A DNA stretch of 64,000 nt from Longimicrobiales bacterium (lineage in GTDB: Bacteria; Gemmatimonadota; Gemmatimonadetes; Longimicrobiales; Gaopeijiaceae). Position 1 is the stretch's first letter; every line of letters begins with the position of its first letter. Below are positions 1 through 64,000 of the stretch, piece after piece. Under the pieces are notes generated by a model. That model was not told where the DNA came from and searched no databases. It was given only the letters and a program-made list of their open reading frames with translations. The stretch lies in contig CAXXKM010000002.1 in the NCBI GenBank assembly GCA_963664435.2, positions 128,001 through 192,000 of the forward strand. The letters are read 5' to 3'. Position numbers and translations under genes: made by a program.

Positions 1-358
1 TGCCCTCGGCCATCAGGCGGGTGCTCCAGTGCGTCCCCCGCGGCGGTTTCTCCTCGAGCGTGCGGCGCACGACCTCGGCCTCGACTTCGGGCGTGATCGT
101 ACTTCGCGGCCGACCGGGGCGGGACCGATCCTCAAGTCCCGCGAGCCCCTCTTCGTCGTACCGGTCCAGCCATCTTTGCACGGTCGGCAGCGAGACGCCG
201 ATCTCGCGGGCCAGCGTCCGGCCCGGCAAACCTCCGGCCGAACCCAGTATGATCCGGGCGCGCTCCACGCGCCGCTGCGGGGTCGTGCGGGCTCGAACCC
301 ATCCCTCGAGCTCCTTGCGGTCCCCGGGTCGCAATCGAATCCTTCGCAGAGCAGGCAT
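1..358 (-). CDS. IS630-family transposase, N-terminal HTH part (runs off the window edge)
   Basis: Manual translation from ATG at 358 (not in the ORF track): MPALRRIRLRPGDRKELEGWVRARTTPQRRVERARIILGSAGG...IGVSLPTVQRWLDRYDEEGLAGLEDRSRPGRPRST...PPRGTHWSTRLMA, the typical IS630 N-terminus. Confidence 0.88.
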   Translation of the reverse strand, partial: MPALRRIRLRPGDRKELEGWVRARTTPQRRVERARIILGSAGGLPGRTLAREIGVSLPTVQRWLDRYDEEGLAGLEDRSRPGRPRSTITPEVEAEVVRRTLEEKPPRGTHWSTRLMAEG

Positions 359-418
359 GCATGGAAGATAGCGGCTTCTCCATGCGTTAACCCTGCCACT
401 TATGCGACACTACACTAG
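1..418 (-). mobile_element. IS630-family insertion sequence, end upstream of the transposase (partial)
   Basis: Transposase plus terminal sequence CTAGTGTAGTGTCGCATAAG on the - strand; CTAG at 415-418 fits the IS630 TA/CTAG target. Confidence 0.75.
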
Positions 419-473
419 GATACGATTTCGCGTTCCGGTTGCCGAGCGGGCTACGGCAGAGGAAGACCTGTGA
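417..473 (+). pseudogene. C-terminal remnant of a probable sensor histidine kinase interrupted by the IS630
   Basis: Reads (T)RIRFRVPVAERATAEEDL*, like the GTxxxxxxP end of HATPase_c; its TGA overlaps the GTG start of the response regulator (GTGA 470-473). Confidence 0.5.
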
Positions 474-1123
474 GCTGGGACACGAAGGTGCTCATTGTTG
501 ACGACCATGAGATGGTTCGGGCGGGTCTTCGGGCGATCATCGAGAGTACCGGTCGAATGCAGGTGGTTGGCGAGGCGGCCGATGGCGAAGAGGCAATTCG
601 ATTGGCACAGAGGCTCGATCCCGACGTGATCCTGATGGACATCGACATGCCTCGCTTGGACGGTATCGAGGCGACTCGGCGGATTAGCGCGCTGGACCTT
701 GGCACAGGGATCCTGATCCTCACCAGGCACGACCACGAGGAGTACCTTGAACCCATCATGTCGGCGGGCGCGATGGGGTTCATTAGGAAGAGCCGGGGGC
801 CTGAAGACTTGATCCGAGCCGTAGATCTGATCGCCGCCGGACGGACAACGATGCCACGCGAGGCAACCCAGCTTTACATGCGGAGACGGCAGGAATTCGA
901 CGCTCAGCCGGAATCCCCGCTGACCTCCCTGAGCGATCAGGAACGCGAAATCCTGAGACTCACCGCCAGAGGTTTCACAGCGAGCCAGATCGCCGACAAA
1001 CTGTCCCTGGCGCGAAAGACCATCGAGAACTATCGCGCCCGCCTGAAGGAAAAACTCAAACTGCGCGACCGGTCGGATTGGGTCGACTTGGCACTCAAGT
1101 CGGGTTTGCTGCTGAAAGACTAG
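470..1123 (+). CDS. NarL/FixJ-family response regulator (REC + LuxR HTH)
   Basis: VLIVDDH, DVILMDIDMP, LSDQEREILRL...IADKLSLARKTIENYR. Confidence 0.95.
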   Translation: MSWDTKVLIVDDHEMVRAGLRAIIESTGRMQVVGEAADGEEAIRLAQRLDPDVILMDIDMPRLDGIEATRRISALDLGTGILILTRHDHEEYLEPIMSAGAMGFIRKSRGPEDLIRAVDLIAAGRTTMPREATQLYMRRRQEFDAQPESPLTSLSDQEREILRLTARGFTASQIADKLSLARKTIENYRARLKEKLKLRDRSDWVDLALKSGLLLKD

Positions 1124-1269
1124 AACAGCGGGGGCCACCTCAACGGCCGGAGCCTTCACGACAGTAGGGCCAGCAACGGCTCGATGCGACTGCAGAGTCC
1201 CGCTAATTGACTGCGACTTCGCCGCTGTTTCTGTACGGTGGAATCAGGAATGGGTTAGCGTCAAGGGTG

Positions 1270-1320
1270 GCAGATCGTGCAGTCCGAGTTGAACTTACGT
1301 GATTCCTTGCCGTGATTCGG
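1270..1320. repeat. Bipartite motif copy 1, candidate mobile-element end or recombination site
   Basis: GCAGATCGTGCAGTCC(1270-1285)-N22-TGCCGTGATTCGG(1308-1320); same layout as 13195-13245. Confidence 0.75.
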
Positions 1321-1332
1321 TTCCCCGTGAAT

Positions 1333-1620
1333 CTGCCGCTTCGCGCGAGCCCAATCGCGATGTCCAAGCGACCGGGTGAGCCTTCGCCCGTTCTCTCGCC
1401 ACTCTATCTGGTAGAGGCCGGTTTTCCGGTCGGGGAACACCCTGACCCGGTTCCGGCCCCATTCACCGGCGCCGTAGGAGCGCCGACTTCGTTTCGTGCG
1501 TGCCATCATTCGATTCCTCTCGGTGATGGACCGCACGATCTGCGCGAACGAAAGGTCGCGGAGAGAAAGCTCCTCCGCCAGTCGTGCCCGGACCGATGCG
1601 TTACCTTTCCGGGGGAGGTG
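1333..1620 (-). pseudogene. N-terminal fragment of a tyrosine recombinase/integrase-like protein, with the tail of the upstream small ORF in frame
   Basis: MARTKRSRRSYGAGEWGRNRVRVFPDRKTGLYQIEWRENGRRLTRSLGHRDWARAKRQ resembles an integrase arm-binding N-terminus; plausible sequence stops at about 1333 and no catalytic domain follows. Confidence 0.6.
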
Positions 1621-2264
1621 CGTATATGCGCGACCCGCCCCCGCCGAGGGCGCGATCACGACTGGTTGGGTGGTTGCGGTCGCCGTCGTGGGGGTGAGCG
1701 GCCGCTCGGTGGGTCGAGACTCTGCCCCGCGTTTGCGGGGTTTCCGTGGAGCCAGATGTGTTTTTGTTTCACGAAAACCTCTGGCCGGGGGTATCCCCCG
1801 GACCCCCGCAACGACGTTCCGCGCGCCACCAAGGGGAGGCCGCCCGGACATGGTTCGTCCCCGGAAACCCGAGGCCGAGCGCAGGACCCGCACGATCGGC
1901 GTGCGCGAGGAGCATGCCTACATGCGCTTGAGACTTTGACTTCTGATCGGCCGGCCGGTGGCGTACCGCGCGTGCACATCGACATCGGGGTGCATGTGCA
2001 CGGAATCACCGAGTCCATGTGCGCGGGCAAGGACTCCGTATGTGGCTGCCCGCGTTGCGGTTGCACCACGGCCGCACGAACGGCGGTGCCGTTCCAGAGT
2101 GTGCGGCCGTGGCGGGAGTGACCCCGGTGTTCGGCATGCCTCACACGCCACGGCGATGGTTGGGATGTGCACGCCATCCCACCCCCGCCTCGGGGTCACT
2201 CCCGGCCATCAATCCTTGCAGGAAGGCAGACTGCGACGCCTTAAGGACTCGGCCACGTCGACGG

Positions 2265-3308
2265 TCATCCCCAGCATTCGTTCAACGCCTGTTCAGCGCC
2301 GATGGACGGGATCCCCGGAACCGGCTCGTCGGTGACCAGGGTTACGCCCGTGTCGTGGAAATCCAGGCCGGGCGTGTTCTCAGGCCTTGCGCCCGTTGTC
2401 AGGAACTCTACAACGGCTTCGATTCCTAGGGAGGCCATTCTCAGTGGATACTGCATCGACGTGGCCCCGATCTCGCCAGCCGCCACGTTCCGGACACCTT
2501 CGCAGCCACCGTCGATGGTGAGGATGAGAACATCGTCCTGCACGCCCAGCCCCCGGAGCGCCGCGGAGGCTCCGGCGGCGGCCGGTTCATTGATCGCGTA
2601 CACCACGTTGATCGCCGGATCATCCCGCATCAGGCGTTCCATGGCGGCTCGCCCGCCTTCCTCGGTGCCCATGGTGGGGGCGCTCCCCACGATGCGGGGG
2701 TCGTCTTCGTCGTACATCCTGTTCGGGTCCTTGATGTCGATGCCGAAGCCGTCGAGGAAGCCTTGGTTGCGCAGGACCTCGACCGTGACCTGCGTCCCCG
2801 CGCCGTCCAGCGTAGCGATCCTCGCGTCGGCGGCGGAAGCACCCAGCCGGCCCCGAGCCCACATGCCGATCAACTCCCCGGCCCGGAAGTTGTCGGTGGC
2901 GAACGTTCCGTCCACCGCGTCCGCCGGATCGAAGGGCGTGTCGAGCGCGATGACGAGCACGCCGGCCCGCCGCGTCCGATCGACCGCGTCCAGCAGCGCC
3001 ACGGGATCCGACGGCGTGATCAGAATCCCCCTCGCGTCCGCGGCCAGGAGATTCTCGATGGCCCGAACCTGAGTGTCCGTGTCCCCGTCGAATCTCCCGG
3101 CGAAGGCGCGCAGTTCGACGCCGAGTACACCGGCGCGCTCGATTGCGCCCTCCCTCATCGTCACGAAGAACGGATTGTCCTCGGTCTTGGTGATCAGGCC
3201 GACAACCGGTTCCGCCTCGCCGGGTCCCGTGACGCATCCGGCAACGAGCGACACGAGCAGTCCGCAGATCAATCGCGCCCCTCCGAGCAAGCCCTTTGTG
3301 GATTCCAT
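2265..3308 (-). CDS. Sugar ABC transporter substrate-binding lipoprotein (FrcB/RbsB-like)
   Basis: Lipobox LVAGC; LITKTEDNPFF, IALDTP, FATDNF, TIDGGCEGV, QYPLRMA, terminal CWG; start moved from the ORF-track start to ATG 3308. Confidence 0.88.
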   Translation of the reverse strand: MESTKGLLGGARLICGLLVSLVAGCVTGPGEAEPVVGLITKTEDNPFFVTMREGAIERAGVLGVELRAFAGRFDGDTDTQVRAIENLLAADARGILITPSDPVALLDAVDRTRRAGVLVIALDTPFDPADAVDGTFATDNFRAGELIGMWARGRLGASAADARIATLDGAGTQVTVEVLRNQGFLDGFGIDIKDPNRMYDEDDPRIVGSAPTMGTEEGGRAAMERLMRDDPAINVVYAINEPAAAGASAALRGLGVQDDVLILTIDGGCEGVRNVAAGEIGATSMQYPLRMASLGIEAVVEFLTTGARPENTPGLDFHDTGVTLVTDEPVPGIPSIGAEQALNECWG

Positions 3309-3623
3309 TCGGTTCTCACGATTAGGGACAACAGCTTCGCGGCCCTGGCGGCCTGAGGAGGGCGAACAGCTCTCGGAGCTGCCCGTCCGCAAGCACCACG
3401 AATCATGGCCCGGAAGTCGAGAATCGGGAAGCGCCGCGACTCGCCGACCGGCTCGCGGAGTTCGCATGGAACGCCGGGACGGGTCGCTACCCGCTCCCTC
3501 GCGGATACTGCTTGTCAACGAAGCCGAGTGCGGCGAGCATTCCTGGCGGGTGGTAGCGACAGGGACCCGGCCGGAGGGAATGGCCACCTCCGGAGCACGT
3601 GAACCGGCGGAAGGAGCATCGAG

Positions 3624-4079
3624 ATGCGAAAGCTGCTGCTGGCTTGTCTGGCTCTGGTGCCTTCGCAGGTTCAGGCGCAGGAAACGGACGAGGCACGGGA
3701 AGTGCCGAGCCGTTTCGTTCTCGAAGCCGGGATCGTCGGCGGCAACAGCGTCGCGTGTCCCGGACACTACGTCGGCGTCAGCGGGCGCGTCGCCGGGCCG
3801 GTGTCGCTGTACGGGATGGTGGAGCACTACCGGTGCGCCGACTTGGCCGGGTCCGCCAACCGGATCGGCGCGTCGGTCCTCCTCGGGCGTTCCGGTTGGG
3901 TCGTTCGCCCGGCGTTGCGCGCGGGCATCGAGTACGACGGCGGAGGCGTTTCGCCGACCGCCGGTGCGAGCCTGACGTTCGGACGGCGCTACGGAGCGCG
4001 CTTCATCCTCCACGTCGGAGACGGGTCCGACGATACCAACATCGTGCTCTTCCAAATGGGCGGTTACATTTCGTTCTGA
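3624..4079 (+). CDS. Small exported protein, probable outer-membrane beta-barrel
   Basis: GGAG RBS, signal peptide ending VQA, alternating beta pattern, C-terminal GGYISF. Confidence 0.65.
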   Translation: MRKLLLACLALVPSQVQAQETDEAREVPSRFVLEAGIVGGNSVACPGHYVGVSGRVAGPVSLYGMVEHYRCADLAGSANRIGASVLLGRSGWVVRPALRAGIEYDGGGVSPTAGASLTFGRRYGARFILHVGDGSDDTNIVLFQMGGYISF

Positions 4080-4731
4080 GCCCCGATTGACGTTCCCGGC
4101 GGCGACGGGTTCGGTGCTCGAGTGCAGACAAGCACCGGGACGGGGGCTGTACTGCCTTCCCGCAGGGATCGCTGGTTCGGTAGCGACCCGTAAGGGGTCG
4201 GGGAAGGGGTGCGCAAACACACCTGCCCCCGAACCCGTAGCAGGCCCTCGGACTGCCGGGTCGCTACGGTCACGCCTTGAGCGGCCAGTGCGCCACGGGC
4301 GCACGGGCGGCGAGGCCGAAAAGCGTTGCCGCGCCAGCGGATAAGCGGGAAGGCCGGTGCGTAGCGCCGGATCGCCAAGGTGCGCATTGACCCCCCATGT
4401 CGTTTGCGCGTTTCAGTACGGCTCTAGAGGCGGGAGCGCCAAAAAAACCCCGGCGAACCGTTGCGTTCGCCGCTGGCCCACCGGGGATCCGGCCCTTGCG
4501 GACGAAGCCGCCTCGTATCCTTACGCCGTCTGCCCCGCCCGGGTTTCGGAGTATGCGGCCATCCGAGCCGCTGGCGGGGCTGGCCCCGGCGACCCGGATC
4601 ATGCTTTCAAGGGCCGACCTCCGGTGTCTTCGGCGACCGCTGCGGACAGATCAGCTTGGCGATAGAAGAGGGGAGGGCGTGAGCCGCGCGACTGACGTTC
4701 CGCGAGCGACTTGCATGGCGCGGACGGAGCC

Positions 4732-4765
4732 TGCCATTGTCCTTCCCTTGCCATTGTCCTTCCCT
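4732..4765 (+). repeat. Perfect 17-bp tandem duplication TGCCATTGTCCTTCCCT x2
   Basis: 4732-4748 equals 4749-4765; 33 bp upstream of ATG 4799. Confidence 0.9.
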
Positions 4766-4798
4766 CGCTCGCCTTCCCGGAGGAGATTTCGAGGCAGC

Positions 4799-6808
4799 AT
4801 GCGCTCCCAAGCATGGGTCGTCCTCGCCCTCGGGGTACTGGTCGCCGCGTGCGATAGCCCACTGGCGCCCGCGGCTTGCGGTGCGCTGCCCCAGTTGACG
4901 GTCCACGTGGGGGACACGTCCGGCGTCACCGCCTGCTTCAATGACGTGAACGGCGATGCGTTGAGTTACGCGGTCGGGTCATCGAACCCCTCGGTGGCCA
5001 CGGTCTCGGTTGCGGGGGCGGAGGTGACGGTGCGCGCCATCGCCCCGGGCACCGCGACGGTCATGCTGACGGCCACCGATCCGGCGGGGCTTGGAGATCA
5101 GCAGAGTTTCGAGGTCGTCGTGCCGAACCGGGCGCCGCGGGCAGTGGCCACGGTCCCGGAGCAAAGGGTCGAGGCGGGCGCGGAGGTAGTCGTCGATCTT
5201 GCGTCCTGGTTCGAGGAGCCGGACGGCGAGCACCTTCGCTTCCGGGTGACGGTCTCGGACGCCGAAGTCGCGGGCGTGGCCGTCTCGGGCAATCGGGCGA
5301 CGTTGGCGGCGCGGGCGAGGGGCACCGCCTCCGTCGCCGTCACGGCGACGGATCCCGGGGGCCTGGCGGCTGTTCAGGTGTTCGGTTTCGAGGTACCCAA
5401 CCGGGAACCGGTCGCGCTGGGCGTGATCGAGGGTCAAGTCATGCGGCGCGGAGAGACGCGCGTGATCGACCTTGCGCCGTTTTTCGCCGATCCAGACGGA
5501 GAGCCGCTGCGCTACGCTTCGTCGTCGTCGAGTCCCGGCGCGGTTGCGGCGACCGTCTTGGGCGAGTCCGTGCGCCTGACCGCTTTCGGGGCGGGGCGGG
5601 CGGCGATCACGGTGACCGCGCGCGACCCCGACGGCCTGACGGCGGCTCACATGTTCGGCGCGGAAGCTCGGAACCGGGCACCGATTACGACCGGTGCCCT
5701 GCCGGATGTCGATTTGGGTGCGGGCGATACGATCCGGCTGGATCTTGCGGGCCGCTTCTCGGATCCGGACGGGGACACGTTGACCTATGTGGCATCGTCT
5801 TCGGACTCTGCGGTCGCGTCGGTGGAGGTGCGTGGAGAGACCCTGCTGCTTTGGGGAGTGCGCGAGGGGCGGGTCACGGTCACCGTCCTGGCTTCAGACT
5901 CGGGCGACTTATCGGCCGCGCTGTCCTTCCAAGCGACGGTGGCAGGCGGCCCCGGGGACCCTAGGTCCTTCCAGATCGAAATCCGCTTCGCCACGGTGCT
6001 GACGGCCGCGCAAGAGAAGGCGTTCCAGAGAATGGCGGCGCGGTGGATGGAGATACTGGAAGACACGGAGTTGCCGGACATGCCGGTGCCGGAAGGCGTT
6101 GTCACGTGCCGATCCCCGGCCAGGACGCACGAGCAAGACGTGAGTGTCGTCGATGACCTGATGATCGTGGCGTCAGTCGAGGAGATAGACGGCGTCGGCG
6201 GGACGATCGGTCGAGCCGGACCGTGCGGGACTCGCGCGGGATCGATGCTTCCATGGTTCGGCGTGATGGAGTTTGACGCGGCGGACATGGCCTGGATGGA
6301 GGCGGAAGGGATTCTGGAATCCGTGATTCTCCACGAGATGGGCCATGTGCTCGGCATCGGCCCGTTGTGGGACGGGTTCGGGCTCCTGCGCAATCCATCG
6401 CTGCCTGTGGAGCGGGAGGTGGACACGCATTTCGCGGGAGCGCTTGCGATCCGGGCGTTCGACGAAGCGGGCGGGACCTCCTACACCGCCGGTTCCAAGG
6501 TCCCGGTGGAGAACAAGGGGATCCGCCGCGGCAGGGACGACGTGCATTGGCGCAAGAACGTATTCGGCAACGAACTGATGAATCCGAGCGCCGAGCCCGT
6601 GATGCCCCTCAGCGCGGTAACGATCGCGTCGCTCTCGGATATGGGGTACGCCGCGCGAACGGACCTCGCCGACGCCTACCGTCTTCCGGGCGCGGCCGCG
6701 TTGCGTGCGCATCGAAGCCGCGCCGTCCCTCTCGGCGAAGACGTGATCCGCGGCCCCATCGAGGTCCGCGACCGGCATGGCCGGGTGGTGGGGATCATTC
6801 GCCCCTGA
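4799..6808 (+). CDS. Surface lipoprotein: about 4 Ig/cadherin-like repeats plus a leishmanolysin (M8)-like zinc metalloprotease
   Basis: Lipobox LVAAC; repeats NRxP...F.DPDGD.L.Y...VTA.DP.GL; HEMGHVLG, later HW and NELM (Met-turn-like). Confidence 0.8.
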   Translation: MRSQAWVVLALGVLVAACDSPLAPAACGALPQLTVHVGDTSGVTACFNDVNGDALSYAVGSSNPSVATVSVAGAEVTVRAIAPGTATVMLTATDPAGLGDQQSFEVVVPNRAPRAVATVPEQRVEAGAEVVVDLASWFEEPDGEHLRFRVTVSDAEVAGVAVSGNRATLAARARGTASVAVTATDPGGLAAVQVFGFEVPNREPVALGVIEGQVMRRGETRVIDLAPFFADPDGEPLRYASSSSSPGAVAATVLGESVRLTAFGAGRAAITVTARDPDGLTAAHMFGAEARNRAPITTGALPDVDLGAGDTIRLDLAGRFSDPDGDTLTYVASSSDSAVASVEVRGETLLLWGVREGRVTVTVLASDSGDLSAALSFQATVAGGPGDPRSFQIEIRFATVLTAAQEKAFQRMAARWMEILEDTELPDMPVPEGVVTCRSPARTHEQDVSVVDDLMIVASVEEIDGVGGTIGRAGPCGTRAGSMLPWFGVMEFDAADMAWMEAEGILESVILHEMGHVLGIGPLWDGFGLLRNPSLPVEREVDTHFAGALAIRAFDEAGGTSYTAGSKVPVENKGIRRGRDDVHWRKNVFGNELMNPSAEPVMPLSAVTIASLSDMGYAARTDLADAYRLPGAAALRAHRSRAVPLGEDVIRGPIEVRDRHGRVVGIIRP

Positions 6809-6814
6809 TGGACG

Positions 6815-9800
6815 GTGCGCCGATCCGATCCGGGCCGGGGTCGTTCGCGGGCGACAAGATGCGAAGCCCACCGAGTGCTTGTAGATTGTAGTGGGTACCG
6901 GTTTGGGGGCGTTGCGCCACCCCCGGACCACCAAGCGTCGTTTGCCACCACTGGACCACAACATGACCCTCGCTTCAGCTACCCCCCCCCCCCCGAAACA
7001 TATGTAGCGGCTGTACTTAGAAGGCGTCCGGCCCGGTTCGCGCTTCGGACGGCAATCCTGCTGGCACTCTGGGTGGTGGCGTGCGAGAACCCCTTGGGTC
7101 CGGATCCCTGCGGCCCGATCCCGGAGGTGACGGTGCATGTCGGCGAGACGTCCCACGTCACCCCCTGCTTCAACGACCCGAACGGCGACATGCTGGTCTA
7201 TGCGGCCGCGTCGTCGAACCCTTCGGTCGCCTCCGCCTCGGTCTCCGGCACCTCGGTCACCGTAACCGGGGTTGCGCCCGGCAGCGCCTCGGTCACGCTG
7301 ACGGCCCGTGACCCCGGAGGGCTCCAGGGCCAGCAGAGCTTCACGGTCACGGTTCCCAACCGGGCGCCTCAGCCGAGGGGCACGCCGCCCGGCGTTACCG
7401 AGCGGGTCGGCGCCATCGCGACGGTCGACATGGCCGAGTACTTCACGGATCCGGACGGGGAAGCGCTCACCTACACGGCGAGCCCTTCGGATCCCGAGGT
7501 GGCGGGCGTGAGCGTTGCGGGTTCGGTGGTCACGGTCACCGCTTTGGCGAAGGGCAGTGCCACCGTGACGGTGACCGCACGCGATCCCGGGGGCCTCTCG
7601 GCCACGCAGTCCTTCCCGTTCGCGGTTCCCAACCGGCCGCCTGTTGCGGTGGGAACGCTTCAGCCGCAAACGATCGAGGTGGGCCAGTCCGTCACTCTCG
7701 ACGTGGTCGCTTCGTTCAGCGACCCGGACGGCGACGACCTGAGCTACACGGCCGCCTCATCGGCACCGTCGGTTGCGCGCACGAGCGTGGCGGGCAGCGT
7801 GGTCACGATCACCGCGGAAGGAAAGGGAACGGCCACGGTCACGATCACGGCGAGCGACGACGAGCCGGCAAGCGCGATTCAACAGGTGAGCGTGACGGTG
7901 TCCAACCGGCCGCCCGTGGCAGTGGGAACGCTTCAGCCGCAAATGATCGAGGTGGGCCAGTCGGCCACCCTCGACGTGTCCGCTTCGTTCAGCGATCCTG
8001 ACGGCGACGACTTGAGCTACACGGCCGCCTCATCGGTCCCGTCGGTTGCGCGCACGAGCGTGGCGGGCAGCGTGGTCACCATCATTGCGGAAGGACCGGG
8101 AGCGGCCACGGTCACGATCACGGCGAGTGACGACGAGCCGGCGACGGCGACCCAGCAGGTGAGCGTCACGGTGCCCCAGCCGAACCGGCCGCCACGCCCG
8201 GAGGGCACCGTCCCGGACCAGTCCATCGAAGCGGGCCGCCGTGCCACTGTGAACGCCGGGCGGTACTTCAGCGATCCTGACGGGGACGCGTTGACCTACT
8301 CGGCCTCGTCGTCCAACGGGACGGTGGCCGGTGTCTCGGTGTCGGACTCGACCGTGACGATCACAGCTGCGAGTCCCGGGACCGCGACGATCACGGTTAC
8401 AGCCCAGGACCCCGAGGGCCTCAGCGCGGCGCAGGACATCCGGGTCGACGTGGAGTCGGCGGGCGCGCCGGATCTGGAGTTCACCGGCGTCACCCCGACA
8501 TCGGTGACGGGGTCGCCGGGCGGGTCGGTGCAGGCCGCATTCACGCTTCGGAACGCGGGCGACGCGACCGCGCCCGCCACGACGATCCGCCTTTACGAAT
8601 CGTCCGACCCATCCATATCGACCAGTGACACGGAGATCGCGAGCGATCGAACCTCTGGGCTTCCGGCGGGGCAGAGCCGGACAATCACCGGAACGGTCAA
8701 CCTGTCGAGCCAAGCCTCCGGCACCTTCTACTTCGGGATTTGCGCCGACGCCGTTTCCGGCGAATCCGACACGGGCAACAACTGCTCGACCGGTGTCAGG
8801 GTGACGGTCACGGGTTCCGGCGCGCCGGATCTGGAGTTCACCAATGTCACGCCGACCTCGGTGACGGGGTCGGTCGGCGGGTCGGTTCAGGCCGATTTCA
8901 CGATCCGGAACACCGGCGACGCGCCGGCGCCGGCCACAACGATCCGCCTCTACCAGTCAGGCAACTCGACAATCTCGACGACGGACGACGAGATCGGTCG
9001 AACGGCCTTCGCCGGCCTCGCCGCTGGGCAGAGCCGGACGATTACCGGGACCGTGGCGAACCTGACCGCAGGCTCCTTCTACTTCGGCATCTGCATCGAT
9101 GCGGTGTCCGGCGAATCCGACACGGCCAACAACTGCTCGCGGGGCGTCCGCGTGACCGTCGGCGGGTCCGGCGGCCCCGATCTGGTGGTGAGTCTCTCCA
9201 GATCGAGCGTCACGGTGTCGCGCGGAAGCAGCTTTTCGTACGAACTGACGGTGCGCAACCAAGGCGACGAGGCGGCGGCGGCCACCCTCGTACGGACCCT
9301 GATTTCGGCCGACGCGACCATTTCCACCAACGACACCGACGTCGGCGCCGCTGCGGTGCCTTCCCTGAACCCGTCCGAGGAAGTGAGCGGCGAGGCCTTG
9401 ATCGAGATCGACGCCGGTGCTCCGTTGGGCACCGTCTATGTCGGGGAATGTGTCGACGCCGTTTCCGGCGAATCGGACACGAGCAACAACTGCTCGTCGG
9501 CGATAAGGGTCACGATACGGACCAACGGTGGCGGCAGCGACACGACGTACACGACGGGGCAGACGATCGAGACCCTCCCGACCGGATTCTGGACTCCGGA
9601 CACCTCGGGCGGCGGCATTTCCTTCCGGTACTCCAGCGGCGTAGCGACCGTGGAGTTCACCGGCACCAGTTCGTACATCGTCGAGGGCAACATCCGCTAC
9701 AGCTGTCTGACCAGCACGGGGTGCGAAATCGTGAACCGGCGGGTCACCCAGGGCAGCATCCGGGCCAGCAGGCAGTCGAGCGGCAGCCTGACGGTCGAAC

Positions 9801-10006
9801 CGCAATGGGATGGCCTGCTGCACTCTACGCGAGCGGAATGGACGGTCATCCGCCCGCGCCCCGGCGACGATCCGTCCGCGCTCCGCCTTCCGGTCGAGGG
9901 CGTCCTGCGCGTCAAGCCGGGCACCGAGCCGCAAGACGATGAAACCAGTCCGGTGAGGCGCGCGGTGACAGGCGGGACAATCTCCTCGTCCTCGGGCATT
10001 CGCTAG
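6815..10006 (+). CDS. Large surface lipoprotein: about 5 Ig/cadherin-like repeats plus 3 CARDB-like repeats (true start uncertain)
   Basis: Lipobox VVAC near 7075-7084; NRPP...FSDPDGDDLSY repeats; PDLEF...N.GDA.APATTIR...D.VSGESDT.NNC repeats. Confidence 0.82.
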   Translation: MRRSDPGRGRSRATRCEAHRVLVDCSGYRFGGVAPPPDHQASFATTGPQHDPRFSYPPPPETYVAAVLRRRPARFALRTAILLALWVVACENPLGPDPCGPIPEVTVHVGETSHVTPCFNDPNGDMLVYAAASSNPSVASASVSGTSVTVTGVAPGSASVTLTARDPGGLQGQQSFTVTVPNRAPQPRGTPPGVTERVGAIATVDMAEYFTDPDGEALTYTASPSDPEVAGVSVAGSVVTVTALAKGSATVTVTARDPGGLSATQSFPFAVPNRPPVAVGTLQPQTIEVGQSVTLDVVASFSDPDGDDLSYTAASSAPSVARTSVAGSVVTITAEGKGTATVTITASDDEPASAIQQVSVTVSNRPPVAVGTLQPQMIEVGQSATLDVSASFSDPDGDDLSYTAASSVPSVARTSVAGSVVTIIAEGPGAATVTITASDDEPATATQQVSVTVPQPNRPPRPEGTVPDQSIEAGRRATVNAGRYFSDPDGDALTYSASSSNGTVAGVSVSDSTVTITAASPGTATITVTAQDPEGLSAAQDIRVDVESAGAPDLEFTGVTPTSVTGSPGGSVQAAFTLRNAGDATAPATTIRLYESSDPSISTSDTEIASDRTSGLPAGQSRTITGTVNLSSQASGTFYFGICADAVSGESDTGNNCSTGVRVTVTGSGAPDLEFTNVTPTSVTGSVGGSVQADFTIRNTGDAPAPATTIRLYQSGNSTISTTDDEIGRTAFAGLAAGQSRTITGTVANLTAGSFYFGICIDAVSGESDTANNCSRGVRVTVGGSGGPDLVVSLSRSSVTVSRGSSFSYELTVRNQGDEAAAATLVRTLISADATISTNDTDVGAAAVPSLNPSEEVSGEALIEIDAGAPLGTVYVGECVDAVSGESDTSNNCSSAIRVTIRTNGGGSDTTYTTGQTIETLPTGFWTPDTSGGGISFRYSSGVATVEFTGTSSYIVEGNIRYSCLTSTGCEIVNRRVTQGSIRASRQSSGSLTVEPQWDGLLHSTRAEWTVIRPRPGDDPSALRLPVEGVLRVKPGTEPQDDETSPVRRAVTGGTISSSSGIR
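6982..6994 (+). repeat. C13 homopolymer in the 5' region of the large Ig-repeat gene
   Basis: Thirteen consecutive C counted at 6982-6994. Confidence 0.95.
7631..8176 (+). repeat. Recent intragenic tandem duplication, 273-bp (91-aa) unit x2
   Basis: AACCGGCCGCC..GTGGGAACGCTTCAGCCGCAAA at 7631 and 7904, with near-identical DNA downstream. Confidence 0.85.
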
Positions 10007-10036
10007 AGCAGAACCCCCTGAAATGAAAGGCAAACG

Positions 10037-10675
10037 ATGAAGAAACGCATCCCCATCCTGCTGGCTCTTGCCGGCCTCATTCTGATCGCCGCTCCCCTGA
10101 CGGCCCAGAAGACCCTCGGTCTGCGGGGCGGAGCCGGCTTCGCCTCCGTTTCCGTCGAGGAAGTGGGTCTCGATTCCGGATCCCGCAGCGGCATCGTCGT
10201 GAGCGCGGACCTGACCATTCCCGGACCCGGACTGTTCGACATCAGGGTCGGCGGCGCCTACGTGCAGAAAGGCGGAGGGTTCGGTGCCGATGAGCTCGAA
10301 GGATTGAGCGTCGGGCTCAACATCGACTACGCCCAGTTCTCGGGGTTGGCGCGCATCGGCACACACGCCGAGGGCGGACTGTTCGTGGGCGTGATGGCCG
10401 GTCCATGGATCGCGTTGCGGCTCTCCTGCAATCTGGAGGCTTCCGCTCCGGGGGAGGGCGTCAACATCAGTTCGAGTTGCTCCGACGCAGAGCTTGAGAC
10501 CAAGGCCCTGGACTACGGGATCGCCCTGGGCGCGGGCGCGGACTTCCCCATGGCCGGGATGCGCTTGGGCGTTGACGTGCTCTACTCGCTCGGCCTTGCG
10601 CCGGTGGCCGAGGACGACGACGCCATGACGCGGCACTTGGCCATCCAAGCGGGGATCAACATCCCGATCGGGTAG
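10037..10675 (+). CDS. Outer-membrane beta-barrel (porin/PorT-like) protein
   Basis: Signal peptide; GLRGGAGFA, YVQKG, DYGIALGAG, DVLYSLGL pattern. Confidence 0.75.
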   Translation: MKKRIPILLALAGLILIAAPLTAQKTLGLRGGAGFASVSVEEVGLDSGSRSGIVVSADLTIPGPGLFDIRVGGAYVQKGGGFGADELEGLSVGLNIDYAQFSGLARIGTHAEGGLFVGVMAGPWIALRLSCNLEASAPGEGVNISSSCSDAELETKALDYGIALGAGADFPMAGMRLGVDVLYSLGLAPVAEDDDAMTRHLAIQAGINIPIG

Positions 10676-10786
10676 TGGGCTGCGGCAGGCCCCGACACGG
10701 GGCAAAACGCACATGTTGAGTTGTCGGGCGGGCCGAATCGCCGGGACGAAGTGTTCCAACTGCCCGACAGCGCAAGGAAGCATTTC

Positions 10787-11596
10787 ATGATGATGTCGAT
10801 GATCAAAGCCGCCCGTGGACCGGCCAGCGTTCTGGTGCTGCTCGCACTGGCGGCCTCGCTGAGCGGTTGTTCCACACTCTTCATTCAGGAACCGCCTCGA
10901 ACGGGAATCGCCGCGCCCGGTTTGGCTGCGAGCGCGCCCCAATGCACGACGACTTCGATCTTGCCCGGAGCCTATCTTGCGGGTGCCACATTGCTGGGCA
11001 TCGTCGGCGTGACGGGCCTTGCCGTTGCTGCGGCGGGTGGATTGGAACCGGGAGGGGAGGGGGTGACAGCGGCGCTCACCGGTGCGGGCATGGGACTTGC
11101 CGGAGGGGTTGCCGGCTACAATCAAGCCAAAACCGGGCTTGAACGCATCAACGAATGCCGCGCGCTGCACCGGCGGTGGCAGAGCCAGCGCCTGAAAGAA
11201 CTGAGCCCCGGAGCGGCGCCGTCTCCGACAATTCCGGCGGATGGGGCCTGGTGCAGGGACTTGAGATTTCGGGATGTGCTCCCTCTCGCAGGGGACGTCT
11301 TAGGTGGGTCAGTGTGGCTGTTGGGCGGCCTTGCGGGGAGTGTGGGGGACGCGGAACGGACTTCCGGGGAAAAGGTGGGCGTCGCTGCAATCTCGGTCGC
11401 AGTCGGAGGCGCCTTTCTTTACTCGGGACGGATCGGCCGCAAGCGCTTGGAGCGAGGGTGTATGCCCACACTCCGCGATCCCTACAAGAGCGGCATCCGG
11501 AGCGTCGCGCCGGATTCCCTTCTGCCGTTGCGGGTAACTCCTGACACGCTCGTGGCTCCCGACCCGGGAGCCAGACAGAAGGGATCGGTCGGCTGA
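10787..11596 (+). CDS. Hypothetical membrane lipoprotein
   Basis: Lipobox LSGC; two hydrophobic glycine-rich hairpins, each ending in a Cys. Confidence 0.6.
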   Translation: MMMSMIKAARGPASVLVLLALAASLSGCSTLFIQEPPRTGIAAPGLAASAPQCTTTSILPGAYLAGATLLGIVGVTGLAVAAAGGLEPGGEGVTAALTGAGMGLAGGVAGYNQAKTGLERINECRALHRRWQSQRLKELSPGAAPSPTIPADGAWCRDLRFRDVLPLAGDVLGGSVWLLGGLAGSVGDAERTSGEKVGVAAISVAVGGAFLYSGRIGRKRLERGCMPTLRDPYKSGIRSVAPDSLLPLRVTPDTLVAPDPGARQKGSVG

Positions 11597-11871
11597 GTGG
11601 TTGCGGGGCCGCCGCCGGCCCCCATCTCCAGGCCAGTCTGGCTCCGAGAACGGTCAGGCTGCCTTCGCGCGTTCCGAAGCGCTGGCCTCACTCCCGATGG
11701 GTTTGATGCAGTCCTTGGAAGGCTGTGAGCGTCGGACCTACGACCCGGACACCAACAAGTGCAGTCTGACAGTTCGATACTTGAAGATTCGAGACGACAG
11801 GAAGACGCGGATCACGTTCTGGACGAGGGCCAGCGGCTTCTGCTACTTCCAAGGCACGGTGACCACGTAGC

Positions 11872-12786
11872 TCACGCGGGGTTGCCCGGTGCGGCCGCGT
11901 AGCGGAAGCCCGTCACCTCTTCGGTGACCCTCCAGAGGCGGCGCGCCAAGTCGTCGCTGCGGGCCGGTCCGCGGACGGGGATGCGGCGGGCCGGTCCCCT
12001 CAGCCCGAACCGGGGTCCGAAGAAGTCCAGCTTCCCGGCCGACGGATCGGTGGCGGCGCGCAGTTGTGGACGCACGCCGACATCGACCGGGGCGGCCAAC
12101 AGGCGGGCGAGCCGTCCGCCGATTCCGACCGACTGCTGGCGCTCGGTCCCGGTCAGGCCCGGATGGGCCGCGAGCGACAGGGCCGCCGCGCCCGCGGCGT
12201 CTAACCGTCCCTGAAGCTCCCGCGCGAACAACAGGTTGGCCAGCTTGCTGTCGCCGTACGCCTTGCCGCGGCTGTACGGACGCCCGCGCCAGTCCAGATC
12301 GCCGAAGTCGATGACGCCGGCCCGGTACGCGCCGCTGGTCACCGTGACCACGCGCGCGCCCGGCGTTGCCACCAGCAGCCCGAACAGATGTCCCGTGAGC
12401 AGGAAGTGGCCGTAGTGGTTCGTGGCCATGTGCATCTCGTGGCCGAGCGGCGTCCGTTGCAGTTCGGCGAGATTCACCACGCCCGCGTTGTTCAGCAGGA
12501 TGTCGAGGCGACCCGTTCGGGCGGCGACGCGTCCGGCAAAGCGCTCGATGCCCACCGGATCGGTGAGGTCCAGCGCGAAGCCCTCGACCCTCGCGCCCGG
12601 CAGGTCGGACAGAACCGCTCCGACGGCCGCCTGCCCCTTGGCCGCGCTGCGGCTGGACAGGAAGACCCGCGCGCCCCTGCGGGCCAACTCGCGAACGGAT
12701 CTGAAGCCGAGCCCCGTGTTGCCTCCGGTCACGACGGCCGTGCGGCCGCGAAGAGGCGGAATGTCTTCAAGTGTCCAGCCGGGCAT
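11872..12786 (-). CDS. Short-chain dehydrogenase/reductase (retinol-DH/WWOX-like)
   Basis: TGGNTGLG, NNAG, YGDSK, AHPG. Confidence 0.92.
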   Translation of the reverse strand: MPGWTLEDIPPLRGRTAVVTGGNTGLGFRSVRELARRGARVFLSSRSAAKGQAAVGAVLSDLPGARVEGFALDLTDPVGIERFAGRVAARTGRLDILLNNAGVVNLAELQRTPLGHEMHMATNHYGHFLLTGHLFGLLVATPGARVVTVTSGAYRAGVIDFGDLDWRGRPYSRGKAYGDSKLANLLFARELQGRLDAAGAAALSLAAHPGLTGTERQQSVGIGGRLARLLAAPVDVGVRPQLRAATDPSAGKLDFFGPRFGLRGPARRIPVRGPARSDDLARRLWRVTEEVTGFRYAAAPGNPA

Positions 12787-13194
12787 CGGGTTTCTCCGGG
12801 CAGGCAAGGCGTCGGGCCGCGTGTCGTCACTCGGGCCGCCGAACCTCGGCGGCCCGGGAATCTAGCGAAACCGCCCGGTTCGCTTCCACAAGCCTCTCCG
12901 TTCAGGGAGCCGGGCCGGGCGACGTCGCGATGATGCATCCCATCGGAGGGTCGGCGCATCGGTGTCCGCGTCCGGTGCTCCGCCCACCGCCGAATGATAG
13001 CGATCCACGCCGATCGCGGGCTGGCCGTCTTGGCCGTCGAGGTCGATCCGATTGCCGGTGAGGGAGACGGTCGGCAACGTCGGCTTCCGGGACCTTGGTC
13101 AGAGGCGGGGCGGGCGCGGGAGTCCCGCCATTCAAGTACGTTTTTCCCGCTTTGGCGGCACGGTCCAGCAAGGTCCAGTACAACGACAGGAAAC

Positions 13195-13245
13195 GCAGAT
13201 CGTGCAGTCCTGTATGTAGTTAGAAGATCTACTGCCGTGATCCGG
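13195..13245. repeat. Bipartite motif copy 2, candidate mobile-element end or recombination site
   Basis: GCAGATCGTGCAGTCC(13195-13210)-N22-TGCCGTGATCCGG(13233-13245). Confidence 0.75.
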
Positions 13246-13248
13246 ACC

Positions 13249-14052
13249 TCAGGTGCTCCGTGTGTCCAGCGCGCCCACCAGCGTCACCATGATGAAGGAC
13301 GGCAGGAGCGCCCAGAACTCCGGTCTGAAGCTGAGGTCGACGCCGGGATAGGCCCGTGGGGGCAACCCGATCCAGGCAGCTTCCGCAACCGCGGATGTGT
13401 CGTACAGGCCGAATCCCAGCCGGGCGGTCAGGCAGCCCGCGACGATGCCGATGGCCGGTGCCCACAGGCGCAGTGCCCCGGAGGCCCGAAGCGGGACGAG
13501 GATCATGACCAGCAGCGTCACCCCCGCGATGACCGGGCCCGCGGCGGGCGAAACATCCGGGGGCACCTCGCCCAGCTTGCGAACGATGAGGGGCGAGAGG
13601 GTGATCGGGATGAGGAGCAGCACGGTGCCGGCGACCATGGGCGTAAAGATTCGCCTGAGGAGCGCCATCCTCGCCGCCAGGACGAACTGAATCAGGGCGG
13701 ACGCGATGATCAGGGTCGCGAGCATGCCCGGTCCGCCCTGCTCGAGCGCCGTCACGCTCACGGCGAGGAAGGCGCTCGTGCTCCCCATCACGAGGATGTA
13801 GCCGGCGCCGATGCGGCCCACCTTGCGCGCCTGAATCGCCGTCGTCACCCCGCTGACCACCAGCGCCGCGCACACCGCCCACGACAGGTAGTCGTCGCCC
13901 ATGCCGGCGACGGTGATCATCACCGTGGGCGTCAGGATGACGCTCGCGATGCAGAGGATGGCGTACTGGATGCCCAGCCCGGCCGTGATCGGCAGGGGGG
14001 GACGCTCGTCGGGTTCGTAGCGGACGTCCTGCCGGTCGATCGCCGAACTCAC
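13249..14052 (-). pseudogene. NCS2 (xanthine/uracil permease)-family gene, 3'-truncated
   Basis: YEPDERPP, GIQY, SGVTTAIQ, RIFTPMVAGTV; only 267 aa, ending abruptly at VTLVGALDT-RST*; full NCS2 proteins exceed 400 aa. Confidence 0.75.
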
Positions 14053-14137
14053 TGGTCCCCTCCCGTGCTCTCGAGAAATGGACTACGGCCGCAGGTCAGC
14101 GACGCGGCGGTACTGTCTCCCCTTCAGCGGGTCGGGA

Positions 14138-15451
14138 TCATTTCGCCCCGGCCAGCTCTCCGCCGTCCCGCACGACCGCTCGGACGCCCCAGGCCACCGC
14201 CAGGTGTGCCGGCACCGCGACAACCAGGTAGTAACCGTTCACCTGGTCGATCCCCGGGACAACCTGCATCACGAGGCCCAGGACCGACACCCCGGCCGCC
14301 AGCAGCGCCGCGCGGACCGCGAGCCGGCGCCACCTGCCCGCAAACACTGCCGGAACCAGCGCGCCCGCGAGCACCAGCGACAGCGGGTTCGCCTGGAGGA
14401 AATTCTCGTTCCAGTGCATGAACTCGTGGCTGGTGAAGTGCGACACGATCATCACCAGGCCGGACAGTCCCGCCGCCAGGGACCAGATGCCGGCGGCCAG
14501 CAGGAAGGTCGGCTCCGCGACTCGCCGCAACGTGTGCCGGCCGGCGCGGCTCGTGCGCCCGCCCTTCCCCGAACGCGGCGAAAACGCCAGCGCCGCCGAG
14601 CCCGCCAGCAACCCGGCAAGCAGTATCCCGACCAGGGTGAACCGGATGAAGTGCGCGGGGGGGGCCACCAGTGGGCGGGGTCGGGAACTCTCGTCCAGCA
14701 CGACTTCGGACGCCACCAGGTCCGTCTCGCGCAGGAAGTCCCGCAGCATCATCGGGATAAACATCTCCTCCCAGGCGGTGCCCGGGCGATCACCGCGACC
14801 GCCCATGAAGAAGTCCAGCGACACGTAGATCAGTGGATTGCCGGCCGTGAGCCGCCGGGTGTGGAAGCGGTACGTCTCGCCGGGAGCCTCCGCGAACTGC
14901 TCCCGCAGGCTGCCGGCCACGATGGTGTCGAGGAGGTCGCGCACGCGCGTCGAACAATTGTCGAGGAAGTACTGGTAGCGGTAGTACGCGTTCTCCGGAC
15001 GCGCGTTGAAGCCGGCCATGTCGAGAAGCATCAGACGCTGAGCCGGGGTCAGATCGAGTGCCTGCTCCACCACGCCGCGATCCGTGGCCACATAGTGCGC
15101 GATCATGCCCTCGGAGGAGAGGCCGGCCATCCAGTACTGCCAGTCTCCCAGGAGGAAACGCCAGAAGAAGCCCTCCTGAGTGACGTCGAACATTCCCCAG
15201 TTGTACGCGACGTCCAGGCCCCGGGCCGGATCCTGGATGCGGATGGCGTTGTGGCCGAACATCTCGTAGACAACCGGCCCGGCCCCGATGGTGATGAGCG
15301 AGACGTGGAGTTCGGACCCGGGCTCGGGATCCGCGACCTCCTGGTCTTCGGGCGCAGGCTCCCGAATCCCGGCCATCGCCGACGCGGGCGGAGCGGTCCC
15401 CAGCGTGCCGACCGCCAGCCAGCCCACCAATACCAGGTCCCTTCCACGCAT
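14138..15451 (-). CDS. DUF4105/Lnb-like membrane protein (NlpC/P60-like His/Cys domain plus TM helices)
   Basis: FGHNAIRI, YNWGMFD, YRYQYFLDNCSTR, about 4 C-terminal TM segments. Confidence 0.82.
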   Translation of the reverse strand: MRGRDLVLVGWLAVGTLGTAPPASAMAGIREPAPEDQEVADPEPGSELHVSLITIGAGPVVYEMFGHNAIRIQDPARGLDVAYNWGMFDVTQEGFFWRFLLGDWQYWMAGLSSEGMIAHYVATDRGVVEQALDLTPAQRLMLLDMAGFNARPENAYYRYQYFLDNCSTRVRDLLDTIVAGSLREQFAEAPGETYRFHTRRLTAGNPLIYVSLDFFMGGRGDRPGTAWEEMFIPMMLRDFLRETDLVASEVVLDESSRPRPLVAPPAHFIRFTLVGILLAGLLAGSAALAFSPRSGKGGRTSRAGRHTLRRVAEPTFLLAAGIWSLAAGLSGLVMIVSHFTSHEFMHWNENFLQANPLSLVLAGALVPAVFAGRWRRLAVRAALLAAGVSVLGLVMQVVPGIDQVNGYYLVVAVPAHLAVAWGVRAVVRDGGELAGAK

Positions 15452-15776
15452 TTCGCTCGATTTCGGCACTGGCGACGATCTCGTTGGCGAGGACAGGGTT
15501 TCGCTTCTCCGTTGCGCGGTACACCATCTTCCGCCCGCTGCTCCCCGGGCGACAGGTCGGATCCGCACACGCAAGATGGTCCCGCGACCATGACGGCGGA
15601 AAGGCCGCGCCGAAACGCGACGAGCATGCGAGTTTCACCGGTGGAGGCAGCCCGCGCCGCCGAGCCGGTAGCCCCGAGCGCGTCCACGGCCTAGACTGCC
15701 GGAGGTACGATCGTCCGCCCCGCCCCCCGGCGGCCGGCGCGGCCCGCACGACCACCGAGAACCAGGGAGAACCCCG

Positions 15777-18407
15777 ATGCCCGCGGTCCCACTGCCCCAC
15801 CGCCGCCCCCGCCCCCACCGCACCAGCCCGACCGCGACGGTGATCCTCGGCGCCCTGCTCGCAGCCGTCGCGACCACGGCGTGCGATCCCGGCGGAGGCG
15901 CGCCCGCGGGAGAAGCCCCGCCCGCGAGACCCGACTTTGCGAACTCGCCGCGCCCCTACGCGGCGTCCTCGCACGGCGGCAACTACATGCAGAACTACTA
16001 CTTCCCGCCCGCCCCAAGCTCCACCCCGTGGTATCCCGCCTGGGCGCCCGACGGCGGGAGCATCGCGGTGGGGATGAGCGGCTCGATCTGGAGCGTCGAC
16101 CCGGCGACCGGGATCGCGACCGAGTTGGTGCGCTCGGAGGACTACCTCTCCTCGCCAAACTGGTCCCCCGACGGCCGCTGGCTGGTGTACACCGCCGACG
16201 CGGGCGGCGGCCCCATCCAGCTCGAAGTGCTGGACACCGGCACCGGGGAGATCCACCGCCTCACCGACGACGCCGAAATCTACGTCGATCCCCGCTTCTC
16301 CCCCGACGGCACGCGCCTGGCCTACGTCTCCACCCGCCCCAGCGGCTTCTTCAACATCTACATCCGCGAGATCGCGAACGGCGCGTGGGCCGGAGACGAG
16401 ATCGCGGTCAGCTACGACAACAGCTTTGGGCGCGACCGGCTCTATTTCGGGCCCTGGGACATGCACATCTCGCCCTCCTGGCTGCCCTCGGGCGAAGAGC
16501 TGCTCATCGTCTCGAACCGCGACGTACCCCTCGGCAGCGGCAACGTCTTCCGCATTCCGGCGCGGGAGAACGGCATCGACAGCCGTGTCGCGGTGCTGGA
16601 GGAGCAGAGCCTCTACCGGACCCAGCCTGACGTCTCCATCGACGGACGCCGCTTCGTCTATTCGTCCACGGCCGGGGCCGCCGACCAGTTCAACAACCTC
16701 TACGTCCAGCCCACGACCGGGGGCGAACCCTACAAGCTCACCTTCTTCGAGCACGACGCCTTCCATCCACGCTGGTCCCCGGACGGCGAGTGGATCGCCT
16801 TCATCAGCAACGAGGGGGGACTGCCACAGCTCGCGCTGCTCGAGACCTACGGCGGGGCGCTGCGCACCGTCGACATCGCGGAGCGCCGCTGGATGGAGGC
16901 GATGGGCACCCTCACGGTGACCACGCTGGGCACGGACGGCGAACCGGTCGGTTCACGCATTCACCTCACCGCCTCCGACGGCAAGCACTACACCCCGCCC
17001 GATGCCTATTCCCGCATCAGCCGGGAGCGCGACCACATCTTCCATCACACCGGAACGTTCGAGGTCGAGCTGCCCCCCGGCACGGCGCACATGACGGTCG
17101 TCCGCGGCTTCGAGCACGTGCCTCAGGAACTGGAGGTAGAGATCGTCGCGGGCGGAGAACACAGCATGAGCGTCCAGCTGGCGGAGATATCCGACCTGAG
17201 CGACCAGGGCTGGTACTCCGGGTCGACCCACGTGCACATGAACTACGCCGGAAACCTCCACAACACCCTCGAGAACCTCATGATGATGTCCGAGGCCGAG
17301 GATCAGGACGTGGTGGCCGAACAAGTCGCCAACAAGGACAACCGCATCCTCGACCACCAGTTCTTCGTGCCCGGCGGCGGCGCCCACCCCCTGTCCCGCC
17401 CCGACATGGTGCTGGTGGTGGGCCAGGAGTACCGCCCGCCTTTCTACGGCCACGTCTTCATGTTCGGCATGAGGGACCACCTCATCTCCCCGTACGTGAC
17501 CGGATACGAGCAGACCGCGATCGAGAGCCTGTATCCCTCCAACACCGACATGTTCAGGAAGGCCAAGGCGCAGGGCGCGACCACCGCCTACGTGCACTCC
17601 TTCTACAACGGCGACCCGCTGGAAGGGAACCTGGGAGGCGCCAAGGGCTTCATCGTGGACGCGGCTCTGGAAACCGCGGACGCCGTCGAGTGGTCCACCC
17701 CGCAGGACGGCTACCCGCCCGTCTACGCGGTCTGGAGCAATGATCTGCGTTCCTACGTGGTGGGCGGCGAGGACTCCATCTCCAACCTGCATGCCACGCC
17801 GCTGGTCGGCTCGATGCGCTCCTACATCCGCACGCCGGACGGCCAGCTGTCGATGGAGGGCTGGTTCGAGGGCATGCGCGCCGGCAACTCCTTCGTCTCC
17901 AGCGGTCCCCTCCTGGACGTCACCGTGGACGGACGCATCGCGGGCGAGGACCTGGAGATGGCCTCCGGCGGCGAGGTGACGGTGGCGATCCGCGCGTGGG
18001 GGGTCGTGCCCATGCGCACCGCGGTCATCGTGATGAACGGAGAGGTCGTCGAGGAGATTCCGTTCGAGGGCGACCGGCTGTCGCTCGATGTCGAGCGCAC
18101 GGTTTCGGTCGAGCGGAGCGGCTGGATCCACGTTCGCGTCCAGGGCGACCCCGGGGACCGCGCCCCGCTGGACACCTCCTATCCGCTCGCGCTCACCAAC
18201 CCGGTGTGGATCACCGTCGCGGGCGCGCCCATCCGCAGCCGGAGCGCGGCCGACTACGCCCTGCGCTGGATCGACAAGCTGCAGGCGATGGCGGAGGAGT
18301 GGCCCGGCTGGCGCTCGGACGCCGAGAAGGCGCACGTGTACGCCCAGTTCGACGAGGCGCGCGCCATCTACCGGGCCCGGGGGGAGGAGGCGGCGCCCGG
18401 AACCTGA
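15777..18407 (+). CDS. TolB-like (PD40) propeller fused to a CehA/McbA-type PHP metallohydrolase, lipoprotein
   Basis: Repeated P.WSPDG; GWYSGSTHVHMNY, GQEYR..YGH, YVH, terminal TNPVWI. Confidence 0.82.
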   Translation: MPAVPLPHRRPRPHRTSPTATVILGALLAAVATTACDPGGGAPAGEAPPARPDFANSPRPYAASSHGGNYMQNYYFPPAPSSTPWYPAWAPDGGSIAVGMSGSIWSVDPATGIATELVRSEDYLSSPNWSPDGRWLVYTADAGGGPIQLEVLDTGTGEIHRLTDDAEIYVDPRFSPDGTRLAYVSTRPSGFFNIYIREIANGAWAGDEIAVSYDNSFGRDRLYFGPWDMHISPSWLPSGEELLIVSNRDVPLGSGNVFRIPARENGIDSRVAVLEEQSLYRTQPDVSIDGRRFVYSSTAGAADQFNNLYVQPTTGGEPYKLTFFEHDAFHPRWSPDGEWIAFISNEGGLPQLALLETYGGALRTVDIAERRWMEAMGTLTVTTLGTDGEPVGSRIHLTASDGKHYTPPDAYSRISRERDHIFHHTGTFEVELPPGTAHMTVVRGFEHVPQELEVEIVAGGEHSMSVQLAEISDLSDQGWYSGSTHVHMNYAGNLHNTLENLMMMSEAEDQDVVAEQVANKDNRILDHQFFVPGGGAHPLSRPDMVLVVGQEYRPPFYGHVFMFGMRDHLISPYVTGYEQTAIESLYPSNTDMFRKAKAQGATTAYVHSFYNGDPLEGNLGGAKGFIVDAALETADAVEWSTPQDGYPPVYAVWSNDLRSYVVGGEDSISNLHATPLVGSMRSYIRTPDGQLSMEGWFEGMRAGNSFVSSGPLLDVTVDGRIAGEDLEMASGGEVTVAIRAWGVVPMRTAVIVMNGEVVEEIPFEGDRLSLDVERTVSVERSGWIHVRVQGDPGDRAPLDTSYPLALTNPVWITVAGAPIRSRSAADYALRWIDKLQAMAEEWPGWRSDAEKAHVYAQFDEARAIYRARGEEAAPGT

Positions 18408-18415
18408 GCGTCGCC

Positions 18416-20146
18416 CTACCCCTCGGGCGTCGCGTACCTGACCTCGCCGCCGACGATCGTGTACACGACCTCGGTGGCGGGGATGTCGTCCTCGGGGATC
18501 GTCAGGATGTCCTGCGAGAGCACGACGATGTCGGCGAGCTTGCCGGGGGTGAGCGAGCCCTTCAGGTGCTCCTCGAACGCTGCGTAGGCGTTGTTGATCG
18601 TGTAGCTCTCGAGCGCCTCCTCGCGCGTCATGCGGTGCTCGCCGGAGAGGACCTCTCCGTTGTTCATGCGCCGGCTCACCGATGAGAAGAAGCTCGCGAT
18701 CGGCGAAATGTGCTCCACGGGCACGTCGGTGCCGTTCGCGATCATGACGCCGGCATCCAGGATGTCCCGCCACACGTAGGAGGTTGCGATCATCCGCGCC
18801 TGCCCCAGGCGGTCCGCCAGCCAGGGTCCGTCGGAGGTGGCGTGCACGCCCTGCATCGACGCGATCACGTCCAGTTCGGCGAAACGCCCGACGTCGGCCG
18901 GGTTGAGGTGCTGCGCGTGCTCGATGCGCCAGCGCAGATCGGTGGCGTCGGGGTTGGCCGCGAACACCTGCTCGTAGATGTCGAGCACCTCGCGGTTGGC
19001 GCGGTCGCCGATGGCGTGGGTGTTGACCTGGAAGCCGTGCCGGATCGCCACCTCGGCGGTGCCGGTGATGTCCTCCACGGTCTCGAGCACCAGCCCCGGG
19101 TTGTCCATGTCGACGTAGTTCTCGAGCAGCCAGGCCCCGTGCGACCCGAGCGCCCCGTCGATCTGGCGCTTGATGGAGCGGACGGACAGGAAGTCGTTGC
19201 CCTCGGGGATGGTGCGGTAGTCGGGAAGCTTCTCGTCCATCACCTCGTTCGACTCGCGCACCATCACGTACAGGCGGACCGGGAGCGCTCCCTCCGCCGC
19301 GAGCGCGCGCAGCCGATCGATGGTTGCGAAGTCGCTGCCGGCGTCCTGGAAGCTGGTAACCCCGTAGGCCAGAGCCTCCGCGCCGGCGAGTTCGACCGCC
19401 CGCCGGAACTCGGCGTCCACGTCCTCGGCGGAGCGTCCCTCGCCGGCACGCGCGATGGCGTCGCCCACCAGGCGCTGGGCGGTCTCGCGCATCAGGCCGG
19501 TGGGCGCGCCCGATGCGTCCCGCACGATGGTGCCGCCGGGCGGGTCGGCGGTGTTCTCGTCGATCCCGGCGAGCTGCATCGCCAGCGCGTTGGCGAAGGA
19601 GGCGTGGCCGCTCGCATGCCCCAGGTTGACCGGGTTCTCGGGGCTGGCCGCGGAAAGGTCGGTGTGCAGCGGCACTCCGTCGACGTTGGGCTCGGGGGTC
19701 GAGGTCCACTTCTCCTGGTGCCAGCCGCGTCCGGTCACCCACTCGCCCGGCGCCGCCCGGCTGGCCGCGTCGCCCACCATCTGAACGATGTCGTCCCAGC
19801 TGGTGGCCGTGGTGAGGTCCAGGATCATCTTCGCGCGGCCCAGGCTCATGTAGTGGCCGTGGCCCTCGATGAAGCCGGGAATCACCAGCCTGCCGTCGAG
19901 CTCGATGACCTCGGTCGAGGGGCCGACGTAGCCGGCGATCTCCTCGTTCGTCCCCACCGCCGTGATGGTGTACCCGGTCACCGCGAGCGCCTCCGCCTCC
20001 GGCAGGGCGTCGTCGACGGTCACGACCTTGCCGCCCATCAGCACCAGATCCGCCTGCTCGGCGGGGCCCGGCTCGCAGGCGGCGATCAGGACACCCGCCA
20101 GGAACGCCGACCGCGTGAGCGGAACAACCAGGGACAGCTTGCTCAT
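18416..20146 (-). CDS. Amidohydrolase-3 (YtcJ-like) lipoprotein
   Basis: PGFIEGHGH, DGALGSHGA, HAIGDRAN, RIEHAQ, GTD, GKLADIVVL. Confidence 0.9.
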   Translation of the reverse strand: MSKLSLVVPLTRSAFLAGVLIAACEPGPAEQADLVLMGGKVVTVDDALPEAEALAVTGYTITAVGTNEEIAGYVGPSTEVIELDGRLVIPGFIEGHGHYMSLGRAKMILDLTTATSWDDIVQMVGDAASRAAPGEWVTGRGWHQEKWTSTPEPNVDGVPLHTDLSAASPENPVNLGHASGHASFANALAMQLAGIDENTADPPGGTIVRDASGAPTGLMRETAQRLVGDAIARAGEGRSAEDVDAEFRRAVELAGAEALAYGVTSFQDAGSDFATIDRLRALAAEGALPVRLYVMVRESNEVMDEKLPDYRTIPEGNDFLSVRSIKRQIDGALGSHGAWLLENYVDMDNPGLVLETVEDITGTAEVAIRHGFQVNTHAIGDRANREVLDIYEQVFAANPDATDLRWRIEHAQHLNPADVGRFAELDVIASMQGVHATSDGPWLADRLGQARMIATSYVWRDILDAGVMIANGTDVPVEHISPIASFFSSVSRRMNNGEVLSGEHRMTREEALESYTINNAYAAFEEHLKGSLTPGKLADIVVLSQDILTIPEDDIPATEVVYTIVGGEVRYATPEG

Positions 20147-20194
20147 GGGAACTCCGGACAAGGATGGAGAGACAAACGGGAGGGCAGGGATCGG

Positions 20195-20255
20195 GTCTGC
20201 CAAAATGGCAGATTCATGGCATGTCGCGGGCTCGAGGTCTGCCAAAATGGCAGAC
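20195..20255. repeat. Pair of palindromes GTCTGCCA-AAA-TGGCAGA(C)
   Basis: Copies at 20195-20212 and 20237-20255, intergenic. Confidence 0.9.
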
Positions 20256-20280
20256 GGCGCGTTGTTCCCTCAGGATAGCG

Positions 20281-21036
20281 TCAGGGCACCATGCGGTCCA
20301 GAAACGCGCGCTCGTCCACCGTGAGGCTGCGGGCGCCGAAGGTCTGCACCTTGCGGAGCAGCGCGATGACCTCGGCGCGGTTGAGTTCGTGCAACTCGTC
20401 CACCGGGATGAGTTCCCACTTGCGCCGCATCTCCGCGTCGGGCCTGGCCTTGACCACCCCCTGCATGCGCCGCCGAACCATCCGGCGCCGGCGTTCCCGG
20501 GCCCAGAGGTAGACCAGCGCGCCGGCGAAACCGCCGAGGTGCGCGAAGTGCGCCACGCCGTCGTTTACCTGAGTGATGCCCGCGAACAGGCTGAAGCCCG
20601 CGAGGAAGAGGATCAGCCAGCGCGCCCGGATGGGCAGGATGCCCCAGATGTAGACCGGCTCCCGGGGCCAGTAGCGGGCGAAGCCCAGCAGGACCGCGAA
20701 CACCGCGCCCGAGGCGCCCACGACCGGCGCCATGGGGGGCAGGAAGGAGAAGAGCGCGCCCCCCAGACCGCCGAACAGGTAGAGCCTGAGGAAGTGCGCC
20801 GACCCCATGCGCGACTCCAGCCGCGGCCCGAAGAAGTAGAGCCCCAGCATGTTGAGCGCGAGATGCCAGAAGCCCGCGTGGAGGAACATGTAGGTGAGGA
20901 GCGTCCACGGCCGGAACAGGGCGAACTGGGGCACCAGGGTGAGGGCCCAGAAGCCGTCGGATCGCGGCCCCGCGACCGCAAAGAGCAGAAAGACCACCGC
21001 GTTGGCGGTGATCAGTCGTCTTACCCACGGTGTCAT
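20281..21036 (-). CDS. Rhomboid-family intramembrane serine protease
   Basis: PWTLLTYMFLH...HLALNM, GASG, AHFAHLGG. Confidence 0.93.
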   Translation of the reverse strand: MTPWVRRLITANAVVFLLFAVAGPRSDGFWALTLVPQFALFRPWTLLTYMFLHAGFWHLALNMLGLYFFGPRLESRMGSAHFLRLYLFGGLGGALFSFLPPMAPVVGASGAVFAVLLGFARYWPREPVYIWGILPIRARWLILFLAGFSLFAGITQVNDGVAHFAHLGGFAGALVYLWARERRRRMVRRRMQGVVKARPDAEMRRKWELIPVDELHELNRAEVIALLRKVQTFGARSLTVDERAFLDRMVP

Positions 21037-21238
21037 CTCGGGCCGGCTCTTCCGTCCGCGGTTTCGTGAGGGCTGGGAAGCGGCGCGGCGTGGGGCTGCT
21101 GCCATGGGACCGCGCCCGCGCCATCAGTACCAGCGCCCGACTCCACGGGTTCCGGGATTCGCGCGGCGGGTCTGGTGATTCGGCGGCGCACGCGTGCATA
21201 TTCCGGGTTCGAAGTCCGCATCGAAACTGGAGAGCCGG

Positions 21239-22972
21239 ATGATGAACTCGAAGTCGCGCTGGACGCTCCCGCTGTTGGTGGCCCTGACCGCCTGTCAGGG
21301 AGGCGAAGTACCCCCGGGAACGGGAGATGACGCCCCGGGGACCCTCGGCTTGCGCTCACACGACGGCATGGTGTCGTCGACCAACATCATTGCCAGCGAG
21401 GTGGGCGCCGAGGTGCTGGCGGCCGGAGGCAACGCCGTCGACGCCGCAATCGCCACCGGCCTGGCCCTGGCCGTGGTCCACCCGAGTGCCGGAAACATCG
21501 GGGGCGGGGGCTTCATGGTGATCCGGAGCCCCGACGGGAGCGCGACCGCCATCGACTTCCGCGAAAAGGCGCCCCTCGCCGCGCATCCCGAGATGTTCAC
21601 CGACGAGGACGGCGAGTACTCCTTCGACATCCACCACGGCAGTCATGTCGCCGTGGGCGTCCCGGGCACGGTGGCCGGCTTCGCCCTCGCGCACGAGCGC
21701 TACGGCAGCGGGATGCCCTGGCCGGACCTGGTGGCGCCCGCGGTCGGGCTGGCCGGCGACGGCTTCACCCTCAGCCCGGCGCTGGCGCGCTCGCTGGCCT
21801 CCGTCCTCCCGCGCATGGAGCCCTATCCCGCCAGCGTCGCCCAGTTCTCGAAGGACGGCGTTCCGTACGAAGAGGGAGAGCTGTTCCGGCAACCCGACCT
21901 GGCGCGCACCCTCGGGCTCATCCGCGACCAGGGCAGGGACGGGTTCTACCGGGGCGAGACCGCGCGTCTCCTCGCCGAGGAGATGGTGCGCGGCGGCGGC
22001 ATGATCACGGAGGAGGACCTGGCCCGCTACGAGGCACAGGAGCGGACCCCCATCCACGGGACCTACAGGGGTTACGACCTGGTCTCGATGCCGCCCCCCT
22101 CGAGCGGCGGCACCGCGATCGTCCAGATGCTGAACATCCTGGAAGGCTTCGACATGGCGTCGATGGGGCACAATTCCGCGGCCTACATTCACCATCTCAC
22201 CGAGGCGATGCGCCTCGCGTACCGCGACCGGGCCCAGTTCCTGGCCGACACCGATTTCGTCGACGTGCCCCTGGACCGGCTCACCAGCAAGGACTACGCG
22301 GACGAGCTGCGGGGCAGGATCCACGCCGACCAGGCCGGCCACTCCGAGCCGTCCCAGCTGGTGATGGCCGAAGAGAGCGACGAGACCACCCACTACTCGG
22401 TGGTCGACCGCGGCGGCATGGCGGTTTCGGTCACCTACACGCTGGAGCAGGGCTACGGGTCGAAGATCACCGTTCCCGGGGCGGGCTTCCTCCTCAACAA
22501 CGAGATGGGCGACTTCAACGGAAAGCCCGGCCTTACCAACGAGCGCGGACTGATCGGCACCGAGGCCAACCTGGCGCGGCCCGAGCAGCGCATGCTCTCC
22601 AGCATGAGCCCCTCCGTGCTGTCGCGCGACGGCGAGCTGGTGGCGGTCATCGGAACCCCGGGCGGGCGCACCATCATCAATACCGTGATGCAGCTGGTGC
22701 TCAACATCGTCGATCACGGCATGACCATCGAGGAAGCGGTGGCGGCGCCCCGGATCCATCACCAGTGGCTCCCGAACAACGTGCGCATCGAGCAGGGCGG
22801 CGTTTCGGATGCGGGTGTCGCGGCGCTCGAGGCGATGGGCCACGAGGTCCAGGTGAGGGGGAGCCAGGGGCGGGCCAGTTCGATCGGGGTCGATCCGGAG
22901 ACGGGCGAGTTCGTCGGCGCCCCCGATCCCCGCAGTCCGGACGGAGGGGCGGCGGCACCCTCGGGCAGCTGA
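21239..22972 (+). CDS. ggt: Gamma-glutamyltransferase
   Basis: GGNAVDAA, IDFREKAP, ETTHYSVVD, LLNNEMGDF, LSSMSP, GTPGG. Confidence 0.95.
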   Translation: MMNSKSRWTLPLLVALTACQGGEVPPGTGDDAPGTLGLRSHDGMVSSTNIIASEVGAEVLAAGGNAVDAAIATGLALAVVHPSAGNIGGGGFMVIRSPDGSATAIDFREKAPLAAHPEMFTDEDGEYSFDIHHGSHVAVGVPGTVAGFALAHERYGSGMPWPDLVAPAVGLAGDGFTLSPALARSLASVLPRMEPYPASVAQFSKDGVPYEEGELFRQPDLARTLGLIRDQGRDGFYRGETARLLAEEMVRGGGMITEEDLARYEAQERTPIHGTYRGYDLVSMPPPSSGGTAIVQMLNILEGFDMASMGHNSAAYIHHLTEAMRLAYRDRAQFLADTDFVDVPLDRLTSKDYADELRGRIHADQAGHSEPSQLVMAEESDETTHYSVVDRGGMAVSVTYTLEQGYGSKITVPGAGFLLNNEMGDFNGKPGLTNERGLIGTEANLARPEQRMLSSMSPSVLSRDGELVAVIGTPGGRTIINTVMQLVLNIVDHGMTIEEAVAAPRIHHQWLPNNVRIEQGGVSDAGVAALEAMGHEVQVRGSQGRASSIGVDPETGEFVGAPDPRSPDGGAAAPSGS

Positions 22973-23135
22973 CGGCTCCAGCCGCCGGGCGACGACGTCC
23001 CGACGTGCGTTTTCCGAGACAGAGTTCGTGGGCGCCGGGGCAGCGGTGCGTTCGAAAAGCTGACTTCGGCGCCACTCTCATGCGTCCGCCGGAGAAGTCC
23101 GACACGCGGAGCCCGGGACCGGTCGGATCCTGTTC

Positions 23136-24332
23136 GTGAAGGACCCGAACGCACCTGCCCACCCGTACCTCATCGTTTTCGCCCTCTGGCTGCTCGTGTT
23201 CTCGGCGAGCAGTCAGACGATGGTCATTGCCCCGATCCTGCCCCTGATCCGGGAAGAGCTGGGTATCGCCGATGCCTTTCTGGGCACCCTGGTCACGGTC
23301 TACAGCCTGATGGTGGGGATCATGGCGGTCATCTCCGGCCCGATCTCCGACCGCGTCGGGCGGCGCCGCATCCTGCTGCTGGGGTCCGGGGCAATGACCT
23401 GCACCCTCGCCCTGCACGCCTTCGTCGACTCCTATCCGGAGTTCCTGGTGGTGCGCGTGCTCGCGGGCGCCGCGGGGGGCGTGCTCTCCGGCGCGGCGGT
23501 GTCCTACGTCGGCGACTACTTCCCCTACAGGCGGCGCGGATGGGCGACGGGCTGGGTCATGAGCGGATCGGCCGTCGGCCTCATCATCGGCATTCCGGTG
23601 GGCGTCCTGCTGGCGGGCGATTTCGGCTTCCGCAGCCCCTTCTACTTCTTCGGCATCATGATGGCGCTGACCTTCCTGCTGGTGTACGCGCGGGTGCCGC
23701 AGCCGCCGGTGAAGCGCCGGCGTTCGCGGCTGACGGTCAACCGGGCGATCGCGGGCTACGTCGTCATGCTGCGCCGCCCGGAGATCGCCTTTGCGGCGCT
23801 CGCCTTCTTCACCGTGTCGCTGGGGGTCGCTCTCTTCGTGGTCTATTTCCCCACGTGGCTGGAGAGCTTCCACGACGCCACCTCCGAACAGATCGCGTCG
23901 CTGTTCCTGGTGGCCGGCGTGGCCAACGTCATCGCGGGTCCCCAGGCCGGCAAGCTGTCCGATCGGGTGGGCCGCAGGGTGATGGTGATCTCCTCGTGCG
24001 TGGGGCTCTCGGTGGTCATGCTCGCGACGGTGCCGCTCATCACCAGCCTGTGGGTCGCCTATCCGCTCTACGCCCTGATGATGATGCTCATCGCGATGCG
24101 CACGAGCCCGTACTCGGCCCTACTGACGGCGCTCGTCCCGGCCAGCCGACGCGGCTCCCTCATGAGCCTGACGGTCGCGCTCGGGCAGGTGGGATTCGCG
24201 CTGGGCGCGATGGTGGCGGGGTACTCCTACTCGAACCTGGGATTCGCCGGCAACACGGTCATCGGGGCGGTGGCGGTGCTCTTCATGGGATGGATCGTGT
24301 GGGCCAGGCTGCCCGAGCCGGAGCGGAGGTGA
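23136..24332 (+). CDS. MFS transporter
   Basis: 12 TM pattern; motif A GPISDRVGRRR and GKLSDRVGRR. Confidence 0.92.
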   Translation: MKDPNAPAHPYLIVFALWLLVFSASSQTMVIAPILPLIREELGIADAFLGTLVTVYSLMVGIMAVISGPISDRVGRRRILLLGSGAMTCTLALHAFVDSYPEFLVVRVLAGAAGGVLSGAAVSYVGDYFPYRRRGWATGWVMSGSAVGLIIGIPVGVLLAGDFGFRSPFYFFGIMMALTFLLVYARVPQPPVKRRRSRLTVNRAIAGYVVMLRRPEIAFAALAFFTVSLGVALFVVYFPTWLESFHDATSEQIASLFLVAGVANVIAGPQAGKLSDRVGRRVMVISSCVGLSVVMLATVPLITSLWVAYPLYALMMMLIAMRTSPYSALLTALVPASRRGSLMSLTVALGQVGFALGAMVAGYSYSNLGFAGNTVIGAVAVLFMGWIVWARLPEPERR

Positions 24333-24333
24333 C

Positions 24334-27300
24334 CTAAGGCTCGTCCTCCACGAACCCGCGGTAACCGAGTGGGCGACGCCGCGGCCAGACCTCGTCCAGG
24401 GTCCCGGCCTCGAAGAGCCGCCCGTTGACCATGACCTGCTCGACGGACACGGAATTGCGCAGATCGTCGAGCGGGTCGCGCGACAGGATCGCCAGGTCGG
24501 CCAGCTTCCCGGGCTCCAGGGATCCGAGTTCCGTCTCGAGCCCGATGCCGTTCGCGCCGAAGATGGTGGCGGACCTGAGGGCGTCGTGGTTCGACATTCC
24601 GCCTGAGGCCACCATCCAGAGCTCCCAGTGGAAGCCCAGGCCCTGCAGCTGGCCGTGGCTTCCGACGCCCGCGAAGCCGCCGTCGGCCACGACGTCGGCG
24701 AGGAAGCGGGCGTGGTCCTCGAAGACGAACTCCTCGTCCATGGCCCAGGCGACGGCCCCGGCGGCTCCCGCGCGTCGCCGGGTGCGGGCATCGAGGGTCT
24801 CGTGCGGGGTGAAGCGCGCCAGTCGCTCGTTGTCGTGGACGCCTCCGCGCGTAAACCAGTAGATCTCGCCCATTGGGCCGCCGAAGGAGACGATGAGGGT
24901 CGGCGTGTTCACGACCTTCGTCTCGGAGAAAAGCCGCACGACATCCCGATAGAGGGGATAGACGGGCAGGTTGTGCTCGATGCCGGGATAGCCGTCGATG
25001 GCGTGGGTCAGGTCGAGCTGGAAGTCCAGTCCCGCCTCGGTGGTGGGCATGAGCTCCAGTTCGCGCGCCGCCATCACCAGCCACTGCCTCTGCTGGCGGT
25101 TGCCCGCGAGGTACATCTTGAAGGTCCTGGTGCCGTAGTACTCCGAGTACCGCCTGAGGATGTCGCGCGCGTGGTCGAGGTCGCGGATCCCCTCGCGTGC
25201 CTGGTAGTTGCCGAAGACCCCCGGCCCGGTGGAATAGATGCGCGGGCCCAGGATGTCGCCCGAGCGCACCCGGTCCGCGTAGGTGAGAACATCCGAAACG
25301 CCGGTCTGGGGGTCGCGCGTGGTGGTGACCCCGAAGGCCAGGTTGGCGAGGTAACCCCAGGGCTGCGTGGTGTGGACGCCCGCGGGCGGCCGGAGGTGGG
25401 CGTGGGTATCGACGAAGCCGGGGAGGATGGTCATGCCGCTCACGTCGCGGACTTCCGCGTCCTCCGGGACATCCAGCGAGCCGGACGGGCCGAGCGCGGC
25501 GATGCGGTTGCCATCGACGAGGATGTCGCCCCGTTCGATGACCTCCTCGCCCCGCATGGTGATGAGGCGGGCGCCGCTCAGCAGCAGTCTTCCCGTGGGA
25601 AGGTCGCGGGGCGCGTCGAGGGCCACGCGCACTTCCACGGGCTGGTAGCGGGCGTCGTCGGAGTCGTCCCGCTCAGGGTCGTCTCCGGCAGCTTCAGGGT
25701 CGTCTTCGGCGGGGTCTGCGGGCTCGTCCGGGCCCGGGTCGGCGGCGGCGGGGTCCCCGGCCCCGTCCTCTTCCGCGGCCCCGGCTGCTTCCACGCTGTC
25801 CGCGAAGGCCTCGGCATCATCGATGTCGTAACGGAAATAGGCGTTGCCCAGCGCCCAGACCGCCCCCTCGCCATCGCTGTTCCACGACAGGAACTCGCCG
25901 CCAAAATCGGTGATCCGGGTGACGGGAACCGGTGCGCCGGAAGGATTGCGGACCGAGACCGTGGGCGCCTCGCCGCCCACCTGCGGCACGGTCACCAGGT
26001 AGAGGTCGTTGCCGACCCTGGCCAGCGCGCGGCCTCCGGCGGGGGACATGCGGATCGAGGAGGCGTTGGCGGGAGGGCCGCCGCGGTTGGCCGAGAATCC
26101 CGTGACCTTGAGATGCTCCCTCTCGTCGGTGCCGTCCCAGCGCACCGAGACCAGTCCGCGCGCGCCGGCGTGCAGGTAGATGCGGTCGGACTGGTCGGTC
26201 CTGAAGTGCGGCCGGGAGCGGCCCAGCGCCTCCGCCACGACGGTGGGAGCACCTGCGGCGGCCGATCCGTACCAGACGATGTCGGTCTGGCTGCCGCCCC
26301 CCGCGCCGGGCAGGCGGCTGCGCACGGGGGACTGCAGCACGACGATCCGGTCGCCGTCGGGCGACCACGCGGGAGACTGGAGGTAGCGGGACGCCTGCGA
26401 GAGCTGCCGCGCGTCGCCGTCATCGGCCGACACCGCCCACAGGCGCCCGCCTCCCGGCTCCAGCCAGCTCACCGCCGCGAGGGTTTCGCCGTCGGGCGAC
26501 CAGGCCGGGTGAGACAGCGCGCCCTCGATTCCCGCGCCGACACGCCGCGGCTCGCCCCCGTCGGCGTCCATCACATACAGATCGCCGAGCGCTGTGAAGG
26601 CGACTTCGCCGCCGTCGGGCGAGAGCGCCACGTCGCGGATCTGGCGCACGAGGAAGGTCGGCGTGTCCTCGACCGGGTAGTCGAAGTCCAGGCGCGGCCC
26701 CGCGTGGACCACCACGTCGGCCGCGAAGGGGATCGCGGCCGGCTCGCTCCCGTCCAGCGGCACCCGCCAGATCCGCCCGCCATACGAGGCCACGAGCGCC
26801 GAGCCGTCGGGCATGAACGCGTAGCCCGGAAGCAGGTCGAGGGTCGCGCGGCTCTCCATGTCGTCGCGCTGCACCGGGAAGACCAGCCAGCGCTCGTCGC
26901 CGGTGGCGAGGTCACGGGCGCGCAGCCCGGTGGCGTCCTCGTGCCGGGAACCGTACACCAGCGTGCCGCCGTCGGGCGACACGGCCGGGCGGAACCCCGA
27001 CCCGTAGCGGCCCGTCACGGTCGCCTGCCGCCCGGTCTCGCGGTCGTAGCGAATGAGCTGGTACTTGGGGAAGGCCGCGTCGTAGGTCCAGTCGCGCGTC
27101 CCCTGCGCCAGGTAGATGTAGCGACCCGACGGATCGAACGCGGGACCGATGGCCTTGAGTTGCTCGGGCTCGTCGATCAGCGCGATTCCACTTCCACCGC
27201 CGCGGTGGAAGAGCCACGGCTTGGCGGCCCCGCCCAGCGGGCTGAAGGTGCGCGACGCCACCAGGTAGTCGCCGTCCGGCGACCACTCGGGCGACGTGTA

Positions 27301-27741
27301 CAGGTTGTCGTTGCCGCGCGTGATCTGCGTGGTGTCGGAACCGTCCGCGCTCAGGACCCAGAGGTTCTGCCCACCGCTCCGGTCCGAGACGAAAACGATT
27401 TCGCTCCCGTCCGGGCTGAAGCGCGGCTGGCTCTCGAACGCGGGGCCCGTGAGCAGCGGCGCCGCCGTCCCGCCCTCGATGGGCAGGGTGTAGAGGTCGC
27501 CGAGCAGGTCGAAGACCAGCGTCCGCCCGTCCGGGCTCACATCGACCGACATCCACGAGCCCTCTTCCGTGCGGAAGCGGACCTCGCGGGTCGGCTCCAG
27601 CGGGAGGGATTCGGTGGCGAGAGAGTCGGCAGCGCCGGCGGGTTGCTCCTGGGCGCGCGCCGCGTGCGGAGCAGGAAATGCCAGGCAGGCAGCCAGGATT
27701 GCCGCCGCCATCGTATCTCTCGAAAAAACACTGGACATCAT
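24334..27741 (-). CDS. TolB-like propeller plus amidohydrolase fusion, exported
   Basis: Many SPDG repeats; PGFVDTHAH, GVTTTRDP, GSHGQLQGLG, GKLADL. Confidence 0.9.
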   Translation of the reverse strand: MMSSVFSRDTMAAAILAACLAFPAPHAARAQEQPAGAADSLATESLPLEPTREVRFRTEEGSWMSVDVSPDGRTLVFDLLGDLYTLPIEGGTAAPLLTGPAFESQPRFSPDGSEIVFVSDRSGGQNLWVLSADGSDTTQITRGNDNLYTSPEWSPDGDYLVASRTFSPLGGAAKPWLFHRGGGSGIALIDEPEQLKAIGPAFDPSGRYIYLAQGTRDWTYDAAFPKYQLIRYDRETGRQATVTGRYGSGFRPAVSPDGGTLVYGSRHEDATGLRARDLATGDERWLVFPVQRDDMESRATLDLLPGYAFMPDGSALVASYGGRIWRVPLDGSEPAAIPFAADVVVHAGPRLDFDYPVEDTPTFLVRQIRDVALSPDGGEVAFTALGDLYVMDADGGEPRRVGAGIEGALSHPAWSPDGETLAAVSWLEPGGGRLWAVSADDGDARQLSQASRYLQSPAWSPDGDRIVVLQSPVRSRLPGAGGGSQTDIVWYGSAAAGAPTVVAEALGRSRPHFRTDQSDRIYLHAGARGLVSVRWDGTDEREHLKVTGFSANRGGPPANASSIRMSPAGGRALARVGNDLYLVTVPQVGGEAPTVSVRNPSGAPVPVTRITDFGGEFLSWNSDGEGAVWALGNAYFRYDIDDAEAFADSVEAAGAAEEDGAGDPAAADPGPDEPADPAEDDPEAAGDDPERDDSDDARYQPVEVRVALDAPRDLPTGRLLLSGARLITMRGEEVIERGDILVDGNRIAALGPSGSLDVPEDAEVRDVSGMTILPGFVDTHAHLRPPAGVHTTQPWGYLANLAFGVTTTRDPQTGVSDVLTYADRVRSGDILGPRIYSTGPGVFGNYQAREGIRDLDHARDILRRYSEYYGTRTFKMYLAGNRQQRQWLVMAARELELMPTTEAGLDFQLDLTHAIDGYPGIEHNLPVYPLYRDVVRLFSETKVVNTPTLIVSFGGPMGEIYWFTRGGVHDNERLARFTPHETLDARTRRRAGAAGAVAWAMDEEFVFEDHARFLADVVADGGFAGVGSHGQLQGLGFHWELWMVASGGMSNHDALRSATIFGANGIGLETELGSLEPGKLADLAILSRDPLDDLRNSVSVEQVMVNGRLFEAGTLDEVWPRRRPLGYRGFVEDEP

Positions 27742-28147
27742 CGGGCTCGCAGGAATCGGGGTGGACGGGAATACCGCGGGAGGGCGGGCCGGGGGAATCG
27801 CCCAAAGGTTTGCACCACAGGCACGCGCGGCAACCGGCATCGGAGCCGCACGCGGCCACCGGAGATTGACTTATGTTCCACACCTGGCCGCGCCCGGGAC
27901 ATCAGGCCGGCGCCGGCTACCCCTGCAACCAGGAATCGATGAATTGACTACCGGACGGGTGGTCTCGACCCCCATCTCCCGCTTCGACCCCGAAGTGCCG
28001 CCTGAATCCGCGGAGGGGTTGCGAAGATACTTCTACGGCTTCGCGCACGCGGCGCGCATGCTGCACTACCGGCGACAGTCTCACGGCTAGACCAGCCGCG
28101 TCCGATCCGCGGCGGAAGATCCGCGGAGAACCGGCGGCGCCGAGCCT

Positions 28148-29485
28148 TTACGCGCCCCCGAGCGCCCCGTACACCAGCGCCCGCAGCTTCTGGTGATCGT
28201 CCAGGCCGGCGGCGGGGATGACCTGGGTGAAGTAGACGACCACCAGCCGCTCCACCGGGTCCACCCAATAGGCGGTGTGGTAGGCGCCGCCCCAGCCGTA
28301 GTCCCCGAGCGAGCCCGGCTCACCGGCCTCCCCCAGGTCGAGGCGCACGCTGAAGCCCAACCCGAACCCCATCCCCGGCGCGAACAGGTCGCCCACGTGG
28401 TTGCTGGTCATCAGCGCGACGCTCGCCGGAGAGAGGATGCGCGCGTCGCCGAGCGTGCCACCGTTCAGCATCGTCTGCAGAAAGCGGGCGTAGTCGCGCG
28501 CGGTGGAGAGCAGGCCGGCGCCGCCCGAGAAGCTCATCCGCGGCCCGTCCACGTACTGCCCCTGCGCATCCATTCCCTCGCCGTCGCCGGCCCGCACCAG
28601 CGCCCCCGGGATTCTGCGGTTGTAGACCGTCGCAAGCCGGTCCCGTTTCTCCGGCGGCAGGTAGAAGTGGGTGTCGCGCATGTCCAGCGGCTCGAAGATG
28701 CGCGAGTGCAGGAACGCCTCCAGGGACTGGCCCGAGACCTCCTCGACCAGCGCTCCCAGGATGTCGGTGTTGTAGCCGTAGACGAAGCGCTCCCCGGGCT
28801 GGGCCTGGAAGGGGAGCGACCCCATGCGATCGACCGTCGCGCGCACGAGTTCATCGCGGTGGGCGAAATACCACCCGGTGATCTCCGCCTCCCTCCAGCG
28901 ATCCGCCCCCGGCCCGCCCATGCCGTAGGCGATCCCCGCCGTATGGGTGAGGAGGTCGCGAACGGTGATCGGCCGTTGCGCCGCCACGACGTCGTACCCG
29001 CCGTCCGGCAGCGGTTCGGCCACGCTGGTCTCCGTGAACGCCGGCAGATACCGCCCGACCGGATCGGAGATCAGCAGCGCGCCTTCCTCCTGCAGCATCA
29101 ACACGGCCACGCTCACGATGGCCTTGGTCTGCGAGGCGATGCGGAAGATCGCATCCGGCCCCAGCGTCGCGCGCGCCTCGAGGTCGGCGAACCCGGTGGC
29201 GTGCTCGTACACCACCGCGCCGTCGCGAAGCACGGCGACGACCGCGCCCGGCAACCGCCCGTCGACGACGTACTCGTCCAGCATCGCGCCGACGCGCTCC
29301 AGGCGGCCGGGCGCGAACCCCGCCTCGGCGGGTGCGACGCGGGGAAGCTCCTGCGCGCGCGCCGCGGCCGGGCCCAGCGTCGCGAGGGCCGGGAGGGCGG
29401 CGTGCCCTGCGCACATCGCAAGGGAGAGCAACACCGCGGTTGCGCGCTTCGGTAGACGGCTGGCGGAGCGGCAGGAGCGAATCAT
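28148..29485 (-). CDS. Serine hydrolase (class C beta-lactamase/esterase family)
   Basis: FRIASQTK (SxxK), LLTHTAG, YGYN, WGG; signal peptide. Confidence 0.9.
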   Translation of the reverse strand: MIRSCRSASRLPKRATAVLLSLAMCAGHAALPALATLGPAAARAQELPRVAPAEAGFAPGRLERVGAMLDEYVVDGRLPGAVVAVLRDGAVVYEHATGFADLEARATLGPDAIFRIASQTKAIVSVAVLMLQEEGALLISDPVGRYLPAFTETSVAEPLPDGGYDVVAAQRPITVRDLLTHTAGIAYGMGGPGADRWREAEITGWYFAHRDELVRATVDRMGSLPFQAQPGERFVYGYNTDILGALVEEVSGQSLEAFLHSRIFEPLDMRDTHFYLPPEKRDRLATVYNRRIPGALVRAGDGEGMDAQGQYVDGPRMSFSGGAGLLSTARDYARFLQTMLNGGTLGDARILSPASVALMTSNHVGDLFAPGMGFGLGFSVRLDLGEAGEPGSLGDYGWGGAYHTAYWVDPVERLVVVYFTQVIPAAGLDDHQKLRALVYGALGGA

Positions 29486-29687
29486 GTCGGCGGATCCTTT
29501 CATGGGATATCTGGACGGGAGACGCATCCGCCGAAGCTTCCGGACGCGGGCGCGTGCGGGGAAATTGCGGGCCCAACGCGCGGCGGTTGGCGACGGACGA
29601 CGAGACCGTGATATTGGTTCGCTACGGATCATGCCCGCAAATCACGCGGCGGAGATCGGCTTCCTCGCCGCCCCGGAGGATATCAGC

Positions 29688-31463
29688 GTGGATTCCAGAC
29701 GGCCCGTCGGCACATCGATTACGCTCTTCGCCGTGGCCGCCCTGGTCGCCGGCGCCTGCGCCCCCGCCACCCCGCCCGCGGTCGACCCCCCCGCCCCCGA
29801 ACTCGCCCCGGACGTTCCCCTCGAGCCCGGGGCCGTCATGAGCGTCCCGGAGCCGGATCCCGTTGACGCCGGGCGAGCCCCCCTGCCCGGCGAGTACACG
29901 GGCGCCTTCGACGTCCTCCACTACGACCTGGAGCTGTCGCTCCACGAGGACCGAAGCGACTTCGACGCCCGCGCGCGCATCGTGGTCTCGCCCCCCGCCG
30001 ACCCGGATACGCCGATGGAGTTCGACCTGGTGGGGCTGGCCGTTCACGCCATCGAGGTCGACGGCGTCCGCACCCCGTTCGAGTACGCCGACGGCAAGCT
30101 GCGCGTCTTCGCGCCCCCGAACGCGCCCGGCACCGTGGAGGTGGCCGTGGCCTACGGCGGCACCCCCGACGACGGCCTCATCCTGCGCGACAACGTGCAC
30201 GGCGACCCCGCGGCCTTCGCCGACAACTGGCCCAACCGGGCGCGCTTCTGGTTCCCGTCGGTCGACCATCCGAGCGACAAGGCGACGGTGGAATACACCA
30301 TCCACGCGCCCGCCGCGTGGCAGGTGATCGCCAACGGCACCATCGCCGCTCCCCCCGCCCCCACGTCCGACGACGACCTCGGGGGCGCGGCCGGCCGGCG
30401 CACCTGGCGCTGGACCACCTCGGTGCCCATCCCCAGCTACACCATGGTGGTCGGCGGCGCCGACCTCGCCGTCCGGCAGGTGGGACTGGCCGCATGCGAC
30501 AACTCCCCCGTCTCCCCGCGCAGCGACGGCTGCACCCGCGTCAGCTACTGGGTCTACCCGCAGGACACCGAGAACGCCGCCCGCATCTTCCGCCGCGCGG
30601 CCGAGATGGTCGACTTCTTCACCGACCTCATCGGCCCCTTCCCCTACGAGAAGATGGCCAACGTCCAGAGCGCCACCCGCTTCGGCGGCATGGAGAACGC
30701 CTCGGCCATCTTCTACAGCGAACGCAGCATCGCCGAGGGCCGCGACATGGAGGGCACCGTCTCGCACGAGATCGCCCACCAGTGGTTCGGCGACAGCGTC
30801 ACGGAGTCGGAGTGGTACGACCTGTGGCTCTCCGAGGGCTTCGCCACCTACTTCGGGGCACTCTTCTTCGAAGAGGCCGACGGACCCGAGGACTTCCGCG
30901 AAAGGATGGAGAACAGCCGCCAGCGCGTGCTCGCCTCGAGCGACGTCAACCGGCCCGTGGTCGATCCCGAGGAGGGCAACCTCTTCAACCTGCTGAACGC
31001 CAACAACTATCCGAAGGGCGGATGGGTGCTGCACATGCTGAGGGGCATGCTGGGAGACGACGTCTTTTTCGCGGGCATCCGCAGCTACTACGCGCGCTTC
31101 CGCGACGGCGTGGCGAGCACCTCGGACTTCCGCGCCGTCATGGAAGAGGCGTCCGGCTCCGACCTGGGCTGGTTCTTCGAGCAGTGGCTCTACCGGCCCG
31201 GATATCCGGTGGTCGCCGCCGAGACCACCTGGGACGCGGAGGCCGGCGAGGCGGTGGTCACCATCCGCCAGACGCAACAGGCCGACTGGCCCGCCTTCCG
31301 GCTGCCGCTGGACATCGAGTTCGAGGTTGGCGGCAACGCCGAACGCAGCCGCGTCGAGGTCACCGGCCGGGAACAGACGTTCCGCATCCCGCTCGAAGCC
31401 GCGCCTTCCGCAACGACCCTCGACCCTGAGGGCCATCTGCTCATGCAGACGGGCGGCAACTGA
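29688..31463 (+). CDS. M1-family aminopeptidase, lipoprotein
   Basis: GGMEN, HEIAHQWFG-x-WLSEGFATY, YPKG; lipobox AGAC; alternative start ATG 29631. Confidence 0.92.
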   Translation: MDSRRPVGTSITLFAVAALVAGACAPATPPAVDPPAPELAPDVPLEPGAVMSVPEPDPVDAGRAPLPGEYTGAFDVLHYDLELSLHEDRSDFDARARIVVSPPADPDTPMEFDLVGLAVHAIEVDGVRTPFEYADGKLRVFAPPNAPGTVEVAVAYGGTPDDGLILRDNVHGDPAAFADNWPNRARFWFPSVDHPSDKATVEYTIHAPAAWQVIANGTIAAPPAPTSDDDLGGAAGRRTWRWTTSVPIPSYTMVVGGADLAVRQVGLAACDNSPVSPRSDGCTRVSYWVYPQDTENAARIFRRAAEMVDFFTDLIGPFPYEKMANVQSATRFGGMENASAIFYSERSIAEGRDMEGTVSHEIAHQWFGDSVTESEWYDLWLSEGFATYFGALFFEEADGPEDFRERMENSRQRVLASSDVNRPVVDPEEGNLFNLLNANNYPKGGWVLHMLRGMLGDDVFFAGIRSYYARFRDGVASTSDFRAVMEEASGSDLGWFFEQWLYRPGYPVVAAETTWDAEAGEAVVTIRQTQQADWPAFRLPLDIEFEVGGNAERSRVEVTGREQTFRIPLEAAPSATTLDPEGHLLMQTGGN

Positions 31464-31580
31464 AAGGGCCGGGACCGGCACCTGACCAGTAAACACTTGT
31501 ATTCGCGGCCCGGATGCGCGACCATGGCAGTTTCCGCCTTACCTACCAGAAGGCAAACATGAAATGAATGGAGACGGCTA

Positions 31581-32615
31581 TTGGCCGGGACCACACATCT
31601 CAGGTTTGAGCGCGACATCGCCGAGCTGCAGCGGCAGATCGATGGTCTTCGCGCGCTGGCAGACGAGAAGGGCATCGACGTGGTGCGGGAAATCGAGGTC
31701 CTTCGCAGCCGACTTGCGGCCATGACCGAGGAGACCTATCGGAACCTCGCCCCCATGGAGCGGGTGCAGGTGGCCCGCCATCCCAATCGCCCGTACATGC
31801 TCGACTATGTGGAGCGCCTCTTCACCGACTGGATCGAACTCCACGGTGACCGGAGCTATCGGGACGATCAGGCCATCGTGGCGGGCTGGGCGTGCCTGGA
31901 CGGACAGTCCCTCATGGTCATCGGCCAGCAGAAGGGCCGGGCCATGAAGGAGAACCTGCGCCGCAATTTCGGCATGCCCCACCCCGAGGGATACCGTAAG
32001 GCGCTGCGCCTGATGAAGATGGCGGAGAAGTTCGGGCGTCCGGTCGTGACCGTCATCGACACCCCCGGGGCCTACCCCGGACTCGGCTCCGAGGAGCGCG
32101 GCATCGGGGAGGCCATCGCCCGAAACCTCCGCGAGATGGCGGCACTGCGCGTCCCCACCGTCTCCATCGTCATCGGCGAGGGAATGTCCGGCGGAGCGCT
32201 CGGCATCGGGGTGACCGACCGCATCCTGATGCTGGAACACGCCGTGTATTCGGTAATCTCCCCGGAAGGGTGCGCCGCCATCCTCTGGCGATCGCGGGAC
32301 CACCGCGAGAAGGCCGCCGAGGCGCTGCGCCTGACCTCGAGCGATCTGCTCAGGCTGGGCGTGGCGGACGACATCATCGCGGAACCCGTCGGGGGCGCCC
32401 ACTCCGACTGGGAGGCCGCCTCGAGGAGCGTGTCCGACGCCCTGAGGCGGCAACTGGACGAGTTGACCGCGCTCGATACCGACGAATTGCTTGCACGGCG
32501 CTGGAGCAAGTACGAGGCGATCGGGGACTGGGCCGGAAAGGCGATCGAGGAGTCCGGATTCACGGGTCCGCGGCTCGACACGGAGAGCGGCAGAAGCATG
32601 GGAGCCGGCGGCTGA
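31581..32615 (+). CDS. accA: Acetyl-CoA carboxylase carboxyltransferase alpha
   Basis: ARHPNRP, ELHGDR, NFGMPHPEGYRKA, YSVISPEGCAAILW. Confidence 0.97.
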   Translation: MAGTTHLRFERDIAELQRQIDGLRALADEKGIDVVREIEVLRSRLAAMTEETYRNLAPMERVQVARHPNRPYMLDYVERLFTDWIELHGDRSYRDDQAIVAGWACLDGQSLMVIGQQKGRAMKENLRRNFGMPHPEGYRKALRLMKMAEKFGRPVVTVIDTPGAYPGLGSEERGIGEAIARNLREMAALRVPTVSIVIGEGMSGGALGIGVTDRILMLEHAVYSVISPEGCAAILWRSRDHREKAAEALRLTSSDLLRLGVADDIIAEPVGGAHSDWEAASRSVSDALRRQLDELTALDTDELLARRWSKYEAIGDWAGKAIEESGFTGPRLDTESGRSMGAGG

Positions 32616-32644
32616 AGACCTACCCCGCCCAGGTTCGAGAGTAG

Positions 32645-33493
32645 ATGCCAGAGTTCGCGGAAGTCCGGTTCAAGGGAACGCGCAAGGACTACTTCACCTG
32701 CCAGCCCGGGACGCTTCAGCCGGGCAGCTGGGTGATGGTCGAAGCCGAGCGCGGCCGCGATCTCGGCCGGGTCAGCGCCCTCGGAGCCATCGCCGAACGC
32801 AAGTGCGGCACCTCCGGCGGATGCGCCACGCCGGAGCCGTCCCGGAAGGTCCTTCGGCAGGCGCTCGCCGACGAGATCCGGCACGTGAGCCGGCTTCGCA
32901 CCGACGAGGATCGAGTGCGCGCGCTGGCGCGCGACAAGGTGGCCGGCCACAGGCTGAAGATGAAGGTCACCGAGGCGGAGTGGCAGTTCGACCGCAAGAA
33001 GCTGATCATCTACTTCACGGCCGAGCGGCGGGTCGACTTCCGGGCCCTGGTGCGTGATCTGGCCCGCACCTTCCGCACCCGCATCGAGCTGCGCCAGATC
33101 GGCGTGCGCGACGAAGCCGCGATGCTCGGAGGCGTCGGCCGCTGCGGACGCGAACTGTGCTGCTCGACCTGGCTTCCCTCCCTGCGCCCCGTGAGCCTTC
33201 AGCTGGCAAAGGATCAGCGGCTGTCCCTCAACCCGTCGCAGATCTCCGGTTGCTGCGGCCGTCTCATGTGCTGCCTCAAGTACGAGCACGACGCGTACGT
33301 CCGGGCGCGCAGGCGGTTCCCGCGCGAGGGAAGATCGGTCAAGACCTCGCTGGGAAGGGAGAAGGTGGTCGCGGTGGACATCTGGAGCGAGACGGTCACC
33401 CTTCTTGCCAACGACGGGGCCCGCCGCAAGGTGACGCTGAAGGAGCTCAAGAAGGAAGTGTCCAGGGTTCCCCGGGGAAAACGCTCCAACTGA
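32645..33493 (+). CDS. ricT: PSP1-domain Fe-S regulatory protein (RicT/YaaT)
   Basis: RVDFRALVRDLA, RIELRQIGVRDEA, CGRELCC, ISGCCGRLMCCLKYE. Confidence 0.92.
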   Translation: MPEFAEVRFKGTRKDYFTCQPGTLQPGSWVMVEAERGRDLGRVSALGAIAERKCGTSGGCATPEPSRKVLRQALADEIRHVSRLRTDEDRVRALARDKVAGHRLKMKVTEAEWQFDRKKLIIYFTAERRVDFRALVRDLARTFRTRIELRQIGVRDEAAMLGGVGRCGRELCCSTWLPSLRPVSLQLAKDQRLSLNPSQISGCCGRLMCCLKYEHDAYVRARRRFPREGRSVKTSLGREKVVAVDIWSETVTLLANDGARRKVTLKELKKEVSRVPRGKRSN

Positions 33494-33501
33494 CCCGGAA
33501 C

Positions 33502-35046
33502 ATGAGCCGACGCCGCTACCTGACGACACCGATCTACTACGCGTCCGGCGAACCCCACATCGGGCACGCCTACACCACCATTCTCACCGACGTGCTCGCC
33601 CGCTTTCACCGGCAGACCGGCGCCGAGGTGAGGTTCCTCACCGGCACCGACGAACACGGTCCCAAGATCGCCGAGGAGGCGGCCCGGCGCGGCCTGACCC
33701 CGATCGAACTGTGCGACCGCATGGCGGGCCGCTTCCGCGAGGCGTGGGACGAACTCGACATTTCCTTCGACCGCTTCATCCGCACCACCGAGGCCGACCA
33801 CATCGCCGTGGTCACCGCCTTCCTGCAGCGGCTCCACGACCAGGGCCACATCTACAAGGACCACTACCTGGGGTGGTACTGCATCCACGAGGAGCGCTAC
33901 TGGACGCAGAAGGACCTGGGACCCGGCGAAACCTGTCCCGACTGCCAGCGGCCCGTACGCCAGATCGAGGAGGTCAACTACTTCTTCCGCATGAGCGCCT
34001 TCCAGGAACGGCTGGTTCGCCACATCGAGGCCAATCCCGACTGGATCATTCCGGCCGTGCGGCGCAACGAGGTGCTCGGATTCCTCCAGCAACCGCTCGA
34101 GGACCTTTCGATCTCCCGCCCCCTGAGCCGCGTGAGCTGGGGCGTTCCCCTGCCCTTCGACCCCCAACACGTCTGCTACGTGTGGGTGGACGCGCTCATC
34201 AACTACGTGACCGCATCGGGCGCCATCGTCCCCGAAGCCGCGCCGGACGAGCAGGGATTCGGCACGCCCGTCGAGTCGTGGTGGCCGGCCGACCTGCACG
34301 TGATGGGCAAGGACATCCTCACCACCCACGCGGTGTACTGGCCCACCATCCTGATGGCGTGCGGCGTCGAGTTGCCCCGGCACATCCTCGCCCACGGATG
34401 GTGGCTCGTCGGCGAAACCAAGATGTCCAAGTCGCTGCAGAACGTGGTGGACCCCCTCGCCCTCATAGCGACCCACGGGGTCGACGCGGTACGGTGGTAC
34501 CTGCTGCGCGAGATGCCCACCGGCAGCGACGCCTCGTACACGCCCGAGCGCTTCCTCACTCGCTACGACGAGCTGTCCAACGTGCTGGGGAACCTCGCCA
34601 GCCGGGTGACGTCGATGATCGCGCGCTACCGGGACGGCGCTCTGCCCGACGCCGCCGGGCGGGGACTGGCTGCCGAGACGGAAGCAGCGCTTCGGCGCTA
34701 CCGGGAGTTCATGAACAGCCTCCGCCTGCATCGTGCCCTGGCCGCGGCGATGGACCTCGCGCGGCGCGCGAACCGATACGTGGAGGAGCGGGAGCCATGG
34801 GCCCAGGCGAAGGACCCGGGACGCGCATCGGATCTCGACGAGACCCTGGTCTCGCTCGCGCGCTGCCTGACGGTGCTTGCGGCACTCCTGGAGCCGGTCA
34901 TGCCGGCGAAGATGAGCACGCTGGCGGGAACTTTGGGGCACACCCGGGTTCCCACCCTTGACCGCGCCCTCGACGCCCCTCTGACGGGACGAGCCGTGAC
35001 GCGTGGCGACCCTCTCTTCCCGCGGGTGCGGCTGCCCTCGGCTTGA
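33502..35046 (+). CDS. metG: Methionine--tRNA ligase (short form, no C-terminal tRNA-binding domain)
   Basis: YLTTPIYY, HIGH, GTDEHG, YVWVDALINY, KMSKS. Confidence 0.96.
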   Translation: MSRRRYLTTPIYYASGEPHIGHAYTTILTDVLARFHRQTGAEVRFLTGTDEHGPKIAEEAARRGLTPIELCDRMAGRFREAWDELDISFDRFIRTTEADHIAVVTAFLQRLHDQGHIYKDHYLGWYCIHEERYWTQKDLGPGETCPDCQRPVRQIEEVNYFFRMSAFQERLVRHIEANPDWIIPAVRRNEVLGFLQQPLEDLSISRPLSRVSWGVPLPFDPQHVCYVWVDALINYVTASGAIVPEAAPDEQGFGTPVESWWPADLHVMGKDILTTHAVYWPTILMACGVELPRHILAHGWWLVGETKMSKSLQNVVDPLALIATHGVDAVRWYLLREMPTGSDASYTPERFLTRYDELSNVLGNLASRVTSMIARYRDGALPDAAGRGLAAETEAALRRYREFMNSLRLHRALAAAMDLARRANRYVEEREPWAQAKDPGRASDLDETLVSLARCLTVLAALLEPVMPAKMSTLAGTLGHTRVPTLDRALDAPLTGRAVTRGDPLFPRVRLPSA

Positions 35047-35072
35047 CTGGCTTCAGCGGGCCGGGATAGGTT
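35043..35072 (+). promoter_or_regulatory. Candidate sigma70 promoter for the M23 gene
   Basis: TTGACT-N18-TAGGTT, about 50 bp upstream of ATG 35121. Confidence 0.35.
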
Positions 35073-35120
35073 GAACGCCTGTTGTGCCCGTCATTGCCAG
35101 CCCTCGATCACTCCTGAGGC

Positions 35121-36059
35121 ATGCCAAACAAACCACTCGGTGCCAAGCTGAAGGCCAAGTGCTCGATCCTGGTGGTTCCGTCCGATGGCGGGCGGCACCG
35201 ACAGTTCGAAGTGTCGCCCAGGTTCGTCCTCTCAGGGGTCGGCATCATCGTCGTCCTCCTTGGGGCCGCGTTCTTCGTCTTCTCCGGTGGCGCGCACCGG
35301 ATGGAGGCGCGCCAGCTGGCCGCGAAGAACCAGGCGATGGCCGAGGAACTGGCCGGCATCCGGCATCAGGTGGCAACCCTCGAGGGCGCGGTGGAAGGCC
35401 TGGCGGAACAGAATGCGCAGGCCCGTGCTCTCGCCGGCCTGGAGTCCATCGACGCCGAGGTCCTCCAGGCGGGTGTCGGTGGTCCCGGAACCAGCACGCC
35501 CCGGTCGCACCCTCTGTGGGGCCTCGACTCGCTGTATTCCAAGGACGCCTTTGCGACGTCCTTCGATCTGACGGCGCTCCAGCGGCGGGTGCAGTTGCTC
35601 GGCACCAGCCTTACCGAGGCCGCGGATTCCCTGAGCGGGCATCAGGACTGGCTGGAGTCTCTGCCCTCCATCCTTCCCGCCCGCGGCTACATCTCCAGCC
35701 GCTTCTCCTCCTCCCGCATGCATCCGGTGCACCACCGTCCGCTCCCGCACGAGGGCATGGACATCGCGGCTCCCGCGGGCTCGCCCATCGTGGCTACGGC
35801 GAAAGGCAGGGTGACCTACACCGGCCGCCGGAACGGGTACGGTCTGACCGTGCTCATCCAGCACGGCTTCGAGTACGAGACCCTGTACGGCCATGCGAGC
35901 CAGATTCTGGTGCGAAATGGTCAGGAAGTGGAGCGCGGCGAAGTGATCGCGCTGGTGGGAAGGACGGGGATCACGACAGCTCCCCATGTCCATTATGAGG
36001 TGCGCCAGAACGGAAGACCGATCGATCCGCACCGGTTCGTAATCGACGTCATCCCCTGA
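35121..36059 (+). CDS. M23-family peptidoglycan metallopeptidase
   Basis: N-terminal TM plus coiled coil; HEGMD, YGH, PHVHYEV. Confidence 0.93.
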   Translation: MPNKPLGAKLKAKCSILVVPSDGGRHRQFEVSPRFVLSGVGIIVVLLGAAFFVFSGGAHRMEARQLAAKNQAMAEELAGIRHQVATLEGAVEGLAEQNAQARALAGLESIDAEVLQAGVGGPGTSTPRSHPLWGLDSLYSKDAFATSFDLTALQRRVQLLGTSLTEAADSLSGHQDWLESLPSILPARGYISSRFSSSRMHPVHHRPLPHEGMDIAAPAGSPIVATAKGRVTYTGRRNGYGLTVLIQHGFEYETLYGHASQILVRNGQEVERGEVIALVGRTGITTAPHVHYEVRQNGRPIDPHRFVIDVIP

Positions 36060-36074
36060 TCCGGCCCAAGGCAG

Positions 36075-37259
36075 GTGACCACCGCGTTGCTCGCCGGCGT
36101 CGCGCTCCTGAGCGCCGTCTCCGACCCGGAGTCGCTCCGCCCCGACACGGTTCTGAGTCCGCCTGACGGCCCGACCATCGCCTTCGTCCAGGCCACCGGC
36201 TCGCCGGCGGCGGCGATCCGCATCACCGTGCCCCTCGTCGAATCCGAATCCAACGCCGGAGCCGGGTATCTCATTCAGCTTCTGGCGCTGGAGCGCGTCC
36301 GGAGAATCAGCGAGACGCTGGGTATCGAAGTCCTGGCGCACCGGACCTCGTTCGGACTCGTCTATCGTCTCAACGGCGCGGTCGCGGACTTCGACCAGCT
36401 TGCCGGCGTTGCGCGCGAACTGCTGGCTCGCCCGCAGTCGCCCGGCTTCGTGGCGGCCCGCACACGTCTCCAGAACATGAACCGGGCAGAGCGGGAAACT
36501 GCCCGCGGCGCGCTCCGGCTCCGGCTGCGCTCGCGCATGGCTTCATCGATTCCCTCGGTGACGGGCACCCTCGAGTCGCTGGCGGCGCTGAACCCGGCGC
36601 GGCTGGTGGAACGCTGGCGGATATCGCACCGCCGCGGCAACCTCTCGGTGGTCGTGGTTGCCGACCTGCCGGTGGAGGCCGCGTTCTCGGCTCTCTCGGA
36701 GCTGGGGGAGGCGGGGCCGGCGCCCGCGGGCAGGCTCCCGGAAGCGGCAACAAGGAGATCCACAGCTCCCAGCCCCGAGCGAATCCGGATCTGGTACGGA
36801 GAAGCGTATCCGTCGGGAAACGCGCGGGATCCGCGCTCCGGCCTGCTCGCGCGCATCGCGAACGACCGCCTTCGGGAGTTCGGCGGCGAGTTCGAACCCC
36901 ATCTCGAGCGATGGGACCTGGGGGAGCGGTCCTGGCTGGTGTTGACCGCGGCGGCCTTTTCCCGCAACGCGACGGCGATGCGCGCCCGCATTCGAGGCTA
37001 CATCGGCGACCTGCGGGCGGCACTGAGCCCGACCGTCGTGCGCCACGCGAGGTCATCGCTTCGCTCGGAGCTGCTCCTGGAGACCCGCTCGCCGGGGGGG
37101 CTTGCGGAGGTCATCGGCCGGCACCTGGACGCCACGGGCGATGCCGACGCCGCGCGGGACCATCTGCGGCGGCTTGAGGAGATCGATTTCGAGGACATGC
37201 TCGCCTTCCTCGACGAAATCGCGGCGGATGACGCCCTCACCGCAGAGGTGGTCAACTGA
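36075..37259 (+). CDS. Divergent M16 (insulinase)-like protein lacking HxxEH
   Basis: M16-like layout (GTLESLAALN...NLSVVVVADL; HLRRLEEID); no zinc motif. Confidence 0.55.
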   Translation: MTTALLAGVALLSAVSDPESLRPDTVLSPPDGPTIAFVQATGSPAAAIRITVPLVESESNAGAGYLIQLLALERVRRISETLGIEVLAHRTSFGLVYRLNGAVADFDQLAGVARELLARPQSPGFVAARTRLQNMNRAERETARGALRLRLRSRMASSIPSVTGTLESLAALNPARLVERWRISHRRGNLSVVVVADLPVEAAFSALSELGEAGPAPAGRLPEAATRRSTAPSPERIRIWYGEAYPSGNARDPRSGLLARIANDRLREFGGEFEPHLERWDLGERSWLVLTAAAFSRNATAMRARIRGYIGDLRAALSPTVVRHARSSLRSELLLETRSPGGLAEVIGRHLDATGDADAARDHLRRLEEIDFEDMLAFLDEIAADDALTAEVVN

Positions 37260-38635
37260 TGGCGAGGTCGCGCCCTCGGACGCGGCTGCTCGCGTGGGCG
37301 GCGCTGTGGGCGATCCTGCCGCTCGCCGCTCCCGCGCCGGCTGCGCCCCATGGCCTCGGGAGCGCGAAGCAGACGGGTGCCGCGGCGACCCGCGGGGACG
37401 GCGGCCGGAACGGGCGTCCGGCCATGGCTGTCGGGCGCGCGGGCGGCCTGGCCACGGTTTCGGACACGCTGGAGCTTGTGGTGGTGAGCCAGCGGCCCTG
37501 GACGTCTGCCGTCACCGTCACCCTCTCCTTCGCGGGCGGATTCAGCGACGACGCGCCCGAGGCCGAGGGAACCGCCTGGCTCCTGGGCATGGTGCTCGAG
37601 CGGGCCGCCCACGCCAACCTGGCGGAAACGGGCGCCGTCGCGGACATCGAAGTGGAGGGCGACCGCACCTGGGTCACCCTGCTGACGACGTCGAGCGACT
37701 GGGCGTCGGCGTACGGCATCCTCACCCGCACGCTGCTCACCGACCCGCTCGATCCGGCGCTGGCCGAGGAGGCGCGCGCCGACCTGTCCGCCCAGGTATT
37801 CTTCCAGCACGACGCGCCCGTGCGCGCGTTCGAACTGGAGGCTCAGCGGATGCTTCTCGGGGCCGAGCGCGCCCGTGCTCCCATGGGAACGCCGGCCAGC
37901 GTGAGCGGCATGACGGTCGAGGCCCTGGAGGCGACGCGGGCGCGCATCTACCGGCTGGACCGGGCACGCGTGGCGGTGGTTGGCGGGGTCGAACCGGCCG
38001 AAGGAGCTTCCGTCGTCGGCGCGCACCGGACGATGGCATGGCCCGGAGAGCAAGGCTGGATGGTGGAGGGCGCGCCTCTGCCGCCGCGTGCCTCCGGGTG
38101 GACGTGGGAGACGGGCGGGCGCACTTCGGTCGCCGACGAGATCACGAACAACTGGATCCTGGCCGCCTACCCGTTCTCCGGCGAGAGCCCGCGCCGGCCG
38201 ATGGAGTTGCTGGCTCACCTGATCGCCGAGCAACTCGTCATCAATCCTCCCGCCCCGGGGCTGATCAGCTGGCGGGCTGAAGTGCGGGAGCTCCCCGGAG
38301 GGCCTGTTCTGCAGGTGACGATCGCCGCCCAGTGGCCGACCGTGCGAGCCTGGGAGCAACGGATCGTCGACACTGTGGAGCGCCTGTCCGCAAGAAACCT
38401 CCCTTCGGACGACGTGATCCTGCACCACCGGCGGTTCCGGTCGGCGAGGACGCTCGAGCTGGCGGAGCCCGAGCGCGAAGGCCGCCGGCTGCTCATCGAA
38501 GCGCAGACGGACGGCGGTCCCGGGGAACTGCTCGCGCCCTTGCAGGGTCTGTCTTCCGAGGGGGTCCGGCGGGCGGCGGCCGATCTGGGAGAACCACGCG
38601 TGCTGATCTACGGGCCAGGGGAGCCGCCGTCTTGA
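37259..38635 (+). CDS. Second divergent M16-like protein lacking HxxEH, exported
   Basis: GGFSDD..EGTAWLL, PMGTPASVSGMT...ARVAVVGGV; start overlaps the upstream stop. Confidence 0.6.
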   Translation: MARSRPRTRLLAWAALWAILPLAAPAPAAPHGLGSAKQTGAAATRGDGGRNGRPAMAVGRAGGLATVSDTLELVVVSQRPWTSAVTVTLSFAGGFSDDAPEAEGTAWLLGMVLERAAHANLAETGAVADIEVEGDRTWVTLLTTSSDWASAYGILTRTLLTDPLDPALAEEARADLSAQVFFQHDAPVRAFELEAQRMLLGAERARAPMGTPASVSGMTVEALEATRARIYRLDRARVAVVGGVEPAEGASVVGAHRTMAWPGEQGWMVEGAPLPPRASGWTWETGGRTSVADEITNNWILAAYPFSGESPRRPMELLAHLIAEQLVINPPAPGLISWRAEVRELPGGPVLQVTIAAQWPTVRAWEQRIVDTVERLSARNLPSDDVILHHRRFRSARTLELAEPEREGRRLLIEAQTDGGPGELLAPLQGLSSEGVRRAAADLGEPRVLIYGPGEPPS

Positions 38636-38748
38636 TGGACAGGCGTGGGGACAGTTACCTTGCGGCCCGAATTATATGGTAGGGATGTGCATGCGAGCAG
38701 GATGGAGCCAGCTCGGAGTTCAACGTGATAGCCTGGAGTAACTGCACC

Positions 38749-39516
38749 ATGAGGAACGGAATCCTTTTCCTCGCTCTCGCCGGCACGATCGCCTCCGCGG
38801 CATGCGGGCCGACCGAGCTCACGATCAATGCGCAGATGGAGGTCGCCGGAGCCGAGGGGACGGAGGTCCGGCCGCTGGCCGACATGGAAGTCCAGCTCCT
38901 TCCCTTCGACCGCGACGCGATCTTCGACTCGCTGGCGCGCGAGTCCGGCACTGCCGAACCGGAGATTCCCGCAGATCTGCTCGAAGCCCAGAACCAGGTC
39001 GCAGAGGCGCAGGGGGAATGGCAGAGGCTGGAAAGCGAGTGGTCGCTGCTGCGGGAGGACCTCCTCAACCTCACCGGGGAGATGGAGCGGCTCAATCCGG
39101 CCGAGGCCCAGTACCGGGTCTTGTTCATGGAGTTCGACGAGAAGGAGCAGCGGCTCGCTCAGGTAGAGCGCCAGCGCGACGCCGCCTTCGAGGAGTTCAC
39201 CACCATCCAGGGATCCATGATCGAGCAGGCCGACCAGGTCAGAATGCTCCGCGAAATGTGGGGAGACGAGGCATTCGCGGACTACGGCGTGGTCGCCGAG
39301 TTCATGATCGACGTGAGCGGCCTCGACCCGATCGTGGACACTACCGACGCCTCGGGTATCGTGGTAACGGCGGCGCCGGCAGGGCAGTACTGGGTGTACG
39401 CCCGCTGGGAGCGCTCCTTCGACGAACTCTACTGGAACGTCCCGCTCATGGTGGAAGGTGAACCGGTGACCTTCACGCTCAACGAAAGCAACGCACAGGT
39501 CCGGCCCATCCTCTGA
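38749..39516 (+). CDS. Hypothetical lipoprotein with a central coiled coil
   Basis: GGAG RBS, lipobox SAAC, helical middle, beta-rich end (TTDASG...GQYWVYAR...LYWNVP). Confidence 0.75.
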   Translation: MRNGILFLALAGTIASAACGPTELTINAQMEVAGAEGTEVRPLADMEVQLLPFDRDAIFDSLARESGTAEPEIPADLLEAQNQVAEAQGEWQRLESEWSLLREDLLNLTGEMERLNPAEAQYRVLFMEFDEKEQRLAQVERQRDAAFEEFTTIQGSMIEQADQVRMLREMWGDEAFADYGVVAEFMIDVSGLDPIVDTTDASGIVVTAAPAGQYWVYARWERSFDELYWNVPLMVEGEPVTFTLNESNAQVRPIL

Positions 39517-39565
39517 CCGTTCGGCCCGGGCGCCCGGCCGGCCACCCGGGCCGGGACCCGGTCTC

Positions 39566-40165
39566 GTGGATCGTCCATCGAGGTTGCTGGGCGTAGTGCC
39601 AGCCTGCGGACTGTCCACCCGCATGGGAAGCGCCAAGGCGCTTCTCGATGCGGGTGGACAGTCCTTTTTGGTGCGTGTCGTGTCCGCCCTGACGGCGGGC
39701 GGGTGCAGCCCGGTCGTGGTGGTGGCCAGGGAGGTGGCCGGCGCCGTGGCGGCGGAAGCGGAAGCGGCCGGCGCCGTGGCGGCGGCCAACCCCGACCCCG
39801 ACGAAGGACCCATCTCGTCCATCCGGCTCGCGCTGGCGGGGTGGGGCGCCGGGATGGACGGATGCGCCATCTGCCCGGTCGATCATCCGCTGGTGACCGG
39901 CGCCACGGTGCGGTCGCTGGCGGCCTGCTTCGATGAGGGGTCGGCCGACATCGTCATCCCGACCTGGCGTGGACGGCGCGGCCACCCGTCCATCTTCCAC
40001 CGCCGCCTGTTCCCCGAACTTCTCGACCCCGACCTTCCCGAGGGAGCCCGCACGGTGGTGCGGCGGCACCCCACCCGCGTCCGCGAGTGCGTGGTGGACG
40101 ACGCGGGCGTGATCGCCGACATCGACACGCCCTCCGAGTACCGCCGCCACTTCCAGGTGGCGTGA
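39566..40165 (+). CDS. MocA-like molybdenum cofactor cytidylyltransferase / NTP_transf_3
   Basis: ACGLSTRMG.KALL, PVDHP, GRRGHP, DIDTP. Confidence 0.85.
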   Translation: MDRPSRLLGVVPACGLSTRMGSAKALLDAGGQSFLVRVVSALTAGGCSPVVVVAREVAGAVAAEAEAAGAVAAANPDPDEGPISSIRLALAGWGAGMDGCAICPVDHPLVTGATVRSLAACFDEGSADIVIPTWRGRRGHPSIFHRRLFPELLDPDLPEGARTVVRRHPTRVRECVVDDAGVIADIDTPSEYRRHFQVA

Positions 40166-40167
40166 CC

Positions 40168-41118
40168 ATGCCCGACCTGCCAGGATCCGCCGACGCGCCC
40201 TCCGGGTCGCCCGTCGACATCCGGGGCGCTCCCGGCGACCGCGCCGTGCCGCCCCAGCCGGTCGAGCCGGACCTGCCGGGGCCCGACGCGGCGGCCGCGG
40301 CCGGCCGCATCCTCGAGTCGCTGCGCGGGTCGCGGGGCACGGTCGAGCTGCTGGTGGTCTCGGACAGCGACGGGCGGGCGGCGGGCGCCCGCATGCTGGT
40401 GCGCCCGGACGCGGTCGAGGGGTCGCTCGGCGATCCCGAACTGGACGCGGCCGCGCTGGCCGTCGCGACCCGCGAACGGCTGGCGCGCGGGCACGGCGGA
40501 TCCCTCCACAACCTGCAGACGCCGGCGGGCCGGCGTCTGCAGGTGTACGCGGAGGGTCACCGTCCCCGCCAGGAGCTCATCGTGGTGGGCGCGGGACACA
40601 TCGCCCAGCCGCTCGCAACCCTGGGCACCCTCCTGGACTTCGAGGTCGCCGTGCTCGACGACCGCCCCGAGTTCGCCACCCGCGAGCGGTTTCCGGAGGC
40701 CGCCGCCGTGCGCACCATCGACTTCGACGATCCCCTCTCCGGCGTCGACATCCACGCCGGTTGCCATTTCGTGCTGGTGACGCGCGGGCACAAGTACGAC
40801 TACGAGTGCCTGCGCCGCCTGCTGGCGCGCCACGGCGACGCGAAACCGGCCTACATCGGCATGATCGGCAGCCGCCGCCGCGTGCGCGCCACCTTCGTGC
40901 AGCTCGAGGCGGAGGGCATCCCCCACGAGGTAATCGCTCGCGTGCGGGCTCCGGTGGGCCTGGACATCGGCGCGCAGACGCCGGCCGAGATCGCGGTGAG
41001 CGTCCTGGGGGAGATGATCCTCGAGCGGCGCGGCGGGACGGGAGCGCCGTTGCGAGGCCGGGAGCGCATCGTCGAGCGCTTCCTGGTGAAGAAACCGCCC
41101 ACAGGGAGCGTCAAATGA
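40168..41118 (+). CDS. XdhC-family protein (second CoxI-like domain plus Rossmann C domain)
   Basis: GSLGD, VVGAGHIA, DDRPEFA, TRGHKYD, YIGMIGSRRR, PVGLDIGAQTPAEIAVS. Confidence 0.9.
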   Translation: MPDLPGSADAPSGSPVDIRGAPGDRAVPPQPVEPDLPGPDAAAAAGRILESLRGSRGTVELLVVSDSDGRAAGARMLVRPDAVEGSLGDPELDAAALAVATRERLARGHGGSLHNLQTPAGRRLQVYAEGHRPRQELIVVGAGHIAQPLATLGTLLDFEVAVLDDRPEFATRERFPEAAAVRTIDFDDPLSGVDIHAGCHFVLVTRGHKYDYECLRRLLARHGDAKPAYIGMIGSRRRVRATFVQLEAEGIPHEVIARVRAPVGLDIGAQTPAEIAVSVLGEMILERRGGTGAPLRGRERIVERFLVKKPPTGSVK

Positions 41119-41537
41119 GTGCACCGGGCGACCAGGACGTGTACGAAGCCGTTCTCGCGACAGTGCGGGCGGGCCGGCGGGCGGCGCTCGCGACCATCGT
41201 CTCCACGCGCGGATCGACGCCGCGCAAGGCCGGATCGCGCATGCTGGTGGACCCGGAGACCGGGCTGGTGGGCACGGTCGGCGGCGGGTGCGGGGAGGCG
41301 GAGGTCATCGAGGCGGCGCAAGAGGTGATCGAGGACGGCGTGCCGCGCCTGGTGAAGGTCGACCTGACCGAGGACCTGCTGGGATGGAGCCCGGCGGTAT
41401 GCGGCGGCATCATGGACATCTTCGTGGAGCGGGTCTGGCCGGCAAGCGCGCCGTCCGCGTCCGCCCCGAGGGAATCCGTCCACACCGTCTTGGCAGATCC
41501 CGACGCGGATGCGGACGCAGGCGACACGCCCTCATGA
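41115..41537 (+). CDS. Stand-alone XdhC/CoxI N-terminal domain protein
   Basis: LATIVSTRGSTPRKAGSRM, GTVGGGCGE, CGG. Confidence 0.88.
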   Translation: MSAPGDQDVYEAVLATVRAGRRAALATIVSTRGSTPRKAGSRMLVDPETGLVGTVGGGCGEAEVIEAAQEVIEDGVPRLVKVDLTEDLLGWSPAVCGGIMDIFVERVWPASAPSASAPRESVHTVLADPDADADAGDTPS

Positions 41538-42100
41538 CCGCGGAGCCGGACCCTCCCCTTCCCCGCGTCACCATCCACTATCTCCGGCCCCCGGATCACC
41601 TGCAGACCTTCCGCCAGCCGATCATCCATCAGAGCCCGGAGGCGATCGTCACCTTCTCGCGCAGCATCCGCGTCCCCTCGCCGATGGAGCTGGACGGCAA
41701 AGTCGCGCTCGAGACGGGATCCGACATCGTCTGGTTCACCTTCCCGGGCCTCTGGCACGACATCGGCCGCTTCCACGATGCCCGGGGCGCGTTCACCGGC
41801 TTCTACGCCAACCTGCTCACGCCCGTGGAGATGCTGCCCGGAAACATCTGGCGCACCACCGATCTCTTTCTCGACGTGTGGCTGAAGCCGGGGCGGGCGC
41901 CGAGGCTCCTCGACGAGGACGAACTTCAGGCCGCGCTGGACGCGGATGCGCTGGAGTCAGGGACGGCGCGGCGCGCCCGGGAGGAAGCGGACGGTATCCT
42001 GGAACGCGCGGGTGCCGGGGCGTGGCCCCCTCCGGTCGTGCACGAATGGACGCGGGAGCGGGCGCTCGCGGTGCTGGACGAAATGGGCAACTCGGAATGA
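41534..42100 (+). CDS. DUF402-domain protein
   Basis: GFYANLLTP, TTDLFLDVW, LLDEDEL. Confidence 0.82.
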   Translation: MTAEPDPPLPRVTIHYLRPPDHLQTFRQPIIHQSPEAIVTFSRSIRVPSPMELDGKVALETGSDIVWFTFPGLWHDIGRFHDARGAFTGFYANLLTPVEMLPGNIWRTTDLFLDVWLKPGRAPRLLDEDELQAALDADALESGTARRAREEADGILERAGAGAWPPPVVHEWTRERALAVLDEMGNSE

Positions 42101-42112
42101 CCCAACATCGTC

Positions 42113-42322
42113 CTATGCTCCGCCGTCTTCCACTCGGTACGCGGCGCACAGCCGCTTGAGGTCCACGTAGAGGTCGCCGAGCACCTGCGGGTCTTCCCGG
42201 AGGCAATCGATCAGGCGTTCGCTGGAGTCCAGGCCGGCGCTGGGAAGCCGGACGTCCTCGTGGTGATAGACTCCTCTGTCGACGAAGACCAGGCGCACCG
42301 TGGCCGTATCGCCTGCGCTCAT
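42113..42322 (-). CDS. Small hypothetical protein
   Basis: 69-aa ORF with GGAG RBS, coupled to the upstream dsbA-like stop. Confidence 0.65.
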   Translation of the reverse strand: MSAGDTATVRLVFVDRGVYHHEDVRLPSAGLDSSERLIDCLREDPQVLGDLYVDLKRLCAAYRVEDGGA

Positions 42323-43062
42323 GGCTCTCCTTCCGTCAACTGCTCGACCGCGTCCTCGATGGTGACGTAGTCGTTGCCGGGAAGCCTTCTCGCGGCTCCG
42401 CTGCCGCGGCTGACCAGAACGCTCGGGGTGCTGGTAAGGCTGAGCGCGGAGGCGAGACGCAGGTTCGCCGATACCCGGCGGGCGTGCCGGTCGGAGTTGA
42501 GGCAGTCGCGGAAGGCGCCTTCGTCCATCCCCAGGGCGCGCGCGTAGCCAACGAAGTTGCCGACCGGATCGCCGGATGAAGCCCAGGAGAACTGGTTTTC
42601 AAAGAGCGTGGTGTGGTAATCCCAGAACCGGTCCTGGTCGCCGGCGCAGTGAGAGGCCCGCGAAGCCAGAAACGAGTTGGAGTGCTGAGCAAGCGGCAGG
42701 TCGTAGAAGACGAACTTCGCCCGCCCCGTGTTGACCAGGTTCAATTCGATGAGGGGCTTGACGCCCGAGGCGAACATGGCGCAGCCCGGACACTGATAGT
42801 CCCCGAACTCCACGACCGAGATGGGCGCGTCGGGGTCTCCCAGTTCGCTGCCGTGCGCGAGATTGACGAGCTCCTCGTCGGAGAGGTCGCCCAGGTCCAC
42901 GGGCTCGGTGACGGCGTTGCTGAACACCGTCGAGCCGGTCGTGTACACGGCTGCCACCACTCCGATGAGCACCACTCCACCGAGAATGAGGTAGAGGCGT
43001 TTGACGCCGCCGCTCGCGGGCTTCTGCCTCTTTTCCTTTCGCTGCTGCGCTCTGCTGGACAT
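42319..43062 (-). CDS. DsbA/BdbD-like thioredoxin-fold oxidoreductase
   Basis: N-terminal TM; EFGDYQCPGC; cis-Pro STP. Confidence 0.9.
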   Translation of the reverse strand: MSSRAQQRKEKRQKPASGGVKRLYLILGGVVLIGVVAAVYTTGSTVFSNAVTEPVDLGDLSDEELVNLAHGSELGDPDAPISVVEFGDYQCPGCAMFASGVKPLIELNLVNTGRAKFVFYDLPLAQHSNSFLASRASHCAGDQDRFWDYHTTLFENQFSWASSGDPVGNFVGYARALGMDEGAFRDCLNSDRHARRVSANLRLASALSLTSTPSVLVSRGSGAARRLPGNDYVTIEDAVEQLTEGEP

Positions 43063-43220
43063 CTCTGCACTCCGTCGCCGGTCGTTGTCGATAAACCACG
43101 CGCGTCTGTTCGCGTGATGGGGTGGCGGGCGCGACAGGCGCCCCGCACCTCCGGCCGCAGGCTAAACTTGGCGCGTCGGCGAACCCGCGCACAAGATGGG
43201 CGCCCCGCGCCGGACCCCTG

Positions 43221-43907
43221 TTACGCCATGAGCACGTCGACCACGTCCCGGGTGCGGGTCAGGTCGCGCGCGACGTGGTCCGCGCCGGTGGCCTCGAGTT
43301 CCGCCGCGCTGAAATGCCCGGTGGCCACGGCGAAGGTGCGCGCCCCGAAGTGCCGGCCGCATTCCACGTCGAGCGGGGTGTCCCCCACGACCACCACCGA
43401 CTCGGGAGGGAAGCGCACCCCCCACACCTGCTCCGCCCGCCCGACCGCGATGGCGGGCAGGTGGTTGCGGCTTTCCCGGTCGCAGCCGAAGCCGCCCGCC
43501 GGGAACGCATCCGCCGCCAGTCCGGCCGAACCCAGCTTGAGGCGCGCGCCCTCGCGGATGTTGCCGGTGACCAGGCCCATGGCGACCTCCGCGCAATCCT
43601 CCAGCGCCGCCAGAAGTTCGCGCACGCCCGCCAGGGCGGTGACCGGCTTCGCCGGCAGGCGCCGCTCGAGTTCACGCGGGTAGAGCGTCCACATTCGGGG
43701 CAGTCCCTCGTCGATGCGGGCGTCGTCCAGTCCGGCCTTGCGCAGGAGTTCGCGCGCGATCTGCGGGTCGGTCCTGCCCGCGAAGGACACCAGGTGCAGC
43801 GGGCCGGTGGTGCCGTACACCTCCATCAGCGCCGCGGTAAACGCCTCCTTGGCCGGGCCGCCCCACACCAGGGTGCCGTCGATATCGAAGAGGATGAGGC
43901 GCTTCAC
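43221..43907 (-). CDS. HAD-superfamily hydrolase
   Basis: LFDIDGTL, VTGN, K, VVGDTPLD; start GTG 43907. Confidence 0.9.
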   Translation of the reverse strand: MKRLILFDIDGTLVWGGPAKEAFTAALMEVYGTTGPLHLVSFAGRTDPQIARELLRKAGLDDARIDEGLPRMWTLYPRELERRLPAKPVTALAGVRELLAALEDCAEVAMGLVTGNIREGARLKLGSAGLAADAFPAGGFGCDRESRNHLPAIAVGRAEQVWGVRFPPESVVVVGDTPLDVECGRHFGARTFAVATGHFSAAELEATGADHVARDLTRTRDVVDVLMA

Positions 43908-43948
43908 GACAGCTTGGGCCGGGAGGGAACCAGGTTCATTCAGCTTGG

Positions 43949-44923
43949 TCAGGCTGCCGTTCCCGCCGACGCATCCGCGCGCGCCACCAGGGCGGCGACG
44001 TCGGCGTTGCCGCCGCTGATCACGGCCGCGACCCGGTCGCCGAAGTCGGCGGCCCCCGACCGCAGCGCCGCAACCGTGGCCGCCCCCGAGAACTCCGCGA
44101 CCAGCCTGGCGCGCTCCAGCAGGAAGACGGCCGCCTCGCGGATGGCGGCGTCGGACACGAGCACCACGTCGTCCACGAGGTCGCGCACGAGGGCGTAGGT
44201 GAGGTCGCCCACCTGCACCGGCGCCAGCCCGTCGGCGATGGTGTCGATGCGGTCGATGCGCACCACCCGGCCCGCGTCCAGCGCGGCCCGCATCGACGGC
44301 GCTCCCTCGGGCTCCACCCCGATGATGCGCACGTCGGGGCGCAGGGCCCGCAGCGCCAGCGCCGTTCCCGCCGCCAGCCCGCCGCCCCCGATGGGAACGA
44401 CCGCGGTGTCCACGTCGGGCCAGTCCGCGGCGATCTCCAGGCCCACCGTGCCCTGGCCCGAGACGATGTCCGGGTGGTCGAAGGGCGGGACGATGACCAG
44501 CCCCTCGGCGGCGGCGATCTCCTCCGCCCGCGCGCGGCGCTCCACCGAGGTGGTGCCCTCGAACACGACCTCGGCCCCGAGCCGGGCCGCGCCCCGATGC
44601 TTCACGGCCGGCGCCGTGGTCGGCATGACCACCACTGCGCGAACCCCGCGGATGCGGGCCGCCAGCGCCACCCCCTGGGCGTGGTTGCCCGAGGAGTAGG
44701 TGACCACCCCGCGCGCCACATCCTCGTCGGAGAGCTGCGCGATGAAGTTGTAGCTCCCGCGCAGCTTGAAAGCGCCGCAGCGCTGGAGCGACTCGCACTT
44801 CAGGCGCACGCTCGCGCCCACCTCTTCGGAAAGTTCGGGGGACCAGAGCAGCGGCGTGCGCACCGCAACGCCTTCCAGGCGCGCCGCCGCCGCACGTACG
44901 CTTTCGAGCGATGGAGCCGTCAC
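43949..44923 (-). CDS. PLP-dependent threonine/serine dehydratase (or racemase)
   Basis: [34 protein letters not shown]. Confidence 0.92.
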
Positions 44924-47532
44924 CCGGTACCCTCCCGGTCGGCTCCGGCCACCACCTCCCGTTCAGCCGGGACACCGTCGTCTTCGGCCTCGACCACGGC
45001 CTCCTCTCCGTTGTCGCCCATCACCCGCGCCAGATCCACCAGCTCGTCGTTCTTGTCCAGGTTGAGCAGGCGCACGCCCTGCGTCGCCCGGCCGATCACG
45101 CGGATCTCCTCCACCCGCTGCCGGTTCACCACGCCGTTGCGCGTGATCAGCATGAGCTCGTCGGACGGGTGCACGGCCTTCACCGCCACCACCGGACCGG
45201 TCTTTCCGGTCGTCTTCATGTTGATGACCCCGAATCCCCCGCGCCGCTGCAGCCGATACTCGTCGACCGCCGACCGCTTGCCCATGCCGCCCCGGGTGGC
45301 CACCAGGATCGACGAGTCCTCGGAGGGGACCATCATGCCCACGACTTCATCGCCTTTGCGCAGGCGAATGCCGGAAACCCCGCGCGCCACCCGACCCATC
45401 GGGCGAACATCCGATTCATTGAAGCGGATGGCCTTGCCCGCGCGCGTGCCCAGGAGAACCTCGCTTGCGCCGTCCGTGATCTGAACGTCGATCAGCTCGT
45501 CGTCCTCATCGATCCGAATGGCGTGGATGCCCACCATGCGGACGTTGCCGTACGCCGACAGCGGGGTCTTCTTGACGATGCCCTTGCGGGTGCAGAACAG
45601 CAGGTAGCAGTCCGGCGCGAAGGTGCGCACCGGCACGAACGCCGCGATCCCGTCCTTCGGGTCGATGTTGCGCAGATTCACCACCGGCTTCCCGCGCGAG
45701 TAGCGTCCCGCGTCGGGCGCCTCCCAGACCTTGATCCAGTGGCACTTCCCCGACCGGGTGAAGATCATCAGGTAGTCGTGGGTGGAGGCCACGAAGAGGT
45801 GCCCGACCTCGTCCTCGTCCTTGGTGGCCATGCCCTTTAGCCCGCGTCCGCCGCGCCGCTGCGCGCGATACGTGGTCAGCGGGATGCGCTTCAGGTAGCC
45901 CTGCCGGCTGACGGTGAGCACGACCTCCTCGTCCTTGATGAGGTCCTCCATCTCCAGGTCCGCCACGCCGGTGAGGATCTCGGTCCTTCTTTCGTCCCCG
46001 AACCGCTTCGCGACTTCCCGGAGCTCCTCGACGATGATCTGCATGCGCCTGGGTCTGCTGGAGAGGATTTCATCCAGCTCCGCGATGACGGCGCGCACCT
46101 CGGTCAGTTCGCCCTCCAGCTTGTCGATCTCGAGGCCGGTGAGACGGGCCAGACGCATGTTGAGGATGGCCTCGGCCTGACGCTCGGTGAGGCGGGCGGA
46201 GGGTGCGTCGCCGGCCTCCTCCTCCAGCAGCCGGGCATCCTCGGCCAAGTCGGCGCGCCGGGCCAGCTCCTTCGCGTCCACCGGGAACGTCTCCGCCCTC
46301 AGGCGCGCCATCGCAGTGGCGGTATCGGGCGAGGAGCGGATGATGGCGATCACCCGGTCGATGTTGTCGACGGCGATCTTGAGCCCCTCGAGGATATGCT
46401 CGCGCGCCCTCGCCTTCGCGAGCCTGAACTCGCTTCGCCGCACCACCACGTCGTGCCGGTGGTCCACGAAGTGGAAGAGGATTTCGCGCAGTCCCATGAC
46501 CCGGGGCACGCCGTTCACCAGCGCGAGCAGGATGGTGCCGAAGGTCGCCTGCATCTGGGTGTGCTTGTAGAGCAGGTTGAGCACCACCTGGGGGACCGTG
46601 GCGCGCTTCAGCTCGATCACGATGCGCATGCCGTCGCGGTCCGACTCGTCGCGCAGCGCCGACACCTGGGTGAGCTTCTTCTCGCGCACCATCTGGGCGA
46701 TCTGCTCGATCAGGCGGGTCTTGTTGACCATGAAGGGGATCTCGCGCACGACGATGCGGGCGTTGCCGCGCGTGCTTGCCTCGTCCACGTCGGCGCGGGC
46801 GCGCATCACGATGCGGCCGCGGCCGGTGCGGTAGGCGTCCCGGATGCCGCGGCGGCCGCAGATGAAGGCCCCGGTCGGGAAGTCCGGCCCGGTGACGATG
46901 CTCTCCAGCGTCTCCTGCGGAAGATCCGGATTCTCGATCAGGGCGATGGTGGCGTCCACCACCTCGCGCAGGTTGTGGGGCGGAATGTTGGTGGCCATTC
47001 CCACCGCGATGCCCGAGCTGCCGTTGACGAGCAGGTTGGGCGCGCGCGCGGGAAGCACCGTGGGCTCGTCGATGCGGCCGTCGAAATTGGGGATGAAGTC
47101 AACGGTCTCTTCATCGATGTCGGTGAGCAGCTGGGTCGCCAGCGGGGTGAGCCGGGCCTCGGTATACCGGTAGGCCGCGGGGGAATCGCCATCGATGGAA
47201 CCGAAGTTGCCCTGGCCGTCCACCAGCGGGTAGCGCAGCGAGAAGTCCTGCACCATGCGCGCCATGGAATCGTAGACCGCCGAGTCGCCGTGCGGGTGGT
47301 ACTTGCCGAGCACCTCGCCGACGACGGTCGCGCTCTTCTTGTAGGGGCGTGTGGGGCCGAGCCCCAGCTCGCTCATGGCGTAGAGAATGCGACGGTGTAC
47401 GGGCTTCAGGCCGTCGCGAACGTCGGGGAGCGCGCGGCGCACGATGACGCTCATCGAGTAATCGATGAACGACTCCCGCATCTCGTCTTCAAGCAGCCGC
47501 GCGAGTATCCGTTCTCCTGGGGCCGATTCCAT
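44920..47532 (-). CDS. gyrA: DNA gyrase subunit A
   Basis: [26 protein letters not shown], GyrA-box QRRGGRG, pinwheel repeats. Confidence 0.97.
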
Positions 47533-47740
47533 GCAGATTCCTCGTGGGGTTTACGCTCGTGTGGGATTGGGAAGGAGGGAAGGGAGGACGGCTGTCACCG
47601 GTGGCGGGTCGTCGGCGAGGGATGGCTTCGGACAGACCCGCGTCCGCGACTTCCTGATGCGGACAGCAGAAATGCGCTACCGGCCGCCACCGCCTTCATC
47701 CGCGACGAGGACGGGACGAAACAAACTCTCGTGTTGGGCC

Positions 47741-48097
47741 TCAGGTGCCCGGGGCCGGATAGTAGATGGCGAGCGCGTGGCCGATGAGTCCCTGGTTGCG
47801 GCCGATGTCGGCGGTCGCCTGGCTGCGCGTGGTGTCCTCGATGCGCTCGAAGATGATGGCATCCGCGCCCAGCGCCGCGGCTTCGGTGCGGAGCAGAAGC
47901 AGGATGTCTTGGTTCGATGTGCCCAGGGGGGCGCGGGCGGTTATGGGACCGATCGTCCGGTACCCGTCGCGGGCGGCCTGACCCATCGTGGGAATGATGA
48001 CTTCAACTTCTTCCGGACCCGCCTTGGGGGGCAGCTGCACGCCGGCGCACGCCGCCAGAACTCCGGAGAAAGCGAGAATGGCGAGAACTTTCCTCAT
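47741..48097 (-). CDS. Small lipoprotein (YbjQ/dodecin-like AAALGADAII motif)
   Basis: Lipobox LAAC; LRTEAAALGADAII. Confidence 0.65.
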   Translation of the reverse strand: MRKVLAILAFSGVLAACAGVQLPPKAGPEEVEVIIPTMGQAARDGYRTIGPITARAPLGTSNQDILLLLRTEAAALGADAIIFERIEDTTRSQATADIGRNQGLIGHALAIYYPAPGT

Positions 48098-48327
48098 CCC
48101 CTTCTCCTCGTGAGATGAAACCAATTGGGGCCGATTCCTCGGCGGTCCTGCGGAACCCCTTAAACTAACGGAATGGGTAGGGGAGAGCTACGTTTGCGGC
48201 ACCTCGATCACGCCCCTTTCAACAGGTCGCCAGGGACAGAACCGACCCGGGACTTCCGGCCGCCGGCAACAGGCTGCCGGGTGCCTTCGGCGAAGGGCCG
48301 ACCAGGTGAAGCGTCGTCCGTTCGCGC

Positions 48328-50460
48328 CTATCCGCCGGGGATCTCGGTCAGCTCCACGACGACCGGGGATCCCGTCGATTCGACCCGAACCAGCACATGA
48401 GGCCGCGCGGCGGTAAAGTACGCGCGCTGGTTGCCCTCCCCGCCGCTGAAGCTGACCTCGATGACCTCGAATGTCCCGCCCGGAACCGTGATCTCGGTGC
48501 TGCCCCGGACCCGAAGGGTCACCGTGCGCGCCCGGCCGCTCTGGGGCTGGACGACCGGATAGCGAAGTTCCAGCCCTTCCTCCAGCTCCGAAATCCACGC
48601 CACCAGCTCATACATCTCCCCCAGCAGAGCCCCGCGCACCACTTCACGTTCGATCTCGGTCGCTTCCCGGCCGGTCGCGGCCGCGCGGCCGCTGACGCGC
48701 TCGCCATCCATCTCCAGCTCCCAGCTCGCCTGCCCCTCCGCGGTAACCAGCCGGAAGGTATTGGCGATCGGCCGGAAGCTGCGCGGTGAAAAGAACACCT
48801 CCGATACCTGGGTGATGTTGTTGGCGCGCACCGTGCTGCTGAGAGACATTGCGCGCTCGTCGTTGCGGGTGGCGAAGCCCAGCACCCGCTCCATGTCCGC
48901 GACCTTGCGATTCTGCACCATCAACTGGTAGCGCCAGATGCCGGGCTCGAGCACCGAGGGGTCGTAGGCGATGTCGGAGTCCCTTACCTCCACGTCGTCG
49001 ATGGTGAGCTGGTTGCCTTCTGCGTCGACCATGCGCACGCGGCCGAAGCGGGTGAGGTTCGAACGGACCTGCGTGGCGTCGCCGACCACCACGACCACGG
49101 CCTGTTCCGGATCGAAGTGCTCCATCAGAGCGCCCTGGATGTCCTCCGGCGCGACCGCGGCGACCCGGTCGCGGTACGACTCCAGCTCCTCGGTGGAGCG
49201 GCCCCGCAACCGATAGGTGGCGACCTGGTTGGCGATCGCCTGGGGCGTCTCGATGGTCCGCGGGAACGACCCGATGAGGTAGTCCTGGACATCCGTCAAT
49301 TCATCGGCGGGAACCGGCTCGGATCGAATGAGGTCGACCTGGTTGAGCAGCTCCGCGAGGGCGCTGTCGGTGACCTCGCTGCGCACCTCGGCGTTGGCGA
49401 GGAAATAGCCCAGATCCCGCTTGCGCACGGCGGACGTGTACGATCCGTACGTCCAGCCCCTGTCCTCGCGCAGCACCTGGAAGAGACGGCCGGTGCTGGA
49501 GCCGCCCAGTACGCGGCTGCCCAGGTTGAGCGGCATCCAGTCCTCGTGGTCGCCCTTCATGGCGGACTTCCCGACCAGGATGGTCGACTGTACCGATTCC
49601 GGCCGGTGCACCAGGATGATCTCCTTTTCCTCGCGCACAGGAATGTCGAAGTAGGTGGGCGGGCGCGAGGGACCGGGCTCCCAGTCGGCCAGCGCCTCGT
49701 TGAGGCGGGCTTCGATGTCGTCCACGGTCACGTCGCCCGCGACGACCACGAGCGAGTTGGTGGGTTTGTAGTGGCGCAGGTGGAAGGCGATCAGGTCGGA
49801 ACGCCGGATTCTCTCGATGCTCTCGGGCGTCGGGAGGAGGCCGTAGGGATGACGTCCATACACCGCCTGCTGGAACTCGCGGCTGGCCAGGAATCCGGGC
49901 GAGCCGAGCTGCACCTGCAGGCCCGTGACCGTCTGCTGGCGGTACAGGTCGATCTCTTCATCGGGGAAGCGCGGGTTGACGACGATGTCGCCCAGGAGCT
50001 CGAGGCCGGCGTCGAGCTGGGTCGTCACGACGCCGAGAACCACGTTCGTCCAGTCGTCTCCCGCGGCCGCGGACAGGTTCGCGCCGATATGGTCGGCGGC
50101 ATCCGCGATGTCCAGCGCGGTCCGGTTGTCCGTGCCCTTGTTGAGCAGGCTGGCCACCATCCCCGCCACGCCCGCGCGGTTGCGGGGATCGGCGGCGTTG
50201 CCCGCCCGCACCACGAGGTTGACGGTGACGTACGGCAGCTCGTCGTGGGGCACCACGATCAGGTCGGCCCCGTTGGACAGCAGCCGCTCCTCGAAGGCCG
50301 GAAACGGGATGTCGTCGAACGGCAGGGGCTCGGGAGGACCCTGCTGGGCGGCGACCGGGAAAGGGCTCGCCAGCATCAGCAGCGCCGGGACCAGCGCGCC
50401 GCGCCTCGTCCGATGAGCGCAAGACCTCGTCCGACCCGCGTTCAGGCGATGTGCGTTCAT
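48328..50460 (-). CDS. M16 peptidase non-catalytic subunit with an extra C-terminal domain of about 200 aa
   Basis: LSNG, RAG..ADP..RAGVA, HPYG, RLFQVLREDRGWTYG (R/Y pair); C-terminal ITVPGGTFE motif. Confidence 0.85.
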   Translation of the reverse strand: MNAHRLNAGRTRSCAHRTRRGALVPALLMLASPFPVAAQQGPPEPLPFDDIPFPAFEERLLSNGADLIVVPHDELPYVTVNLVVRAGNAADPRNRAGVAGMVASLLNKGTDNRTALDIADAADHIGANLSAAAGDDWTNVVLGVVTTQLDAGLELLGDIVVNPRFPDEEIDLYRQQTVTGLQVQLGSPGFLASREFQQAVYGRHPYGLLPTPESIERIRRSDLIAFHLRHYKPTNSLVVVAGDVTVDDIEARLNEALADWEPGPSRPPTYFDIPVREEKEIILVHRPESVQSTILVGKSAMKGDHEDWMPLNLGSRVLGGSSTGRLFQVLREDRGWTYGSYTSAVRKRDLGYFLANAEVRSEVTDSALAELLNQVDLIRSEPVPADELTDVQDYLIGSFPRTIETPQAIANQVATYRLRGRSTEELESYRDRVAAVAPEDIQGALMEHFDPEQAVVVVVGDATQVRSNLTRFGRVRMVDAEGNQLTIDDVEVRDSDIAYDPSVLEPGIWRYQLMVQNRKVADMERVLGFATRNDERAMSLSSTVRANNITQVSEVFFSPRSFRPIANTFRLVTAEGQASWELEMDGERVSGRAAATGREATEIEREVVRGALLGEMYELVAWISELEEGLELRYPVVQPQSGRARTVTLRVRGSTEITVPGGTFEVIEVSFSGGEGNQRAYFTAARPHVLVRVESTGSPVVVELTEIPGG

Positions 50461-51841
50461 GGAATCACTCCTCCGGTAGGCCGGGCGACGACCACGGTTC
50501 GATTCTCGGGAACGAGGTATTTGCGCGCGACGTTCAGCACGTCGTCGAGGGTCACGGCCTCGTAGCGCGCAAGCACGTTGTTGACCTCGAAGGGATCGCC
50601 GTGCGTGAGCGCGAAGGACTGCAGGATGCTGGCCTTGGCGCTGACCGTCATGCGGCTCGCAACCTGGGCGGCGCGCTGCTGGTTGAGCGCCTTCTCCAAC
50701 TCGCGTTCGGTGATGCCTTCCGCCTTCAGCTTTTCGATCTCCTCCTCGATGACCGCGCGGATGTCTTCGATGTTGCCGCCGGCGTGCGGGAGGCTTCCGA
50801 ACAGCATGAGTCCGGACCCGAGCCGCTGCTGCAGCCCGGAGATGACGGCCGGAGCCAGCTCGTCCTGCTTGACCAGGCGCTGGTGCAGGCGGCTGCTCTC
50901 GCCCGCGCTGAAGACCTGGGAAAGCACGGCCAGCGGGTAGACGTCCGGGTGGCCGGCCTCCGGGACGTTGTATCCCATGTAAAGGAACGGCAGCCGGGCG
51001 TGCTCGTCGCTGACCGACGCCGCGCGTTCGCCGTCGGTGCGCGGCGTGACCGGCGGTTCGGGGAGCGGGGGCACGTCCTCCCCCCGGGGAATGGCGCCGA
51101 AATACTCCTCCGCCAGCGCGCGGATCTGGTCGGTGGTCACCGCACCGGCCACCGACAGAGTCGCGTTGTTGGGTACGTAGTAGCGCTCGTAGAAGTCCTT
51201 GACGTCGTCCGTGGTGGCCGCGTCGAGATCCTCCATGGAGCCGATCGGCGTATGCCGGTAGGGCTCGTAGTCGGTGGAGAGCGAATCCAGGACGATGTTC
51301 GCCTGTGCGTACGCCACGTTGTCGATGCGCAGACGGCGCTCCTCCTTCACCACTTCGCGCTGGTTCTCGAAGCCGCGTTCGCTCACCACCAGCCGGGCCA
51401 TGCGCTCCGCGTGCAGCCAGAAGGACAGGTTGACCCGGTTGGAGGGGAGGGTCTCGAAGTACGCCGTGCGGTCGGTCGAGGTGGTGCCGTTGTAGGTGCC
51501 GCCGGCGTTGTTGACCAGCCGGGCGAAGTCGCCGTTGCCCAGGTTCTCGGTCTCCTCGAACACCAGGTGCTCGAAGAAGTGCGCGAACCCCGTGCGGCCG
51601 GGGACCTCGTGCGCGCTGCCCACGTGGTACCACATGTTGACCGACACCACCGGCGCCGAGTGGTCCTCGCTCACGATCACGCGCAGTCCGTTGTCGAGCG
51701 AGAAGGTGTCGATGGGGATCGGGGGCAGTTCGAAGGCCTGGGCGTGCGCCGGCCCGGCCGTGACGGCCCAGACCAGCGCCAGGCATGCCAGGACGGCGGT
51801 CACGCAGGGTGGAAGCGCCACCGCGCCGATTCGTTTTGTGT

Positions 51842-51845
<4 letters not shown>
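50457..51845 (-). CDS. M16 zinc peptidase catalytic subunit, exported
   Basis: LDNGLRV, GFAHFFEHL (HxxEH), NGTTSTDRTAY, VVKEERR. Confidence 0.92.
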
Positions 51846-54685
<2,840 letters not shown>

Positions 54686-54712
54686 GGGGAAAGATACTAC
54701 GAGGTAGGGGGC

Positions 54713-54761
54713 GTCTGCCATTTTGGCAGAGTCTGCGGGACAAGTCTGCCATTTTGGCAGA
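54713..54761. repeat. Pair of palindromes GTCTGCCA-TTT-TGGCAGA upstream of uvrA
   Basis: Copies at 54713-54730 and 54744-54761; reverse complement of the 20195/20237 motif. Confidence 0.9.
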
Positions 54762-54801
54762 GGTGACCCTTGCCGGTGCGGTCCACGCCCGCTTTTGCGC
54801 C

Positions 54802-54831
54802 TTCGCCGGCGACCGACTTCCGGCGTACAAT
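54802..54831 (+). promoter_or_regulatory. Candidate sigma70 promoter
   Basis: TTCGCC-N18-TACAAT. Confidence 0.3.
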
Positions 54832-54973
54832 GAATGCGATCCACTGAACGCGCCTGACGTTGGCGAGATGCCGCCGGCTGCCTTCGCATCGGAATGCTGA
54901 TCCGCCGCGTCCATGACGCCTCCGATAGCCTATGGGCGACTCACACAACCCCTTGGCGGAGGGACGGACCTGA

Positions 54974-56233
54974 ATGCCGAAGCCGACAAGAATGATGACG
55001 ACAACAACGCGACCGAGCTACCTCCCGCCGCTCCTCACTCTGGCGCTCCTGGTGGCCTGCGGTGATGCCGGGGACGGATCGGCCACCGGCGCCGCCGGCA
55101 CGCTGGACGGCCCCGACGTGATTCTGAACGCCGTGACCGAGGACGTCTTCACGGTCGGGTCGGTTATGGGCGACACGTGGGACACGTTCGGCAATGTGCG
55201 CTCGGTGCACTTCGACGCGCATGCCAACCTGCACATCTTCGATAGCCAATTCGATCACATTCTGGTGGTCGGGCCGGAGGGGTCGCTGATCCGTACCGTC
55301 GGAGGACGGGGAGAGGGACCCGGAGAGTTCGACAACGTCACCCAGGCGATCGTCGCGCGCGACGGCTCCTATACGGTGATGGGATTCACGCAGATCGACC
55401 TTCTCGAATCCGGCGGCGAGTTCGTGCGGCGCATTACCATGGACCCGATGACGACGGGTATGGCCATGGCCAGCATGGCGCTCCCCGACGGTCGCCTCGT
55501 CACCACGCAGATCGTGCGCTTCGGCGAAGACGAACAGCCGGAAGAAGCCGGTCGTCCGATCCACCTCTTCCCCTTGGATGGCACCGAGCCGGAACTCCTC
55601 TACACTGCCTGGGAGCTGCCCGAGGAGGACGAAGACGAATCCGAGCTGAGCGGGGACATGGAAACCGGCATGCGCATGCGTTTTGCCGCGGGCCGCGCCT
55701 TCGAGCCGCGCCTCGATATCGATTTGCTGACCGATGGCCGCCTCGCGTTGATCGACTCGATCGGCTACCGCGTCAAGCTCATCGGGCTCGACGGAAGTGT
55801 CACCGGAACCATCGAGCGGCCGATTGCGCCGCTTCCCGTCGATAACGGGATCAGGGAGGCCGAACGCGAGCGCTACCGCGAACGCGAGGCCGCGTCGCTT
55901 GAGAGCGCACGCAACACCAACTTGCCCATCCAGATCGAGCGGGAGGGAGTGGAGGAGCGCACCTTCGCCGACGAGGTGCCAGTCCTGTGGGGCTTGAAGG
56001 TGGACTGGGAAGACCGAATCTGGGTCGAGCGCCGGGGTCCGACGGGTGACGACGACGGCCCGACCGACATCGTGACAGCCGATGGGGACTACATCGGCAC
56101 CCTGCCGGCGGAGGGACTCCGGACGCCGGACGCCTTCGGCCCCGGTGGACTCATGGCCTACATCGAAAGCGATGACCTGGAAGTGCCGACCGTCCGCGTG
56201 GTCAGGCTGATTCCGCTGGAGCCGCAAGGCTAA
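54974..56233 (+). CDS. 6-bladed beta-propeller (NHL-like) lipoprotein
   Basis: Lipobox LVAC; GGRGEGPGEF; VDWEDRIWV...DIVTADGDYIG; start may be 54992. Confidence 0.8.
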   Translation: MPKPTRMMTTTTRPSYLPPLLTLALLVACGDAGDGSATGAAGTLDGPDVILNAVTEDVFTVGSVMGDTWDTFGNVRSVHFDAHANLHIFDSQFDHILVVGPEGSLIRTVGGRGEGPGEFDNVTQAIVARDGSYTVMGFTQIDLLESGGEFVRRITMDPMTTGMAMASMALPDGRLVTTQIVRFGEDEQPEEAGRPIHLFPLDGTEPELLYTAWELPEEDEDESELSGDMETGMRMRFAAGRAFEPRLDIDLLTDGRLALIDSIGYRVKLIGLDGSVTGTIERPIAPLPVDNGIREAERERYREREAASLESARNTNLPIQIEREGVEERTFADEVPVLWGLKVDWEDRIWVERRGPTGDDDGPTDIVTADGDYIGTLPAEGLRTPDAFGPGGLMAYIESDDLEVPTVRVVRLIPLEPQG

Positions 56234-56257
56234 CGCAATCCGCGCCTCGGCCAAGGC

Positions 56258-57481
56258 TCAGGCCGAGCTTCGACCGGCTGGCGCGATTCGGGCACGAACT
56301 ACGTACTGCACATCGAACTCGTCGGTCACGATCAGCCATGCCAGGTCGCCCCGCACAACCGGGGCGACCTGGTCCGAGAGGCTGAGGCTCGGTCCGAAGC
56401 TTGCCGTACCGAGATAGCCGCCTTTCTCCGAGTAGACATCGAACACGGCTTCGCCGTCTGCTGCGGGGGTCCGGACCCACAGGTTGCCCTCGCCCGATTC
56501 GAAGATGGCCTCGATGGCGGGTTTGACGTTGGGAATACGGGACCAGTCGAACTGGCGATCCACACCAATGTTCGAGAGCCGTTGCCGCATTTCATCGATC
56601 ACTGAGTCGCGTTCCACCTCGGGCACGGGAACGGCGGGTCGGCGAGTCTCGACGAAGAGCGCTGTATCCCCCCCCGGCTCCCACCGCGCCAAGCGGTACT
56701 CGGGATCGCCATCCCGGGTGGACCAGACGTGGCCTCGCGAATCGTTGTACCTGACCTCGCCCGCGAAGAACGGGATCCCGTACAGCCTGTAGCCGCCGTC
56801 CCGCTCCAGGTAGAACATGCCGGGCTGACTCCTGGGGTCGTACTCTTCGTCCTCTGGTTGATCGCTGGGCAACGGCAGCGAGTCCACCAGCGTCATCGTC
56901 AAATCGTAGACCCGAATCTGTTCCCGGGTGCCGTCCGACCACGGCCGGTGGATGCGGCTCCCGTTCACCATCGCGCCGTTCCATACCCACCCGTAGTACC
57001 CGTCGGCGAACGGAAAGGACTCGAGGAAGCCGTCCACGGGATCGAAGACCGACATGCGTCCGTTCCGCGCATCCGGGACCCAGAGGCGTTCGCCGGGGCC
57101 AAGCATGAGGCCGTTCGCGTCCACGAACTCGCCGGGTCCCTGCCCCTTGCCGCCATGGGTCGCGACGTGAGCCCCATCGGGGCCGAAGACGCGCAGTTCC
57201 TGAACTTGGGAATCCAGGACGGCGAAGCCTCCATCTTCCAGCGCCACCAAGCCCTTCAGATAGGCGAACGCGTCCGGTCCGGTGCCTTCGAGGGAGCCGA
57301 TGCGAAGTTCCTCGACCAGAGTCCAGGTTGGGGATACGTTCGCCGCCGGGATGTTCGTGACGTGGACGGTGCCGGAAGGCAAGGTGTCCCGCAGCGTGGT
57401 CCAGTCGCTCGGAGAACCGCCGTCGCCGCAGCCGGCCAGGGCTACCCACGCCACGACGAGCAGCGTCCAACTCCGTTGCAT
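56258..57481 (-). CDS. 6-bladed beta-propeller (NHL-like) lipoprotein
   Basis: Lipobox LAGC; LVEELRIG, GGKGQGPGEF, GNLWV...FDVYSEKGGYLG. Confidence 0.82.
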   Translation of the reverse strand: MQRSWTLLVVAWVALAGCGDGGSPSDWTTLRDTLPSGTVHVTNIPAANVSPTWTLVEELRIGSLEGTGPDAFAYLKGLVALEDGGFAVLDSQVQELRVFGPDGAHVATHGGKGQGPGEFVDANGLMLGPGERLWVPDARNGRMSVFDPVDGFLESFPFADGYYGWVWNGAMVNGSRIHRPWSDGTREQIRVYDLTMTLVDSLPLPSDQPEDEEYDPRSQPGMFYLERDGGYRLYGIPFFAGEVRYNDSRGHVWSTRDGDPEYRLARWEPGGDTALFVETRRPAVPVPEVERDSVIDEMRQRLSNIGVDRQFDWSRIPNVKPAIEAIFESGEGNLWVRTPAADGEAVFDVYSEKGGYLGTASFGPSLSLSDQVAPVVRGDLAWLIVTDEFDVQYVVRARIAPAGRSSA

Positions 57482-57483
57482 GA

Positions 57484-59670
57484 TCAGCGCCTTTGCTCGG
57501 TAGCGTGGATCAGGCGCCGCAACGCGGCGACATCGTCCTGGATCGACCGCTCGATTTCCTCGGCACGACGATCGGCGTCCCACTCCTCGATCTGCGCTTC
57601 TATTCCTCTGATCCTTCCGTCCAGATCGTACTGCTCGATCTGGGCCTCGATGTCCCGGATCTTCCCGTCCATATCGTATCGCTCGATCTGGTCTTCGATG
57701 TCTCGAACCTTCCCGTCGAGGTCGTACCGCTCGATCTGGTCTTCGATGTCTCGGACCCTCACGTCGAGGTCGTACCGCTCGATCTCCTGTCCGATCTCGC
57801 GCACTCGTTGGCCCAGATCGTATTCGCCGATGGCTTGGCGCGTGGATCGTAGCTCGCCTTCGGCACGTACCATTTCGACTTGCAACGCCTCCTGAGTCTC
57901 AGGCGATATCATCCGATCCATTCCCCGTCGGAGGCTTGCGACCTGCCGTTCGTGGCCCGCGATTTGACGGTGGAGACCCGCGACGTGTCGCTCGTGGGAC
58001 GCTATCTCGCGTTCTAGACTCGCGACGTGCCGTTCGTGGGATCCTATCTCCCGGCGCAGCCTCCCCTCCTTGGCGCGCACGTCCCACGCCTCGCGGGAGC
58101 GCGCCAACACGGTCAACATCAGGTTGCGCCAGTCGCGAGCTTCGTCGTCGAGGGGTTGGGAGCGGCCATCGATGCTCCACTCGTACACCAGGCCACCTGG
58201 ACCGGAAGTGATCGCCATCCGGTGAAGCCTCTCGGCCCGCGAAGCAAGAACCAGCCGACTGCCGGGATCCATGCTCGCGACCGCCGTACCGTCTCCGGTC
58301 ATCACGACCTCTCCGCTCGTCCGCATGCACAGCGCCATCCCGTCTACGGATACCCGCATCGTCGTCGACTCACGGTCCCGCATTATGCCGGTGAAGCTCC
58401 TCGGCTCGCACTCGATCTCCTGTGATGCGAGGGCTTCCGGCGCTGGCGGGGAGGGCGCGCTTGAGGCCGTCGCGAGGCGCTCGCCTGGCATCCTGTCAGG
58501 TGCCTGCGCTGACACCGGTTCCGGATTCCCTGGAGGTGCCGGGCTCTCGGCCGGACGCTCGTCGAGACGCGCGATCTCAGCCTGAGGCGCGGGACTCTCG
58601 CCTGGATCCCTGGGGACGGGTCTGGCACAGGCTGCAACCATGCCCACCACACCGACCAGCGCCAGCGCGGTATAGGTGCGGACTCTCGAAAAACGCGGTC
58701 GATGCAGCTTGAGAATGGACATGATTCTGCTCTCCAAATGCGGGTGTTGTACCACGGGCAGCGAGAGGACGGGCGGGCTAGGGGCGATCTCGGACGCCAG
58801 CGAGAAGAGGTGACGGGCATATGCGGAGGGGCGTAGTACGCCAAGTGCCAGGACTTCCTCGTCGCACGAGCGCTCCATCTCGGCGGCCGCGAAACGTGAT
58901 GCGAGCCAGATCAGGGGATGGAACCAGTACAGCGCCACCACGGCGCCGCCCACGAGGCGCCACAACGCATCCCGCCGACGCGCATGCACTAGTTCATGCG
59001 AAACGACCATCTCCCGCCGGCCGCACGTCCAACGCTGCGCAGACGCGGGAAGTAGAACCACGGGCCTAAGCGGACCGCCCGTCATGGGTGTGGCGACTTG
59101 AGTACTGGAGAGGATTCGAGCGCCGCCACGCACGCGCAGCCGGTGCCGGAGCGCATCCGTCGATCGGATCCAGTCCGGGTCGCGAATCGGGATTGCCCCC
59201 CGCACGAGCGTTCGGAAACGAAGGGCCCCGACGGCCAGGGAGATGAGCCCAGCCCCGCAACCGAGTGCCCAGATGAGGAACACGCCAACGGTGGGAGTCG
59301 GCGGCATTGACCGGCGGCCAGAACGGGCGACCGCACGAATCTGGTCGGGAATCGAGCTGCCGGAATGTGGCTGGCGTCCGGCGCTGAGAGGAGTGGCTGC
59401 AGATGATGGGTCGCTCGCTGTGTTTACCGGGATATGGTGCTCGATTGCCGTGGTCCGGACGGGGAGAATCGGCACCCTCCACGACGGGCCCAAGAGGGCC
59501 AGCACGGGCAGCGCGAGCAGCACTGTGAAGGTCGTGGTCCACAGGAGATGCAGGGTTCTCGCGGAACCCCGCCTCAGAAACCATGCCAGGATGAGGGCGA
59601 GCGACAGTACGAGCGTGGCCTTCGCAACCAGAGCGATGACGCTCGCGGCGGCGATGGGCAATCCGTTCAT
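57484..59670 (-). CDS. BlaR1/MecR1-type M56 metallopeptidase with a repeat-rich C-terminal domain
   Basis: TM helices, PMTGG..RPVVLLP, HELVHARRRD, YWFHPLIW, ERSCDE, LESRIMSIL. Confidence 0.92.
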   Translation of the reverse strand: MNGLPIAAASVIALVAKATLVLSLALILAWFLRRGSARTLHLLWTTTFTVLLALPVLALLGPSWRVPILPVRTTAIEHHIPVNTASDPSSAATPLSAGRQPHSGSSIPDQIRAVARSGRRSMPPTPTVGVFLIWALGCGAGLISLAVGALRFRTLVRGAIPIRDPDWIRSTDALRHRLRVRGGARILSSTQVATPMTGGPLRPVVLLPASAQRWTCGRREMVVSHELVHARRRDALWRLVGGAVVALYWFHPLIWLASRFAAAEMERSCDEEVLALGVLRPSAYARHLFSLASEIAPSPPVLSLPVVQHPHLESRIMSILKLHRPRFSRVRTYTALALVGVVGMVAACARPVPRDPGESPAPQAEIARLDERPAESPAPPGNPEPVSAQAPDRMPGERLATASSAPSPPAPEALASQEIECEPRSFTGIMRDRESTTMRVSVDGMALCMRTSGEVVMTGDGTAVASMDPGSRLVLASRAERLHRMAITSGPGGLVYEWSIDGRSQPLDDEARDWRNLMLTVLARSREAWDVRAKEGRLRREIGSHERHVASLEREIASHERHVAGLHRQIAGHERQVASLRRGMDRMISPETQEALQVEMVRAEGELRSTRQAIGEYDLGQRVREIGQEIERYDLDVRVRDIEDQIERYDLDGKVRDIEDQIERYDMDGKIRDIEAQIEQYDLDGRIRGIEAQIEEWDADRRAEEIERSIQDDVAALRRLIHATEQRR
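57540..57825 (-). repeat. About 6 x 48-bp (16-aa) tandem repeat, consensus YDLDGKVRDIEDQIER
   Basis: Visible in DNA (CGCTCGATCTGGTCTTCGATGTCTCG recurs 48 bp apart) and in protein. Confidence 0.9.
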
Positions 59671-60050
59671 CGTCCCTCCTCCGCTGCATTGTCGATCATG
59701 GCCTTGATGCGTTCGCGCTCCTCCGGCGTGAGGTCGCCTTCGCGGAGTTGCAGCAGCATGGTCACCGCGCCCTCGACGCTGCCTCCGAAGAATGTCCTCA
59801 GGACGTGGTGCATGGCGGAGCGTCGCGCTCGGGGAACGGGCATGGTGGGCGAGTAGACGTAGCGGGGGCCGTCGGGCGTTCTCGTCAGGTGGCCCTTGGC
59901 GACGAGGATGCGCAGAATCGAGCGGACGGCCGAGTCGGTCGGTGGGTCCGGCATTTGTTCCCGGATCTGAACGGCCGTGGCGCCGCTCAGCTCGTACAGG
60001 ATGTCCATCACCTGGCGCTCTCGTCTGCTAAGTGGGGGCAGTTGACTCAC
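59667..60050 (-). CDS. BlaI/MecI/CopY-family repressor
   Basis: LSRRERQVMDILY, SAVRSILRILVAKG, RYVYSP, TFFGGS. Confidence 0.95.
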   Translation of the reverse strand: MSQLPPLSRRERQVMDILYELSGATAVQIREQMPDPPTDSAVRSILRILVAKGHLTRTPDGPRYVYSPTMPVPRARRSAMHHVLRTFFGGSVEGAVTMLLQLREGDLTPEERERIKAMIDNAAEEGR

Positions 60051-60134
60051 GATGATCGCGCTCCATTCGGCGGTGTTCTCCGTCCAGCCCTCACGACTCG
60101 GAGGTTGCGGTCGAATGGGATCGTACCATCAAAC

Positions 60135-60150
60135 TGTTGAAAAAACAACA
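60135..60150. promoter_or_regulatory. Candidate BlaI operator TGTTG-N6-CAACA
   Basis: Perfect inverted repeat in an AT-rich patch 85 bp upstream of the blaI-like start. Confidence 0.55.
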
Positions 60151-60197
60151 TACTGGTCGCCGCGACACCTCCTCGCCGTGGTTCGCGCCACCGGGAC

Positions 60198-60215
60198 TCT
60201 GCCAGAATGGCAGAC
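60198..60215. repeat. Fifth copy of the TCTGCCA-N3-TGGCAGAC palindrome
   Basis: TCTGCCAGAATGGCAGAC, intergenic. Confidence 0.85.
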
Positions 60216-60367
60216 ACTGACGATGAGCAGCGCGCACTATCCCGCAATATTTGGACGCCGGGGTTGCGGCGGTCGGGGTTCAGGGACCAGCGTCATCCAT
60301 CGGGTCGCTGTCCTGCGCATTGCCGCTGATCCATCGTCTCGGGGTCGTCGGCGAGGGAGGGAGAAGG

Positions 60368-61939
60368 ATGAACGAAGTTCAGCTGCCACACCGGGAGCAC
60401 CCGATGACGGTGCGGCGGTCGATCCGGCGGCATCAGGTCGGAATCCGGCCCACCGTCAACGCGTGCCTCTGGCTGGTTTTCGCGGGGTGCGGCGGAGAGA
60501 GCGCCGCGCCGGTCGCTCCCTCCGCCCCCGACACGGTCGTCGCCTCGATCCGGATAACGCCATCCGAACGAACCATCGGCCTCCTCGGCACCCGGTTCGG
60601 CACGGGAGCAGCGGCGCTGGCCGCGGACGGCACCACGCTGTACCACACGGGTCACGATCCCGGTCGTTTTGCGTGGTCGTCCTCCGCGCCCGAAATCGCG
60701 TCGGTGAGCGGGGACGGCAACGGCGAGTCCGCTCGTTTGATCACGGGGTTGAGCAATGGCACGGCGACCATCACTGCGACCAGTCAGGGGGTGACGGGCC
60801 GGCTGACGGTCACGGTGCGGGAGCGGGCGCGCGCTGCCTGGTCCGTTCCGCTCGACTGGTCCTTTCCAGAAGAGAGCAGGGGAGGATCGATCGACGCCGG
60901 CGCCGCAATCGGAGCCGACGGGACGATCTACGTCGGGTGGAATGACCACCCTGCCGAACGAAGTCATTTGTACGCCCTCGCGCCACAGGGAGGCATACTG
61001 TGGATCGTGGACCTCCCCGGCATCAGCTGGTCGACGCCCGCCATCGGCACCGACGGGACGCTCTATGTCGGGTTGCGTGGCTCGACCGGCCTCGTCGCCG
61101 TGGATCCGGCTGGGTCCGTACGGTGGGTACTGGACAACCTCTCCGGAATCTCGTCGTCTCCCGCTATCGGGCCGGACGGGACCATCTATGTGGCCGGTCG
61201 CCGCCACGTCCACGCGGTCGATCCCCGGGGCGAAATCCGGTGGACGTACGAGTCCTCCCACTTCACGTCGTCCCCCGCGGTCGCGAGTGACGGCACGATC
61301 TACGTTGGCGGGACGGATAACAACTTGCATGCGATCAACCGCGACGGCTCACCGCGGTGGACGTTCAAGAAGTCAGCCCTGGTCTGGTCGCCGCCGTCGA
61401 TCGGCCGCGACGGCGCGATCTATTTCGGTACGGACGCCGGTCGGCTCCACGCGGTGAATCCCGACGGGACCGAGCGATGGAACGTCTCGGTGAGAGACGG
61501 AGCGGTCCTGTCTCCGCCGTCGATCGGCCCGGACGGCGCGATCTATGTCCTGGGCAGGGGCCTGTTCGCCATCAATCCCGACGGCTCGATTCGCTGGCAC
61601 TTCCATTCAGCGACGTCCGGGTTCAGGACCACGCCGATCCTGGGGGCGAACGGCAACGTCTATCTCGGCTCGGGTGCTGCCGTCACGGCGCTGGACGCCC
61701 AGGGCAGGCTCCTGTGGGACTACCAGCCAGGTGGTGGCCACGGCTTCACGGGTGTCTGGGTCCTCGCGTCGCCCGCCATCGGTGTCGATGGCACGATCAT
61801 CGCCACCTCCTTCTCCGAAACGGACGGGGGCACCATACACGGGATCGTCGAGACGGAGTCGACGAACGGCGGCCACGCCGGCTCGCCCTGGCCGACGCAG
61901 CGCGGCAATCCAGCCAACACCGGGCGGGCCGGGAGATAA
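60368..61939 (+). CDS. Lipoprotein with an Ig-like (Big_2) domain and a PQQ/BamB-like beta-propeller
   Basis: Lipobox FAGC; WSSSAPEIASV...GTATITAT; about 8 repeats SSPAIGxDGTIYVG...A.NPDG..RW; start may be 60404. Confidence 0.85.
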   Translation: MNEVQLPHREHPMTVRRSIRRHQVGIRPTVNACLWLVFAGCGGESAAPVAPSAPDTVVASIRITPSERTIGLLGTRFGTGAAALAADGTTLYHTGHDPGRFAWSSSAPEIASVSGDGNGESARLITGLSNGTATITATSQGVTGRLTVTVRERARAAWSVPLDWSFPEESRGGSIDAGAAIGADGTIYVGWNDHPAERSHLYALAPQGGILWIVDLPGISWSTPAIGTDGTLYVGLRGSTGLVAVDPAGSVRWVLDNLSGISSSPAIGPDGTIYVAGRRHVHAVDPRGEIRWTYESSHFTSSPAVASDGTIYVGGTDNNLHAINRDGSPRWTFKKSALVWSPPSIGRDGAIYFGTDAGRLHAVNPDGTERWNVSVRDGAVLSPPSIGPDGAIYVLGRGLFAINPDGSIRWHFHSATSGFRTTPILGANGNVYLGSGAAVTALDAQGRLLWDYQPGGGHGFTGVWVLASPAIGVDGTIIATSFSETDGGTIHGIVETESTNGGHAGSPWPTQRGNPANTGRAGR

Positions 61940-62152
61940 ATGGCCGGCGTTTTTCCTGCCGTCGACGGCCTCGGCGCTATTCCTGGCGGCGAGTTGCGTC
62001 CCGGGCCTCTGCGCCCGGACCGGATCATCATGGACACCGCGAGCGCCCAGCATGCGCGGCCCAACCCCCACGCCGCCAACGCCCCTGAAGCTCGGACTCG
62101 TCCCCTCCGCGGGGCCGACCCGGAGACACCAACGACACGGGTCACTCGCGCC

Positions 62153-62491
62153 ATGATGCAAGAGGTCACCGACGCCATCATCGACCAGATGGTGCAGGCG
62201 CTCGTCGCGGAGGCGGATCCCGAGCAGGTGATCCTCTTCGGCTCCCGCGCGCGGGGCGACTCCCGCGACCAGTCCGATGTGGACCTGATCGTCGTGGAAG
62301 CCGAGCCCTTCGGGCCCGAACGCAGCCGTCACCGGGAGATCGTCCGGCTCCGCCAGACCCTCCGGCCCTTCCATGTTCCGGTAGATGTCCTGGTATACTC
62401 GCAGGAGGACGTGGACTACTGGCGGGATTCGCTCAACTTCGTCCTCGCGCGGGCGTTGCGGGAAGGCCGGGTGATGTATGAGCGATCCTAA
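62153..62491 (+). CDS. Minimal nucleotidyltransferase (MNT) antitoxin-like protein
   Basis: VILFGSRARGD...SDVDL, PVDVLV, LREGRVMYE. Confidence 0.9.
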   Translation: MMQEVTDAIIDQMVQALVAEADPEQVILFGSRARGDSRDQSDVDLIVVEAEPFGPERSRHREIVRLRQTLRPFHVPVDVLVYSQEDVDYWRDSLNFVLARALREGRVMYERS

Positions 62492-62597
62492 GTGCGCACG
62501 GGCCCTTCTCGAAGCCGCGGACCGCGACATCCTGACCCTCAGGGAGATAGGCGGGTATGCTCATCGCAGGATGCCCTCCACCTTCGGCGGGTGGTAA
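62478..62597 (+). pseudogene. Truncated HEPN-domain gene (N-terminal remnant)
   Basis: MSDPKCARALLEAADRDILTLRE... overlaps the MNT stop as in MNT-HEPN pairs; stops after 39 aa. Confidence 0.6.
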
Positions 62598-62625
62598 TGA
62601 ATGCCCTCGATGACGATGGAGAGCG

Positions 62626-63330
62626 TCAGGGAGCGACCCCCACCCCCACCGAGATCGACAGCCCGCTGATATTGTACCTGTAATCGAGCCTCAGCGAACC
62701 CTGCTCGATGATCCAGTCGAGATAGGACCGCAGGTAGCGGACCCGGATGTCGACCGGCCACGCGCCGTCCAGGGTGACGCCGATGCCCGCGGTCCAGGGG
62801 ATCGTCGTGAACCTGTCGCGGTCTTCGCCCGCTTCCCCGTTTGAGGGATCGACCCCTCCGGTGGCGAACTCGCTCCACGTCCGGCGCGGCCCGCCGAAGA
62901 CGAAGCCCCGCGATCCTCCGGTTCCGAACCGGCGGCTGGCCACGAGGCTGAGACCAATGCCGTACCGGTCGGTGTAGTCCCAGCTGCCCGGCCAGACATC
63001 ATGGACGTTGCCCGCTGGAGTCGGCTGGATGGTGCCCTCGATTGCGCGCCGGACGAAGATGGTGCCCTCGAATTCGGCGCCCAGCATCCAGTTCCCGGGC
63101 AATTCCCGACGGACGCCGGCCGTCAGATGCGCGCCCAGCCTCAGGCCGGAAGCGGATGATGCGCTCGAGCTGGATCCACCGCCGATGGTCACCTTCTTGA
63201 TGTGTTCGACGGACACCCGGCCCACCTCGGGCGTCACGCGCAGGGACAGCGTGGACTGGGCGAACGACGGCGTCGGCGCCGGCAGGACGGCGCACATGGC
63301 AGCGATAATCGGCGCGGCCGGTTTCCTCAC
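62626..63330 (-). CDS. Exported protein, probable outer-membrane beta-barrel
   Basis: Signal peptide ending SFA; amphipathic beta strands; GTG start overlaps the upstream stop. Confidence 0.65.
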   Translation of the reverse strand: MRKPAAPIIAAMCAVLPAPTPSFAQSTLSLRVTPEVGRVSVEHIKKVTIGGGSSSSASSASGLRLGAHLTAGVRRELPGNWMLGAEFEGTIFVRRAIEGTIQPTPAGNVHDVWPGSWDYTDRYGIGLSLVASRRFGTGGSRGFVFGGPRRTWSEFATGGVDPSNGEAGEDRDRFTTIPWTAGIGVTLDGAWPVDIRVRYLRSYLDWIIEQGSLRLDYRYNISGLSISVGVGVAP

Positions 63331-64000
63331 GGCAGCACCCCCAGCGTCACCCGCGACGGATGCTCCGGCGACCGGTACACCGTCTGCTCGGCGGTGATGT
63401 ACTGGTCGGGGGTCGCCCGGTAGGTATCCACGAACTGCTGCGGGTTGCGGTCGTAGGCGGGGAACCAAGAGCTCTGCACGTGAACCATGATGCGGTGGCC
63501 GGCCCGGAAGGTGTGGTAGCGGTCGCGCAGGTCGATGTGGATGGGGATCACCTCGCCTGGCACCATCGCTTCCGGGTGCTCGAAGCTATCGCGGAAGCGG
63601 CCGCGCATGACCTCGCCCGCCAGGTGCATTTGGTAGCCGCCCATGGGCACCTCGCAGAAGGGTGAGTCGGGGGCGTCCTCCGGGTGGACGTCGATCACCT
63701 TCACGATCCAGTCGGAATCCGTCCCGGTTGTCGACACGAAGATGTCCGCGAGGATGGGTCCGGCGATGGTCATGTCCTCCGCGAGCGGCTCGGACTGGTA
63801 CACCAGCACGTCCGGGCGCGCCGACGCGAAGCGCTGGTCCTCCACCTTCCACAGATGGCCGAGCGTGGTCCGCTCCTCCGCGGAGAAGGGCACGGGATCG
63901 TCGGGGTCGCTGACGAAGGTATCCGCACCCCCGGGCTCCGAGGGCGCCTCGAACGCGAGCATCCCGTCCTCCCGCAGATACAGCGACACCGGCTCGACAC
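63327..64000 (-). CDS. CocE/NonD-family hydrolase, C-terminal part (gene starts beyond the window)
   Basis: SDPDDPVP, EDQRFASARPDVLVY, DSDWIVKVIDV, HRIMVHVQSSWFP..DRNPQ. Confidence 0.92.
   Translation of the reverse strand, partial: VEPVSLYLREDGMLAFEAPSEPGGADTFVSDPDDPVPFSAEERTTLGHLWKVEDQRFASARPDVLVYQSEPLAEDMTIAGPILADIFVSTTGTDSDWIVKVIDVHPEDAPDSPFCEVPMGGYQMHLAGEVMRGRFRDSFEHPEAMVPGEVIPIHIDLRDRYHTFRAGHRIMVHVQSSWFPAYDRNPQQFVDTYRATPDQYITAEQTVYRSPEHPSRVTLGVLP

What the first reader, a model, noticed from the sequence alone, without database searches (positions are those of the whole stretch)
1270..13260. Same bipartite DNA motif at two gene-truncating junctions: candidate ends of nested tyrosine-recombinase mobile elements
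Seen: GCAGATCGTGCAGTCC-N22-TGCCGTGATYCGG occurs at 1270-1320 and 13195-13245 in direct orientation. The arms match 16/16 and 12/13, and both spacers are exactly 22 bp, relatively AT-rich and share TG.A.TTA...GAT. Flanking DNA is unrelated. Each copy lies about 12-15 bp left of the point where a minus-strand gene breaks off (integrase-like fragment at about 1333; NCS2 permease at about 13260). The arms are weak inverted repeats of each other (GATC core). Inference: each copy is the right end of a related integrative element. Element B (about 1333-13260, integrase at its left side, cargo of surface proteins) inserted into the NCS2 gene. A relative, element A, then inserted into B's integrase, or a deletion joined them. 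This would be a transposon-like tyrosine-recombinase family with low target specificity and no classical TIR/TSD.
Basis: partly seen in the sequence, partly recalled or inferred. Interest (0 to 1): 0.8.

Follow-up and report, generated by a model that had tools for sequence, protein, structure and literature searches.

The report
Nested integrase elements with drifting targets
The repeated motif marks one end of a family of integrase-carrying mobile DNA elements with about two dozen copies in a sponge-type bacterium; each element inserts where a 7-letter word it carries matches the chromosome, and that word changes as the family evolves, which shows how such elements acquire new target sites.

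Summary
Observation confirmed and nesting model proven from sequence. The motif is one end (L end) of a tyrosine-integrase element family: 45 L ends and 29 R ends in this genome, about 11% of it. Element B (13 kb) splits the NCS2 gene; element A (16.7 kb) splits B's integrase. Both missing 3' halves lie left of the window, relatives hold the empty NCS2 site, and an intact B copy (1 difference in 11,932 bases) sits in an IS1595 gene. Distant relatives sit at tRNA anticodon loops; the sponge clade left tRNAs. Siblings carry conjugation or mobilisation genes, so these work like ICEs/IMEs with lambda-type overlap homology. Excision and transfer were not observed. The scan noted a related nested element before in another genome.

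The parts
1..419 (-). End of a multicopy insertion sequence (helix-turn-helix transposase start at 2-358) lying inside element A
   Evidence: Pfam HTH_32/HTH_29; 8 further copies at about 98.7% in the genome
470..1123 (+). LuxR-type response regulator, last cargo gene of element A
   Evidence: PF00072 + PF00196; lies between A's two ends
1257..1343 (+). L end of element A: bipartite motif 1270-1320, core, and 7-bp overlap at 1337-1343 (CGAAGCG on the minus strand). A spans C2:112,658-129,343, has its own intact integrase and its R end 15.3 kb left of the window
1337..1509 (-). 5' part (codons 1-58) of element B's integrase, cut at codons 56-58; the 3' part is at C2:111,667-112,664 and is 100% identical to the intact copy on C3
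1528..1543 (-). Third copy of the 16-bp box, just upstream of the integrase start codon; in conjugative members it overlaps the last codons of an excisionase-like gene
1746..1939 (+). Repeated stretch with inverted repeats and a 29-codon start resembling MobC/NikA: probable relic of a transfer origin region (inferred)
   Evidence: repeated in other elements; the 29-aa piece has no Pfam hit, a similar 50-aa piece in a sibling hits NikA-like below cut-off
2265..12807 (.). Cargo of B: sugar-binding protein, two large Ig-domain proteins (one with a metallopeptidase-like domain), outer-membrane beta-barrel, unknown proteins, short-chain dehydrogenase
13182..13268 (+). L end of element B: bipartite motif 13195-13245, core, and 7-bp overlap at 13262-13268 (TGGACAC on the minus strand). 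B spans C2:111,564-141,268 including A
13262..14052 (-). 5' half of the NCS2 permease gene, interrupted by B; 3' half at C2:110,600-111,570
   Evidence: NCBIfam ncs2/pbuX; PF00860 on the 3' half; intact gene in G082, G005, G053

Best explanation
The motif is the inner, arm-type part of one attachment end of a family of integrative elements moved by a three-domain tyrosine integrase. SHOWN from sequence: each element reads L end - cargo - integrase - R end; both ends finish in the same 7-bp word, flanked by a very short inverted core (YG before, C at +2 after); the empty target holds that word once; the word is inherited with the element and drifts by 1-3 bases between sub-lineages; A sits in B's integrase and B in NCS2; siblings carry conjugation or mobilisation genes; distant relatives sit at tRNA anticodon loops. 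INFERRED: the element excises as a circle by lambda-type 7-bp staggered exchange and re-integrates at sites where the chromosome matches its 7-mer within a tolerable core, so the target is written mainly in the element's own DNA; the family descends from anticodon-loop integrases (stem = core, loop = overlap) and left tRNAs in sponge symbionts; the 13-bp-spaced repeats at both ends bind the arm domain; the 16-bp box binds an excisionase-like factor supplied by conjugative members; precise excision of A restores B's integrase, which would explain the near-identical A-free copy of B on C3.
For: Window 1333-13278 = C3:71,404-59,459, 1 difference in 11,932 bases between overlaps. Missing halves and duplicated 7-mers. 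Empty NCS2 site with one 7-mer in G082, G005, G053. Pairing without using the 7-mer: 24 of 29 R ends have an exact partner within 60 kb against 1.7 (max 6) in 2000 shuffles; 2 more pair after a one-base register shift or just beyond 60 kb; repeats are never shorter than 7 and exactly 7 in 8 of 26. Same 7-mer in 27 of 29 pairs (13 of 15 disjoint pairs) with integrases at least 95% identical and unrelated 30-base flanks, against 5 of 4317 below 75%. 56 words in 104 insertions. Catalytic R236, K263, H333, R336, W357, Y367 conserved; three-strand-plus-helix N-terminal domain and full-length match to lambda Int. T4SS genes, MobC, relaxase in siblings. tRNA next to 9 of 15 distant relatives plus one half tRNA; tRNA-type rows basal, 66 non-tRNA rows in one clade at support 89. 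Overlap identity sets specificity in mv4 Int in vitro.
Against: No circle, excision or transfer was observed; there is no read-level evidence. 3 of 29 R ends and 19 of 45 L ends have no partner. 4 of the 26 pairs rest on assumed joins between contig ends. In other genomes 11 of 14 same-locus L/R pairs match; one differs by 2 bases and two are unrelated or weak. One L-L unit has a 1-base mismatch and one R-L junction has only 4 bases between cores. Only a few of the 13-88 sites per genome that fit 7-mer plus core are used, so other determinants exist; B's two targets share 5 further bases. The tree is FastTree with moderate support and a midpoint root. Nothing tested what binds the 16-bp box. 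A and B themselves carry no intact transfer genes.
Confidence: 0.85

Rival explanations
1. Transposon-like, homology-independent insertion (Tn916/CTnDOT type, or a mechanism that copies any target 7-mer to both ends).
For: Many unrelated targets in genes, repeats and sibling elements; a few mismatched pairs; IntDOT tolerates overlap mismatches (abstract).
Against: The 7-mer is the same at unrelated targets in 27 of 29 close pairs and identical at both ends in 26 of 29; a target-derived word would not be inherited. Limited mismatch tolerance remains likely as the route by which the word changes.
Confidence: 0.05
2. The integrase protein reads the 7-mer directly, so the word changes only when the protein changes; DNA homology is incidental.
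For: 7-mer divergence rises with integrase divergence; positions 1, 2 and 7 of the word are biased.
Against: Four pairs at 96-100% integrase identity differ in the word (two of them at homologous targets); in lambda-type and mv4 systems overlap sequence is free as long as both sites match.
Confidence: 0.07
3. The motif is an operator or promoter element of intact genes, not an element end.
For: The 16-bp arm alone also lies upstream of the integrase genes (27 upstream regions, one of them an L end), also in distant tRNA-type relatives.
Against: The full two-arm form lies a fixed distance from crossover words that pair with R ends and split genes. A regulatory role of the box is compatible with the main reading.
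Confidence: 0.01
4. The intact B copy on C3 comes from strain mixing in a metagenome assembly, or A inserted recently and repeatedly, so no excision of A is implied.
For: The two B copies differ by 1 base; five intact integrase genes in this genome carry A's target word and core; a sister of A sits at the same codons of another integrase.
Against: Both C3 junctions are precise and split an IS1595 transposase, which an assembler would not invent; G101 holds the same B-with-A nest at 92-99% identity, so the nest predates the C3 copy unless insertion recurred. This rival touches only the 'reversible switch' step.
Confidence: 0.25

Closest known systems
ICEs, IMEs and CIMEs with tyrosine integrases (review PMC5704250, passages read)
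   Same: Integrase at one end, short direct repeats at attL/attR, conjugative, mobilisable and decayed members, accretion, insertion into oriT or genes of other elements (IME_oriT).
   Different: The passages give one copy for most IMEs and 2-6 copies for low-specificity ones. Here one integrase clade has 26 paired insertions in a genome with at least 18 different overlaps, and the overlap varies as an inherited trait.
Lambda Int and phage mv4 Int (bioRxiv 10.1101/2023.11.06.565760, abstract and sections 16, 20 read)
   Same: Three-domain integrase, 7-bp overlap between inverted core sites, identity of overlaps required; mv4 Int accepts any matched overlap in vitro and has degenerate cores.
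   Different: Those use one natural site; this family appears to have explored 56 overlaps in nature. Sequence identity to lambda Int is 17-18%.
Tn916/Tn1549 and CTnDOT integrases (PMC8138268 section 5 part 2; PMC2817482 abstract)
   Same: Arm-binding domain of three strands and a helix; many target sites per genome.
   Different: They insert without strict sequence specificity or with overlap mismatches; here both ends match and targets are GC-rich.
tRNA anticodon-loop integrases of the same bacterial family
   Same: 37-63% identical proteins, same gene orientation, paired repeats after the stop codon, same 16-bp box in four of them.
   Different: They carry a replacement tRNA half and stay at tRNA genes; 2 of 104 scored insertions of the sponge clade do, plus two more members in this genome.
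Helper-embedded PICIs / regulated gene integrity (PMC10111431, passages read)
   Same: Elements that integrate in genes of other mobile elements without a replacement sequence.
   Different: No phage helper genes were found in the elements examined; the interrupted gene is a sibling's integrase.

Membership tests
Tyrosine recombinase with arm-binding domain | Catalytic R-K-H-R-H/W-Y set and phage_integrase domain | tested here: met
   PF00589 68.5 bits, cut-off 27.1; R236, Y367 invariant, K263, H333, R336, W357 at least 90% in 73 sequences
Tyrosine recombinase with arm-binding domain | N-terminal three-strand-plus-helix arm domain | tested here: met
   AlphaFold model pLDDT 93.5: strands 22-26, 33-39, 42-47, helix 53-68; full-length Foldseek match to lambda Int 1z1b. 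DNA binding itself untested.
IntTn916 subgroup (Smyshlyaev 2021) | Beta-stranded insertion in the catalytic domain and placement in that clade | tested here: inconclusive
   Model lists only two strands of 3+ residues in the catalytic domain; the subgroup HMMs were not available
Lambda-type site-specific integrative element | Identical 7-bp overlap at attL and attR, single copy at empty attB | tested here: met
Lambda-type site-specific integrative element | Excision to a circle with attP | not testable with these tools
   No read-level result was obtained
ICE | Own type IV secretion system, coupling protein and relaxase | tested here: not met
   Absent from A and B. Present in siblings: four elements share the gene set; VirB2/3/4/6/8/9/10/11-like and coupling protein confirmed by Pfam in one; relaxase only as a Replic_Relax lead
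IME | Relaxase/MobC or a functional oriT | tested here: inconclusive
   B has only a relic; ten regions of the family carry MobC-like genes, relaxase confirmed in one; oriT function untested
Tn916/CTnDOT-type homology-independent transposon | Non-matching overlaps at the two ends; target word not inherited | tested here: not met
tRNA anticodon-loop islands | Crossover in an anticodon loop with replacement tRNA half | tested here: not met
   Not for A or B; met for three siblings at tRNA-Val and tRNA-Pro
Integron | IntI integrase with attI and attC cassette array | tested here: not met
   NCBIfam gives only XerA/C/D-type models far below cut-off; nearly every unit has its own integrase and two different ends. 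No attC model was run.

The most novel reading that the evidence does not exclude
A natural, DNA-addressed integration system: a clade of near-interchangeable integrases needs almost no fixed target sequence, so each element's 7-nt overlap acts as its address. Dozens of co-resident elements stay orthogonal through their addresses, retarget by changing 1-2 bases, and use addresses inside each other's integrase genes, leaders and transfer origins, so that excision of one (A) switches on another (B).
Probability: 0.45. Interest if true: 0.82.

Novelty: new variant of a known kind. Interest (0 to 1): 0.63.

Why it matters
How site-specific integrases change their target is an old question usually studied on single phages. 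This family is a natural series: 104 insertions, 56 overlap words, near-identical integrases, tRNA-bound relatives as outgroup, and some mismatched intermediates. It makes the overlap-switching model testable with a few cloned integrases. It accounts for about 11% of this symbiont's genome and moves surface-protein cargo, so it may be a main engine of genome change in sponge Gemmatimonadota. An integrase with a minimal core and a free 7-mer would also be a candidate retargetable tool for GC-rich bacteria.

Tried and rejected
Deletion joining A and B: rejected, both 3' halves are present. Chance or operator-only reading: rejected. Pfam on the 82-aa truncated peptide and on the NCS2 5' half gave nothing; full-length copies and NCBIfam resolved both. 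No solved structure is similar by sequence. First regex pairing had a wrong spacing and was redone. A tblastn search for an intact copy of the IS1595 target in this genome found only one distant partial match, so that empty site is supported only by the Pfam domain ending at the junction and the shared 7-mer. One search's check of a reading frame through the box was off by one base and is not used. Six public runs in three studies hold 86-93% of the stretch's words but no read or contig layout was obtained, so they are not used as evidence. PHROGs and Pfam do not name the excisionase-like gene; the Atlas gives HTH_17 only as a 13% lead. The careful tree did not finish; the quick tree was used. 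Mageeney et al. 2020 could not be read (one search fetched an unrelated paper).
Full report
OBSERVATION. The two motifs are present as described. Scanning the whole genome (4.51 Mb, 3 contigs; window = C2:128,001-192,000) gave 39 hits with up to 5 mismatches at spacer 22 and 2 at all other spacers from 18 to 26. A weight matrix found 43 sites; two one-base spacer variants were added, 45 in all, two or three of them weak. The 16-bp left arm also occurs alone, 17-21 bases upstream of the start codon of a multicopy gene. tblastn with the window's peptide found 28 copies of that gene, 22 of them 380-410 residues; the full-length protein is a phage-type tyrosine integrase (PF00589; phrog_1).

THE TWO JUNCTIONS. 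Window 1333-13278 is 99.97% identical to C3:71,404-59,459, and C2:111,559-112,664, 15-16 kb left of the window, is 100% identical to the rest of the C3 integrase and its downstream end. So element B exists twice: intact on C3 and, here, split at integrase codons 56-58 by a 16.7-kb element A with its own intact integrase. Left of B's far end lies the 3' half of the NCS2 gene (PF00860). Each insertion is bounded by a repeat: CGAAGCG for A (window 1337-1343), TGGACAC for B (13262-13268). On C3, B splits an IS1595-family transposase with the same TGGACAC at both ends and different bases on either side, which fixes the overlap at exactly 7. The orthologous NCS2 gene is intact, with one copy of the word, in G082 (92% identical), G005 and G053; G101 and G102 carry a B-type end at the same base. 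G101 holds the whole nest, with pieces 85-99% identical to ours, whereas the two B copies in this genome differ at 1 of 11,932 bases.

THE FAMILY IN THIS GENOME. The other end (R end) starts after the integrase stop with two 13-bp-spaced repeats, and the overlap follows 83 bases later. Of 29 R ends, 24 have a correctly oriented L end with the identical 7-mer within 60 kb when ends are listed without using the word; 2000 shuffles of the L words give a mean of 1.7, maximum 6. One more pairs after a one-base register shift and one just beyond 60 kb; the 26 pairs have repeats of 7-32 bases, never under 7, exactly 7 in 8. Four pairs cross contig ends that I assumed to be adjacent. Three R ends and 19 L ends are unpaired. 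The 24 automatic pairs use 18 different words. Spans that I drew by hand from these ends total 516 kb, 11.4% of the genome. With my own codon-model gene calls, four elements share a conjugation gene set and ten regions a MobC-like gene; Pfam confirmed VirB2, B3, B4-like, B6, B8, B9, B10, B11-like, coupling protein and ArdC in one element, and MobC, MbeD-like and a relaxase in another. A and B have neither. Targets include tRNA-Val and tRNA-Pro anticodon loops, intergenic palindromes, host genes, and integrase genes, leaders and probable transfer origins of siblings.

RELATIVES. 23 of 100 sampled genomes of the family have the integrase at E <= 1e-40, up to 19 scored matches each. Named records are Longimicrobiales, Ca. 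Palauibacter and other Gemmatimonadota bins, many with names of sponge data sets (the sponge link rests on those titles, on my knowledge of them, and on one run label). The same two ends recur; 11 of 14 same-locus L/R pairs match, one differs by two bases, two are unrelated or weak. Among 104 distinct insertions with at least 300 residues of integrase (109 before removing 5 duplicates) there are 56 different words, and they follow the integrase tree (quick IQ-TREE). For pairs whose 30-base target flanks are unrelated, the word is identical in 27 of 29 at 95% or more protein identity (13 of 15 disjoint pairs), 15 of 35 at 90-95%, 5 of 43 at 85-90%, 21 of 121 at 80-85% and 5 of 4317 below 75%. 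Pairs share ancestry, so these are descriptive. Target cores are minimal: C at +2 in 86% of 91 distinct right flanks, G at -2 in 75% of 24 left flanks. Of 15 distant relatives (32-63% identity) 9 have a whole tRNA gene beside the integrase and one a half; all six at 48-63% do. Of the 104 insertions, 2 are at tRNAs, and two further weak ARAGORN calls lack a T-arm. In an 85-row FastTree the tRNA-type rows are basal and 66 non-tRNA rows form one clade with support 89 (midpoint root, no one-clade test, three outgroup loci with short matches left out).

PROTEIN. Catalytic residues are conserved across 73 sequences. The AlphaFold model (pLDDT 93.5) has an N-terminal three-strand-plus-helix domain, a helical core-binding domain and a catalytic domain; Foldseek ranks XerA, lambda Int (full length) and Tn1549 Int first at 16-19% identity. 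449 cluster representatives score E <= 1e-30; the few named ones read 'integrase'.

MECHANISM. Shown: architecture, 7-bp repeat, empty sites, inheritance and drift of the word, nesting. From established knowledge: tyrosine integrases generally enforce identity of a typically 7-bp exchange segment (PMC10111431, passage), and mv4 Int recombines any matched 7-mer between degenerate cores (preprint sections 16 and 20). Inferred: these elements excise and integrate by that chemistry, so the element's own 7-mer plus a minimal core selects targets; 13-88 sites per genome fit each of eight words tested, enough for several alternative sites. The core consensus equals the anticodon stem ends of the tRNA-type members, which suggests descent from anticodon-loop integrases. 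The L end carries repeats like those of the R end on both sides of the 16-bp box, the layout expected of arm sites around an accessory-protein site; in conjugative members the box overlaps the end of a 132-residue gene coupled to the integrase, whose Atlas neighbours carry HTH_17 in 13% of one cluster. That this protein binds the box is a guess. Because the B-with-A nest is shared with G101 while the A-free copy is almost identical to ours, A probably excised precisely and restored B's integrase recently; repeated insertion of A is the alternative.

AGAINST. No circle, excision or transfer was seen, and no read-level evidence was obtained. Unpaired and mismatched ends exist; they may be decay or intermediates of word change. 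B's two targets share five bases beyond the word, and most fitting sites are unused, so the core matters more than the consensus shows.

COMPARISON AND NOVELTY. The family works like ICEs/IMEs with lambda-type integrases; accretion, insertion into oriT and low-specificity IMEs in 2-6 copies are known (PMC5704250, passages). A and B are not ICEs (no transfer genes), fail the test for Tn916/CTnDOT-type homology-independent insertion, and are not integrons. I found no description of this clade in eight full-text searches; the Palauibacterales paper has no occurrence of 'integrase' in its main text (PMC10469786). The library lacks most subscription papers; Mageeney et al. 2020, which I recall discusses site-promiscuous integrase clades, could not be read, PMC12884075 mentions such clades in passing (passages), and the TIGER/Islander database (search listing only) may already hold these islands. 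No supplements were read; those of these papers and of PMC8138268 (abstract and section 5 part 2 read) may bear on classification. PMC2817482 was seen as abstract only. The scan earlier noted a related element nested in a sibling's integrase in another genome (e1-4024118) and a multicopy integrase module in sponge-type Gemmatimonadota (e1-3834811); these are unchecked notes, and the first pointed me to the streptococcal IME comparison.

VERDICT. Real feature; nested-element reading confirmed, mechanism corrected to homology-dependent integration with an inherited, drifting 7-bp overlap. New variant of a known kind; interest 0.63.

Noticed in passing
G000 C3:1,132,000-1,202,500 (L117:266-340): One tRNA-Val(TAC) gene is built from the R ends of two elements inserted at its anticodon loop in opposite orientations: one supplies the 5' half, the other the 3' half; both original halves are displaced.
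   Followed up: partly
window about 20,196 and 20,238; 16 sites in the genome: A short intergenic palindrome, often in pairs, matches the family's core-7-core layout and is the target of several elements. A second palindrome is the target of the CGTAACG/CGTTACG group in either orientation. Origin of both repeats unknown.
   Followed up: partly
G000 C2:913,691 and C3:622,951; L033, L043, L048: Several L ends sit directly upstream of mobC in a conserved inverted-repeat region, i.e. elements insert in the probable transfer origin of sibling elements; that it is oriT is inferred from position.
   Followed up: partly
G000 C3:705,200-713,730: An 8.5-kb unit bounded by two L ends facing each other, overlaps differing by one base, no family integrase.
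   Followed up: no
G000 C3:727-880: An R end fused directly to an L end with 4 instead of 7 bases between cores: an attP-like junction, probably dead.
   Followed up: no
G000 C2:832,194-839,058: An element inserted between the 16-bp box and the start codon of a sibling's integrase; the same target is used in L068, L082, L089.
   Followed up: no
G000 C2:899,195 (minus strand): The first ~105 residues of a family integrase run in frame into a 1,500-residue fibronectin/cadherin-like, autotransporter-like sequence (domain names from appearance, not searched).
   Followed up: no
L013:9,919: In G102 the B-type integrase is split at codon 48 by a different family member with another 7-mer.
   Followed up: partly
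G000 contig ends: Matching element ends suggest C1 end joins C2 end and C1 start joins C3 start.
   Followed up: partly
L121 (G000 C2:463,501-478,000): Cargo of one element looks like a type I CRISPR-Cas gene set (from appearance of the translations, not searched).
   Followed up: no
L028, L070, L072, L079, L080, L083, L087: Integrases 72-79% identical occur in bins labelled Acidobacteriota or Gammaproteobacteria; transfer between phyla or misbinning not resolved.
   Followed up: no
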